DNA of 60,327 bases, filler included, from Aduncisulcus paluster (lineage: Eukaryota): the NCBI GenBank assembly GCA_024181965.1. It is 5 parts of 5 records of this genome, joined end to end, with 100 filler letters (N's around TTAATTAATTAA, not from the genome) between each part and the next. Parts side by side here need not be neighbours in the genome. Positions count along the whole stretch, not along the records: positions 42,926 to 52,186 come from BQXS01010838.1; 4 more parts are not named here. One strand, written 5' to 3'. The notes below the pieces were generated by a model. The model was given only the letters and a program-made list of their open reading frames with translations. It made no database searches and was not told the origin of the DNA. Position 1 is the stretch's first letter. The number at the start of each line of letters is the position of its first letter. Positions 1 to 60,327 of the stretch are shown piece by piece. Position numbers and translations under genes: made by a program.

Positions 1-3000
1 TATCTATAACATCCCTAAAGGGGGCTATATCTTCCTCAAGAACAGCCATCAAATCATCCATGTTATAGTCCATTTCTATATCATCAATCCCTCGCATTAA
101 TTCATCTACATATTGGTCACTGTCGGCAGCATGAGTAATTCCTCCACCTATTCCTCCAGATATTCCTCCAGATATTCCTAGATTTCCTGTGGTGGGTGGT
201 AGTAAAGATGATGGTGGCATTATGAGTTGGGATGGAATTGCAGTAGAAGTAGAAGAAGAAGAGGAAGGACCGGATGGAAGGATACCACTGGGGGGAACTG
301 ATGAGCCTGCACTAATATCAAAAGGTAAAGGTTGTTGTTGAGAAGAACTCCTGATTGATGGAGATGAAGCTTGAGGATTGGTGAAGTTTGAAGGGTTAAT
401 AATATTATTATTAGGCACTGAAGGATCAATGAATTGTGGGATAATACCACCAGATGGAATGATAGGCATAGATGTGGAGGGATGTTCTTTCGGTGAAGAT
501 AATCTATCTTTAGAATGTTGAGAAGAAGAATCGTATTCGTGATCGCCAAGAGTATGACCATCAGAAAATTGAGCTTGTAAAAGAATAGAATTGATCATAG
601 CATCTCCAGCTTTGTCATGTTCACTCCGATTCCTAAGGTCTTGTTCTTGCTTTTCATAGGCCTGTTGTATCTTAAGTTTGGTCATTTCAGCACTTGAAAG
701 CTCTTTCTCTGCCCGTTTATAAGCATGATATTTCTCATCGTCAGCATCTCCCATACCTCCTCCAATGACTCCAACGACTCCACTTCCATCGTTGCTGGTT
801 ATAGTAGTATTATCAGAAGAGGTGGACATATTCTTTGGGGAAGAACCACCGGATATAGACAAAGGTTCAGCGTAGAAATCTTTCAAATGTGAGGAACGCT
901 CTGATCTTCGGGAAGAGACGAGAACTGGTGAATCTCTTGAAGATGTACTTCTGGAATTATTCAAAGAGTTAAGATGTGACACGCTTTCTACAGAAGACAA
1001 TCCAGTTTTAGGCTGGCCATTGTGATCAAGCTCAGGGTTGATCCATGGCTTGCCCACAGCATTTACATCCTTATCAGTGTCATTAAGAGAGCAAATAAGC
1101 TTTGGAGAGTATTTTGAACCTGGGAGAAACTTCGATCTGCAAGAAGAAGGTGAAGAAGAAAACATGGAACCACTTGAAATTATATTAGTAAACCTTTGCA
1201 TCATAGCATATAAAAGGACAGGATCGACATTCTTCATGACGTGAGCATATGAAGTGAGAATACGTTCATTGAAAACGACTGGGAAACTCCACAACAAAGA
1301 CAAGATATATGTAATGCCGAAGGAAGCCATGATGCCAGTTAAAAAGATCCCCATTTCACACATGGAAAGCACAGTTTGTCTTTCCATCCATGCGGCAGAA
1401 GCCACACGTCGGTGTTCTTCAATGAATCGGGAGTGTGATTCGATAGCAGTTGTGATAACTCTTTGCGGAAATGACTGCGAAATACAATCTGCATCATCAC
1501 AACTCTCAAGAATATCAACAATTTCTGATATCATGTTCATTCTAATGCCATTCCAAGCTCTAAATGATGTAAAAGAACCAGAAATACCGGAAACTATGCC
1601 ATCTTCGGGAACAAATGGAGATTCATTGGTCTGACGGTGATGTTTTCCATATATAACACCGCTATAATTCACTTCAGTAATGTTACCAAGACCTTTCCAG
1701 ATTAAAGGAGGTCTTTCATTCGCTATAAAATCGCTCATCATGGAAAAATAATCAAAACTAGAGCTTTTTATCAATTCCATTCCATGGGTGTACAAAGTTT
1801 CTCTTGATACGTGCTCTCCAATTCGCTCAATCACTTCTGGCATCAGAATTAGAGCATTTCCAAACACTGATTCCCAATTGGAGATGATTAAAGAGTCGTC
1901 AAGACTGACAGAATGTAGCAATGACAGTCCAAGCATAATAGAATTGGCATTTTCAAGGATATTTACATTATATGAATGCATAACATCCTGTAATTTAATC
2001 AGACCAGTCATTGTAAGAATACAAACCAGAGCAACGAGAGCTGCAAAAATGAACAGGAAAAGACCAAGGATAAAGGAACAATGAGTAACAAGAGAAGCAG
2101 ATGATGAAGCATTTGACTCTCCAGGATATGTTGACAAAAAGCTCAAGGATGCAGGGTGAGTGCCAATTCGAGCAATTGATGAGATGGCTGAAGTACTCGA
2201 ATGCGTTAAAGCACCAGTTCCAATCAGAGATGAGCTCGTCTTGCTTAGTGTATCCTTTAACTTGTTTGATATCATCTTAGGGTCGGACATATGGGCATTT
2301 GGGAAAAGAACAGCGAAATCTGAATCAAAATCTATCCCAGGTCCAGCCCCACCACGACTATTATTATGCCTAGAAACTGCTGAATGTCTTGGTAAATGTT
2401 TTGAGGATGCTGCCAAAGTTCCTCCGCTAGATCCAGCACAGCCTTCAGCACTGACATGGGAGGTACTTTCCATTCCTCCTCCGTGAAGAACTAAATCTTT
2501 CAATTGGGACGGACGAGTGAAAGAATCCCCAGAGACGCTGCCATTTGTAAAGAGATTAGGGGATTTACATTTGGAATTGATAAATTTAATCAATATTGAA
2601 GCGCGCAATTGCCCCGCTTCCGTAGCAAGTGAATGATCATTAAGAACAGTATGTGAAAATTCCTGAATGCTGTGTAATATCTTTTCCATATCTTTGGCAC
2701 TTCTAGCAGAATAAAATGACATTTGAAGGGAATTTATAGTCGTTATTAAATCGATAGAAGTTTGTAAGAAGAATGGAAGCACTGGGATTTCTGAATTGGT
2801 TGAGAATACAAGACTGTGGTACATGTTATGGAAACTCCTGATTGTGTGTTGTAAGAGCATATTTTGATGGTCTGTTGAAGCATCCTGAATTAGATCAAAC
2901 TTCACTCCGGAACTCACAGATGGGAAAGATTCATGAGAAGAGATATTATGAAGAGGAATGATTGGAGAGGAAGAGACGAAACGAGATCCTTGCTTACTCA

Positions 3001-6000
3001 CAACAAGGGGGGCAGAACTGGTAGTTGGAAGCTTAACTCCTGGAGAAGATGTTGACAGAGATACCTTATTCAAGCCAGTTCTATTTATAGAATCAAACTG
3101 TTGTTGGTGAGAAGAAGTAGAAGAACCAGACTGTTGGGATTGCTGACCAACCGAAGGAGCCGAAGAATGTTGTCCCTTTGCATTAGTCACAACAACCCCA
3201 ATTGAAGCCCTTCTTGGCGGTGACATTGCAGTGGTGTTTGTCAAGGAAGGTGCTGCATGGTGGTGCTGATGAGTTGTGGTATTGTCCTTGGTCCCTCCTA
3301 AAGGCCCCAGCTTGTGGTCGCCAATGCCAATAAAAGCAGAAGAATCGCGTGATCTGCTTGATGTATTGTTGGAATATAATCCCATTCCATATGCTTTTTG
3401 GTTTGGATAATACATTGCTTTATCTCTGTTATAAGTTTTAAGGTCTGGAATGCCAGTGAGTAAAAGCTGAGCATGTGTCGGATATAATAAAAAGGAATTA
3501 ACAGAGTTCAAAGTAGTATCATACGTAAAAAGTCTAGATCCATTCTTTCCAAAGACAAATGGTTCAAGATACGATGAAGAGCCACCATTGTGAAGACCAG
3601 CAGAAGTGGAATGGCTGTAAGTGGTTGACGAGGAAAAGGGGAAAGAAAACATAGGATGATTGTAGTCAAAACCTCCATATAGACGTCTATTATTAGTATT
3701 ATTAGTATTATTCCCACTCTGAAGCATCTGAGGAGACCCAGAAGGATGGAAAGACAATGGATTCTGCCCAACAGAGCTGGATCGATGAGGTGACACGGGT
3801 GTGGATAAGGCGTGACTTGAGGAATGAGTGTTGTGTTGAGAAGATGAACGTGAAGTCAACTTGATACCATCACTTCTAGTTCTCAGATGTTTCCTATAGT
3901 TACGATAAGACTCGCCTGAATGATGCAGGGACGACGAGAATAGTCCTCCGGATGTCAAAGCAGAATATATATCCTTTTTTGATGATGGACCGTCATTTTG
4001 GAATAAAGATTTACCAAGCGATTCCATTTTTTGCATATAATTTTGTGTTCTTTCCTCAACTTTTCTTCGATATAGCTGGCGTTCGAGTTGATGAACACTT
4101 GGTCCCAACAGAATAAGATCCATTAATTCCCTTCCAAGTGCCTCCATTCTTTGAACTTCAAGCGAAATAAACACATGGATATTTGATATAATAAATAGTG
4201 AAGGCGGTAAGATCACAAGGGAGCGTGGAGGAGGAGGAGGAGGAGGAGGAGGAGGAGAATTGGTAGCTCGGTGTTGATTACTGTGATGAGGATAACGTTG
4301 ACTCGAATATTGCGAAGAAATATGAGGAGGTTTATCCTGATTACAAACACGAGCAAATGATAGCTTTGGGATGGTATGGGAAGCTGCTCTGATATGATGC
4401 GGAGGAAGAGAATAAGGATTTGTCGTAGAATTAGAGCCTTGGGATTTTGAAGGAAGAGGAGAAGAAGTTGTGATTGTTGAACCAGACAATGTCAATTCTT
4501 TAATCTTGGTAGATGTTGTCGTAGTTGTCACATGTGGGTGTGGATGTGAATGTTCCTCATCTTTCCCAACAGCACCAGGAGCGACAGCAACACCGACGGA
4601 AGGAACAGAATCGGAAGGAACTGTTGAAGAAGCAACAGCAAAAGAAGGATGATTCCTTGTAGCCCCATCGAATTGTAAAATCTTTGGAATCTTGGGAATT
4701 ACAACAGAAGATGAGGTTTCTTCCACGACCTTATCCTTAGGTATAGATTGGTGAGGTGGGGGGTTTCTTTGAGTCTCTGTAACTCCATCAATAATATGAT
4801 CTTTTGAATGAATAATATCTTTTCCACCTGCCGCCACCATCACAGATGCACTACTGGTATCTGTTGATTGTGAAGTCAGTTGCTTTGTTTTTCCAACAAT
4901 CTGCGACTGTGGAGCTGTGGGGTTTTTGGGGAAGTTATTTATGACACTGTGACCACCAGATGACCATGAAGAAGGTGTGGTTGTGGTGAGTGATGTGGAT
5001 ATCTTTGGAACATAGCCCGTGGATGAAGACGTAATGTTATTGTTCAAAATGCTCTCAATACCTTTGAAAGTGGCGTGATTACCACGAGAGGTTATAGCAC
5101 CTTCAGCATTGCCTAATTCATCTTCCGGATCAATTGCATATATCGGGTTCAAAAGATTACAATATTCAACAAGTCGACGCCTAAAGAAAAAAGCATTGGA
5201 TTGCGCATAGTCCAGACAAGTTCGCATATATCTATACCTGCACATCTTCAAAAAGAAGTTATCGGGATAGATAGCATCACCAATATCGAATATCACACTC
5301 ATGAACATGAACATTGACTTGTCATTGACACATATCCTTGCAAAATGCTCGACAGCGTAAGGGGATGGGAATACTCGTTCTCTCAAAAGAGTGACAAGTC
5401 CTATGTACTTCGAATAAGGAAGAGTATATTGGTCATGGTTTGAAAGCCATTCACAATGACATTTATCCTTGTCTTCACACTTACACTCGCACTTGGAATG
5501 ATGCTTATTATTCTTACGGGACGAAGATGAAAATGTGTTCGTCGTTGAATAAGAATTAAGAGAGGTACCGGTAGTAGATGAAGATCTTGATGTACTAGAG
5601 CACATGGATACGACAGGAGGTAAAGATAACAATCCATTGCCACCAGTACCACCAGCACCAGCACCACCAGTAGAAGTGGTCGTGGAAGAGGATGAATGTC
5701 CTTGTGTTAAGCCATTACAAGTGTTGGATATGGGTGTATGTTGCTTTGAATGAGACAAATATTGTTTTGTAGTTGTTTTTGAGGGATCTTCTTTGTTCTT
5801 CTTCTCCTTCTTCCTCTTTCCAGAACGAGTAGAATCAGAACCAACGCCAACGTGATGGTTCGCAGTGGTTGTATGTTCCAAGATGGTTGAGGATGTTGTT
5901 AAGTGCTTAGATCCAGTTAGTTCAGCAATGTATGATGGGAGATTTAATTGATGCATATCTTCAGCTGTGTTATTGGTAGAGAAAATATGGTTCATAAGAG

Positions 6001-9000
6001 AATGTGGGAGTCTTGCTGGACCATGTCCCTCTTTCATTCTGGCGAAAATCTCTCTAATAATAGAAATATAGAGCAATATAGTGTGCAAATAAGTAGGAAC
6101 TGAAGTCGAAAGTGATGAATTCGTAACATTAGCTCGACGTTTGTGTTTTCGATGTGACAACGCGATATCTAACATTTTCTTCTTTTGATTCTCACGACGG
6201 CGTTTGGAGGTCCCATTTTTAATTTTCATTTTAAAATTCCTCCAAGGTGACCTCGGTTCTGTGACAACTTTTGCAACTCCATGTTTTGTTGGACCCACTC
6301 CACCAAGACCCAAATCCTGGCTGAAACCGCCAGATCCAGAGCGTCGATGATGGTGACGTTTGTGTGATTTTCTACCTTGTGCTTGCTTCATTGATCTTGG
6401 ACTTTTGGGTTCGCGGTGCTTTCCATGATAAGGATGTTGCTGAGGAGAGCTATGTGAATAGTCAGCAGAGCTAAACCCATTTGATGAGGCACTCCCAGTT
6501 GTAACAGATGTCACATTGGGCAATGAAGGAGACGAGTAACGCTGAGGGGATGAACTGATACTGGACTGAAGTTTGCTTGTTTGTTCCTGAATAAATTGTT
6601 TCCTGCCTCCTCTTACCACATCAGTTTTAGCCGGTCTCCTACCTTGTATATCTTCCGGTTCCTGCCGGTGATCGTGATGATGAGAGTGGTGATGTTTGGA
6701 AGTAGAAGCATCGACAGCGTCAATTCCATCTCTCCTGACAATCGGTGGGGAAGAAGAAGAGGAAGAGGAAGAAATTGTTGATGAAGGAGCAAGTAAAGAA
6801 GATGCCATGGAATTTGCATATCCACGATGAGTCTTGTGATTAGCAACACCATGTGCCACTCCAGCACTATGAACCCCTACTACTGATGAAGTTGCAGCAT
6901 GCTCCTGATGGGCAGAAGACGACGCTTTATCTCCTGTTGAAGAGGGTGAAAGAAGATGGTGTTGTCCACCTTGAGTTTGAGCTTGTCCACCTTGAGCTTG
7001 AGCTTGTCCACCTTGAGCTTGAGCTTGAGGAGGCTTTGGAGATGTGGTGGATCGATAACTCGACCTACTGTCCGTGTCAGCATTTCTAGAAGAATGAGAG
7101 TATTCGCTACTGGTTAGAGACATACTGGGCGATCTACATTTATAATTGAGGGATTTCTCGCCGATCATTTCATCAGATCCTGAAGGAGACTCTGACCGAC
7201 TCAAATGGTCCAGTTCACTCACATAGGATGTAAATGACTTGATTTGATATGCCTTTTTCTTTGGAGACTCAAACACAGCATGTGGATTCTCTTCGTCAGG
7301 GGCATCGATGGTATCATCAATAGTACCATCACTTCGAATGGAACTCATAGCTCTCAGAGAAGGAATCAGCACCGATTGATTAGTATTATTACTAATAGGA
7401 TGTATTGATGGTATGAACTGACAGGCTCCATCATCTTGAACCCCGAGAATGATCTCTTCGTCAGACACATCAGAAGTTCGGCTATCACGTCGATATATCC
7501 GATCTATATGAATATGCTGACTGACTGACACTTCACCATCTTTATGATCTTGATGTTGCTGTAGTCCAGTTGGGCTACCATTACCTTGATGCTCGCTTGT
7601 TTGTCCTTGACTTAGAGCTTGTACTTGACCCATTGCACCTTTCATGCAACTCAGAGCCTTCGATGAGGATGAGGATGAACCTTTTGAAGAAGAAGAAGAT
7701 ATATTTTTTGATGAAGAAGATACGCTGCTCATTCCCACTACCTGCCCTGGATGTCCAGTCTTTAACATTGAACATACGGGTTGTCCAGCTCCAACGAGGA
7801 GAGAAGAGGAAGAAGAAGAGGTCGTGGTTGCAAGTAAATGTGAACAATCAAGTCTTTGATGCTGTTGAGCTTGCTGAGTTCTTGAGATAAACTCATGAAT
7901 AGGACGGTCACCATGAGCATGACTTCTATGGTCACTACTGTTTGGGCAGTTTATATTGTGGATATTAGAACATGAACGAGCACCCAGCAATGACGAAAGA
8001 CCACCAATGCTGGGTGCACCGCTGTGGTGGCCAAGAGTTGCCGCACCACCAGCAAAACCATATGAAGAAGGATGCTGGCATTGTTGCTCGTGACGTAATT
8101 GATAATCAAAATACTCTCTTCCATGCTTGCTGAGCCATTGTTTCTCAAGAGTTATCCGTTGAACTTCGGGGAAAACATAAGGTTTTAACAAATCTATGAG
8201 TTTCTTCATTCTTTTTTCCCTCAAAAGCATAGCAAGACCTCCGTAAAGTCGAACAGAGCGCACCAATGGGGTTTTATAAGACGTGTACAAAAAAGAGAGG
8301 AAAGAACATATAAAGGTCATACCAAGAGATATTCCAGTTATCCAATAACTTTCTTGTGGAGACAGAGAACTATCCAGATCCCTGAGGAAACCAAACGTTG
8401 TGGGGCGTACTGTAATAGGAGAAGAGGAGGAGGAAAGGTGGTGGTAAGGTGATGTCTGATTCTGTTGTTGTGTTGACGTGACAGAGATCATAGCTTCATC
8501 GTTATTGCTGTTTTTGTTGCAGTTATTGTTGTTACAAATGGTACAAGGATATGACGATTTATCGTTGGTATTATTTGCTAGTTTCTCAGACTGTCTATAT
8601 TTAGATTTAAGTTTATGAGAATGATAATATGTTTTGGTGATAGCAGGTTTGGGTTGTATTATACTAGACTCCTCTTTCATGACTGCACTTGATATTGATT
8701 GAGAACCAGAGTCAGAAGGTGAAGAAATAACCATTAAAAGAGAATCAGAATCCACAGGATGAGAGTGTGTTGTTGTTCTGCTTCTAGTAAATTCTTCTCC
8801 TCTTTCTCCTCTTTCTTCTCTTTCTTCTCTTTCTTCTCTTTCTTCTGTGGCAATCTGTATTGGTCCAAATGAAACATTATCTTTGTTTCTATTGTTATTA
8901 TGGTCATTATTATACATGTTGGTGTCATTTATATCATCTTTATATCNNNNNNNNNNNNNNNNNNNNATAACCATTAAAAGAGAATCAGAATCCACAGGAT

Positions 9001-10333
9001 GAGAGTGTGTTGTTGTTCTGCTTCTAGTAAATTCTTCTCCTCTTTCTCCTCTTTCTTCTCTTTCTTCTCTTTCTTCTCTTTCTTCTGTGGCAATCTGTAT
9101 TGGTCCAAATGAAACATTATCTTTGTTTCTATTGTTATTATGGTCATTATTATACATGTTGGTGTCATTTATATCATCTTTATATCTCTTATCATCCTTA
9201 TATTCATATCCTCCTGTCATAACAAGATCTGATTCAAGATCTGACTCAATGTCAAGTAACATGTCATAAAATATAGAATCTGTGACCATTTCAGCGTCAA
9301 AAATATCTCCATAACTTGTTGATAACAAGTGGGACTCTTTATCATTGGCATTGGAATTGATAGATATTGCTGAATCATCATCACGCAACCAGTCAATATA
9401 CCGGTCAATATACCGGTTTTTACCGATAATCCCAGCCCAATTTGTTAATGGGAAAAGATAACCATTGGAAGTCAATTCCTGAGAAACATTGGCCAGTATC
9501 GATGACGTGGAGGTATTAGATGAGGTTGTAACGCTCGAATTTGAGTTGTAAAACATAGCTTCAGCCACCATTGTGCAGAAAAAAGTACAACAGAGGAACA
9601 ATATTCCTGCCACGAAGCCTACATTCGAGGCCGTCGTATAAAATGCTAGTGTACGGTGGTGAAATACGAGAACAAGTAGCATTAAGAGGAATCCGAATAA
9701 ATTTTTGGCGAAATATGATATATTTGAGAATGAAACACATGAAATCAGATAAAGACTAATTACAAACGCTTGAAAGGTAACTGAATGAGTTCTAGAATGG
9801 GCTTTCATCTCTGGCAAATCGTCGTACCATAATTGGAATGAACATATCACTACCCACATCAGAAAGATCGAAAGAACCCCGACAAGACAAATTGAAATCG
9901 TCCGACCAATTATAAGGATAGAGTCTTCAGCAGGGCGTTGAAATGATTGAACTATATATTTAACTAAATTATATTGAAGGGAAAATGGCAAAATCCTTCC
10001 TAAAGTTATGATAATTCCACCTGAAACGTTACTATCGTTTGGTTTCCTTAAAAGCGGTTTGCCGGAAAAGATTATAATCATAGTTATAAGGATTATTGAT
10101 AATATTATAGATACTACAATTACAAAGGTGGAAGACACCAATTCTGTGTCCATGAGCAGAATCACCCCTAAAATCTGACTTATTTGAGGAAATAATCCTG
10201 TATGTCCAAAGTATGATGATAAACTTAGAACGAAAAATTGTAAAAAGTAAAATAATAGAGACAGGGAGGTGGCTGCATTAATATTTTCCCGAGTATATAA
10301 AGAGAGGAACAAATTAACATATTTCCTTTTCAT
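1..10333 (-). CDS. Giant (>3400 aa) multi-pass membrane protein with long Ser/His/Gln-rich low-complexity inserts; tentatively TmcB/TmcC-like; 3' end outside window
   Basis: Manual translation: ATG at 10333 (in-frame TAA just upstream), MKRKYVNLFLSLYTRENINAATSLSLLFYFLQFFVLSL..., followed by several hydrophobic helices. The frame was open at every point checked (9700, 8600, 8300, 7000, 6100, 5200, 3450, 2050, 1-60). It is absent from the ORF track, as expected if there is no in-frame stop within the window. Family assignment is much weaker than the ORF call. Confidence 0.85.
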   Translation of the reverse strand, partial: MKRKYVNLFLSLYTRENINAATSLSLLFYFLQFFVLSLSSYFGHTGLFPQISQILGVILLMDTELVSSTFVIVVSIILSIILITMIIIFSGKPLLRKPNDSNVSGGIIITLGRILPFSLQYNLVKYIVQSFQRPAEDSILIIGRTISICLVGVLSIFLMWVVICSFQLWYDDLPEMKAHSRTHSVTFQAFVISLYLISCVSFSNISYFAKNLFGFLLMLLVLVFHHRTLAFYTTASNVGFVAGILFLCCTFFCTMVAEAMFYNSNSSVTTSSNTSTSSILANVSQELTSNGYLFPLTNWAGIIGKNRYIDRYIDWLRDDDSAISINSNANDKESHLLSTSYGDIFDAEMVTDSIFYDMLLDIESDLESDLVMTGGYEYKDDKRYKDDINDTNMYNNDHNNNRNKDNVSFGPIQIATEEREEREEREERGERGEEFTRSRTTTHSHPVDSDSLLMVXXXXXXXXYKDDINDTNMYNNDHNNNRNKDNVSFGPIQIATEEREEREEREERGERGEEFTRSRTTTHSHPVDSDSLLMVISSPSDSGSQSISSAVMKEESSIIQPKPAITKTYYHSHKLKSKYRQSEKLANNTNDKSSYPCTICNNNNCNKNSNNDEAMISVTSTQQQNQTSPYHHLSSSSSPITVRPTTFGFLRDLDSSLSPQESYWITGISLGMTFICSFLSFLYTSYKTPLVRSVRLYGGLAMLLREKRMKKLIDLLKPYVFPEVQRITLEKQWLSKHGREYFDYQLRHEQQCQHPSSYGFAGGAATLGHHSGAPSIGGLSSLLGARSCSNIHNINCPNSSDHRSHAHGDRPIHEFISRTQQAQQHQRLDCSHLLATTTSSSSSSLLVGAGQPVCSMLKTGHPGQVVGMSSVSSSSKNISSSSSKGSSSSSSKALSCMKGAMGQVQALSQGQTSEHQGNGSPTGLQQHQDHKDGEVSVSQHIHIDRIYRRDSRTSDVSDEEIILGVQDDGACQFIPSIHPISNNTNQSVLIPSLRAMSSIRSDGTIDDTIDAPDEENPHAVFESPKKKAYQIKSFTSYVSELDHLSRSESPSGSDEMIGEKSLNYKCRSPSMSLTSSEYSHSSRNADTDSRSSYRSTTSPKPPQAQAQGGQAQAQGGQAQTQGGQHHLLSPSSTGDKASSSAHQEHAATSSVVGVHSAGVAHGVANHKTHRGYANSMASSLLAPSSTISSSSSSSSPPIVRRDGIDAVDASTSKHHHSHHHDHRQEPEDIQGRRPAKTDVVRGGRKQFIQEQTSKLQSSISSSPQRYSSPSLPNVTSVTTGSASSNGFSSADYSHSSPQQHPYHGKHREPKSPRSMKQAQGRKSHKRHHHRRSGSGGFSQDLGLGGVGPTKHGVAKVVTEPRSPWRNFKMKIKNGTSKRRRENQKKKMLDIALSHRKHKRRANVTNSSLSTSVPTYLHTILLYISIIREIFARMKEGHGPARLPHSLMNHIFSTNNTAEDMHQLNLPSYIAELTGSKHLTTSSTILEHTTTANHHVGVGSDSTRSGKRKKEKKNKEDPSKTTTKQYLSHSKQHTPISNTCNGLTQGHSSSSTTTSTGGAGAGGTGGNGLLSLPPVVSMCSSTSRSSSTTGTSLNSYSTTNTFSSSSRKNNKHHSKCECKCEDKDKCHCEWLSNHDQYTLPYSKYIGLVTLLRERVFPSPYAVEHFARICVNDKSMFMFMSVIFDIGDAIYPDNFFLKMCRYRYMRTCLDYAQSNAFFFRRRLVEYCNLLNPIYAIDPEDELGNAEGAITSRGNHATFKGIESILNNNITSSSTGYVPKISTSLTTTTPSSWSSGGHSVINNFPKNPTAPQSQIVGKTKQLTSQSTDTSSASVMVAAGGKDIIHSKDHIIDGVTETQRNPPPHQSIPKDKVVEETSSSVVIPKIPKILQFDGATRNHPSFAVASSTVPSDSVPSVGVAVAPGAVGKDEEHSHPHPHVTTTTTSTKIKELTLSGSTITTSSPLPSKSQGSNSTTNPYSLPPHHIRAASHTIPKLSFARVCNQDKPPHISSQYSSQRYPHHSNQHRATNSPPPPPPPPPPRSLVILPPSLFIISNIHVFISLEVQRMEALGRELMDLILLGPSVHQLERQLYRRKVEERTQNYMQKMESLGKSLFQNDGPSSKKDIYSALTSGGLFSSSLHHSGESYRNYRKHLRTRSDGIKLTSRSSSQHNTHSSSHALSTPVSPHRSSSVGQNPLSFHPSGSPQMLQSGNNTNNTNNRRLYGGFDYNHPMFSFPFSSSTTYSHSTSAGLHNGGSSSYLEPFVFGKNGSRLFTYDTTLNSVNSFLLYPTHAQLLLTGIPDLKTYNRDKAMYYPNQKAYGMGLYSNNTSSRSRDSSAFIGIGDHKLGPLGGTKDNTTTHQHHHAAPSLTNTTAMSPPRRASIGVVVTNAKGQHSSAPSVGQQSQQSGSSTSSHQQQFDSINRTGLNKVSLSTSSPGVKLPTTSSAPLVVSKQGSRFVSSSPIIPLHNISSHESFPSVSSGVKFDLIQDASTDHQNMLLQHTIRSFHNMYHSLVFSTNSEIPVLPFFLQTSIDLITTINSLQMSFYSARSAKDMEKILHSIQEFSHTVLNDHSLATEAGQLRASILIKFINSKCKSPNLFTNGSVSGDSFTRPSQLKDLVLHGGGMESTSHVSAEGCAGSSGGTLAASSKHLPRHSAVSRHNNSRGGAGPGIDFDSDFAVLFPNAHMSDPKMISNKLKDTLSKTSSSLIGTGALTHSSTSAISSIARIGTHPASLSFLSTYPGESNASSSASLVTHCSFILGLFLFIFAALVALVCILTMTGLIKLQDVMHSYNVNILENANSIMLGLSLLHSVSLDDSLIISNWESVFGNALILMPEVIERIGEHVSRETLYTHGMELIKSSSFDYFSMMSDFIANERPPLIWKGLGNITEVNYSGVIYGKHHRQTNESPFVPEDGIVSGISGSFTSFRAWNGIRMNMISEIVDILESCDDADCISQSFPQRVITTAIESHSRFIEEHRRVASAAWMERQTVLSMCEMGIFLTGIMASFGITYILSLLWSFPVVFNERILTSYAHVMKNVDPVLLYAMMQRFTNIISSGSMFSSSPSSCRSKFLPGSKYSPKLICSLNDTDKDVNAVGKPWINPELDHNGQPKTGLSSVESVSHLNSLNNSRSTSSRDSPVLVSSRRSERSSHLKDFYAEPLSISGGSSPKNMSTSSDNTTITSNDGSGVVGVIGGGMGDADDEKYHAYKRAEKELSSAEMTKLKIQQAYEKQEQDLRNRSEHDKAGDAMINSILLQAQFSDGHTLGDHEYDSSSQHSKDRLSSPKEHPSTSMPIIPSGGIIPQFIDPSVPNNNIINPSNFTNPQASSPSIRSSSQQQPLPFDISAGSSVPPSGILPSGPSSSSSTSTAIPSQLIMPPSSLLPPTTGNLGISGGISGGIGGGITHAADSDQYVDELMRGIDDIEMDYNMDDLMAVLEEDIAPFRDVID
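6962..7029 (-). repeat. 21-bp tandem repeat (about 3 copies) encoding QAQAQGG in the giant ORF
   Basis: ttgtccaccttgag(t/c)ttgagc at 6962, 6983 and 7004. Confidence 0.9.
8727..9186. other. Assembly artefact: identical 220-bp copies flanking a 20-N gap
   Basis: 8727-8946 equals 8967-9186 with N at 8947-8966. The offset of 240 keeps the giant ORF in frame. Confidence 0.85.
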
Positions 10334-10782
10334 TTGATACAGTTATTCAAAATGGCAAATAAATTTACAAAATAAAAAACAATTTAGTTCAAATCCTTGG
10401 AGGAATCAAACAAAAAAGGATATAGGATTATTAAATGAACTTAACTAAAGGTTTGCAGGTTTCTTTTTTTACAATATAGAACAAAATTTATTAAAACAAG
10501 TGTTAAATAATATCAATGCCAATGGTTCATGGATTAGTGTTTTGAAATATGTTTAGGGTCAATGGTACAAGAATATTACAAAAATATAAACAATAAAATT
10601 TCACAATATTGACTTTATTGGTAAATTTGTTATCGGAGTTTAATTTTTAAAAATTCCAAACTCATTTACCATCAGTTTGTAAATTTCTCGCGTTAAATCC
10701 ATTAATCAAAATTGTTATTTTTGTTTAGCTAATATTTATATTATTATAATTGAAAATTTCCTGACATTTTATTGTAAATTTC

Positions 10783-12903
10783 ATGTCTTCCCCAGCTATT
10801 CCAATTATTAGTTCTGACTCAACTAAACGAGTCTTAGTTAAAGGTGACGGTAAACAGCCAAATGGAGAGGAAAGTGAGAGTAGTTCCATGGTTATTGGAA
10901 CGAAAAAAGTTGTTAGAAGTCCCAAGAAGCCATTAAAAACAAGTCTACCTCCTATGGGTTCAACTCCTGGTAATCCCGATGGAACGGTGGCTGTTGTTGA
11001 TAAAAAAAGAGAGCGTAGAAGAAGGAGAAGGACGTCTGTCGAACGGAGAGAACACCACTCAAAGGATGAAGAAACTGCTCAATCGCCGAGTATTTGGAAA
11101 AAAGATCCCATTAAAGGGCCATCAACTTCAACTCCAGGAACTAAATCAAATTTATTATCAATGAAACCGACCTCCAATGCCTTTGGAGCCTCCTTCCGAG
11201 GTATTAATCCAGTGAGAGCGGCTGCTCACGAGAGAGAAAGCCGTAAATTACGCATGAGTGCCATCGCCAAGAGTCCTGCTGGTCCTGAAAAGAAGTCATC
11301 TGTTGCCTTTTCGGATCAAACAAAGAAACCCAATGATCCATCTTCTTCGCTCCCAAGAAAACAAATTATCACCAGCAAAAAGGATAAAGATTTGGCCGTT
11401 CCTGGACCAAATGATAAAAACACTGCTCTAAGCCCCTCTCTTTCGGGAAAACCGAAGGATGATCAGGATAGATCAGGCCCAGCCGGTAGATCTTCTCATT
11501 CAGCCGAAAGGGAGAAAAAGGGACAACAATTCAAGGCTATGGTATCAAAAATGAGCGATAAACAACGTGATTCTGCTCCTCATCAACACAGACAGAGGAA
11601 ATCCGGTCCCATCAAGGGTGTCAACCAATCACCGGTCGTTGAAGTCCGTGCTCCCGTGCCCAGTGGTCTTCACAACCTTTCTTCCCGTTTAGGATTGCTT
11701 GAGCAGTCTTATATGAAACCTATAAGTCTTTTGGCCGAACCTGAAGATGACGCCCCCTCTGTCTGGACACCCAAAAAGGTTGCAGCTCTTATTGGTATTA
11801 TTTTACTGTGTCTTTTGATGCTCCCCGTTGTTCTTTGGGTGTACGCAAGTGCTATCAGTTCATTTGTCAACCATGGGGTCGCTTACATTGATCTGAGTAA
11901 GGTGCGTGCCGAACAACTTGAAGAAGAAGTCTATTTCGGGACCACACTGGTCACTGTCAGTGGTGGTATCATGACGATTGCTCCCGATAGTTCCTCAAGT
12001 GTGATTAAAGCCGAGTCTGGTGAGTTTAACACTGTTTCTGCTACAACCGAATTAAGCACAAAGACTGTGAATACCGATAAAATCTCCATAAGTACAGATT
12101 TAACGCTTGGAAACAGCACTGATGGATATATTACCATGGAGAACACTGCAGATGGTGTTGAAGGTCCTCTATTGACCGTTGAGGGATCTATTGTGACGAA
12201 TAACCTTGAAGTTCTTGAGAAAGTTGAAGCCTTGTCTGTCAGTGCCCAAGCTTTGTCTATATCTCCTACGTATGACGACGGAGATACTGCTATTGCTGGT
12301 TTTAGTGATGATGGACACATTTATGGACAAGGATTGATATTGGGAGATGGAGTTACAAAGCTTACAAGCGAATCTGATGGAGATCGCGGTACGTATGACC
12401 TGATTGTAAGCGATGGTGCCTTGATTAATAACGATTTGATCATTGAGAACAGCTCCGGGGCTGCTGAAGTCACCTTGAATGATACGAGTGTCCCCACAAG
12501 CGTGAATTCTATCAAGATTAGCACAGATCGGAGTTATTTTACGAATGTTACAATATCTGGTGAACTACAAAGTCCCGGTGGTTTGAGTGCTTCTGAGATG
12601 GTTTTGACTGATCTCAAGCTAAAAGCTGATGAAAGTACCCCGTCTCATGTTCCCATGCTCGGTCTTGGAGTGCAGACTGTTAATGATTTCGATTATGATG
12701 ATTTTTCATCCTCTGAATCCCCCTTGAGTCAGTGCACTCAGACGGGACAGATCGTTGTGCTTGTTAAGGGTGGGACCACACCTAATTATGCTGGGTTATA
12801 TATGTGTGTGATGTTTTCTTCCGATAGTTCTTTTCAACTTATCCCCATTTCGAACACTTTTGAGTTCGAAAAGGAAGTTGAAGTGCCCGATTATTCCTCT
12901 TGA
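10783..12903 (+). CDS. Hypothetical type II membrane protein: basic disordered N-terminus, one TM helix, acidic beta-rich C-terminal region
   Basis: 706-aa ORF; TM segment VAALIGIILLCLLMLPVVLWVYA; T/S/V/D/G-rich ectodomain ending in CTQTGQ...LYMCV. Confidence 0.85.
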   Translation: MSSPAIPIISSDSTKRVLVKGDGKQPNGEESESSSMVIGTKKVVRSPKKPLKTSLPPMGSTPGNPDGTVAVVDKKRERRRRRRTSVERREHHSKDEETAQSPSIWKKDPIKGPSTSTPGTKSNLLSMKPTSNAFGASFRGINPVRAAAHERESRKLRMSAIAKSPAGPEKKSSVAFSDQTKKPNDPSSSLPRKQIITSKKDKDLAVPGPNDKNTALSPSLSGKPKDDQDRSGPAGRSSHSAEREKKGQQFKAMVSKMSDKQRDSAPHQHRQRKSGPIKGVNQSPVVEVRAPVPSGLHNLSSRLGLLEQSYMKPISLLAEPEDDAPSVWTPKKVAALIGIILLCLLMLPVVLWVYASAISSFVNHGVAYIDLSKVRAEQLEEEVYFGTTLVTVSGGIMTIAPDSSSSVIKAESGEFNTVSATTELSTKTVNTDKISISTDLTLGNSTDGYITMENTADGVEGPLLTVEGSIVTNNLEVLEKVEALSVSAQALSISPTYDDGDTAIAGFSDDGHIYGQGLILGDGVTKLTSESDGDRGTYDLIVSDGALINNDLIIENSSGAAEVTLNDTSVPTSVNSIKISTDRSYFTNVTISGELQSPGGLSASEMVLTDLKLKADESTPSHVPMLGLGVQTVNDFDYDDFSSSESPLSQCTQTGQIVVLVKGGTTPNYAGLYMCVMFSSDSSFQLIPISNTFEFEKEVEVPDYSS

Positions 12904-13844
12904 GAATCTATATCTAAATTTAGGTTTAGGTTTTGAGTAAGTAATTAAAATTATTATTTTTTTTATTAAACATCATGTAAACATTCCCAAATACACACAA
13001 CTCTCAAGCATTTATCATAATTCTTATCGCATAAAATATATATTATATTATATTATATGTTTTATCAACAATCTCTATCTCTATTCCATTATTCTCTTAT
13101 ATTCTATAACTCTTTCACGTGACATAGATCTATTAATTACTAAGAGATTTATAGATATTTTTTATATATCATAAACGTTTTCACGGCCTTTTCTCCTATA
13201 TTTGTATTTACTTCATTTCTTTAGCTTTTCTTATACTAAAATATTGCAAGATCAGTCATTATTGATGGTCTAAACACACACACACTCTATCTCTCTCTCT
13301 ATCTCTAAAGTTATTATTAAGCTCCACCACTGTTCATAAACCCTTGATTCAAGGCTTGAATCATTCAAGGTTATATATGTTCACTGCTTGGTATCTTTTT
13401 AATTATAACTTTCTATCTGCCTTCTGTTCTTTGTTTGTAGTAAATCATATACACAATCCTAGACTTTGAAAGGGCCAAAGGTTATTACTGGTATGATGGT
13501 ACCAATGCTCTTGACTCAAGGATGTAAATAGAAATTGGAGAAGATCATATATATTATATTATAACATATATCAAAGATCAACAAAGAGAAATAATAAGAG
13601 ACAGTGAGAGAAGGAGAAAGAAGAAGAAATCATTGGTAGTAAAACAATCATCAGTCGTCCAATAATAAGATCTCTCAAAAAATCCAAAAAAAATTAATAC
13701 ATTATATTGAAGTAAATAAAATAAAACATTATAAAATGGTCTCTCTCTCTCTTATCTGACAAAAGAATAGTAGTGATAATGGTATGTAAAGTGAAGTAAA
13801 GAATAAATATCAATAATTAATTAAATTTCTAAAGAAAAAAAAAT

Positions 13845-13878
<34 letters not shown>

Positions 13879-14149
13879 GAGGAAATAATATAAAATATAT
13901 AATTAAGAAAATGTCAAAAGAAAAGTGTATTTCAATAAAATGAGAATATCCGAGAACAATACAGTACATTATACCAATTCAAATTGTAAATAAAAAGGTT
14001 CCGAAAACACATATGTTGTGAGATCAAGTTACACCGAAACACTGTATTTGTGTCTACTATATATAGTCGTAATCATATAATAGTTCAAACTAAGTTTTTT
14101 TTTTTTTTTTTCTCTCACACGCTTCGTGCACACTTCATTAATTGTACTT

Positions 14150-16546
14150 TCAAAGCTCGATGTGGGGTCTTTGAAGCTTGTCAAGGATAATGTAAACAAC
14201 CACACAGACACAAAGGATAAGTTCAAGGATAACTGGAATGATGAAATTACCAGATCCAATCTTCTCGGCTTCAGCACATTGATAATAAATGGCAGGAAGA
14301 CCTCCACAACCACATAACATTCCCACTACGGCTATAGCAATACAAGCACTGATTCCTGCTCCCTTGCATCTTGGATCAATGCCAGAGAGAAGTGAATGAG
14401 TGAGTAAAATGGCAGGAACCGAACAGACAAGGGCGGAGAAGGCGGCAGCAAGCATAATAATCGGTAATACGCTAAGAATTTCATAGGATAAACTCTGAAT
14501 AAACACTGGAATAATGTTACAAATGACAGTGAAAGGTAAGAAAAAGCAAGGAAGGACATATCCACTCCACAGTAACATAAGACACAATCCACATCCAATG
14601 AACATTCCCATACATTCGCATGTCATAACATTTTGATATACAGAAGCCTTTAATTCCATAATTTCAGTTTCATTCTGGACAAACGAAGGGATATCGAGGT
14701 ATCTACAATATTCATCGTCTGGTACAAACATCAGATAGAGTTGAACAGTGGTTTGTTGTGTTCCTAAAATAGCACATAGGCACATTAACATGAATATTTT
14801 GAGGAGTTGAGTCGGACCTCTCTCAAAGAAATGAGAAAATAGATTCACTGAGGGAGATTTGAGTTGCAGAGTAGGTTCATGATTACCTAACAAGGATATG
14901 GGGTGATCCACTTTGCTATTGCTCCTCTGTTCCTCAAATATAGCTCCAGACTCAGTCCTAGAAGGCACTGGAGTAACTTGTTGTGAAGCAGAACGACCAT
15001 CAATAAGTTTTGATTGAAGTTGATGATCTCCTTCACTTTTATCATCATCGACTCCTTGTGTTGGTTGAAGTGATGTTGTATGGGCACCAAAAGGAACACT
15101 AGAAGCTTGGACTTCCATGACATCCACAGGCATTTCCACATCATGTTCATCCACACTGTCACCAAGAAGACCTTGTCCATCAGAGGCACCACTCAAGGTA
15201 ACTGGACTCACCATCTCAATATCTTTATGAGGGCCTGACGAGCAAGAGGAGGAGGAAGAGGAAGAGGAAGAGGAAGAGGAGGAATTACTGGATCCAGTGA
15301 ATTTGTGTGTGTCAGGAGTGATCTGTGTCTTACGCATGAAAAGACCAGTAGAAATCGACAGATTCAATACAGTCATGCGTCCTCTGTTCATTTCTTCCAT
15401 TATTCGATACTCTGGAGTAGTCTCACGAGTGAAGAAGACAACGACAGCACCAATAATGAGATATGCAAGGAGAATACCACCGAAACTGGCAGATACAGAG
15501 GAGGCAGAGAGATGAATATCATTAGAGGAGAGCAAGAAACTCGATAGAATACCGGTACAGCCGAAAATAAGGGCAGAACCGGCAGTACGGCTGTGTGGAT
15601 GGAACATGTCACACACAATAAGGGTAGAAATTGCAACAATACCGGCTCCACCGAAATATGTTAGGATTTCATAGATAAACATTTGTTTGTAGGGACATCC
15701 TTCGAAATGAATGAATATACCAGCGAAAGCAAGAATTCCGAGAAGCGCAATGTCACAAACGTAGGACAATTTCCTTCCAAACCGATCAGCAATGAATGAG
15801 AAAGTAATAGCTCCCAAAATAGAACCAATACCGTTGATTAGAACAGTGACAGGGACGAAATAAGCACCACGTTGTTCGGCTACGACCTGAGTATACCCAA
15901 CGATGTGCAATATTCTAATGACAAGGAAGAGAGTGAGACAAATAGCGAAGCACCAACCCAATCCAAGGGATAGGGTTTGTTTCTGGAAAGATAAGGCCGT
16001 TTCTTTGCCGAGAACATGGTCTTCGGGGCCATCAGCGATTATTCCAATTGGATCAAGACCTAAAGTTGTCAAGGAATGAGCAACAAGTTTGGGAGAATAA
16101 ACTTCACACAAATCAGTTTTTGTAGGCTTATATACATAAAAACTCTTAAAATTGGAAACTAAATATTTCAGAGCGTTTGCTAAAGCATGAGTAGCATGTT
16201 CGAGTGTTATGCTAGGATCATTTTCAGCATATTTCTGGACTGTTGACATTGTCACGCAGCCAGCAGAAATGAGAATACTATAAGATCCCGCAGAGCGGTT
16301 TGACGAGGGAACAATCCTAAATGGAATCAATTTGGCGAGGTCATCGATGAAACAACTGGATGATTGGATAGCATTCAACGGATTGAATGATACAATTGAA
16401 TAATAAGGCATCTTTTCATGGTAGTTTGCTAATTTGTGCATAAAACTTTGGCAATATGTTATGCTATTAGCAAAGGACTTAGCTCTAGGAGGCATTTCCA
16501 ATGTGGAAGACACAAATAGACCGCGGATATGATCAATTACCCTCAT
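14150..16546 (-). CDS. Major facilitator superfamily transporter
   Basis: 798 aa; two bundles of hydrophobic helices separated by a long polar loop; MFS motif A (FIADRFGRK). Confidence 0.85.
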   Translation of the reverse strand: MRVIDHIRGLFVSSTLEMPPRAKSFANSITYCQSFMHKLANYHEKMPYYSIVSFNPLNAIQSSSCFIDDLAKLIPFRIVPSSNRSAGSYSILISAGCVTMSTVQKYAENDPSITLEHATHALANALKYLVSNFKSFYVYKPTKTDLCEVYSPKLVAHSLTTLGLDPIGIIADGPEDHVLGKETALSFQKQTLSLGLGWCFAICLTLFLVIRILHIVGYTQVVAEQRGAYFVPVTVLINGIGSILGAITFSFIADRFGRKLSYVCDIALLGILAFAGIFIHFEGCPYKQMFIYEILTYFGGAGIVAISTLIVCDMFHPHSRTAGSALIFGCTGILSSFLLSSNDIHLSASSVSASFGGILLAYLIIGAVVVFFTRETTPEYRIMEEMNRGRMTVLNLSISTGLFMRKTQITPDTHKFTGSSNSSSSSSSSSSSSSCSSGPHKDIEMVSPVTLSGASDGQGLLGDSVDEHDVEMPVDVMEVQASSVPFGAHTTSLQPTQGVDDDKSEGDHQLQSKLIDGRSASQQVTPVPSRTESGAIFEEQRSNSKVDHPISLLGNHEPTLQLKSPSVNLFSHFFERGPTQLLKIFMLMCLCAILGTQQTTVQLYLMFVPDDEYCRYLDIPSFVQNETEIMELKASVYQNVMTCECMGMFIGCGLCLMLLWSGYVLPCFFLPFTVICNIIPVFIQSLSYEILSVLPIIMLAAAFSALVCSVPAILLTHSLLSGIDPRCKGAGISACIAIAVVGMLCGCGGLPAIYYQCAEAEKIGSGNFIIPVILELILCVCVVVYIILDKLQRPHIEL

Positions 16547-16841
16547 AATAATATTATTGGCTAATATTAAAAAGAAATTCTGAAATCTTTAATTCCGGGT
16601 TGTTGCCAACGAAAGTAAGAACCCACGCGAAAAATAAAAAGCTGATTTCTTAAATAAAGACAAATCATTTAATTTAGAATTTTTGGATTTGAATCTGACA
16701 AAATGAAATTAAAAAAAAGTGGAGTTTTCATTCATAATCACCCTGAAGGAATGATTTCCATTTTTTTGCAACAATAGAGATCTTTCAAATATTTTGAGGT
16801 GATTTTTCTGCGTTTTTATTCATTTATTATAGCAAAATATA

Positions 16842-18053
16842 ATGTCTAAATTCACTGTAGCCCCTCAAGAAGACATAGAAAAACCTCATGTCTGTAATCG
16901 CCCCTGTTATCCCAAGATAAGGAAAGAGAAGGACTGTGATGATAAATGTTGCCCTATATGCACTGTTGTGTTTGTTATTATTTTAATTCTTTGGCTTATC
17001 ATTGCAGGTTGTATATTTGGTGTCCCTTACATCTCCAACTCGAAAGTTACTACCGGCATTCTATATTTTATAACCATATATGCAGGTGGAGCTGCCCTAG
17101 TTAACTATTTATTCACTTGGCTGACAGATCCTGGAACACCACCTCATGCTTCGACAATGATGAGAGAATTCATAAATCCAAAGGATGAAACTGCTTCTAC
17201 TGGTGAAGATAATCCCGTTGCGATTGAGTCTAGAGTTATTCCACATGCTGAACAGCAAGCAAACGAGCACGCCATGACCACACTGTTGTCGGATGATCAC
17301 GATCCTGCTCTTCCTTCAAATTCCGATAAACCGCCACCTGGAAGCTCCCCGAACGAGATAATACATGGATCTGCTGGTCCAAAGCACAAGAATGGCATGT
17401 ATTCATCGAGTATTTTTGAAGATGAAGAAGTTGATTTTCCAGCCAAATTTGGTCGCTATCCTGTGTGTGAAAAATGCAAGAGATTGAGGGCTGATAGGAC
17501 CCACCATTGCAGAACATGTGGTAAATGTTGCTATGTATTCGATCATCATTGCGTATGGGTCGGTAATTGTGTCGGATTGATGAATTATGGTTATTTTTAT
17601 AGATTTCTATTTTGGTCCGTTATAGGATGCATTTGGGTTACAGTAATCGTGTTTCTGCCTCTTATTTTGTGCAGTTCGAATGAAGATCTACCCCAGTGCG
17701 AAGGCTATAATTATACTTTCATTCTATTTGTGGAAATGTTCTCAATCGGTCTATCTTTGAGTATCGGAATGCTATGTTGTTCCCATTCCTCGTATCTCTG
17801 CAGTAATAGTACAACGTTAGAGACCTTGGCCAGGCAGAGGAAGAAGAGACTTCAACAAAGGGGTGCCATGACGGATGAAGAGTATTATGATCTTGGGTGT
17901 CAAGGGAATGTAAAAGTTTCTCTCGGGAAATATTGGTTCTTAACATTCATGGTTCCATTCATTCCGGTGATATATGACGATAGACTAATGAATTTATATA
18001 GAGTTGAATTAGATTCTTTTAAAAGAAGGGGAGATCCAACAATTTCCGCTTAG
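16842..18053 (+). CDS. DHHC-type protein S-palmitoyltransferase
   Basis: CEKC...RTHHCRTCGKCCYVFDHHCVWVGNCVG Cys-rich domain, TDPG and TTLE motifs, 4 TM helices. Confidence 0.96.
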   Translation: MSKFTVAPQEDIEKPHVCNRPCYPKIRKEKDCDDKCCPICTVVFVIILILWLIIAGCIFGVPYISNSKVTTGILYFITIYAGGAALVNYLFTWLTDPGTPPHASTMMREFINPKDETASTGEDNPVAIESRVIPHAEQQANEHAMTTLLSDDHDPALPSNSDKPPPGSSPNEIIHGSAGPKHKNGMYSSSIFEDEEVDFPAKFGRYPVCEKCKRLRADRTHHCRTCGKCCYVFDHHCVWVGNCVGLMNYGYFYRFLFWSVIGCIWVTVIVFLPLILCSSNEDLPQCEGYNYTFILFVEMFSIGLSLSIGMLCCSHSSYLCSNSTTLETLARQRKKRLQQRGAMTDEEYYDLGCQGNVKVSLGKYWFLTFMVPFIPVIYDDRLMNLYRVELDSFKRRGDPTISA

Positions 18054-18217
18054 AGGGTACTATAATTGCCATTTCACATTTTTGACAGATAAATAAAATT
18101 TTTTGAATTCAATGAGGATTATTTTATGTTTAAATTCAGGGTTTATTGTTCAAATTGAAAGAATGAAGAAAAGGCTTGAAAATCATTGTGATTTGATCCA
18201 TATCTGGAGATATTATT

Positions 18218-19136
18218 ATGCGTATGTTGTTAAATATATTATACATATTAAATTTTGATGGGAACGATTTCCATTATTTTATGATTTCCCTCTATTTCTT
18301 ACTTCCCAATATTATCCATTTTTCCAGCAAGTTCCCCATATACTGATATCGAGTTTTGTGGTGCTGACTTCCCACAAGTCCCACGTACAGAGTTCATTCC
18401 CCTCAGAACGGATAATTTATCTTCTACGGCCTTGGTTGAAGGATTTTCTCGTGCTTCTATTCGTAAAATGGTCACCAGCAACACTTTTTGTAGTTTTAGT
18501 CGTTTTACTCTTCAATTCTTTAATCCTAAACACATTGGGATTGTTTATTTACGTATTCCTGGTAGTACCGCTGCTATAAAGAAGCTCCAAGTCCGTATTC
18601 ACTCCAAAAAGGATATATTCACCGTTAAATTCCACAATAGACTCCCTCAAGGTGGATGGATTGCCATTCCTATCAACGAGATTAGTGTTTCTCGTGTTGA
18701 GTTTATTAAAGAGAGTGATTACGGTGCTGGGCATTTCTCTGTTGGTGGAATAGCTGTAAGGAAGCTCGATAGTGACAGTGTACTCGGTAGAATGGATGAT
18801 CGTAAGGAAACTGAGCTTGAGATCCATCGCGAAATGTTGCTCCGCTGTTTCCCTGATCTTGTCTACGTCAAACAGCTTAAGGAAGACGTTGATGGGGCTT
18901 CTGCTCTTCACACGAGGCAAGATGAGGAAATTAAGAAGTTGCAAGACGAGTTGAAAGTCGTGCAAGAAGAATATTCTTCATTCAAGGCTGAAACTGAGAA
19001 GAAGATGGCCATTTATGAACAAATTATTCGTACAATGAAAGGGGCTCAACTGAAAAGCCTTGAGAAACAGATTGACGCCATTGCTAAACACAAAGATGGT
19101 CTTGCCTCAGATCTTGAGCTTTGGAAAGCTATTTAA
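18218..19136 (+). CDS. Hypothetical protein: lineage-specific beta-rich domain plus C-terminal coiled coil; spliced join(18218..18221,18328..19136)
   Basis: ATGC|GTATGT...TTTCCAG|CAAGT gives MPSSPYTDIEF..., in frame with the track ORF that begins at a TTG (18432). Confidence 0.75.
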
Positions 19137-19917
19137 TCACTAAAAATAGATTGCTTGAGAATATAAAGGGTTCATTGACAGCATGACCGTTTTAATTGTA
19201 TTCTTATAAATTTCATTTTTGTAATTTCATAGACCTTTATATTTTTATTTTTATTTTTATTCTTTTGTAAGTATCGCTCTCTCTCTCTCTCTCTCTCTCT
19301 CTTGCATTGGGCATTGATTCATGGAAACTAATATCATAGATGGATATTATTATGTACCGTTCTCTCTCATGTGGTCTAAAAATAGAACACTTCAAAAAAA
19401 AAAGAGCCTAACAAATGGGCTTATTAGCATCTTTTATTGGATTTGACGAATTTTCTTGTTCTCTTCTTTCTTATAGATGGGGTAGGAATTTATTATTATT
19501 CTCTTTCACGATGATATTCATCTGTATTGATCATACAGTATGTCGTGAAAAAAAAAGTCTTGGACAAACAGTTAAAAATACCAAACAAAACAATGAAAAA
19601 AAAAAAAAAAGTAAAACAAAAAGAGAAAGGAGATGATGATTATTATCCATTTTGAATCAATATTTCTTATCTTATTGTCCAACATATATGAAATGATATG
19701 TTGTTCTAAAAATAGCAAATTTTCAAAATGGAAGGGAAATGAACAGGAAAAACAAAATAAAAAGAAATTTAAAATATAATTATGCTAAATTATATCATAA
19801 AACAATATTTGAATAAAAAAAATACAAATATTGTCAACGTTCGAACCAAAAAAAAAAAAAAAAAAGAAAAAGTATTATCAAAAACTCATAATAAAGGGGG
19901 CTAATATCAAAAGAAAA

Positions 19918-20780
19918 TCACCAAATTCCCCTCTTTTTTTGTAATCTTCGTGCTTCTCTGAGATCATCAACACCCTTTTCAATATCTATTCCAGCTTCAG
20001 TCACAGTTTCAACGATACGATCAATATCAAGACCTTGGTCATCCACAATCTGACCGAAAGATCTCATGGCGGCATGCAATGCAGCAATTGAATGCTGTAC
20101 ATTCAGCACACCTTCAGCTCTCTCATCCACGCGATCCACAAGACTATCCACTTCCATCTCTTGGACTTCATGTTCCCATTCGTCAAATTCATCATCATAT
20201 CTGTCCTCATGCATGGATTCATGGGTTGCCATTATTCCTCTATCACGCAAAATATCCATAGGGGAACGATCAAGCTCAATCAAAATCTTCTTTCTGGCAG
20301 TGGATTTCTCTCCTTGCCAATCAATAAGATTATCCTTCAAACGAGTCAAACCAGTTCTTTGAGTGGCAGAGATAGTCCGTAAATGTGAAGAAACAAAGTC
20401 GTCAGCCTTCATAACAGAGCATTCAGTTGTCTGAGGGAATTATCGAAAAGACGGTTATATTGACGCTTCTTAGATTCATAATCGGTTAATGAAACATCCA
20501 ATTTTTTCTCGAAAACTTCTTTAATATATTTATCCTTCAAGATACGAAGATTAGTAAGAGTTTGTTGTAATGTTCTGCTATGACGATCACAATTCGAAGT
20601 AACCATTTCCCACCATTTGTCTGAACTCATTTCTTGGTGAGAAGGAATGACATCAGTCCCGTAAGTGGGATTACTAGAGGTCAGAGGACTTGAGACGACA
20701 CGAGCTTCGGCAACAGTAATTTTATGTCCATATTTACCGAAGCCAGAAAAAGTCGGACCATTCATATCGGCAAATGACAT
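19918..20780 (-). CDS. Syntaxin-like (Qa-SNARE, Stx16/Tlg2-like) gene split into two ORFs overlapping by ATGA; no TM anchor in frame
   Basis: Downstream ORF has a SNARE motif (ER..GVLNVQHSIAALHAAMRSFGQIVDDQGLDIDRI..TV......IEKGVDDLREA). Upstream ORF is helical and Habc-like. Frames switch at 20409-20412. Confidence 0.7.
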
Positions 20781-20960
20781 TGTATTATTTCTTTAATGTG
20801 ATTCAAGAGGGATGTTCTAAGATTCTGTGACTTAATTGACGAAATATATCTATTGAATGTATACTAATAACCAATAAATAATATTTTTTAGGCAATTGTT
20901 AATTTTATTTGGATTTTTCATCATCACATCATCCAAAATCGAATGTTGTTATTCGGGCTT

Positions 20961-21374
20961 TTATTCTTTGAGTTTGGCATATTCTTCATCCGTCACAGGC
21001 TCTTTCCATTCTACGGTCCCATCTTTGGCAGGAACATTGATTGCAATGTGAGAGAACCAACTATCTTTTGTTGCACCATGCCAGTGGTTAGTTCCAGCAG
21101 GGATCTCGACAACATCTCCGGGCTTTAGCAGACGAGGAGGTTTTCCTTCCTCTTGGTACCATCCAAAACCAGCGGTACAAAACAAAACTTGGCCACCTTT
21201 GTGATGAACATGCCAGTTATTCCTACAGCCTGGTTCAAAGGTTACATTAAAGGACAAGAGACCAATATCCTTAGAAAGGATGGATAAGTAACTGTCTCCG
21301 ATAAAATATTGCTTGTATGCTTCATTTTTAATCCCTAAGGGGAAAATAGGGTCAATATCCATCTTATCGCTCAT
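20961..21374 (-). CDS. Cupin-domain protein of prokaryotic type
   Basis: NVTFEPGCRNNWHVHHKGGQ and PGDVVEIPAGTNHWHGA cupin motifs; likely start ATG 21374 (MSDKMDIDPIFPLG). Confidence 0.92.
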   Translation of the reverse strand: MSDKMDIDPIFPLGIKNEAYKQYFIGDSYLSILSKDIGLLSFNVTFEPGCRNNWHVHHKGGQVLFCTAGFGWYQEEGKPPRLLKPGDVVEIPAGTNHWHGATKDSWFSHIAINVPAKDGTVEWKEPVTDEEYAKLKE

Positions 21375-21954
21375 TTGTTTGAGAAATTTAAACTTTAATA
21401 AAATGTTCGGAACAAAAATAGTAAATATTTGTTGTTCATGGAAAATGATAGAACGCAATCATTCAGGAGAAAATGATTCGAAAAAAAATTATCTAACATT
21501 AAAACAATCAAAAAAAAGGGGGAAATTACTTCCAGATATAATCGACTATATCATTTTATCTCAATATAAAAACGAAAAGGTAGATCCACCTTGTTGTTAG
21601 CTTTCAAAATCGAAAGTTTGTATTATCTTCGTTAGTGGTGCATATTTGATATTTTTATCGGGTCCAAAATATATATAATAATGTTTATTATCAAATAAGC
21701 CGATCTAAAAACCTGAATTCATATTATATCAAAATTTCAGACAGGAATGTTCCCAAAGACATTATTGACTTCACTCAATGTAAAAAAATATGTTTAAATT
21801 TTCTTTATCTCGATTTGATAAATATATTTGTGATGATTCCACCAGACTTTTTGCGAATATTCGAAGGTCAATTTGTAAAATTGTGTCTCGGAGTCATTCT
21901 CAATTTGTTTTGTTCCATAAGTTTGTGTTTATTGTATCTAAAAAGGGAGAATCC

Positions 21955-22054
21955 NNNNNNNNNNNNNNNNNNNNNNNNNNNNNNNNNNNNNNNNNNNNTT
22001 AATTAATTAANNNNNNNNNNNNNNNNNNNNNNNNNNNNNNNNNNNNNNNNNNNN
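21955..22054. other. Artificial contig spacer N44-TTAATTAATTAA-N44
   Basis: 100 nt; six-frame stop linker at 21999-22010. Confidence 0.97.
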
Positions 22055-24393
22055 CGTTGAAACTGGGCCGTTTTCTGTTGGAGATGGAAGCGGTAGTTAC
22101 GTTAAGCTGACTTATTCCAGTTCTGAGCTGACCATAAACCAGAGTGTCTCTGTTAGTGGAAACATTTCTGCTACGAATACATTGTCTGGTTCGAATCTTG
22201 ACGTTGACACGATTTACCTTGGCGGAGCAACTATCATATTACACTGGTGCTGACACTGACAATGATGGTACTGATGATTTTTGGTACGTGTCGATTGATT
22301 ATCCATTGGACGTTATAGACTCGCTTTCTATTACGGATGCCAGCAACTCCACTTTCACGGGCTCATTTTACTTGGATACCTTGGATTCTGTTGAGACTAT
22401 GGTGTCAAGTCTTCCTTTTGCCGTTGAAACTGGGCCGTTTTCTGTTGGAGATGGAAGCGGTAGTTACGTTAAGCTGACTTATTCCAGTTCTGAGCTGACC
22501 ATAAACCAGAGTGTCTCTGTTAGTGGAAACATTTCTGCTACGAATACATTGTCTGGTTCGAATCTTGACGTTGACACGATTTACCTTGGCGGAGCAACTA
22601 TGACATATTACACATCTGATATTGATAATGATGGAACTGCTGATAACTATGTTGATATTGATAAGTATTTGCAATTGTACCAGAAATTGAGTATTGATGA
22701 TGGCAGCGGAAATAATGTTTTATTGAGCTTTGATGGAACAACCTTTTCTTCATCCGATCCCATTGTGATTGAAGATAGCATTACTTTGAATGATACCTCA
22801 AATGCCCTGACTTCAACTCTATCAATTTATAATGATTCGGGAACTGCTAGATTTCTATCTGATTCCCCTCTCTATTTACCCAATACCGATGACAAATACT
22901 CCACAGTTCTTACTGATTCTTCGGTGTCGATGAAGGAAGGTTCTGTGTTTAATCTGGAGTTTGATGGAGAACGGACATATTCTCTTCCTGTTTTGGGTAC
23001 ACCCATCACGTTTCAAGATGTGTTTTCTGAGACTGATTCCAATGGAGATCGTTATAAGGCCAATCTCTACTTCCATGGACCAAATGATTCTTTTATGGCC
23101 GATAAGAAGTTCGCATTTGTTTCTTCGGCTCATCACGTTAGGAAGACTGCATTCGTTATGGGTGCTGGGTCAAATTTAGCCGTCTTGGCTTCGATTCCTG
23201 AGGAAAAGTTAACTATGGCGACAGATGTCGTTGCGTCTATGCCATCAGCAACTCAATACCTTAGCTTTGATTTTGCTATCTCTCTTGGAAGTACTGGTGG
23301 TGCAGGTGGTGATGATGTTTATTTGGTTGATCTCGTGAGTCCTAGTGGAGCCAACGGTTTCGCTATTTCCCAAATATTCTTCAAATTTTCATCCGCTGAA
23401 TTTACTTCTTCATCCACATTGGCTTATGATGATGCCACCACTGTGACTGATTACCAAAGATTATCGGATGATTATGTTCGTGCCGCACCTCAGAAATTCT
23501 CAGTTTCAATGAATCAAACGGTAGGAACGCTTGTCTTCAATACTAAGAGTTCAATTGATGTTAACGCTATCGTTTTGTCCGATTCCGTTTCTTCAGGTGG
23601 TGATGATATTAGTGATCCTATCACTGGGTTTTCCGGGCTTGTTGCGAATTTTATTAAGGCCGATATATTCGCTTTTGGTGAGACCACTGGACAAGCTGCG
23701 GTGTTGGTTGCCAAAGATGAAAATGAACTCATATTGGATCACGCAAATATTTTCTCCTTCGAACAGACTCAGGTGAGGTTTGGACTCTTTTCAAACGCCT
23801 CTTCTGTCAATCTGACACAAGCCTCAGCCACATATGTGTATGATGTTAATGATCCTGTCAATGGGGATTATGGGCTGGATAGCACAAATTCTGGAAATTT
23901 CCTCTCGATTGATCAAAATATCTCACTCGATGGAGGCGTCATCATGTTAGAAGGAACACAAACAATTCAAAGTAAGGAACGAACAAGTCTTGTGCCGACA
24001 ACTGGATTAGCTTCGTTTACTTATGATTCCATGAATGCATTTACAAATTCCTTCAATGTCATGCGTTTGGCCGATGCAGAGCCTGCATTCTTCGGAATGG
24101 ATGTAGTGAGATCAACAAACGTTGGAACAATGGCTGATCCATGTGAAAGTGTCATGAATACTAATCTAAACATAAGAAATCGATGTGATTATACAGGACA
24201 ATCGTTTTACGCTATGTCTGTCTCGAGCTCAGGTGATCACTACATGCAATTATGTGTTTGTGTAGTGATGTACAGTATGTCAACAAGTCCACCAAAATCT
24301 ACTCCAACAGTTTGGGGGGCAGGTCCTATTATCTCTTTTAATTCTACTGATTCTCTTAAATTACAAAATGATTATATTATCACGGATACGTAA
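22055..24393 (+). CDS. 5'-truncated large acidic beta-rich repeat protein (probably extracellular), with a frame break near 22233
   Basis: Coding from the contig start (VETGPFSVGDGSGSY...). 22055-22233 is repeated at 22422-22600. DxDNDGT motifs; C-terminal CDYTGQ...LCVCV. The first residues of the track ORF (MSLLVETFLL...) are off-frame. Confidence 0.8.
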
Positions 24394-24761
24394 CTTTTTG
24401 ACATTTTTTTTTCTGAAATCTTATTTTTTCCCGCCTTTTATGTCATTAATAATAATATTAATAAATTCATGTGTGTCTTTGAAGTAGATCCAAGAAGGGT
24501 TTTATTGAATAAAGTTTTGGCCCAGTGCATAACGCACAACATTTTTTTTTTTTGCACTCTAGAATGGATGGTTTAATTAACAGTAAATATTGTAGAGCAA
24601 TTTAATTAATTGAGAAAAATTCATTTGTATTATCAAGTCAATGATTTCTAAATCTTGATAAGTCCGACGATTCAAAAAAAAAAAATTAATATGTCAACTT
24701 GCCAACAAAACAGTATAATACCTAGCACTATTAGAGTTATTTTTTAATTAGATCAAGAATT

Positions 24762-25391
24762 GTGAAAGAATTGTTGGTTCATATGAGAATAGAAGGTTGT
24801 CTAGCTATAGATAATGGAGTCGAATTCGACAGAGTTAGATTAATGAGAGATCCAGATATAATTGGTTGTTTTGAGCAATTTGTAAAGATAGACGAGGATA
24901 ATGCATATGCAGATTATCATAGTTGCGATTGTTACTCCGATTTACAGAAATTTATTCACAACCAACATCCTATATGTTTTTTCCCAAAATTATATCTTCC
25001 ATTTATTAAACCATACTTTCTCAGCAAATTTTATATTAGTCATCATAATTGGCCTCACGGAATTAGAGATTTTGACGTTATTTTCACCACTTCTGCTGGA
25101 AATCGAATCAAAATTGAGTATCGTATGGCTGAAGTGGAGCCAAGGCATTTCTTTTGGCAAGAATTTCCAATTGTATTTGAAATAGAAGATGATTCAGAAA
25201 TTATATCTTGTGAACTAAATGCTATCTCTTCACTCGATAAGAAACAGGAGAGCATTTATATCTACTCAATACGGTTTGTCGTAGCTTCTGACAAAGAGAG
25301 GAAAAGAGCAATTGAATTGAAAAAGAAAAAGGAAGATTTACAAACTGAATTGCTAATTGAGAATTTATGCATGTTTCCTTGGAAGTTATGA
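24762..25391 (+). CDS. Hypothetical protein, lineage-specific beta-rich domain family (start uncertain)
   Basis: 209-aa ORF; pattern LYLPF..P....FYI...FTTSAG....EY...W...PI...CEL and terminal FPWKL, similar to 37866..38990. Confidence 0.75.
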   Translation: MKELLVHMRIEGCLAIDNGVEFDRVRLMRDPDIIGCFEQFVKIDEDNAYADYHSCDCYSDLQKFIHNQHPICFFPKLYLPFIKPYFLSKFYISHHNWPHGIRDFDVIFTTSAGNRIKIEYRMAEVEPRHFFWQEFPIVFEIEDDSEIISCELNAISSLDKKQESIYIYSIRFVVASDKERKRAIELKKKKEDLQTELLIENLCMFPWKL

Positions 25392-25595
25392 TTTCTTTTA
25401 AAATAATTGCTTACTAACTTAAGTTGGATTTATACTGACATGATGTCAGTGACATCTTGCAAGATTTAAAGGTTATGTGTTAGTAAAAATGTCCTCTTCA
25501 CTTATATTGTCTTTACTGAAAGGTCTTCAAGGTCAAAAACTGAAGACTTCAAGAAATGTCAGATGCACCAGACTCTGATGACACCAAAGATGAAT

Positions 25596-28500
25596 CTAAA
25601 CAGGAATTTCAATATGTTGGATTGGAAACAAGAGATCCATGAAAATATCGCATAATCCATCATCGATTTCCTTTGATTTGGGTTCAGAATGCTGTGCCAA
25701 ACGTGCAACTGGATCGATGGGGGTAAGAGAAACAGTTTCAAGGTATTTGTCCTTTGATTTATCCTGGAATCGCAAAGAGGATTTGAAAGAGAGAAACTTT
25801 CGAGTGATTTCTGACACAATTCCATACCAACCTTTCAAGGAAGAGAAGAGAGAACATCCATGTTGGATATAATTCTCTTGGATTAAATGGGCTTGTTTTG
25901 ATGATATTGGCTGGCTCAATATTGATGTATCAAATAGTTTTTGGATGGACAATGATGTATGGGCAACCTCACGACGACATTTTGAGAATTCGTGAATGAT
26001 ATCCATTGCGTGCTCACAATCGGATGAAGTGATGGACTTAACTACAACCAACTTCGAAGAAGACACCAATCCACTTGAAACCGTAATACAACACTCACTC
26101 ACAGATAAAGGTTGACCTCCACTCGGAATAGTGTCCGAATGAAGGGATATCCGTGAACATGGGAGGGAGAAAATGGAAAGGGATGAGAATGATGGTGCTG
26201 ATACTGGTACGCCAAGACTTCTCGAAATTTTGTTTTCAACATGATGTTTGATGATATCAAATATAATCTTCTCTCTTTTTTTGGAATCTTGAGAACATTC
26301 TAAAATGTTGATGAGGTTTTGAGACAATGATCCAGCAGCACCAATGTTGTATAAATCAGAATAAACTCTTAATTCATGATAGTCATCGAAAGACAAAGAA
26401 TCTGAATGGTTCCAACATCGAGAAACAACATTAAAAGAGGAAGAATATGAGAAATCACTTCCTCGAGGTTGCCAAAGAAAAAACAAATTCGATCCATTCA
26501 AAGAAATATGTACAGATTTCGCATGAGAATCGAGGGATTGATGGATATTTTGGACAGAAACGAGGTTAGAGAGCAAGACAAACTCTTTTTTCTTGAAAGG
26601 AAACTCAGATATTGGAAATAACTCCCCAGTTTCATAGTTATATAGGGAAATATCATAAGATAATTGTAGAATATCATTGTGGATCAATCCACCACCAACG
26701 ATCAAAAGAAAAGCTGAAAACCCAGGGATATGATGGAGAGAAAACATCCTTGCAGAGAAAGGAACATTTGACAATACATGAGGAAAAGAACCTTGATCAG
26801 ATGTTTCTTGATTCTTACCCGGTGATTTTATGTGTTCTTTTGAATGGAGGAGAGGAAGATTGGGGGTAAACTTTCGAATTGACACAACCGAACCTTGACA
26901 TCGAATATGACTGATCTGGCTTTCAACTCCATCGCCCTGTTTTGATCGTTCTGATCCAAAATAATATTCCTCCTCCTCTTCTTCTTCTTCTTTTTCTCTG
27001 GATATTTGTTGAGCCTCTAATTCCGACTTCGATTGTATCCAAGACGGTTGGCAAAGACAACAAGCAAACGAAGGACCAATTTCCCAAACGCATCCACAGG
27101 CGAATTTCGATCCTCGACAAACATAGGGAAGGAATAAAACAAACCTAGAATGATCTTTAGGGATTGGCAGGGTCATTTTTGACTGCCCTTGATGAGGAAA
27201 GAGATAACATGGCCCATATGGAGCATATGGGATTGGAACACACGTAAGAATAGTCATTTCAACAAACGATAGATCACTGATATGTCCTTTCATGATGTAG
27301 ATCATATTTTTCCTATAAATAGAAATATAAATCGGTTGAGAAACTATGTCGACCGGAGATTCAATATGATTCGGTTGATGAGAGCAAAATCCGCTCAATA
27401 AAATAATATTTTCTGACTTTTTGGCAGGTTCTTCTCCAAAATCGAATTGAATGTGACGCTTCGAGAGGGAGAATCGAACACATCCACCTGCAAAATAAGA
27501 AAAAACAAAAATAACATCAAAGTTCTGAGTCAATATAAACAAAAATCTTCCCTGATTTTGTTGACAGACGATTTGGCCCGATCTTAATAGAGTTACCACA
27601 GATTGTAAGGAAACATCACAACTTTGAACCTTTGACATTACACAAATTGCAGAATGGAAATTTGAATCCCAATCTTTTTGTTTGTTTTGAGATGTGAAAG
27701 ATGGTCCATGTTTTCCCATTCCAGCAAACGAGAGAGTTTCTTCAGAGGAGTATTGTGGCGAATGTCTCTTCACGACACTGGATCGATCAGAAAGAGAAAA
27801 TGTTCGCAATGGTTCTTTTGTTTCTGTCATTTTTGTTTGAAAATGGGGAGAAATAAAAAAAGATGGCAAATCAGTCCGTGTTTTCTCGAAGCCGATAAAC
27901 TCAATCGACTTCAAAAACAGGGAAACGTAATCCCAAAGTCCTTCGACTGTGAGAAATATAAACGAACATGGATAAAATTGATCAAAAACTGAACTTAATG
28001 AGGTTTTTTCTTCTTTCTTCTCACATGACATTGCCTTGGTTTTCGAATATGGCATTGTAGAAGGATCATAACAAGATGGAACTGACATTGGAATAATTCG
28101 GGTGCTTTCAAGTGGATACACTCGACACTGAGTTACATTCAACATCCGTGAGAGATCTTTTCCAATGTTAACTGAGACGAAGAGAGAAGAGAGAGAGAGA
28201 GAGGCAGGAGATTGGACTGGCTCTGGGGTAGAATGCTTATGAGAAATTCTTTCCTCGGTAAGTTCTCCAAAACCTAGTCCATTTGATACTCTTTGGAAAG
28301 CTTCATCGGCTACATGAGGGTCGACCATGACCGGCTGACGGAAAAACTGAGTAATATCCCGAAAATGATGTGGAGATGCAGAGCGTCTGGATCTAGAAAT
28401 TAACCCAGCAGATCCCATCATTTTTTTCGCTGTTTTGCGGATATTATGAAGAATTTGACAACTCATAGGGTTCACAACCATTGATGAAACAACAAAGGGC

Positions 28501-28640
28501 CTATCAAATTTAATAATTATTTGATGTGGATATGAAGAATTAGATTTAATTTTTGAGTGTTTTGAGAATGGAGATCCAAGCCTTTGATCAATGTGAGGGG
28601 TTGTCGAGTAAACAATTGAAAATGGAAGGAGACTCAACAT
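25596..28640 (-). CDS. Large hypothetical protein, divergent muskelin-like (discoidin N-domain plus degenerate kelch region)
   Basis: About 1014 aa from ATG 28640. SNSSYPHQIIIKFDRPFVV and FYPCSFIFLTVEGLWDYVSLFLKSIEFIG resemble Muskelin_N. LLIVGGG...DISLYNYETG is kelch-like. Confidence 0.5.
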   Translation of the reverse strand: MLSLLPFSIVYSTTPHIDQRLGSPFSKHSKIKSNSSYPHQIIIKFDRPFVVSSMVVNPMSCQILHNIRKTAKKMMGSAGLISRSRRSASPHHFRDITQFFRQPVMVDPHVADEAFQRVSNGLGFGELTEERISHKHSTPEPVQSPASLSLSSLFVSVNIGKDLSRMLNVTQCRVYPLESTRIIPMSVPSCYDPSTMPYSKTKAMSCEKKEEKTSLSSVFDQFYPCSFIFLTVEGLWDYVSLFLKSIEFIGFEKTRTDLPSFFISPHFQTKMTETKEPLRTFSLSDRSSVVKRHSPQYSSEETLSFAGMGKHGPSFTSQNKQKDWDSNFHSAICVMSKVQSCDVSLQSVVTLLRSGQIVCQQNQGRFLFILTQNFDVIFVFSYFAGGCVRFSLSKRHIQFDFGEEPAKKSENIILLSGFCSHQPNHIESPVDIVSQPIYISIYRKNMIYIMKGHISDLSFVEMTILTCVPIPYAPYGPCYLFPHQGQSKMTLPIPKDHSRFVLFLPYVCRGSKFACGCVWEIGPSFACCLCQPSWIQSKSELEAQQISREKEEEEEEEEYYFGSERSKQGDGVESQISHIRCQGSVVSIRKFTPNLPLLHSKEHIKSPGKNQETSDQGSFPHVLSNVPFSARMFSLHHIPGFSAFLLIVGGGLIHNDILQLSYDISLYNYETGELFPISEFPFKKKEFVLLSNLVSVQNIHQSLDSHAKSVHISLNGSNLFFLWQPRGSDFSYSSSFNVVSRCWNHSDSLSFDDYHELRVYSDLYNIGAAGSLSQNLINILECSQDSKKREKIIFDIIKHHVENKISRSLGVPVSAPSFSSLSIFSLPCSRISLHSDTIPSGGQPLSVSECCITVSSGLVSSSKLVVVKSITSSDCEHAMDIIHEFSKCRREVAHTSLSIQKLFDTSILSQPISSKQAHLIQENYIQHGCSLFSSLKGWYGIVSEITRKFLSFKSSLRFQDKSKDKYLETVSLTPIDPVARLAQHSEPKSKEIDDGLCDIFMDLLFPIQHIEIPV

Positions 28641-29026
28641 AATATTCGCCAATTATTATTATAATAGAGGAATATAAAATCTGAAGAACCTCAAAATTCC
28701 TACAAATGATGTTAATACAAATCAAAACTTATCAATCTGTTTTCAAATATGAGAAGTCTCCAAGATGATTCTATTCCTGAAAATGGTTTAAAATTTACAA
28801 AAAGTGGCAAACAGAACAACATCAATAACTCATATTACCGACTCGTCTTGGTATTATAGGTTGAGAAGGATTGAGATATTATTTCATTGTATAGGATGGA
28901 CCACCCTTTCAAAAATCGAAATTTGATATGATAATGGCGTAATTACTATTATTTAAGGACAATTGAAGCATTTTTAATTGCTATACGCACAAATCCGGAT
29001 GTCACAGCCGAATTTTCGTTTTTGTG

Positions 29027-30613
29027 ATGAATCTCTCAGCATCACAAGGAATTGGCGATGATTTCCTTCCTATGGCTTTAATGGCTATGGAAGAAGAGGG
29101 AAAGAAGGCCAAAGATCGTGTTGATGAAATGGAAAAAAAGCTCTCCAAATCTCAAGGAGAAATAGACTCTCAAAGGAGAGAAATATTGAAATTAAGGAAA
29201 GAATTAGTTGACATTGAAGAAAAAAAGGCAGCTGGTGAAATTAAATATCGAAGGTTGGAAAAACGAGTTGAAGAGGAAGCTAGAGAAAAAATGAGATATC
29301 ATCGAATGTATGAAGAAAGTCAAAGGAAGTTTACTGCCGCAAATCAAGAAATATTGAAGCGAAAACGGAAATATCGTGACCTTTACAAACGATGTGATGA
29401 TTTACAGTTATTATCAAGAAATTTATCCACTGAAAAGGAAGATATTATTATAAAATTTAACAAACAGAGTGAATCTTGTTCTATGTGGAAACAACGAGCT
29501 GAAGAAAGGCAGAGCGAACTCGAGCGTCTTCAACTTCGATATAAAGGTGATATTGAACATCAAATGGAAGAATTTGAGAAAGAACGAGAAGATATTAATT
29601 GCATATTACAAAATTATCAGGTAGAGAATGCCGATTTAAAGAAATCATATGGCGAACAAATTGAAAGTGCCATTGCGTGGAAAAGAGAATTTGAAGTTGC
29701 TTCAGCTGAATTAAAACAATATAAAATACGATCTAAACAACGTGTTGAACAGGTTAAAGAGAAATATTCAACCAAATTAAGTGAAATGGCTACAGAGAAT
29801 ACACATCTCCACGCTGTGATTGCTAAATGTGTTTCGCGGCTCAAAGAATGTTTTGATATGCTTAGACGCACTCACGATATTCGATATAGCTTTGATTCTA
29901 TCATTTCTTCACTTCAGCCGCTTTCTTTTGACTCATATTCTTCCGGACCTTCTCTCCAGCAACCTCTGACCTCAGGATCTCCTCTTTTCCCGGCTATCTC
30001 ATTTCCTGCGCTTCCTCAACTCATTTCTCATCCTTCTTCATTGCCACAGGTNNNNNNNNNNNNNNNNNNNNCAACCAAATTAAGTGAAATGGCTACAGAG
30101 AATACACATCTCCACGCTGTGATTGCTAAATGTGTTTCGCGGCTCAAAGAATGTTTTGATATGCTTAGACGCACTCACGATATTCGATATAGCTTTGATT
30201 CTATCATTTCTTCACTTCAGCCGCTTTCTTTTGACTCATATTCTTCCGGACCTTCTCTCCAGCAACCTCTGACCTCAGGATCTCCTCTTTTCCCGGCTAT
30301 CTCATTTCCTGCGCTTCCTCAACTCATTTCTCATCCTTCTTCATTGCCACAGGTGCCTGACGTGTTCTCTGGTCTGCACGCGTGTATACAAACTCTCAAA
30401 GAAAAGGCTAGCGACTCGATGATAAAGTGGAAGAGTGAGAAAAGGGAGTGGAAAAGGGAGATTGAGAAACTAGAGGCTAAAATTAAACGCGAGGAACGGG
30501 TTTCACATGCTTCTTCTCTCTTACCCCCAAAACCTCCTTCCGCACGAACTCTCTCCAGCACTGAGAAGTTAAGATTAGCTGTGAAGGAGCTTTTAGATGC
30601 CACAAATAGGTGA
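29027..30613 (+). CDS. Coiled-coil protein (length inflated by about 101 codons through a gap-flanking duplication)
   Basis: E/K/R/Q-rich heptad-like ORF running across a 20-N gap. Confidence 0.8.
   Translation: MNLSASQGIGDDFLPMALMAMEEEGKKAKDRVDEMEKKLSKSQGEIDSQRREILKLRKELVDIEEKKAAGEIKYRRLEKRVEEEAREKMRYHRMYEESQRKFTAANQEILKRKRKYRDLYKRCDDLQLLSRNLSTEKEDIIIKFNKQSESCSMWKQRAEERQSELERLQLRYKGDIEHQMEEFEKEREDINCILQNYQVENADLKKSYGEQIESAIAWKREFEVASAELKQYKIRSKQRVEQVKEKYSTKLSEMATENTHLHAVIAKCVSRLKECFDMLRRTHDIRYSFDSIISSLQPLSFDSYSSGPSLQQPLTSGSPLFPAISFPALPQLISHPSSLPQXXXXXXXXTKLSEMATENTHLHAVIAKCVSRLKECFDMLRRTHDIRYSFDSIISSLQPLSFDSYSSGPSLQQPLTSGSPLFPAISFPALPQLISHPSSLPQVPDVFSGLHACIQTLKEKASDSMIKWKSEKREWKREIEKLEAKIKREERVSHASSLLPPKPPSARTLSSTEKLRLAVKELLDATNR
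29769..30354. other. Assembly artefact: identical 283-bp copies flanking a 20-N gap
   Basis: 29769-30051 equals 30072-30354 with N at 30052-30071. Confidence 0.85.
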
Positions 30614-30840
30614 AGATATTCATCTCCAACTTTCTCATAATCCTATAATTGGAATCAATTATTTTTGGTGTTTACTCTTTTTTCTTACAATTTATTCACC
30701 AATATTGTACATATTGAGCCATATATATGGTTATTGTTATTTATAAAGATTATTGACTTTTATTAATCGTATAATTGTTTTCCGATGAAATTGAATGAAT
30801 TATTTTTTGATGGATTGGTGAAGTTTACAGTACCAAATGT

Positions 30841-30872
<32 letters not shown>

Positions 30873-31046
30873 GATTTTGCTACTAGCAAAGATGACTAGT
30901 AGTCAAAAGTGTGTGTGTCTTGCAAGATCATCTTTTAAATTAAATATTCATGGAACTTACAGTCTGCAAAACACGACCACATGGCATAATTGTATCCATA
31001 ACCTCACTGCACTCTCCACCTCCAAAACCGTCCCAATCAGGTCTAG

Positions 31047-31349
31047 TCAGATAAGTCCAGTAAAACCAAGAGTTTCTTCGATAACGCGTTTGTAACCAAC
31101 CCAGGCCATCCGAAGGTTCTCGAGAGCATCCTCTTTGGTGGTGTGGCATGTGTGGGCTTCATTCCAGGGAATTTCACGAACACGGATCAAGGGACGTGTG
31201 TTTTTGGTCTCATGACGATAAACGGAATATGTTTGGTGAACCTTAAGAGGAAGATCCCGGAAAGAGCACGGAAGATATCATGGGGGGAGATGCGACCACT
31301 GAGAGTTTTTAAGTCGTCGATCACCTTGTGTACTTTGTCATCCACAGTG
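31047..31349 (-). pseudogene. Degenerate coding fragment (possible gene or transposon remnant)
   Basis: GC-richer island. It reads TVDDKVHKVIDDLKTLSGRISPHDIFRAL, then after a frameshift near 31260 RDLPLKVHQTYSVYRHE...LENLRMAWVGYKRVIEETLGFTGLI*. No in-frame ATG seen at the start. Confidence 0.35.
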
Positions 31350-31576
31350 CTTTATGGGGGTTTCTATGCCTAAAAATTGATGTTGTAAAATATCATTCGA
31401 TGAGCACTTTATACAAAACATCCTTGAATTTCAAGTCGAAATAAAATTTGCAGAAGAAATATCCTTACTAAGTGTATTTAATGGCTAAGAAATGGTGGAT
31501 TATCATACCCAAAGAAAAAGAACCCGAATAATTGCCACTTCTCAATATAAATCATAATTAATGAAATCTATTCCAT

Positions 31577-32829
31577 TTACATATCTTCCTCTGTAAACAT
31601 TTGTTTGAATAAAGAATCCATGCTCTGTTCCTTCTCTTCAACTTCCTCACTTAGGTCAACGTTTCCAACTGAAAAGAGAGAAGGATACGAAATATGATGT
31701 CCATCAACATCTGTCATTTCTTCTCCTATTCCTCTGCTATCCGCTATAGAACGACCTTTCTCCTCCTTTTCTTCACGCTCCTCGCTCACGATCTCATCAG
31801 ATTCATCTTTTTTGGCCCTCATATTGCGAATCCAGGAAGTAAGATAAGGTGGGACAAGGAAGAGAAGTGTGCGTAAGAAATCATCAGTGTCAATGGAAGA
31901 AGAAGAGGAATATAAGGAGTGAACAAGGGTTAAAAATGCTTTTGGAGAGAATAAACCAACGAAATATTTTGGGTAGTGCAAGTCAGAATAATATAATTCA
32001 TAAAACCTGCGATCTTGCTCAGAATCAGAATTTGAGTCAGGATTTGAGTCAGGATTTGTGTCAGGATTTGAGTCAGGATTTAAAGATGAAGTCTTCTCCA
32101 ATCTTGATGATAATTCAAGAAGCATTGATGGATCATTGAGTGGAGACCCAGTTACCATTGTCGAGGAAGGCGTTAACTTCTTCCCAAGCTTGCTGGCAAG
32201 GGCTTGAAAGTTCCCAGTGTCCATTGGTGACCTTGGAAATGTAAATGTAGGATCTTCATCCTTGCCATCCATACTAACCTCAGGGATCTCATCTGTTTGA
32301 AGGTCAGAATGGGAACGAGAGTGTGTTGTCGTTGTGGTTTGTGTATCTTCAAGGATGTACATGTTTGCATGTTTATGATCAATGCCATGCTCTCCTTCAT
32401 CAGTAATATCTCCAGTAATATCTCCAGTAGCAGTAGTGGTCGAACTACTACTCTTTCCACTTCTTCTTCTTCCTCTTCTGCTTCTGCTTCTTCTTCTTTC
32501 AATTCCAATTCCTTTCCCCTCACTCTCTTCAGTTCTGTCAGTTCCCTCAGAAGTTTCTTTTGTTAGAGAAGAAGTCGAATGAGAAGATCCATCTGAGTAA
32601 TCACTCTCCTCATCTTCTACACTTCTGTCACTCACAGAAACCACTCCTTCTTCTTCATTCACATCTTCCACGACAGTTGACACAGTGGACATAGTAGAAG
32701 TAAAATCATGATCTGATTCTTCAGAACCTTTTTCATGTTCCTCTTCCCCTTTCTCTTTCTCTTCCTCTTCCCCTTTCTCTTCAATTTCTGCGTCAGAATT
32801 GTTAAACAATAAGTGCATGCGATCTGTGA
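31577..32829 (-). CDS. 3' part of an acidic low-complexity protein, truncated by contig end
   Basis: Frame is open from the spacer to TAA at 31577; E/S/D-rich; 12-bp NPDS repeat around 32025-32082. Confidence 0.75.
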
Positions 32830-32929
32830 NNNNNNNNNNNNNNNNNNNNNNNNNNNNNNNNNNNNNNNNNNNNTTAATTAATTAANNNNNNNNNNNNNNN
32901 NNNNNNNNNNNNNNNNNNNNNNNNNNNNN
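32830..32929. other. Artificial contig spacer N44-TTAATTAATTAA-N44
   Basis: Linker at 32874-32885. Confidence 0.97.
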
Positions 32930-33445
32930 ACATGACTTACGACGAGTTCATGGAATTCTTCGATGGTTTCTGTGAGTGTCTCCCCAAGTTCATCACCACT
33001 CAGTGCCTGAACATTGTTGACGAGTACGCTCCTTCTCTTTACCAATGGCTCCAACAAGAAGAGGATCCCGAGACTTTCTGCACTCTCATGGGTCTCTGCG
33101 ATGGTGCCGTTGCAGTTCCTTCCAACGACTTCACTTGTGACCTCTGTGACTTCCTTGTTCAGGAGGCTGAGGACATCTTCACTCCCGACATGACTTACGA
33201 CGAGTTCATGGAATTCTTCGATGGTTTCTGTGAGTGTCTCCCCAAGTTCATCACCACTCAGTGCCTGAACATTGTTGACGAGTACGCTCCTTCTCTTTAC
33301 CAATGGCTCCAACAAGAAGAGGATCCCGAGACTTTCTGCACTCTCATGGGTCTCTGCGATGGTGCCGTTGCAGTTCCTTCCAACGACTTCACTTGTGACC
33401 TCTGTGACTTCCTTGTTCAGGAGGCTGAGGACATCTTCACTCCCG
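32930..33445 (+). repeat. Two identical 258-bp (86-aa) tandem units within the saposin gene
   Basis: 32930-33187 equals 33188-33445; a third unit from 33446 is diverged. Confidence 0.9.
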
Positions 33446-33873
33446 ACATGACTCTCCAAGAGTTCCTTGACCTCTTCGAGGGTGTCTGTGACATTGTTCC
33501 CAGATTCGTGCGCAGTGAATGCGACAAGATCGTTGACAAGTACGCTACTGAGATCTACGACTGGCTCCAACAAGAGGAGGACCCTGATCACATCTGTGCT
33601 TTGATCGGTCTTTGCCCAAGCTCTGTTTCTAGTAACAGTGATGTTATGTGTATTGTGTGTGAAATTCTTGTTGAGTGGTTTGAGGAGAATTTTGTCCCCG
33701 AAATCACCTGGGAAGAGATTGAGATGGAGATCAACAAGGTCTGCAGAGCTCTTCCTGAATTTATCCAGCCTGTGTGTACTGCTGAATTAGACTACTATGG
33801 CAAAGAATTGTATGACTGGTTCATTAATGAGGAAGAACCAGATGTCTTTTGTTCAACTTTTGGTCTTTGTTAA
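32930..33873 (+). CDS. Multi-domain saposin-like (SAPLIP/prosaposin-type) protein, 5'-truncated
   Basis: At least 4 saposin-B units with CxxC...C...C..IVD.Y......L....P..C..LGLC spacing; strong C-ending codon bias. Confidence 0.92.
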
Positions 33874-35124
33874 AAACACTATTAACGAACAACTCAACTA
33901 TAATGCTTACTATTATGTATAATCCTGAATTACTTCGATTTTGTGTCTATAGACACTAACAGATCATTTTTTGATGATCAAGAAATAAAGTTTATAAATC
34001 TGATTGTTTGAGAATTAAGTTATTTTTTACTTGTTATTTAATGTTGAGACTGTTTTATTCAATGTATTTTAACCCATTTTTCTTGTCAAAACAGACTCTG
34101 TTGCTCTGAGAGCATTGAAGAGAATTTTGAATTTGTAGCACATTCACGAAATATTCAATTGTGAAACTTTTTTATTTGAGAAATCCGTGTACTAAATAAG
34201 TATTTTAATTCAAATACTTCATTGAATTCATCCGTTCCATAGGATACTGAAAATTTCAGTCTGAAATAGATCTATTGATTGCCCTCATGATCATAAAAGC
34301 GTGAAAAGGAGAATTTATTATTTCATAATATGAAATTATAAATCAATATCAATTATAAATATGTGAAATTTGTCATATTTCTTCCAATTCCACAAAATGT
34401 ATAACCAGATTCGTTCAAATAGCCTTTGAAGAAATATCGAGTGTATTCTGATTTTTTTGGTATAAAAATGGTGTTATTTACTCAAATCTGGGTTGAAATG
34501 GCATTTTTTTTATGTTCAACGCATTCTATGGATGGTTCAACTTTTATAGTCTAGGCTGCCAGTCCATAGACTGTGGACCACTGGTCTATGGCATTCTGTT
34601 TTATGACTTTTATTGTTATTTGTGAAATTTAAATCTTTTAACAATTAGCTACTGATGCGTCTTGCCATGGCTATTGCCGGCCGATGTACGGAATGTGATC
34701 TTTCTGTTATAACCAGACATAATAATGTCTATGGTTTTTGTCGCTTCCTTGAAAGTTACGGCGATAAGCGTGAATTCGAATAACCGATTCATCGAGAAAA
34801 GCTGAATGGATGGGAGTTCTAATGGTTTTAATTTATTTTTATTTTTATTTTTGTTGGTCCGCAAGGGATCCCTTGCTCTAAGCACCTCAGGTCTATATAG
34901 GCTATATAGCAAAAGTTTTAGAAGAATTCTTTAAGATCTTGAAACTATATATTAAACGATACCTGAAGATAGTAAAACGATTCCCTGAAAAAAAAATACT
35001 CCAAAAAGAACCTCCGAGTATTTTTTTTTTTTTGTTTGTTTGTATTGTCGTCTCTTGAATTATTCCCTTTTTTGCACACAACTTGTGAAAATCCTTGTTT
35101 ATTTTCTTCTCGTTATTATCATTC

Positions 35125-36543
35125 ATGATGACCTATTATCGTAATTCATTCTTATTTTCATTTGTTGTATTCTGTTTATTTGGATGTATTTTCTCCTCTA
35201 CAACAGGTTTTGTTGAGCTCTTGAATGGTGTTGTGGATGAATCATTGCTTAATGAGAATTCTTTTCCCCTTGAATGCAAGATTACCTCTTCTAAGCTTGT
35301 TCATATTGGACATTGTATATCGACTCCTTCTCGTGATTGTGATGCTTCTGATGTTTCTTCATGGACTATCTATGATCCAAACACAACTGTGAACACAGCT
35401 GATGCTTCTAATTCCATCGTTTCCGACTATTCCATTGATATTTCAGATGTTCTCGGCATGGATTCCCTTGGCATTGAAGATACCGTATTTTCTGTTGATT
35501 TTTATGCGAATTATGGTTGTGAACCTGGAAGCATAGAAGATGAAACCACTTCTTTCCATTGTGTTACCAGTTCTGCACTATTTGATTCCTATTCATTCGT
35601 CTTCTCTCCTCCTTCTGATTCAGACAATACGATCCGTCTGAAAAAGATGGGAATTAACCCAAAAGTTGGACCAAATGAAGATTATACCACTTACACTGTT
35701 TCTGGAACACTCTGGGGATATATTGCAGAGGCGTCCGGCGTAATCCTTCTCATCCTTCTTATGGTTGGATCCAAAGAAGGCAAGAATGACATTCCTCCAA
35801 ATGTATTCTATTTTGTTGGACTCCTTGGCCTTGCTATATTCATGGGTAATGTAATAAGACTATATTTAATTGTTTGTGAGGTAAAATGGCTTTTGGGAGA
35901 TGACATTTATGATGACGAATGGGATGGTGTTCCAGAGTTCTTGGATAACCATACATTATGCGATGTCTTTGCATTTTTGGCTTTTCTTGTCTTATTTATT
36001 GTTCTAAATGTCAACTATTCCGAAGATGAGAATGATACTGAAGAAAAGATTACGTTTGGAGGTTTTCTCTTCTTGGTGGGCTCTTGGGCTCTTTCTATTC
36101 TCATTTTTCTCCCTGGAATGGATGCAGGAAGTGGGAGTGAAGATAATACTGGTTGGACATCGGAATATTATGCGTATGAATATTATCCGGATGATAGGTT
36201 TTGGTTCATTCGAGTATTTTGTCTTCCTGTTGCTGTCAGTTTCGGGCCTTTTGGATTTGGCATACTTATCTCGTACATGACTTGTGGTGATGATATACCT
36301 AATTATGACAATTGTTCTTTCTCTGTCTTTGTCACATGTGTGGGGTTAACTTTTTCTATCATTGGTGCTCGACTTTCATCTGTGGAACCAGATGAGGATG
36401 GAAACCCAAAATGGACATTCTATTTGTTTGGTGGACTTGCCGCTTTTGCAATTGGTTTAGGATTAATCTTCTGTGGTTGCTGCGGGTCTAAAAAATCAAA
36501 GTCAGGAAGTGGGGGTATTCAAATGACACCTTCTAGAAAGTAA
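35125..36543 (+). CDS. Hypothetical multi-pass membrane protein with signal peptide and Cys-containing acidic ectodomain
   Basis: ATG at 35125/35128; hydrophobic N-terminus; about 7-8 hydrophobic segments in the C-terminal half. Confidence 0.8.
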   Translation: MMTYYRNSFLFSFVVFCLFGCIFSSTTGFVELLNGVVDESLLNENSFPLECKITSSKLVHIGHCISTPSRDCDASDVSSWTIYDPNTTVNTADASNSIVSDYSIDISDVLGMDSLGIEDTVFSVDFYANYGCEPGSIEDETTSFHCVTSSALFDSYSFVFSPPSDSDNTIRLKKMGINPKVGPNEDYTTYTVSGTLWGYIAEASGVILLILLMVGSKEGKNDIPPNVFYFVGLLGLAIFMGNVIRLYLIVCEVKWLLGDDIYDDEWDGVPEFLDNHTLCDVFAFLAFLVLFIVLNVNYSEDENDTEEKITFGGFLFLVGSWALSILIFLPGMDAGSGSEDNTGWTSEYYAYEYYPDDRFWFIRVFCLPVAVSFGPFGFGILISYMTCGDDIPNYDNCSFSVFVTCVGLTFSIIGARLSSVEPDEDGNPKWTFYLFGGLAAFAIGLGLIFCGCCGSKKSKSGSGGIQMTPSRK

Positions 36544-36979
36544 TTCGAAGAGAGAATTATTTCCACCAGGTATCGATCACGCGGGATAGCCATACGCTAT
36601 GACTTAAATCGTTGTTCTTTGTATTGTGCAGAACTTTGACTTGTTGTCATTCAATGACACAAAGTTTGTGGAATGAGTGTTGTTATTTTGTATTTCTTAT
36701 TGAATCTAGTAAATGAAACAAACAAAGACCCCGGATCTGGAGATCAAAATTCTTTTGAAACTGCCAGTTTAACCCATGTAAGCAATTCTGATTGCTTGAA
36801 AATGGAAATTGATTTTATTTGAAACAGTAAATTTGGCCCCTTTCATATTCTTGAAAGATCTAAACCCAGTGGGTTTTGAGATCATCTCGCTATTTTCTTT
36901 GATCCAAAAAAACCTTGTTGAATATCAAGATATAATATAAAATTTATTTTAAGCTAAACATAAAATTTCTTTCGAATTA

Positions 36980-37696
36980 ATGAAATCTGACCTATATATT
37001 CTGGCAAAAGAGTCCAAACAGGCTTCTGGAATTCCCAACGAACATATATTATTTGTCGCTGGCTTAGAAAAAGCTGGAAAATCTACAGCAATTCAATCTA
37101 TTTTAAAAAAGAGCTTGAAACCCTCTGGAATCGGAATTCATCATGAAACATTCGATTGTTCCACATATGATGTTCCATTTAGTCAAATCAATATTATGGA
37201 TATAAATATGCATCATAAACAAGCTGCAACTTATTGTCATTATGTCTGTAAAACATCTCCTTTCAAAGTTTCATTTTTACTCGTTGTTTCTGGTGAACAA
37301 CCCCTGGATTCCTTCAGATTTTTATTATTTTGGAGTGAAGTATTTGCTAAACATATCACTTCTGAGAGAGTATATTCCGTTACAGTTCTCTGTTCCCATA
37401 GAAGCGCTGTCCCGATAAAGCTCCGTGATCATTTTCATATTTTTAGTCAATCTCTTCGAAGTATTTGCTTTAACAGTCTTCATAGAGCTTCGTTATGCAT
37501 CACGGATATGACATCCGTTGATGGTAATATTGCATGTGAGAGTTTGCTTTTGTATAAGCTTCTTGGTGCCAAAAAGGGAACTAACAGAATAGGAAAAGAT
37601 CTTGGAACATTTATTTTATACGAAGAAGACGAGAAGGACACATCTATTCTCGATTTGAAGACATGTGAGACAGAAATGTCAAAAGTATTCAAGTAA
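36980..37696 (+). CDS. Ras-like P-loop protein, probably dynein-2 light intermediate chain (DYNC2LI1/D1bLIC)-like
   Basis: LFVAGLEKAGKST P-loop. N-terminal SDLYILAKE and later SLRSICF...ASLCIT resemble DYNC2LI1 (ETLWEIAKAE; TLRFVAHYYGASLMFT) as recalled. Confidence 0.5.
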   Translation: MKSDLYILAKESKQASGIPNEHILFVAGLEKAGKSTAIQSILKKSLKPSGIGIHHETFDCSTYDVPFSQINIMDINMHHKQAATYCHYVCKTSPFKVSFLLVVSGEQPLDSFRFLLFWSEVFAKHITSERVYSVTVLCSHRSAVPIKLRDHFHIFSQSLRSICFNSLHRASLCITDMTSVDGNIACESLLLYKLLGAKKGTNRIGKDLGTFILYEEDEKDTSILDLKTCETEMSKVFK

Positions 37697-37865
37697 ATCT
37701 ATTGACCATCATAGATAGGGGTGCCTGCAAAATTATTAAGAATAAAATCATCGGTAAGAGACGGTCATATTGTCGGTACTACCGGTAGCATCATCAGTCC
37801 ATCAAATCGGGCTGAGAGAACCTCTCAGATCATCTGATTTGCTTAACAGATTAAAAATGTGATAA

Positions 37866-38990
37866 TTATTTCCATGGAAGTAGGCATAAACGATCAGCAG
37901 CAATTTGATCAATTATTTCTTCCTCTAGCATAGTAAATACAAGGGAGTTGATATTAAAACATCGACAATTCTTCTTTGTCCACATTCCTTTCCCTTCAAT
38001 ATCACACAACACAACATTATTCAAATCAATAGGAAGGAAATGCCATTCAAAATCGTGTTTAGGTCTTGTGAATTCATACTTCTTGAATGTCTTCTTACCA
38101 TCACAATCGGTGAAAGTGAAGAGAAGAGATGGTGAACTAGCATTCCTATCCACACAGATATAAGCACCTTTCATTGGACTAGGTGATGGGAAAGGGATGG
38201 AAAGATGTGATAAGTATACAGAATCTTCCCCTTTTAACATTTTTTGTGCTTGTGAACGCTGATCATAAAACTCCGATTCCTTACTAAACGAATCGTCTAT
38301 TCCCTTAATCATTGATAATGAAGGTTTTATAACCCTTGAAGCAGAAGAATGGGAATTGGGAATAGAATATTTATCCTTGGATTCTTCATCTTCTTCCTTT
38401 ATATACTCTGGTTTCACAACTGGAGCTTCAGACCATAGTTTCTCTCTGACTTTACGAGCTAATATTTCCTCAGGAGTTTCTTCTCGAATGAAAACGAGGT
38501 TTTGGATATTAAATTTATCTATTTCTCTTCCTTTCCCTGTAATCTCACACAAATCAACATCAGGGAGATCAACAGGAAGGAAATACCAATGAGAACCTGT
38601 TGATTCAGGAAATTCGTATTTCTTGGATGTTTTCACGCCCTTTGAAGATGTTAGAGTTAATATAAGATGAGATATGGGAAAACTCACAAAATCGCAGTCT
38701 ATACAGACATAAGCACCTTTCATTGGAGAAGATAAAGTGAAAGGAATGGAAATATGGGTAAAGGTATAAAATCCAAAAGGAAACAATACTTTCATCATTT
38801 TTTGTACATTTAAAGTTTGATCGCGCAAATCGTTATCTTCTTCTAATGTTTCATCTCTTGCTTTGACCCTAGAAAAATCTGGAGTCCGAACATTTGGAGA
38901 ATAGAGGGAAATTGGGAGGCAACTCAAGCCCCCTTTATGAATAAACACAGGTTTCACAATTTGAAGCGTTGAACTCATTTCTTGGCCCAT
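37866..38990 (-). CDS. Hypothetical protein with two tandem copies of a lineage-specific ~165-aa domain
   Basis: Internal repeat QKM.K...H.SIPF...SPMKGAY.C.D...KKYEF....W.FLP.DL..V.LC.I.GKG occurs twice. Confidence 0.85.
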   Translation of the reverse strand: MGQEMSSTLQIVKPVFIHKGGLSCLPISLYSPNVRTPDFSRVKARDETLEEDNDLRDQTLNVQKMMKVLFPFGFYTFTHISIPFTLSSPMKGAYVCIDCDFVSFPISHLILTLTSSKGVKTSKKYEFPESTGSHWYFLPVDLPDVDLCEITGKGREIDKFNIQNLVFIREETPEEILARKVREKLWSEAPVVKPEYIKEEDEESKDKYSIPNSHSSASRVIKPSLSMIKGIDDSFSKESEFYDQRSQAQKMLKGEDSVYLSHLSIPFPSPSPMKGAYICVDRNASSPSLLFTFTDCDGKKTFKKYEFTRPKHDFEWHFLPIDLNNVVLCDIEGKGMWTKKNCRCFNINSLVFTMLEEEIIDQIAADRLCLLPWK

Positions 38991-39520
38991 TTTTTGTATA
39001 ATTTCAGTCTAAAATGGTAAATAGTATTTGTCCTTATTTAAAAAGATGTGAAAAATATTTAATTTGGGGACAAAAACCAATTCATTGTGTGTGGGCATAT
39101 AATGGTCAATATTGGGTCATGATGGCAAATATTATTAAAGTATATGCATTGGAAATATTTTTCCGCACTTTATATCCGCGATGAAATCATGCTGCCGGCA
39201 TAGAGCATGAACAACTGGTGAACTTTCAGAAAGAATGTCTTTTGGTGAGCATCATTGGATATCATCCATTTTGGAGAAACTATTTCATGGTCATTATCAT
39301 TTAACATCAATTTTCCTGGTAGTATAGGACAAAGATCAATGTATTTCTCGCATTTACTTCAAGTTACTGTCTGTGGAGCTGTATACTTGTATGGGCATTG
39401 TGTGTCCTTAATACACTCCTAATTGAGGATGAAATCTTTCAAGTTTCCGTTTTTGAGTCAAGATTGGGTTCTTGAATATGAATGCTGTTCTTGCAATGTT
39501 GTCAGCAATTCTTTATTTCC

Positions 39521-42425
39521 TCAAAAATATCCGGGCCACAAAAATTCTTCCTCTTCCTCTTCTTCTTCCTCTTCCTCCAATATTTCCATTTCTTCCCTCC
39601 ATGATTCCTGATCATACCCTTCAAATGAAACATTACACATTTCATGATCAAATAAAGATTCCACGCCTCCACCTGTGTGTTCAACAAAATCATACACAGA
39701 CTGTCTCAAAGATCTTTCCTCATCAAATGGCATCTTAACAAGTAAATGTTGAGGAGGAGTGTATTGGATGATAGATGAGTGTTTGATGCGATAGTTGTGT
39801 TCAAAAGAAATTATAGAATTCTTTTCTTCTTCTGCTTCTTGCTTTTCCCCCATTAATGTTGATTGTTTCTTTTGAGATGAAGGTTCATCTAATATTTTAT
39901 GAGAAGGAATAGAATGAAATTTATCTTCCTCATATTCTTCATGGTCATTATTGCCATAAGACCGATCAGCGTGGGAACAACATAATTTACCACGTCGAAT
40001 AAGATGAATTTTCATTTCTTTTCCACCTTCAACAATGTTAAAATAAGAAATTTTGCTTTGTTTTGAATACACTATTGTTATAATAAATTCCATAACAGAA
40101 CACACATGTGAAGCGTATGAATATCCATCTTTCTCAGGACATAAAGATGTCTCAATTGATGGGATTAATGAGACTGGAGGAATAGAGTGGAGTAAATTGT
40201 TCGAAAGATATGAGCAAGATAGGAAAGAAGATACATTGGAAGTAAACAACTCATATTGTGAATGGCAAGGCTGAAGAGTCAGACACATCTTCATTTCTTC
40301 GTCATATTGAGGTGATAACTCAGGTATTAAATGTGAAACGGAGGAAATCATGGAGAGTAGCTTGGCCCAAAATATGATTGCCTTTGTATATATTTCTTTT
40401 ATACATACTTCATACCACTCGCCAAGAAAGTGTTTAAGATTATCATATACTTCGGCGGCATGTGATTGATCATAACACAAATTGGCCAAAAAATCTAAAA
40501 TATAGTCACGGTAATACTTAGCAAGCATATTTCCCGCAAATTCTCTCCGAATAACTTCAAGAATAGGGTGGAAGAGAGGCCAAGCTTCAGCACACACAGA
40601 AATATTGGACGTTTCGTTATCACTTGAAAGGGTGATTTGTGACAGAATATAAGCCCATTGTCCATAAAATGCACAATACTCACCATCAATATATTTGTAT
40701 ATCCTTAACCAATCTATGAGAAATGGCTTGATAAGAGTGAGAATATAAGATCGAGTGGAAGGATAGTCAGAAATACGGAAGAGAGTATCTAATAACCGAA
40801 TAATAATATATCTATCTAACTTCTCTTTGCTTCCTCTCTCAAGAATATGTTGAAGAATGAGAGAGAGCTTACAAAAGACCTGTTCTTCTTCATTTTCATA
40901 TTCAAAAAAATTAAAATAGCAAAAATTCTCACAAATTTTTAAAAAATCTCCGTCAATATATTCTTTCAAAACTTCCTCCACTCTTGATATATGGCCAATA
41001 AAGGTGTCAATGGGATCATTAAGCTCAGTAAAAGGAAGAGATACCATATCTCCAGAAAGAAGCCGATGCCCAACAAACGCATTTAAACAATGAACACAAA
41101 GAATAATCTCTCTCTTGTGCTCTTCAATTTCACTCTTCGATTGATATGCAAGGAAAACAGAAAGAATTTCCTCTCGATGTTTATGGTAGAGTTTAGAAGT
41201 CGATTCTGAGTCAGCCTTGATGATGGATTCAAACAAATTGACCCATTTCTTGAGAGAGGGATATAAATTACGAATATATTGTGTATACTCTTCAATCCAG
41301 CAATTATTATTCATACCCCATTCCATTTGGTCATCGTATTTGGGAGATAGTTGAGGAGCAATAGATGGGATAGTGGAGAATAAAGAAACGAGTTTGACCC
41401 AATTTTTGATTCCCCAATCGTTCCCTTTTTCACTTTCCTTCTTTACAACTATAAACCAACTATCAAGAAGACCATCTTTAATGGAATCATATACTTCGAT
41501 GGCTTGGGAGTGAATATAACTCAAGCTAATGAATAATTCAAAACAAGCAATGAGAGTGGAATTGTCAAATGTTATACCCTTGGAATCTGTATCTTTAATC
41601 ACATCCAAGACAGGATGGAAGACAAACCAAAGCTTTAAGGAACGGTCTTCATGAGGGTGTTCGTTATCTTCATCACAAATGATTCTCTGAAAGATAATTA
41701 TCCACTGCAAAAAGAACTTCTTGTCGGGATACCTCCTCATCCAAGGTAAGATATGAGGGCGAAGAATGGATAAAAGGGAGTCTCTAGTGGAATTATCTTT
41801 GGCAAAGGCGATATATCTACATATTTCGAGGATATCTTCGATGAATGAATTCTCAAGTTTTTGAGATATACCCAAAGTTAATAAATTGGAGAGAAAAGGA
41901 GATATTTGGGGCAAAATAGTAGAACAAAGAGATAAACTATCATATTCTGGAGCTGTTAAAACACAAATAATCCTAAACAATGACATTGTGATGGAGTTCA
42001 CGCCAGCTTCTTTTGTTCCACTTTCTTCTTCTTCTCCTTCTTTTCCCTTCTTCTTCTTTTTCTTTTGCCATTTCTCCATTCATCCTCAGAAAAGATTCAA
42101 CTTTGATCATTTGAGGCAAGAAAGGGTCAATGATCTTCTTGATGGAAGATTTATGGGGGATGACCACAATATCTTCTTCTCCATCTTCTTCTTTCGTAAC
42201 TTTATGCTTCACGAACAGGGATAAACATTCGAAACAAAGAGCGAAGAGATCTCGATTGGAAGTGATAGCAGAAGGTGTCGTGTATTCGTCAAAGATGGCC
42301 TGAAGACGTGATTGAGATTTTTCATAAAGTGGGATCAATTCAAAGGTGGTCATTTTAATAGAAACTCTCAATTGTTCAAGACATTCTTTGCTGAAAGGCT
42401 TTGTTGTTGGTTTAGAAAAAGACAT
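39521..42425 (-). CDS. Alpha-helical (ARM/HEAT-like) internally duplicated protein, interrupted by a +1 frameshift near 42045
   Basis: ORFs 41973..42425 and 39521..42079 overlap in a purine-rich E/G/K linker. The internal repeat (LCFECLSLFVKH / LCVHCLNAFVGH; WFVFHPVLDVIK / WPLFHPILEVIR) spans both ORFs. Confidence 0.75.
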
Positions 42426-42825
42426 TATTGCTGTACTGGTAGGTTTTAGTTGTTGGTGTTATTAATTTCGATATGGACTTAGAATAAACTGGATTTTGTT
42501 TGTATTTCTTACAAATAGAGCGACAATCGAGAGCAAAAGAGAAAGTTACGAAAATCAATGAAATGAAGAAAAGAGGACAATATTATAGGCAAGAATGGAA
42601 AATGAACCAAAATAGAATACAATAAAAAATGGTAAATATTCACAAAATATCAGCAATATCCACGATATCCACAAAACAAGATTGAGAATGGAAAAGAGGA
42701 TAATATGTCCAAAAATACATACTTTTCTAATGAAACTGTGCAATACTTATATCGATAATTGATACTCTAATGGATACTTAATTATCCCTTGAACGAAAAC
42801 AAAAAACGACTCGCTTTTGTCAACG

Positions 42826-42925
42826 NNNNNNNNNNNNNNNNNNNNNNNNNNNNNNNNNNNNNNNNNNNNTTAATTAATTAANNNNNNNNNNNNNNNNNNN
42901 NNNNNNNNNNNNNNNNNNNNNNNNN
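42826..42925. other. Artificial contig spacer N44-TTAATTAATTAA-N44
   Basis: Linker at 42870-42881. Confidence 0.97.
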
Positions 42926-42926
42926 C

Positions 42927-43046
42927 ATTGACACCATTATCCGTGAGCAATGCAAGAAGTATGGTGGCTCTGTTGGAACCATTGAAGGAAGGAAATGTGG
43001 TGTCGCTGGTGTTGAGCATGAGGAAGGTTGGGATCAGAGTCAGTGA
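42927..43046 (+). CDS. Probable 3' tail of a truncated gene
   Basis: IDTIIREQCKKYGGSVGTIEGRKCGVAGVEHEEGWDQSQ* from the contig start, with coding-like codon use. Confidence 0.45.
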   Translation: MDTIIREQCKKYGGSVGTIEGRKCGVAGVEHEEGWDQSQ

Positions 43047-43689
43047 GTGATGTGTGAAAAGATTCTGATCTTAAGATGGATGCAAGGATAGGTCATCGAA
43101 ATGTGATCCCCGTGATAAAAGAGGGTGATAATGTAAGAATTTGTGAATAAAATGAGGGTTTTCTAAAATGTCAACTTGAGACTGTGGTAGAAATATATCA
43201 TCCATATCTGATACATGGGAAAGGAGAAAAGGAGGTGATAGAGTTTAACCAGAGTTAATGACATCAATAACGACAATCATCCCCATTTCAGACATCATTA
43301 TGCTTCCAAATTATCTCATTCATGCTCAACATTTATTAAACACCAGAATCTCCTCCAATATCATCAAAATCAGGGAGAATAGTGCAAAAACATCTACAAA
43401 AAGGTAGAAATAATCATCAAACAGCCCCAATAGAACAATAATACACGATAAAACAACGAAACAATCATCATTTGAAAAGGTCAATTCTATAAATAGAAAT
43501 TCTATTTTTAGAACAACACATCAGAACTTTGACATTACGAGTCCAAATTATGGTCATGTGAATTCTGGGGGAACCGGTTTTCTCGTCTGGCACCGAAAAG
43601 TGTCATAATAATTTTCGAAAATCTAGCTTCGCAAGACTCGTAATAATGGTAAAGTTAAGCTAGATATCTCTCTATTCAGAATAATATTC

Positions 43690-46600
43690 TTATTCTTCAT
43701 CCCAAACATCATCTCCCTCTTCGCCCCAAGTGCTCCTCGATTTGTTTGGAGGCTCAATGATCCTGGCATAAGTATTTTCCTCCCCCTTTCGGACAAGGAA
43801 AACACACAAATTAATGAGAACCTTGGGAGACATTCTTGACAGATGGGCACGCCAAAAGTCAACGGATATCTCAATGAATTTCCCTTCTTCAGCGGCTGGA
43901 ATGACAACATCAGAGATATATCTCGCGTATTCCTCGGTCATTTCGGTCCTTTCCTTCCACCCTGGGAATCTAACCATACAATGGATAATGATCCACACCA
44001 AAGCATCGAAAATGGTCTCATTGAAATTCTCAAAGAATTTGGAATAACTGTACAACTCATGTGGAGTGGATTTGAGAAGAAGATCGCCTCCTTCCTTCTT
44101 ATATATGGTCGGGATACTAGGATCGGAAACACCAGAAGTATCTTTGTCATCGATGATATTAAACTGTTTCTTCTCGATGCAGTCCTTGATTGCCGCTTGT
44201 ATAAGACTTCGGTTCACCTTATTTTCCGAGTACCAGGATCTTTCCTTGTTCATGCAATAAACAACAATGCATCTCGCGGCATGTTCCAGAGTAGTCTGGT
44301 GGTCCAAGGATTGAGAGATCATCTCAGAGTTGATCACATCAGTGCCAGAGATTTGAATAATAAAGGCTTTCCCAAGCTGCATAATAGATTTGGCACATAA
44401 CACGTAAAGTGGATATTTCAGCATGGTTTCCTTCATTCGTTTATCAATCTCTCTCTCAAACTCTGGGGCAAAGTAATCCAGTGTAAACTTGGCACAGTCA
44501 GCGCCATCAATGGACAACGGGGAGTATATATTACGGATACGTTTCTCATGTTCGGGTGAGAAACTTTTAGGGTCAAGCGTAGCAGGTTTTGAACTATATT
44601 CAACGGACAATTCCCCATACGCACATATATCATGAATGTGAGCGAGAGAAAAGAAACCGAGAATATCCATAGGTGTGAATCTTCGAATAAGATACTCGTC
44701 AAGCTCATCCACTTGGTCAATGTCAACAATTTCACGCACATAAGCTGTAGGCATCAATGAGAACGAGGAATCTACATTGGGAAGAAGATTTCCAACCCAA
44801 ACACTCTTGGATATCGGTCTGACAGATCCACAGCTCGTGAATCTACTCATCAAGAAGCTTGTTATTGCGGAGGCATTACTCGTGAAGGAGACGGAGGCAA
44901 CATCAGTAGAACTGGGAGTAACTTCAACTCTGACAAGCGAAAGCAAGGAGGACATACATTTGCTCGGGAATTCAGCAAGATCATGTGGATGGATTACACA
45001 CATGAGATTATTCGGGGATTTAGCAGATACAGCAACTTCCACTAATCCCTTTGTGCTGGATGAGGAATGGAATTTCTCAACAATAGAGTTATGCTTCGAG
45101 ACAGCCTCCATTGTCTTGGAAATAAATCTGTTTTCTACACGCAGCAATTGATGGACATCCATGTCTCTGAAATTCCTGGGGATTCTAGGTTTAAGATCAT
45201 CAATCTCGCGAGAAATAGGCATCTTATCATGACCCTTTCCTTTGCAATCAATAGCAATCTCCAACCACTTGGCCATTGGGAATGCACACATTGAATGCAT
45301 GTAGGTCTTCACTAACTTTTCATGAGACCTTGAGAGTGAAGACACAAGGGATTCCTCAATGGATTTATGAGAATCTTGATCAGAGGCTGTGATTCTCGGA
45401 GAAAGACCATAAAACCAGTACAATACTTTAATATCTTCACTTGAAAAGCGGGGAAGAATCTCAAGATCATACACAGCCTGTTTAACTTTGTTCGTATGAT
45501 GTTCGCCTGGGAGTCCATCATTATGAGCAAATTGAACGGCTGCCACTTGTATAATTTTATCAAGATGGTTCACTTCTTCTGGATTGGAGCGTTTTCTGAT
45601 TAATTCAGCGATCTTTCTCCTCAAATCCCCATGGTCAACCACCATATCTGTTTTTTGAGCCTTCCACCACCGACAACCATATGAAATACTGCACATAGCT
45701 TCTAAAACTGAGCCAGAAATAGATGAATCTGTGGCAAGACTTGCGTTAGCAACAGAAATGCACAATAGTCGTCCACGGGCAAACAACACTCTACCGAGAC
45801 ATTCCTTAACAATTTCAGAGAGATAAGGATAAAGAATCTTTTTCAGCCCTGCAAGCGAACGTACAATTTTCTTCAAGAAGATCGAAAAGAACAATAATTC
45901 ATTCTCCGTATTCTCAACTTTCAATAACCTAATTAACCAAGGATTTAGTAATTGTGTCACAGAGAAACGATCCACATCAACCTCCCGTCCGAATGCATCA
46001 AAATTCTTCTGGAACAAATATGAAACACGAGACTTGATAATTTTGGTTTTCTGTGGGCAATCAGGCAATACAATATTGAATTCACAAAGAGCTTCGACGA
46101 TTATTGGATATATCCACTGAATGAAATACAAGGCATAATTCAATGTCTGACGCATATCGTTTTTAACCAATCTTGTTGCCAAGGAAGAAAAGGCTTTCCA
46201 GATATCTGTTCGACCTGATCTAGAACCATGAGGCATTTTCTTGGAAGTTTCAGTCACAGATTTAATATAATATTTGCAAAGTTCGCCCACAAATGGAACA
46301 TTTTTGTTATTTAGTATTTGACAAAGGTAACTTTGAAGTTGGAGTTTGTTATACATGAAAATATCATCAAATGAAGAAGTAACATCCTTGAGTTTTGACC
46401 AAACTCCAGCAAAACACACAGGAGAACCATCAGTGTGACAGATAAGTTTTTCAAATTCTAAGATATTTGCAGACCGACACTGAATGAAAAATCTGACAAC
46501 ATCCAAGAAATTTTGAGAACGAAGGAAAGCAAATGAGGTCACATCGACCGTTTGATAGAGTTTCTTGGCCCAAATCAACATAGTCATAAGAACGTGATCA

Positions 46601-49600
46601 CTCTCAGCAGTGAGTTTGGACCCACTTAAGCGGCGACACAGGAAATTTCCATCTGAAGTTTCAGAGATGCATACTTTAACCAAATATTTCTCAAATGCCT
46701 CAAGACTCACACGAACACGATCGAGGACTTTTTTGGTGGTGAAAACAGGGTCTTCTTCAAACCTTGCAAGAATCCATTGGTCGAGAGTCTTTCCCTCTAG
46801 ATCAAATCCGACAGCAGGAGAAATATAATCCATGATGAATCTTCTCTTGATAAGCATTTCAGGACACTGGATTGAGAATGTATCGAGAGCAAAACACTCC
46901 AACAATCCTTTGGAATCTAGAGTCTTCACAAATTCATCGGCAGAGGCCTGCAACTTATCTTGACGGAGTGAGAGGAGTTGCTGTTGAGGCGAGTTGAAGT
47001 TAGAACATTGGATATACATGGACATAAATTCCTTGTGAACGTCACCAGCATATATAGAACTGCATATATCACTGGCCAGACCCTGACACCAAGTAGAAAC
47101 ATTGGCAAGAACCACATTTATCGTGGGGCAGTTATCTTTCCTGTTTAAGATAGCACTAAGCAATTTAGATGAAGAATGGTCGCCATGATGCCCATATCTC
47201 ACGTATTTTGTGAATGCTCTTCTAAATAATATCAATTTTCTTGCATTCTCTTGGTCATCAACAAAGATATCTTGCTGAACAGAGCTCAACACAGTGGGAT
47301 AAGAATCCTGATTCAAAGGCAAAGTGTATTGACTGAGTAAAAGATCAAGATTAATCAATTCTGGAAGTCTAATGATGAAAACAATGGATTTGTGCTGTTT
47401 TTGCAGAGACTCTTGGAATTTGAAAGAATTGGCAGTGTTAAAGAGAGAGTGAAGGTGATACGGCTGTTCAAACACAAAAATCAAACATCTCTTTTCATCA
47501 TTTTCGGGAATTAAATCATCATTACACAAGAAAGATTCAAGGATCTGAACATATTTCCTCTTGCTATCGACTTCACTTCCCTTTCCAATCATATAAATGT
47601 CATATGGTTCTTCTCGATGGAAGTATTTCTCCTTGAACTGGGAAATAGGTTGCTGGACATACTTTATATATGTTCTACAGTCTTTTTCTTCCACATTAGG
47701 GGAGGATAGATGCCGAATAAATGACTCGAAGGAGTATACATTCTCACCGTAGAACCTTCCCAAAATAGAATCGGAATCAGAAAAAGACGTATCATGAGGA
47801 TCTGGTGAGGAAACAGAAGTACCGAACATCATTTCAGAGGACCCACATTCGTGAAGGATAGGGTTAATAAGACCTGCAATGAACATGAAGCTGGCTGCAG
47901 AGAGACTTGCTTCATCAGGATTCAGAATAACGCTTGACCCATCGTGTTGTCCACAGTAATTTCTGGAGGCATGGACAATACGTCTGGCGGTGTAGTGAAC
48001 TCCTTTGGAGAAGTTTAAGCAAGGGAATAACACACGACATGTGGCCTCTTCGGATGTCGTCGAAGCAAGACCATTACCTCTGGCACGCCTAATGAGAGCA
48101 AGCAAGACATGTTCCACTCTTGTGACGACAAGTTCACACTCGGGAGTGGCATCGACAAGGGATGGCATCACAACAACCTGCATTCTGGATACGAGAGCAG
48201 TGTCAGGGACTTGGTTTTGATCAATTGAGTGGAATCTTTGGATATCCATGAAGACAATTGCTCTGAAGAACAAAGAAACATCCATTGTTGTGACCTTATA
48301 TCCTTCAGGATCAGCAATTCTGACTTGTCTCTGTGATCCCTTTGAAGATATGAAATTGTAGTTAAATAGTGAATACAAGGCTGGATAGACCTTGTCCATT
48401 CCATACATGCACAGCACACCTCTATTTCTCATGTTATGAAGGATATCTCCAAGGACACGAATGAAATAACCCCTTTCCATATCCTTAGGAAGGTAACTCC
48501 TGAAGAGTTTGGGGAGATTACCCTGTTCAAATACAGATCCGATCCAATTATCCTCGGCTTCATCAATATCCTCACTTGAGTAGTGGTTAACCAAATGATG
48601 GAGAATTCTGGAGACCGTCTGGAATATCTCATGGGGATCACCAACAACAAGCAACATTCGAGTGTCATTTGATAAGTTCTGGGTGATAAGGGCCTCAGAT
48701 GTAGCACTCACAGTTGGAGGATGACCGTCAAGCATCTCAGAAAGTACTGCTTTGACACGGGTGACACCATTTCCTGGGATAAGCCCAACAACTCCAACAT
48801 AATTGGCAATGGCAGCTCCATAAAAGGCTTTTGGGGGGTCAACTCCTCTAAATATGGACCAAGCAAGGTCACGAATGAAGAAATAAAAGTTTCTTAAGGT
48901 CTGAACTTGTCTTCTTCTGATGTCATGAGGATGAATCTCACCAAGATGGGTTAACAGCTTTCTTCTAATTTCATCTTCAATAATAACCTTCACTTTCGTG
49001 TACAACTCAGCGCCAAACTCGATGAATCTCTCTGCTCTGGTGAAGTATGCAGCAATATGAGCAGGATTCTTGACATGAATGCAAGAAGCAAGCACTTCTT
49101 TGTAGAATAAACATCCAGTTACCTTAAGTTCCTCAGAACTGGGGTCAATGGCCTGAACAACGAAAGCTCTTGAACATTTCCCTGGATCTGGAAGGTAATT
49201 TGATAGAGCAATGAAAGTGACTCGATCATCTGGATTGCTGGGCTCAAGCAACTGATGCAAGATCTTCAAGACATTCTTATTGTTTTGAATAGCTAGTCCA
49301 AGTTCCTCAAAGAAGGCAATTGGAATGATTCGGAAGTCGTTTTTTTGTTTCGAGCGGGCAAAAATGGAATGATATTTCTCCAATACACTAGTAAACAGAT
49401 TAAGCACACCCTTTGAAGTCGAGGCTGTTGATCCCTGATATTCGTGAGTAATAACACGAATACCCTTCATAAGAGGATGGTCTATTCCCGATCCTGTTCC
49501 AAAATCTAGAGGGATAACAACAATATTGTAAGCAAGCGTCTTGGAGGTTCCAGGTGCTCCGATCAAAAATGCTGCTCTTTGTAGAACAATTGCGAGAGAG

Positions 49601-52186
49601 ATCAAGTAAATGTTTAAGCACAAAGACTCAGTAAGAACAATAGCATTGCTGTTACGCTTAGTGTCCCCACATGTTTTCTTGTAGGAGGAATACACGGAAG
49701 AAGCAAAGGTTCGAAGGATGTGGATAATAATCTCTTTCAACATGGCAGAGTTGATTATTGCATGAGCTTGAACGCCATGTTCTTGGTGAGAAAATGGGGA
49801 AGAATTGAAATGAGAACCATCCGGAATGGTGGAATCTCTCTCCATTCTTGAAACAAGTCGGGAAGCTTCGGAGGCAAATGGAATATCATTCTGGTTAAAG
49901 ACAGTGCAACAATCATCCAAAAGATCTTTTCTAGCATCAGGTGAACCACATCTACCATAGAAAGTGACGTACATTCCTACCAAAATACCCCGGAGAAACT
50001 CTGATTTCCAAGCAGATGACGGTTTGAATTTAATGGATTTTATCGACTTATCAATGGAAATACCAGATTGAGAAACAGAAGGATGCACTGAATCTTCACC
50101 AACTCCACACAAGACTCCATGCTGGCGGTGAGTATCGTGAGAGATCTCAAAGCATGAATGGTCAACAGCGTGTAGAGCATGTAATATAGCAACGATACTA
50201 AACCTATCGGCCTCACGATATGAAGCAAAGAAGCATCGTTTCTCAAGAACAGAAAGGATATGGCTTGCAAAAGTAATAATATCATATATAGATTGAATAT
50301 CTACCATTGTATTTGACATGAAATCAACGGCAAAATCGTTTCCTATTCCTTGAACATTGCCGGAATACCTTGACAAGAGTGCAGCCGTGGTTTGAACATT
50401 ATTTTTATGGGCCACACAAGCCAAGGAGAATTTGATATGAGAAATAACAATTCTCTCCAATATGCGTCTATTTTCCTCATCTTTACCTTGAGCCTTGAGT
50501 CCTTGCCAGAACAATACGAAGCATCGGAGAGATTCTGGAGTCGGATACACACGATATGAAACATGACTGAACGGATCAATTCCAATGTCCTTGTCGATGA
50601 CCTGAGATGTTTGCTGTTCTTCCTCCTTGGAACGTTGTCTGTATGGATTACAAGCTGCGAAGAAACGAAGATGTTGAGCAATGCTCTTGGATGAATTGAA
50701 CGTTGGGTAGAGAGAGAAGAAAATATCATCAAGAGATTGCCCACGAATTGTTTTCTTCGTCATAATCTCAGCCAATAGTTCACAGGATTCACAAGTATTC
50801 AATTCATCAAAGAAAATAGCCGCACATGAGCCGAAAGCATATTCTTTCCACACTTGATTTTGGATAGACCCAGGACTGACATTGAGAATCTCAGTATATA
50901 ACTTGTACATAACATTCATCATGAACTCGATAATAACCTTCTCATTTGTAGATCCATTGCATCCCAACTCAAACAAATACTTACCACTCACACAATTAGA
51001 AGCAGCACGAATAAGAAGAGTCTTTCCAGTTCCACTGTCTCCAATAAGGCAGAGAGGCTTATCGAGCTCATATGTCCGTAAGATAGCAAATAGAAGGTGA
51101 GCGTTGTGAGGAGTCAAAATAAGACCTCGGGGTTTCTGCAAAACATACTTCTTAATGTCAAATTCTTTATGGTGAGATAAAGCCAAACGTCTGAGATCGT
51201 CATCACAGGGCAGGAATTCAGAGGAAACACTATCGGTGAGAAGAAGAAGAAGAAGAAGAGGAAGATGATGAATGGGATGGAGTTGCTGGTTTGGGAGGTT
51301 TGGGAATCTCAACATTGTTCATCCAAGAATGTTGGACATAACTCCACAGAGCATTACTTTCACTTACAATGGTTCTATCTGATAAGAACTTTGTAATTCT
51401 TTCACGGAGAGTCAATACAACAGGACCATTCTTTCTTACAGGTTGTGGTTCGTCATCTTCATCCTCAGAGATACAGATATCATCATATTCTTCACTGTCT
51501 CTCAGTAAATGATCTCTCTCCTTCTTCCTCTCTTTTCTTCTCCCTTCTTCTCTTCGATGGATAAGACTATGACGTGCTTCACCAATAAAACTCACAACAT
51601 CACACACGAGTTGCCATGCTGTTGCGAATTGTTCCGGAAGACAATCTCCTTCGTGAATTATGATAGGCATATCCGATTCTCGCGCTTTCTTTGCAATATC
51701 AGTATCAGGGTATGCAAGAGCACATATTCTCATAGATATATGACCCACACTACGCTTAGATACTTCTCCAATCACCTCTTCACCTTTGAGACCTATAAAG
51801 AAGCTCTCACAAGTCCTGATATCTTTCAGAAGATCTCTTGGAGATCCACCCCATACACTCATTACAGAATCAAACAGCGCATAAATATCGTGTGCAAGCA
51901 CTCCAATGATGTTATCTTCGAGACCAGGAATAGAAAAAGCCGTCTTCTTTTCCTGCGCAATATCAACCAAGAATAACTGAACAATTGGATGGACTGCATA
52001 GTTTTGTTGAATAAAAGGATTATCATTTGGAGAGGGAACATAACGTTGAGTCCATGTGATAGCGTTCTCAAGTTCAGAAACAGAACCATTGGATATGGAA
52101 GAGGTAGAAAGGAATGCCATTTTGCTGATGTGGCACATTCTCACAATATCATGGGATAAAGTTGGGAAAACGTGATAATTTGCAGC
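43690..52186 (-). CDS. RNF213/mysterin-like giant tandem AAA+ ATPase, 5'-truncated, with a +1 frameshift in a (TCT)n run near 51240
   Basis: Ordered motifs LIGDSGTGKT, IFFDELNT, FFAACNPYR, YRVYPTPESL, LIGAPGTSKT, YQGSTASTSKGV, FFEELGLA, LKILHQLLE, FIALSNYLPDPGKCSR, LRNFYFFIR and LYSLFNYNF match the RNF213 AAA core as recalled. The upstream ORF is open to the contig end at 52186. Confidence 0.85.
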
Positions 52187-52286
52187 NNNNNNNNNNNNNN
52201 NNNNNNNNNNNNNNNNNNNNNNNNNNNNNNTTAATTAATTAANNNNNNNNNNNNNNNNNNNNNNNNNNNNNNNNNNNNNNNNNNNN
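52187..52286. other. Artificial contig spacer N44-TTAATTAATTAA-N44
   Basis: Linker at 52231-52242. Confidence 0.97.
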
Positions 52287-52592
52287 AAGGCTCTGGGTCT
52301 CACTGTGTTCAAATACCACAACGACGAATACACCCATGTCAAAATGCCCCTCCCCAGCTTCTTGGCATTTGCTTCCGTCATCCCCAAGGCCTATGGCATG
52401 CTTGCTGAGCACTTCAAGGCTTCTGGCAAGTGTGATGCTTGTGCCACTCCCAAGTCCCCCAAAACCCACAAAAGCCCCAAGCCTAAGAAGAAGGGACAGC
52501 CCATTCCACACACCATGCCCCTCGGTGTCGAGATTTACAAGAAGAACTCCATTTACTTCATGGTTGATGCCGAATGGGATGAGATGCCCTAA
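52287..52592 (+). CDS. 3' part of a GyrI-like/TEX264-like domain protein
   Basis: GLTVFKY...VKMPLPSFLAFASVIPKAYGMLAEHFK...GVEIYKKNSIYFM resembles the TEX264 GyrI-like C-terminal half (…LEIYQEDQIHFM); open from the contig start. Confidence 0.55.
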   Translation, partial: KALGLTVFKYHNDEYTHVKMPLPSFLAFASVIPKAYGMLAEHFKASGKCDACATPKSPKTHKSPKPKKKGQPIPHTMPLGVEIYKKNSIYFMVDAEWDEMP

Positions 52593-52898
52593 TCAACCTC
52601 TTGGATCAGCACTCTTGTCTTACACACGCCAGTTCTGGAATGATTATGCTATTCAGGACTTAAATTGGTCACTAATTAGTGGCTATTTGTTAATTTAATC
52701 GACCTTTCAAATGTATGTCTTCGATCGTATGAATCTGTAATAATATTAATATTATTAATAAAATTTATTAAATTTAACCCAATTAACAGTACCATTTCCA
52801 ATTGGAATCCAATTGCAAAAATCTCAATTTTTCGAAAAATTGAAGTCAAATGATCTTAAAATACAACAGAGAAATAGATCTAATTATCCAAATTCAAT

Positions 52899-55067
52899 CT
52901 ATTCATTGGCTCTTGTGGCAGCCATAACGTGGGCGTTAATGTAATATTCGAACAAATGCTTCCAGTCGAGACCCTTTCCAGCCTTTTCGATCCTATTTCT
53001 GAGAGCAACACGATCACGACGATTAAGTCTTGAGAATTCAAGCATCACCTCACACAGACGTCGGCAAGACTCATCTGGAGCTATCAGTCTCCGGTCAAGC
53101 ACATAGATTCCGTCGAATCCGCATCCACTTCCCTTCTTCCACATGTTGCTCCTTCCTTTGTCACCACTTTGAAGGAGGGCTTTGAATTTCTTGGCAGTTA
53201 AAGCAGGAGAAGATGTTTCTTGGATCTTCACACGTCTCTTCACTGCACCAAATCCCTGCACAGCGGCAGCTGCGTGAGCAAGAACATCGTCACTCGCTGA
53301 TTTCGCTCCGAGTGGAGAGCCAGCCCTTCGAGGAGATCCCATTATCGAAGGAGGCATTGATTGATAAATGAATGAAGTTTTCCTAGAGCTTTCAATAAAG
53401 TTTCCAAATCCACTAACGTTTGTCGTGATGGCTGCCACACCATTGATCATACACTCGGCAGGAGTCAGTCCGAATGGTTCATAATACGATGGGAACACAC
53501 CAAGATGACATCCACGAACAAAGTCCATATAATCCATACCAAACAGAGGAGATGTGGCAGTAATGAATTGAGGATGCCACACGATCTTAACACGATCCTC
53601 GGGCCTATTGAAGAGATTACAATCACGGATCTTAACGATAATCGGGTCAACTTCAGTCTCGGGGCACAGTTTGTGAGTTACAACAGAAGGGAATGAATCC
53701 CTGGGATATCTCGTGAGCTGAGCGGCAAAGCGTTTCAACATGACCTCATCTTTCTTCTCCAAAAGAGATGATGGATCAACAGCACCGTGGCGAGTGATCA
53801 TCTCAACAATCTTCTCTCCAATATTGGAGGCAATTGTACGAGTCAACCTTTGCAGATCTTTGTGCATGGCTACACCTTCCAACGAATCGGGAAGGAATCC
53901 TTGGTGCTTGGCAGGCATAATCACAAATGCCACAATGGTCATATCACTCTTGGCTTCTTTCAATTTCCAATTCAACTGTGCCAAAGCTTCAATGAACACA
54001 TCAGCACCTTTGTTTAAATACTCATTACGACCTGAAATGAAGAAAAATAGTGTTTTATCCATGTCCATTTCGGCCAAAGCACCATGGAAATGTCCACGAA
54101 CGAAATCACGAATCTTCTCTCTTTGCACAACGTGAAGATGGTGTAAGGACTGAAGATCGACAGTGCTTGTGTCTAAACCGTTGTATGTGATCACATCAGG
54201 CTCTCTTCCGTGAATACATTTGCTTTCATACCCAGTGATATCACTCACAGCAGTAAACACATCGCATACTTTCGCACTCCATTTTTCGACGGCATGTTCA
54301 ACCCAAATCCCTCGTTTTTTAGCCTCTGCGTCGACATCAATGTCACGGAGACTCCCATAAACATCAAGTTTCCCAGCGGCAAGATGCCTACCAAGAATAG
54401 TGGCATGAGTTGTGAAAACTGTTCCAGGAACATATAAATATGTGTGTTTAACGGGTTTCATATCTCTTTCAAGGAAAATAAGTCCGATAGAACCAAGCCA
54501 CTCATGAAAATTCATCACGAATTGTGTGTCTCTCTGGAACCGAAGCAATTCACGCAAGAAGAAACGAACAATAACACCAAAAACAAGTGCATCCCATATG
54601 AATTTTTCATTTATCTTTCCAGGAGTTGGTTCGTTAATGGGAATACCATAATTATCGAGCAATTCCTTCCTAGATTCATGTACGTTTGACCAAAAGTCTC
54701 CTTCAAATGCTTGTTCAAAAAGCAAGGCTTTAGGATGACCATTTACCAACCATCTCCCCATATGAACCTTGATATTGTATTTCTTTTCGAAAGCCTGGCA
54801 AGGGGCAGCAAATTCAGGAAGAAACTCATCCTCGAATTCTCCGACAGCTTTTTCGGGAATATAAGGTCCAATAAGAGCATAATTCTCATGATAAGTGTCT
54901 GTAGTAGCCTTAGCCTTGGATTTCAGAACAGTATTGATACCACCAATTCGATTCGCAACTTCAAGGGAAATATCAAGCAAATAATACTCTTCTGGCGTTG
55001 GATCCATTTTAATAGTTTTTTGTAATGTGTTCAAAATGAAGCAATAAGCACTTTTACATTTTGACAT
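52899..55067 (-). CDS. GYS: Glycogen synthase, GT3 family (start may be ATG 55007)
   Basis: EVANRIGGINTVLKSKA, FTTHATILGR, GRNEYLNKGADVFIEAL, GCHLGVFPSYYEPFGLTPAEC and Arg cluster RRDRVALRNR. Confidence 0.96.
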   Translation of the reverse strand: MSKCKSAYCFILNTLQKTIKMDPTPEEYYLLDISLEVANRIGGINTVLKSKAKATTDTYHENYALIGPYIPEKAVGEFEDEFLPEFAAPCQAFEKKYNIKVHMGRWLVNGHPKALLFEQAFEGDFWSNVHESRKELLDNYGIPINEPTPGKINEKFIWDALVFGVIVRFFLRELLRFQRDTQFVMNFHEWLGSIGLIFLERDMKPVKHTYLYVPGTVFTTHATILGRHLAAGKLDVYGSLRDIDVDAEAKKRGIWVEHAVEKWSAKVCDVFTAVSDITGYESKCIHGREPDVITYNGLDTSTVDLQSLHHLHVVQREKIRDFVRGHFHGALAEMDMDKTLFFFISGRNEYLNKGADVFIEALAQLNWKLKEAKSDMTIVAFVIMPAKHQGFLPDSLEGVAMHKDLQRLTRTIASNIGEKIVEMITRHGAVDPSSLLEKKDEVMLKRFAAQLTRYPRDSFPSVVTHKLCPETEVDPIIVKIRDCNLFNRPEDRVKIVWHPQFITATSPLFGMDYMDFVRGCHLGVFPSYYEPFGLTPAECMINGVAAITTNVSGFGNFIESSRKTSFIYQSMPPSIMGSPRRAGSPLGAKSASDDVLAHAAAAVQGFGAVKRRVKIQETSSPALTAKKFKALLQSGDKGRSNMWKKGSGCGFDGIYVLDRRLIAPDESCRRLCEVMLEFSRLNRRDRVALRNRIEKAGKGLDWKHLFEYYINAHVMAATRANE

Positions 55068-55362
55068 CTTAAATTTTAAATTTTTGAAAACTCATGTGTA
55101 AAATTATTGTTAAATAATTAACTAAGATTTTATATTTTCATAGGATTATGTGTAATAGCGTCATGCTCAGAGATATAACCAAAATGAATTTCCAGTGAAT
55201 CTAAGAATAATAATTTTGAAATGATGCAGAATAAAACATTAAAATGTTGTATATCGGAATATTTGATACCTAAAATAAGTTGATTCCTCCAAACTTTTTT
55301 TTTTTTTTTTTGGCCACCTGACGGTAGATCATAGAATAGACAATGATGTATTTTCCTGAATA

Positions 55363-56181
55363 ATGATAAACAAATATAAAGTTGCTTTTTTTGATGTTGG
55401 AAATACCCTTACTATTGGAACTGTGTGGGGTAAGATACATTCATCATTTGATACGGTTGAACACGGTTTGGAGCATCATCAGCTGTTCAAAGCGAAAAAG
55501 TTAACATATAAACAATGGGTAGAAAAGGACGCTACATTTTGGGTTGGAAAAACTCGAGCTGAAGTAATATCTGCATTACAACCAATCAAACTTGTTGATG
55601 GCGCATCTGATGCTCTTCAATTCCTTCAAAGTCAGGGCGTTTTGATTGTGTTAGTATCTGGTGGACTTTTATGTAATTGTATTGAAGTAGCCAAAGCTCT
55701 TGATATTGATCCATTTGCGATCTTCTCCAATGAACTAACGTATGAAGATGAAAAAGTAACAGGGGCTATTGGAAAGTGTTGTACAATTCACGAAACGGAT
55801 GAGTGCAAAGACGTTGATGCCCACGAAATTGAGCTAGCTAGTTCTTCTCCCTCTCCCGATCTAATATCGTCACCTCCAAAGAAGAAATTGTCTTTTGAAG
55901 AATTAAAGAAATCATTCAGTATTGATCGCATGCTAAAAGGCCTCGGAGGAATTTCGAAAGGACAGTTTGTTCACAGATTCTGCTCTGAACTTGGGTTATC
56001 AAAGGAAGATGTCATTTCAGTTGGTGATGGAGAAAATGACATACCTCTTTTTAAAGAATCAAAGCTTAGTTTTGCTGTAAATGCGAAAAATCCAAGAGTT
56101 ATCGAAGCAGCAAAATTTCATGGTGGTTATCCTGAGCTGATTTCAATTTTGAAGTCTGAATTCAAAAAAGCTGTGAAATAA
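55363..56181 (+). CDS. HAD-superfamily hydrolase, phosphoserine phosphatase (SerB)-like
   Basis: Motif I FFDVGNTL, motif II LVSGG, motif III K in SKG, motif IV VGDGENDI. Confidence 0.85.
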   Translation: MINKYKVAFFDVGNTLTIGTVWGKIHSSFDTVEHGLEHHQLFKAKKLTYKQWVEKDATFWVGKTRAEVISALQPIKLVDGASDALQFLQSQGVLIVLVSGGLLCNCIEVAKALDIDPFAIFSNELTYEDEKVTGAIGKCCTIHETDECKDVDAHEIELASSSPSPDLISSPPKKKLSFEELKKSFSIDRMLKGLGGISKGQFVHRFCSELGLSKEDVISVGDGENDIPLFKESKLSFAVNAKNPRVIEAAKFHGGYPELISILKSEFKKAVK

Positions 56182-56390
56182 TAAATGGGTAATAGTGCCA
56201 TACAAGGTTTGTTTCTTTGAAATCAAGGGTTTTGCTTCCTATCGAGTGATATAGAGGAATAAATCTCGTTTCAAAATCCGAATAGATGATAAAAAATCTT
56301 TTAAAATCCATAATACTTATAAAAAGCCAATTTATAATTCAAGATCTTCTTGGGCGTTGTTGTTGGTGATTTTGGTCGAAAGAATTTATT

Positions 56391-57216
56391 ATGTTGAATG
56401 ATGAAATGAAACGTAAGCGTATGTAGATGTCTTTAAATCATGTCAGAAATTTATTTTCGTTTTTGCTAATTGTTGATCGATTTAGTTTTGAAGCTTCTAT
56501 TTGAAGAGTTTTCAGTGACCCACAGACAGCTAGTTGAGGGATTATTTAAAACTATTAACAAAAATTCCGAAAATACTTTTGAAAATCCAGTTTTAGAAAC
56601 ATATCCCGCATTGAAAGATACATATTTACAACTCGTTCACCATCCAAAGTGTTTTTCGGATATCCGTAAAGATATGAGGGCTACACCATCGAAATATAAA
56701 TTTCTTGGGCAAGTTGTGAAGGATGTTGAACTCTGCTTTTCAAATTGTGAGAAATTTAACAGATCATACACTCCCCTTATTGAACTTACAGGTAAATGTC
56801 GTTTGCTGTTCGTAAATGGACTCTTATCACATTCAAAAATACCCGTAAAGCCAGAGCACGCAAGAACGGCGGAATGTTTCCTGACAAATGAACTTTTGAT
56901 CGAACATTTTGTCCAAGAAAATCCTGTTATTCCCGACTCCATTAGAAAAGGTCATTTAGATGATAAGAGAGCGAAAACATTGGCCGTAAAACAATTATTT
57001 GCCCAAGCTAAAGATGCTGACAGGGTTGCTCTTGGGAAATATATGGCCAAACTTGCTGTAAAGTATGGCAGTTCCAAATCTGTGTCACCCCAAATTGACA
57101 TTACTCTTCCTGCCCGTGACATTGAAATTATTCTAACCGAATTAGAGAGTATTATTGCTTATGGAACGAGACAATATCCTTCAAAACCTATGAAGAGACA
57201 AGCCACTGGACTCTAA
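56391..57216 (+). CDS. Bromodomain-containing protein; spliced join(56391..56418,56486..57216)
   Basis: YLQLVHHPKCFSDI...Y......KDVELCFSNCEKFN bromodomain pattern. Intron GTATGT...GCTAAT...TTTAG restores MLNDEMKRKLLKLLF. Confidence 0.75.
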
Positions 57217-57425
57217 TCTTTATTTTTCCCGAGAGTGAACGATAGAATCCACATAATATATATAGAATTCAAATAAAAACATTTAAAAAAGCCGAAATAT
57301 AAAGATGATCCTTTCTATAATCCATCCTAATTCTTGACACTGATTTGACACAAACAAAGCTAGTTTTCGTTACTATTCTGAATTTGTTATTGAACGGTAT
57401 TATCATATATTTCTAAAAATAATCA

Positions 57426-58237
57426 ATGGGTGGTATGAATTATTATTCTTTGTTTCATTTCAACATCGATTCTATGTTTTCTGACCAATTTGTGTTTATC
57501 TTGTATGATTACGTTTATCTTCAAAAGACCGACGTGTTAAACGCCAAGAAAGTGATGTTCTGGATGCATTAACGGAAATGTTGGATACAAAAAAAGATAC
57601 AGATGTGGAACCGAAACAAAGCATTCTTGGAATTACCCCTCCTGTGAGTAAGAAAAAGGCTTTGAGAAGACCACCTTCTGTTGTTATATCACAAGGACAA
57701 AAATATTCAAAAAGATCTGAGAAAGATTTTTCATCGGGAGTTTCTAGAAAGTCTCGAAGATCATCTCAGAGAAAAAATATCAAGGAGCAGGCTCATCTTT
57801 TGCGGAGTAGTCCCGCTGAAAGTGCAGCTTTCGCCCCGAAAGTAAGTGTTGGAAGAAGTGTTTCATTTTTACATAATATTCATTCTGGAGATCTTACAAC
57901 TCCATCCCTCTGTTCTCTCTTCGATGTTAAGGGAGAATACGATCGGGAGACGCCAGGATGCTTACTCCCTTATCAACATAATTCAATTCACATTGCATTA
58001 GCCTATGATATTTATTTTTCAAATAAGGGACTCAAATTTAGAGAAGAACCTGAAGATGAGGAGGATGAAGACAAAGAAGCCAAAATTAGAGATTCAAAAC
58101 CATTTTTTAATTTTACATATAAAGCCTTATACCATGGAAAAGCAATATCACATTCAGAGGAAGAGAAATCACTTTTTTTTGTTGAACCTTCTCCGCTCCT
58201 TGATCAAATGAGGCAACGGGCGGAAAGCCTTAAATAA
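57426..58237 (+). CDS. Hypothetical protein; probable join(57426..57432,57528..58237)
   Basis: ATGGGTG|GTATGA...CTGAC...AAAAG|AC gives MGDRRVKRQESDVLDALTEM, in frame with the 57578 ORF. Confidence 0.6.
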
Positions 58238-58523
58238 ATATTTTATAGTGTATTTATATCCGTAATTTGTGTATTATTAATCGAAATATCGCCATTATCT
58301 TAATATGTAATGGAGTACTACTCATAATAGTATTATCATTGGTATAATTGTATCAAATATTATATATTACCATTAAACATAAATTATTTTACAATTTTAT
58401 ATTTATTTATTTTATGATTTCGTATTTTCGATCTGAGAAAATAGAACATACAAAAATAGATTTTCCAAGCCATCCTTCATAATCGTCCTCTTTGCGCTTT
58501 AGATCAGGAGATCTGTATAAAAA

Positions 58524-59386
58524 ATGAGGGTATGTATACTTTATATCGTTATTGATTTCTTAGATATATCAAATGTTGATTCTTTCCGCTAATTATCATC
58601 ACATCCTTTTTATTCCTTTATAGATCAATATCGCAGACAAAACGACCGGTGCCAACACATCAATTACCATTGATGACCCCAAGATTCTGTATGTTTTTGT
58701 ATTTTAGTAATATGTGAAACTCTCCTATCTTGTTTTTTAATTCTTACGTTTTTTCTTTATCTTTCTTGTTTTTCCTTTTTAAAAACTCAATAATTTGCTA
58801 TCTTAGTCACTGCTTGTTCTACAAGCGTCTCGCTACCGAGGTCCGCGGTGAGTTGCTCAGCCCTGAGTACCAAGGATACATCTTCAAGATCACTGGTGGA
58901 AACGATAAGCAAGGATTCCCCCTTATTCAAGGTGTTCAGACCGATAGACGTGTTCGTCTCCTCTTCAGGAAGGGAATGAAGTGTTTCCGTGAGCGTCGTA
59001 CTGGTCAGCTTAAGAGAAAGTCTGTCCGTGGTTGCATCACCACCCCTGAGCTCTCCGCTGTCAACCTTCTCGTCGTTAGAAAGGGTGAAAAGGAGATCGA
59101 AGGTCTCACTGATCTTATCCGTCCCAACCTTCGTGGTCCTAAGCGTGTTGGTAAGATCCGTAAGATGTTCAAGCTCACCCCCGAGGTTGATGTCCGTCAA
59201 GTTGTTATCAGCCGTTCTTTCAAGAACAAGAATGGAAAGAGAGTGACCAAGAAGCCTAAGATCCAACGTCTTATTACTCCTCGTGTTCTTGCTCACCGTA
59301 AGCGTGATCAGATGCTCCGTCAGAAGCGTCATGAGAAGGCTGTTCTTTCTGAGAAGCGTTTCCAAGAACTCATGGCTCACAAATAA
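58524..59386 (+). CDS. RPS6: 40S ribosomal protein S6 (eS6); join(58524..58529,58624..58688,58807..59386)
   Basis: GYIFKITGGNDKQGFP, KRKSVRGCI, GPKR..KIRKMF and KPKIQRLITP motifs. Two GTATGT...TAG introns give MRINIADKTTGANTSITIDDPKILHCLFYKRLATEV. Confidence 0.97.
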
Positions 59387-59484
59387 ATAATTGATTGACT
59401 TCATACACCTTTTCATTTATTGTTATTTTTTTCGGGATTTCATAATTTCTTTGCATATTAGATATTATTCGACATTCAAAACTA

Positions 59485-60327
59485 ATGGACAGATTTACTA
59501 AAAGCCAAATAGCTCAATTTGATCCGCAATATAAGGATATTTTTGAACGATTTGAGCGCCAAATATCTGATCTTACTGACGATAAAACTGAGCTTAGGAA
59601 ACAGGTATTTATGCTTAAGCAAAAGATAAAAGATATTGCCAAACATGAAGGAGTTGTCCATGATTTTATTTCTGCACTTCAAGCCGAAAGAAAATGGGTT
59701 TCAAAAGTTTTTGATGGTCTCTCGCGAACCAGTCATATATTGTCATCTCAATTATATTCCGGTAAAGCTTTATCAGTGTCAGTACATCTTCCAAAGCCAA
59801 CAAAACTTCAAGTATTATCCACTGATTTAGCAATGAGTAGTGATCCTGGTGTTCGTTATACACCTAAAGTCATTTCCCAAGTTGAAAATTATGCATCTTC
59901 TTTAAACAATCTTTTAAAATCCATTCATTCCAAGCTTTCTTCTTCAATAGAATCCTCTAAAATAGCTCATGGGAAAGCCGCTCATTCTCAGTCCAAATTA
60001 TTATATGCAACTCGTGAAATGGATAATTTAAAGAAACGTCTTCATTCTCTTCAAGAAGAGCATCGCGAAATGTGCAAAGAATATGACATTACACTCAAAC
60101 AAACTCAGGACCAGGTCCAAGCCATGACCGAGGAAATTCAAGATTTAAAGTCTGAATGTGCTCAAAAGGATCAGGAAAACCTTATTCTTAAAGCTGAATT
60201 GCAAGCCACAAAAGAATCTCTCCGCAAACAAAGGGAAATCCTTCAAGAAGAGGTTGAAATAGAAAAATCCAGGTGTGATGATGTTACCAAACAACTTCGT
60301 CAGTCTCAGCATATTCAAAAGATGTCA
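59485..60327 (+). CDS. Coiled-coil protein, runs off the window (not in ORF track)
   Basis: Manual translation MDRFTKSQIAQFDPQYKDIFERFERQISDL... is open to the window end; heptad-like E/K/Q/L-rich second half. Confidence 0.8.
   Translation, partial: MDRFTKSQIAQFDPQYKDIFERFERQISDLTDDKTELRKQVFMLKQKIKDIAKHEGVVHDFISALQAERKWVSKVFDGLSRTSHILSSQLYSGKALSVSVHLPKPTKLQVLSTDLAMSSDPGVRYTPKVISQVENYASSLNNLLKSIHSKLSSSIESSKIAHGKAAHSQSKLLYATREMDNLKKRLHSLQEEHREMCKEYDITLKQTQDQVQAMTEEIQDLKSECAQKDQENLILKAELQATKESLRKQREILQEEVEIEKSRCDDVTKQLRQSQHIQKMS

Follow-up and report, generated by a model that had tools for sequence, protein, structure and literature searches.

An RNF213-like AAA+ protein of the flagellate Aduncisulcus paluster with two ATPase sites and no RING or RZ zinc finger in the available sequence

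The free-living flagellate Aduncisulcus paluster belongs to the fornicate metamonads. The window analyzed here, a stretch of 60,327 nucleotides, consists of contigs chained by N44-TTAATTAATTAA-N44 spacers. One of these contigs (9,261 bp, window positions 42926-52186) contains a single gene, of which it carries the 3' 8.5 kb on the minus strand. Counted from the contig end, this 5'-truncated gene comprises 2,804 codons followed by a TAA stop codon. Its features are:

43690..43692, minus strand: stop codon TAA, read from the sequence
43693..48159, minus strand: C-terminal region of ~1,490 residues, for which searches yielded neither a relative nor a zinc-finger pattern and AF2 no model of good confidence
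43693..51285, minus strand: exon 2 of the annotated model (residues 258-2788 of the public protein P0003); the translation of exon 1 plus exon 2 equals P0003 exactly
48220..51126, minus strand: RNF213-homologous AAA core (P0003 residues 311-1279) with AAA3-like and AAA4-like modules and an AAA5-like large domain, from phmmer, hhalign, AF2 and Foldseek
49303..49314, minus strand: second active module, Walker B motif FFEE, from the alignment (Glu917 replaces Asp; the catalytic Glu918 is retained)
49537..49560, minus strand: second active module, Walker A motif GAPGTSKT with Lys839; G, P, G, S and K are invariant in the family
50803..50817, minus strand: first active module, Walker B motif IFFDE with Asp417 and Glu418; D and E columns invariant
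51019..51042, minus strand: first active module, Walker A motif GDSGTGKT with Lys345; Lys column invariant in 53 of 53 rows
51232..51274, minus strand: TCT-rich simple repeat, encoding poly-Ser when read in frame with exon 1 and poly-Leu when read in frame with exon 2
51286..51367, minus strand: annotated (putative) intron of 82 nt, GTAAGT...CAG, which shifts the frame, from annotation and sequence
51368..52186, minus strand: exon 1, 273 codons, open to the contig end, no family match
52187..52286, no strand: artificial spacer between contigs, at which the gene is cut off on its 5' side

The original prediction described one frame of more than 2800 codons. This length was recovered, but it is distributed over two reading frames on one strand that are joined via the annotated intron. 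The main frame (43690..51318, minus strand) contains 2,541 codons counted from an ATG, a stop-free length far above chance at 40% G+C. The upstream frame (51230..52186, minus strand) is open for 318 codons as far as the contig end and overlaps the main frame by 89 nt. Joining both at the GT..AG interval 51286-51367 yields P0003 with 100% identity, every letter included. This protein of 2,788 aa, encoded on a 9,261-bp contig, is publicly recorded as 'E3 ubiquitin-protein ligase RNF213 like protein [Aduncisulcus paluster]'. The RNF213-like identity is therefore not new.

The frame overlap, which needs a putative intron to be bridged, could also point to an assembly or annotation artifact. In this case the model would merge two genes, or a faulty join at the TCT repeat would underlie it, and the AAA protein would start at an ATG at 51315, or the gene would be decaying. 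The contigs of two read assemblies (runs X1 and X2) both break at the TCT repeat, no splice joint at the annotated intron was seen in them, and the X2 contig, which is RNA only by guess, is unspliced across this intron. Exon 1 showed no match to Pfam or to the RNF213 family profiles. However, both frames are located on the same strand, the upstream one remains open to the contig end, and the intron has the borders GTAAGT...CAG. The TCT repeat is also shorter than the 150 bp reads behind the assembly, which has a BUSCO score of 40.4% (PMC9933649). A start at 51315 would result in a protein without AAA1-2, unlike all relatives, and a 2,541-codon frame with every family-invariant catalytic residue argues against decay. 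We consider an artifact highly improbable.

As had been predicted, the N-terminus is lost at the contig end, directly beyond which the spacer begins. The X1 and X2 contigs extend ~2.85 kb further, which indicates that an N-terminal part exists. No other frame of the window was matched by the RNF213 family profiles; thus the missing 5' part is not located on a neighboring window contig. A search for paralogues found none at E<=0.001 among 8,000 scored candidates, which were word-seeded and shorter proteins, so that absence is not proven.

RNF213 is an animal immune and vascular-disease protein that attaches ubiquitin via zinc fingers. Residues 311-1279 of the Aduncisulcus protein (~970 residues) are collinear with the AAA3-AAA4-AAA5 part of RNF213 and homologous to its AAA3, AAA4 and AAA5 large domain. 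A sequence search returned 82 non-self matches (E 4e-26 to 6e-4, 20-33% identity), many of which are named RNF213. When the N-terminal 989 residues were compared with solved structures by phmmer, nine RNF213 sequences were recovered (E 2e-16 to 6e-15), whereas midasin matched at E 1.8e-3 over residues 57-105 only, corresponding to the P-loop, and dynein was absent. With the whole protein as query, no RNF213 match occurred in the same type of search. Alignment of residues 311-1279 to two family profiles by hhalign gave probabilities of 100% and 99.9% (E 6e-39 and 8e-38) over 708 and 719 columns, collinear throughout. This single collinear alignment bears out the claim that the motifs follow the order known from RNF213.

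An AF2 model of the core, calculated with a 28-sequence alignment, reached a pTM of 0.74 and was confident over residues 55-1040, which form three alpha/beta modules. Foldseek searches with this model placed RNF213 at ranks 1-8 (E 1.5e-30 to 3.4e-28) and dynein from 1e-15. As the model was built from an RNF213-like alignment, its resemblance to RNF213 does not count as evidence separate from the sequence. Of 1,000 chains, VIA-align omitted 118 (>3,000 residues, <30 residues, or outside its library); RNF213 chains, which exceed 4,000 residues, are absent from it, and its dynein-only list is thus uninformative on RNF213 versus dynein. The midasin family was rejected due to the confinement of similarity to the P-loop. 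The dynein family was rejected as well, given the missing phmmer match and a Foldseek E-value of 1e-15 versus 1e-30 for RNF213. In the comparison with midasin and dynein that had been proposed for the core, phmmer, hhalign and Foldseek all favored RNF213. These results support an AAA core of the RNF213 type rather than the midasin or dynein type. The recognizably RNF213-like share amounts to ~35% of the known sequence: only three alpha/beta modules were modeled confidently, the AAA1-2 region would fall at or beyond the contig end, and beyond residue ~1300 nothing is recognizable. The six-unit ring of the family, which includes the ATP-binding AAA2, is thus covered here for AAA3, AAA4 and the large domain of AAA5, and not for AAA1, AAA2 and AAA6.

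The predicted motifs GDSGTGKT, GAPGTSKT and IFFDE are present at 51019-51042, 49537-49560 and 50803-50817, respectively, with a spacing of 494 residues between the two Walker A motifs. The second Walker B was correctly read as FFEE. In an alignment of 53 rows it stands at the h-h-D-E of the family, with an invariant Glu and with a Glu in place of the Asp that at least 90% of the rows carry. All 38 invariant columns of this alignment are retained, including K88, D160, E161, N213, R357, K582, E661, N696, R706, R798 and R876 (counted from P0003 residue 258). Judged from its sequence, each of the two putative nucleotide sites retains the family-invariant Walker A Lys and Walker B Glu as well as the conserved Asn and Arg positions. 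For RNF213 itself, passages in PMC3963067 describe ATPase activity in both tandem AAA modules, and passages in PMC7311170 describe a non-processive ATPase in which AAA3 and AAA4 alone are competent and AAA2 binds ATP. Activation of the E3 by ATP binding to the AAA core is reported in PMC12075652.

The zinc fingers were searched for separately. No RING family was detected by Pfam at E<=1 in the 2,804 available codons, and the C3HC4 regular expression, which matches 22 of the 82 relatives, found none in the Aduncisulcus protein. The RZ finger (PF20173) was absent from the available sequence according to Pfam at E<=1 and a regular expression. A local RZ HMM run without filters gave no match at E<=10, whereas 33 of the 82 relatives matched at E<1e-3. 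The whole available protein contains one CxxC, at residue 422 within the first AAA module, and after residue 425 no CxxC, CxC or C/H cluster occurs. In the available sequence, RING and RZ fingers are thus absent, as originally predicted, and patterns of other zinc fingers were not seen either.

About 1,490-1,510 residues follow the last recognizable AAA module, a long stretch that had likewise been predicted to be free of RING and RZ and was negative by Pfam, regular expressions and the RZ HMM. In a sequence search, residues 1400-2788 matched only themselves, and for the last 1,200 residues a set of 1.84 billion representative proteins yielded no relative. In Protein Atlas, no usable match to the C-terminal 1,509 residues was obtained. 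Comparison of the C-terminal region with the family profiles by hhalign and hmmsearch never exceeded a probability of 3%, and no homology to the scaffold formed in RNF213 by the helical E3 module and the C-terminal domain was detected in the Aduncisulcus protein, although extreme divergence may mask it. When AF2 was given the last 1,200 residues and no alignment, it returned a mostly helical, unusable model (mean pLDDT 36, pTM 0.23).

The protein could still be a ubiquitin ligase, with the E3 located in the unseen N-terminus or with a C-terminal region that derives from the RNF213 E3 module and C-terminal domain, has hyper-diverged, and transfers ubiquitin via Cys without a zinc finger. Since the sequence continues ~2.85 kb upstream in the X1 and X2 contigs, an E3 or another effector could lie there. 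The stretch following the second Walker A, ~1,950 residues, is of the order found in relatives. In RZ-negative relatives, the alignment with RNF213 still spans 3,571 columns and the place of the RZ is taken by a small Cys motif, which indicates that the finger can degenerate while the scaffold remains. However, the fingers are positioned C-terminal to the AAA core in every relative with an RZ (33/82) or RING pattern (22/82), which is the region devoid of Cys clusters here. Furthermore, when the C-terminal 1,489 residues were compared with the C-terminal halves of two family profiles using the global option of hhalign, only short alignments were obtained. Their scores were 9.0 and 4.0 for the real sequence, 13.3 and 2.9 for a reversed copy, and on average 3.3 and 3.7 for eight window-shuffled copies. 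As the real C-terminus scores no better than the reversed one, hidden family homology is unsupported. A ubiquitin ligase of this kind is considered unlikely.

By database matches, the AAA core occurs in Amoebozoa, Heterolobosea, fungi and Rhizaria, and it is found here in a metamonad. In a tree calculated with no outgroup, the Aduncisulcus protein forms a lone branch 3.5 changes per site long and is not placed within any RNF213 subgroup. It is a very fast-evolved RNF213 relative, and the length of its end branch makes it unplaceable in the family tree. With its position unsettled in an outgroup-free tree, ancestral absence and loss of RZ are not separable.

The original prediction had interpreted the protein as an ancient RNF213-type sensor and candidate innate-defense system. 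According to this reading, an RNF213-type core combined with a different effector would serve cell-autonomous defense in a bacterivore. Animal RNF213 coats and ubiquitylates cytosolic bacteria, as passages of PMC11549300 describe, Aduncisulcus is cultured on food bacteria (PMC9933649), and extreme divergence fits an arms race. However, nothing in the data bears directly on a sensor or a defense role: the contig with its single gene provides no genomic context for it, no paralogue and hence no family expansion was found, and the protein is unplaced in the tree. The long branch is equally well explained by lineage-wide fast evolution or relaxed constraint, and RNF213 also has non-immune roles, for example at lipid droplets (PMC6400562). 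We regard a defense sensor as very doubtful.

Taken together, the protein is probably a very fast-evolved, RNF213-like member of the dynein-type AAA+ ATPases whose output is not exerted via zinc-finger ubiquitin transfer as known from animals. Instead, the lineage-specific C-terminal region, the N-terminal part that was not seen, or both would provide the output. A more far-reaching interpretation is that the two-site AAA switch of the RNF213 type is both old and portable as a module, and is joined here to a lineage-specific C-terminus of ~1,500 residues that replaces the ubiquitin-ligase module. We hold this to be quite unlikely. If it were true, 'sensor/switch' and 'effector' of RNF213 would be separable in evolution, and the C-terminal region would be a new effector, possibly acting against or on ingested bacteria. 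RNF213 is described as conserved in vertebrates in passages of PMC3963067 and PMC7311170, and a full-text literature search found no paper on its relatives in protists. A member with both ATPase sites and neither zinc finger could help to separate the role of the AAA switch from that of the E3 module. At present its value is limited by the incomplete gene, the lack of close relatives, the existing RNF213-like label and the missing link to defense.

Among known systems, midasin (Rea1/Mdn1) is likewise a giant single-chain AAA protein, but it shares only a weak P-loop match of 49 residues (E 1.8e-3) with the Aduncisulcus protein. Cytoplasmic dynein heavy chain (motor AAA3-AAA5) gave no sequence match, its Foldseek E-value was weaker than that of RNF213 by 15 orders of magnitude, and no equivalent of its microtubule-binding stalk is evident. 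The best sequence matches are RNF213-like proteins of protists, fungi and invertebrates (E 4e-26 to 1e-20). The AAA core is common to Aduncisulcus and to the proteins of Pelomyxa (P0013), Naegleria (P0020) and Endogone (P0045) as well as P0004 and P0005 of ~4,000 aa. Many of these relatives are also Pfam-negative for RING and RZ. The relatives retain either a true RZ or, in its place, a small Cys motif and align with bird RNF213 nearly end to end, whereas alignment of the Aduncisulcus protein is restricted to its core. The Pelomyxa protein, which carries a CBM20 domain, matches solved RNF213 at E 1e-121. In comparison with vertebrate RNF213 (mysterin), the available Aduncisulcus sequence is without RING, RZ, and detectable E3 module or C-terminal domain, core identity is just 16-26% with several insertions, and the N-terminal stalk, CBM20 and AAA1-2 would fall in the missing 5' part of the gene. 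Nevertheless, the AAA3-AAA4-AAA5L region is homologous to that of the solved structures (6tax, 7oik, 8s24, 9i1i; phmmer E 2e-16). The motifs AACNPYR, YRVxPxPxS, QGSxxSTSxG and LRxFY occur in identical order in both proteins, and in both the Walker A/B sites are arranged in tandem, each with its catalytic Glu.

The gene for the predicted RNF213-like protein lies on the minus strand of a 9,261-bp contig with 40.3% G+C (42926-52186). Aduncisulcus paluster is a microaerophilic free-living fornicate cultured with food bacteria, and its draft assembly comprises 25,863 contigs (N50, 4.6 kb; G+C, 39.1%; BUSCO score, 40.4%; PMC9933649). The window represents several molecules, as short contigs were chained via artificial N44-TTAATTAATTAA-N44 spacers; thus genes flanking a spacer are not genomic neighbours. 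Its features are as follows:

51318 to 43690-43692 (TAA), minus strand: main open frame, 2,541 codons counted from ATG
52186 (contig end) down to 51230, minus strand: second open frame, open at the contig end
39524-42079, minus strand: 852-codon frame on the previous contig, no Pfam family at E<=0.001
52902-55067, minus strand: eukaryote-type glycogen synthase (PF05693, E 1e-177), first listed of a pair on the next contig
55363-56178, plus strand: HAD-family hydrolase (PF08282, E 5e-18), second of this pair
21955-22054, 32830-32929, 42826-42925, 52187-52286: artificial spacers
8947-8966, 30052-30071: two N20 gaps

Neither gene of the next contig is related to the RNF213-like gene. The 3' flank of the latter (42926-43540), at the end of its contig, reaches a word depth of up to ~60,000 in both read runs analyzed (X1 and X2) versus ~1,300 over the gene, harbors numerous short read contigs and variant letters, and is probably a dispersed repeat.

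Joining 52138..51368 and 51285..43693 yields the public 2,788-residue protein (P0003), identical in every letter and titled 'E3 ubiquitin-protein ligase RNF213 like protein [Aduncisulcus paluster]'; its public record likewise gives a contig of 9,261 bp. Counted from the contig end, the codons number 2,804. The two joined segments are separated by an 82-nt GTAAGT...CAG interval, the annotated intron. Its borders make this intron plausible, but no more than that, because no joint was found in the contigs of X1 or X2 and the contig of X2, a run guessed to be RNA, is unspliced there. Exon 1 (273 codons) matched no family in Pfam or among the RNF213-family profiles. Each run provided one long contig across 43.5-51.2 kb and a second across 51275-52186, with a TCT repeat at 51232-51274 as the break point in both. 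The second contigs measure 3,782 and 3,800 letters, of which only 912 each fall within the window. They therefore extend ~2.85 kb past 52186, which indicates that the upstream part of the gene is present in the reads. In relatives the first Walker A motif is located at approximately residues 1,220-1,340, in Aduncisulcus 355 codons from the contig end; this position would fit ~950 further upstream codons, which is suggestive only.

The AAA core was analyzed by sequence and by structure. Pfam assigned only generic AAA families to the first module (PF00004 at 3.5e-7, AAA_5 and AAA_7 weaker). A search of the first 1,000 residues against 5.8 billion proteins gave 82 non-self matches (E 4e-26 to 6e-4, 20-33% identity), many of them named RNF213 or RNF213-like and many with a precomputed RING or RZ-type zinc finger (RZ, PF20173). 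The full 2,542-residue frame had no relevant match among solved structures. Residues 258-1246 matched nine distinct RNF213 sequences there (E 2e-16 to 6e-15; including 7oim, 7oik, 6tax, 6tay and 8s24), with the second AAA module as the best-matching stretch, whereas midasin reached only 1.8e-3 across 49 P-loop residues and dynein was absent from these matches. Residues 311-1279 formed a single collinear alignment to each of two family profiles, one headed by a 4,048-aa relative (columns 1315-2067, probability 100%, E 6e-39) and one headed by guinea-fowl RNF213 (columns 1637-2390, probability 99.9%, E 8e-38). This bears out the original prediction of more than ten motifs in the same order as in RNF213.

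In a 53-row alignment the Aduncisulcus protein retains all invariant columns, among them the Walker A lysines Lys345 and Lys839, Asp-Glu 417-418 of the first Walker B, Glu918 of the second Walker B, and also the conserved Asn and Arg positions. The predicted FFEE at the second Walker B was confirmed; a glutamate replaces the nearly invariant aspartate of the family, a conservative change, and the catalytic glutamate is kept. AlphaFold2, supplied with 27 relatives, modelled residues 258-1457 with a pTM of 0.74; the model was confident from approximately residue 55 to 1040 (model numbering), with three alpha/beta modules, and confidence was lost entirely past model residue 1043. Foldseek against the PDB placed RNF213 at ranks 1-8 (E 1.5e-30 to 3.4e-28, TM ~0.5 on query), followed by dynein motors at 1e-15. 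By these comparisons the predicted AAA core is RNF213-type, and the alignments show two intact putative nucleotide sites of this type in the AAA3-AAA4-AAA5L arrangement (AAA5L, large domain of AAA5). PMC3963067 describes the two AAA modules of RNF213 as active ATPases; judged by sequence, the two Walker sites of the Aduncisulcus protein are the counterparts of these units.

The absence of both fingers, also part of the original prediction, holds for the available sequence. Pfam detected no zinc-finger family at E<=1. A regular expression built on the RZ spacing of human RNF213 (PMC11549300) matched 22 relatives (23 matches, at least two of them RING-like false positives) and a C3HC4 expression likewise 22, but neither matched the Aduncisulcus protein. 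A local RZ HMM made from the regex-matched fingers (filters off, E<=10) found 33 of the 82 relatives at E<1e-3 and gave no match in the Aduncisulcus protein. The latter contains 68 cysteines; its only CxxC, at residue 422, belongs to the first AAA module, and Cys and His residues form no cluster beyond it. The C-terminal region also lacks detectable relatives: none was found for residues 1400-2788 among proteins of similar length, and a phmmer scan that covered all 1.84 billion representatives was equally negative for the last 1,200 residues. RNF213-family profiles did not match this region, a Protein Atlas search gave no usable match, and the real sequence scored no better than its reversed copy. 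A single-sequence structure model was unusable (pLDDT 36).

By analogy with the animal enzyme, the Aduncisulcus protein would act as a slow nucleotide-dependent switch, neither unfoldase nor motor, whose conformational output would be read by the remainder of the giant protein. The E3 activity of RNF213 is activated when the core binds ATP, according to PMC12075652. In all relatives that carry zinc fingers these are located C-terminal to the core. Since the Aduncisulcus protein has none in this place, its output probably does not consist in ubiquitin transfer by a RING or RZ finger, and may also be located in the N-terminus beyond the contig end. The same analogy would allow an immune role, though with low probability.

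The public annotation already labels the protein RNF213-like. The novelty lies in the variant itself, in which an intact two-site core is combined with a lack of fingers and 1,500 C-terminal residues without any relative. Its value is modest because the gene is truncated, close relatives are lacking and the functional role is drawn only by analogy. RNF213 is described as conserved in vertebrates in PMC3963067 and PMC7311170; the same 82 matches place RNF213-like cores in several eukaryotic supergroups, and a full-text literature search found no paper on RNF213 relatives of protists. No second Aduncisulcus protein occurred among the matches to the first 1,000 residues or among shorter proteins (8,000 candidates scored). 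In a maximum-likelihood tree (53 rows, 761 columns, LG+G4, quick search, no outgroup) the protein stands alone on a terminal branch that measures 3.5 changes per site (median, 0.24), and no supported group includes it. Thus the tree does not distinguish an ancestral lack of fingers from their loss.

The protein is unusual within the family, as it shares only the core of ~970 residues. In contrast, relatives of ~4,000 aa that are RING/RZ-negative in Pfam align to true RNF213 over almost their entire length (3,571 columns). RZ-negative relatives of this size (P0004, P0005, P0007, P0014, P0015, P0023 and others) harbor, precisely in the columns that the RZ finger occupies in another relative, P0011 (3100-3149), a short C-x-C ... 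C-P-x-C motif. This motif has neither the His nor the G-G-x-x-H tail and could thus be a variant of the finger or a degenerate form of it. The RNF213 relative of the amoebozoan Pelomyxa schiedti (P0013) matches solved RNF213 at E 1e-121 and contains an N-terminal CBM20 starch-binding domain (residues 147-222, E 3e-6), which resembles the CBM20 reported for human RNF213.
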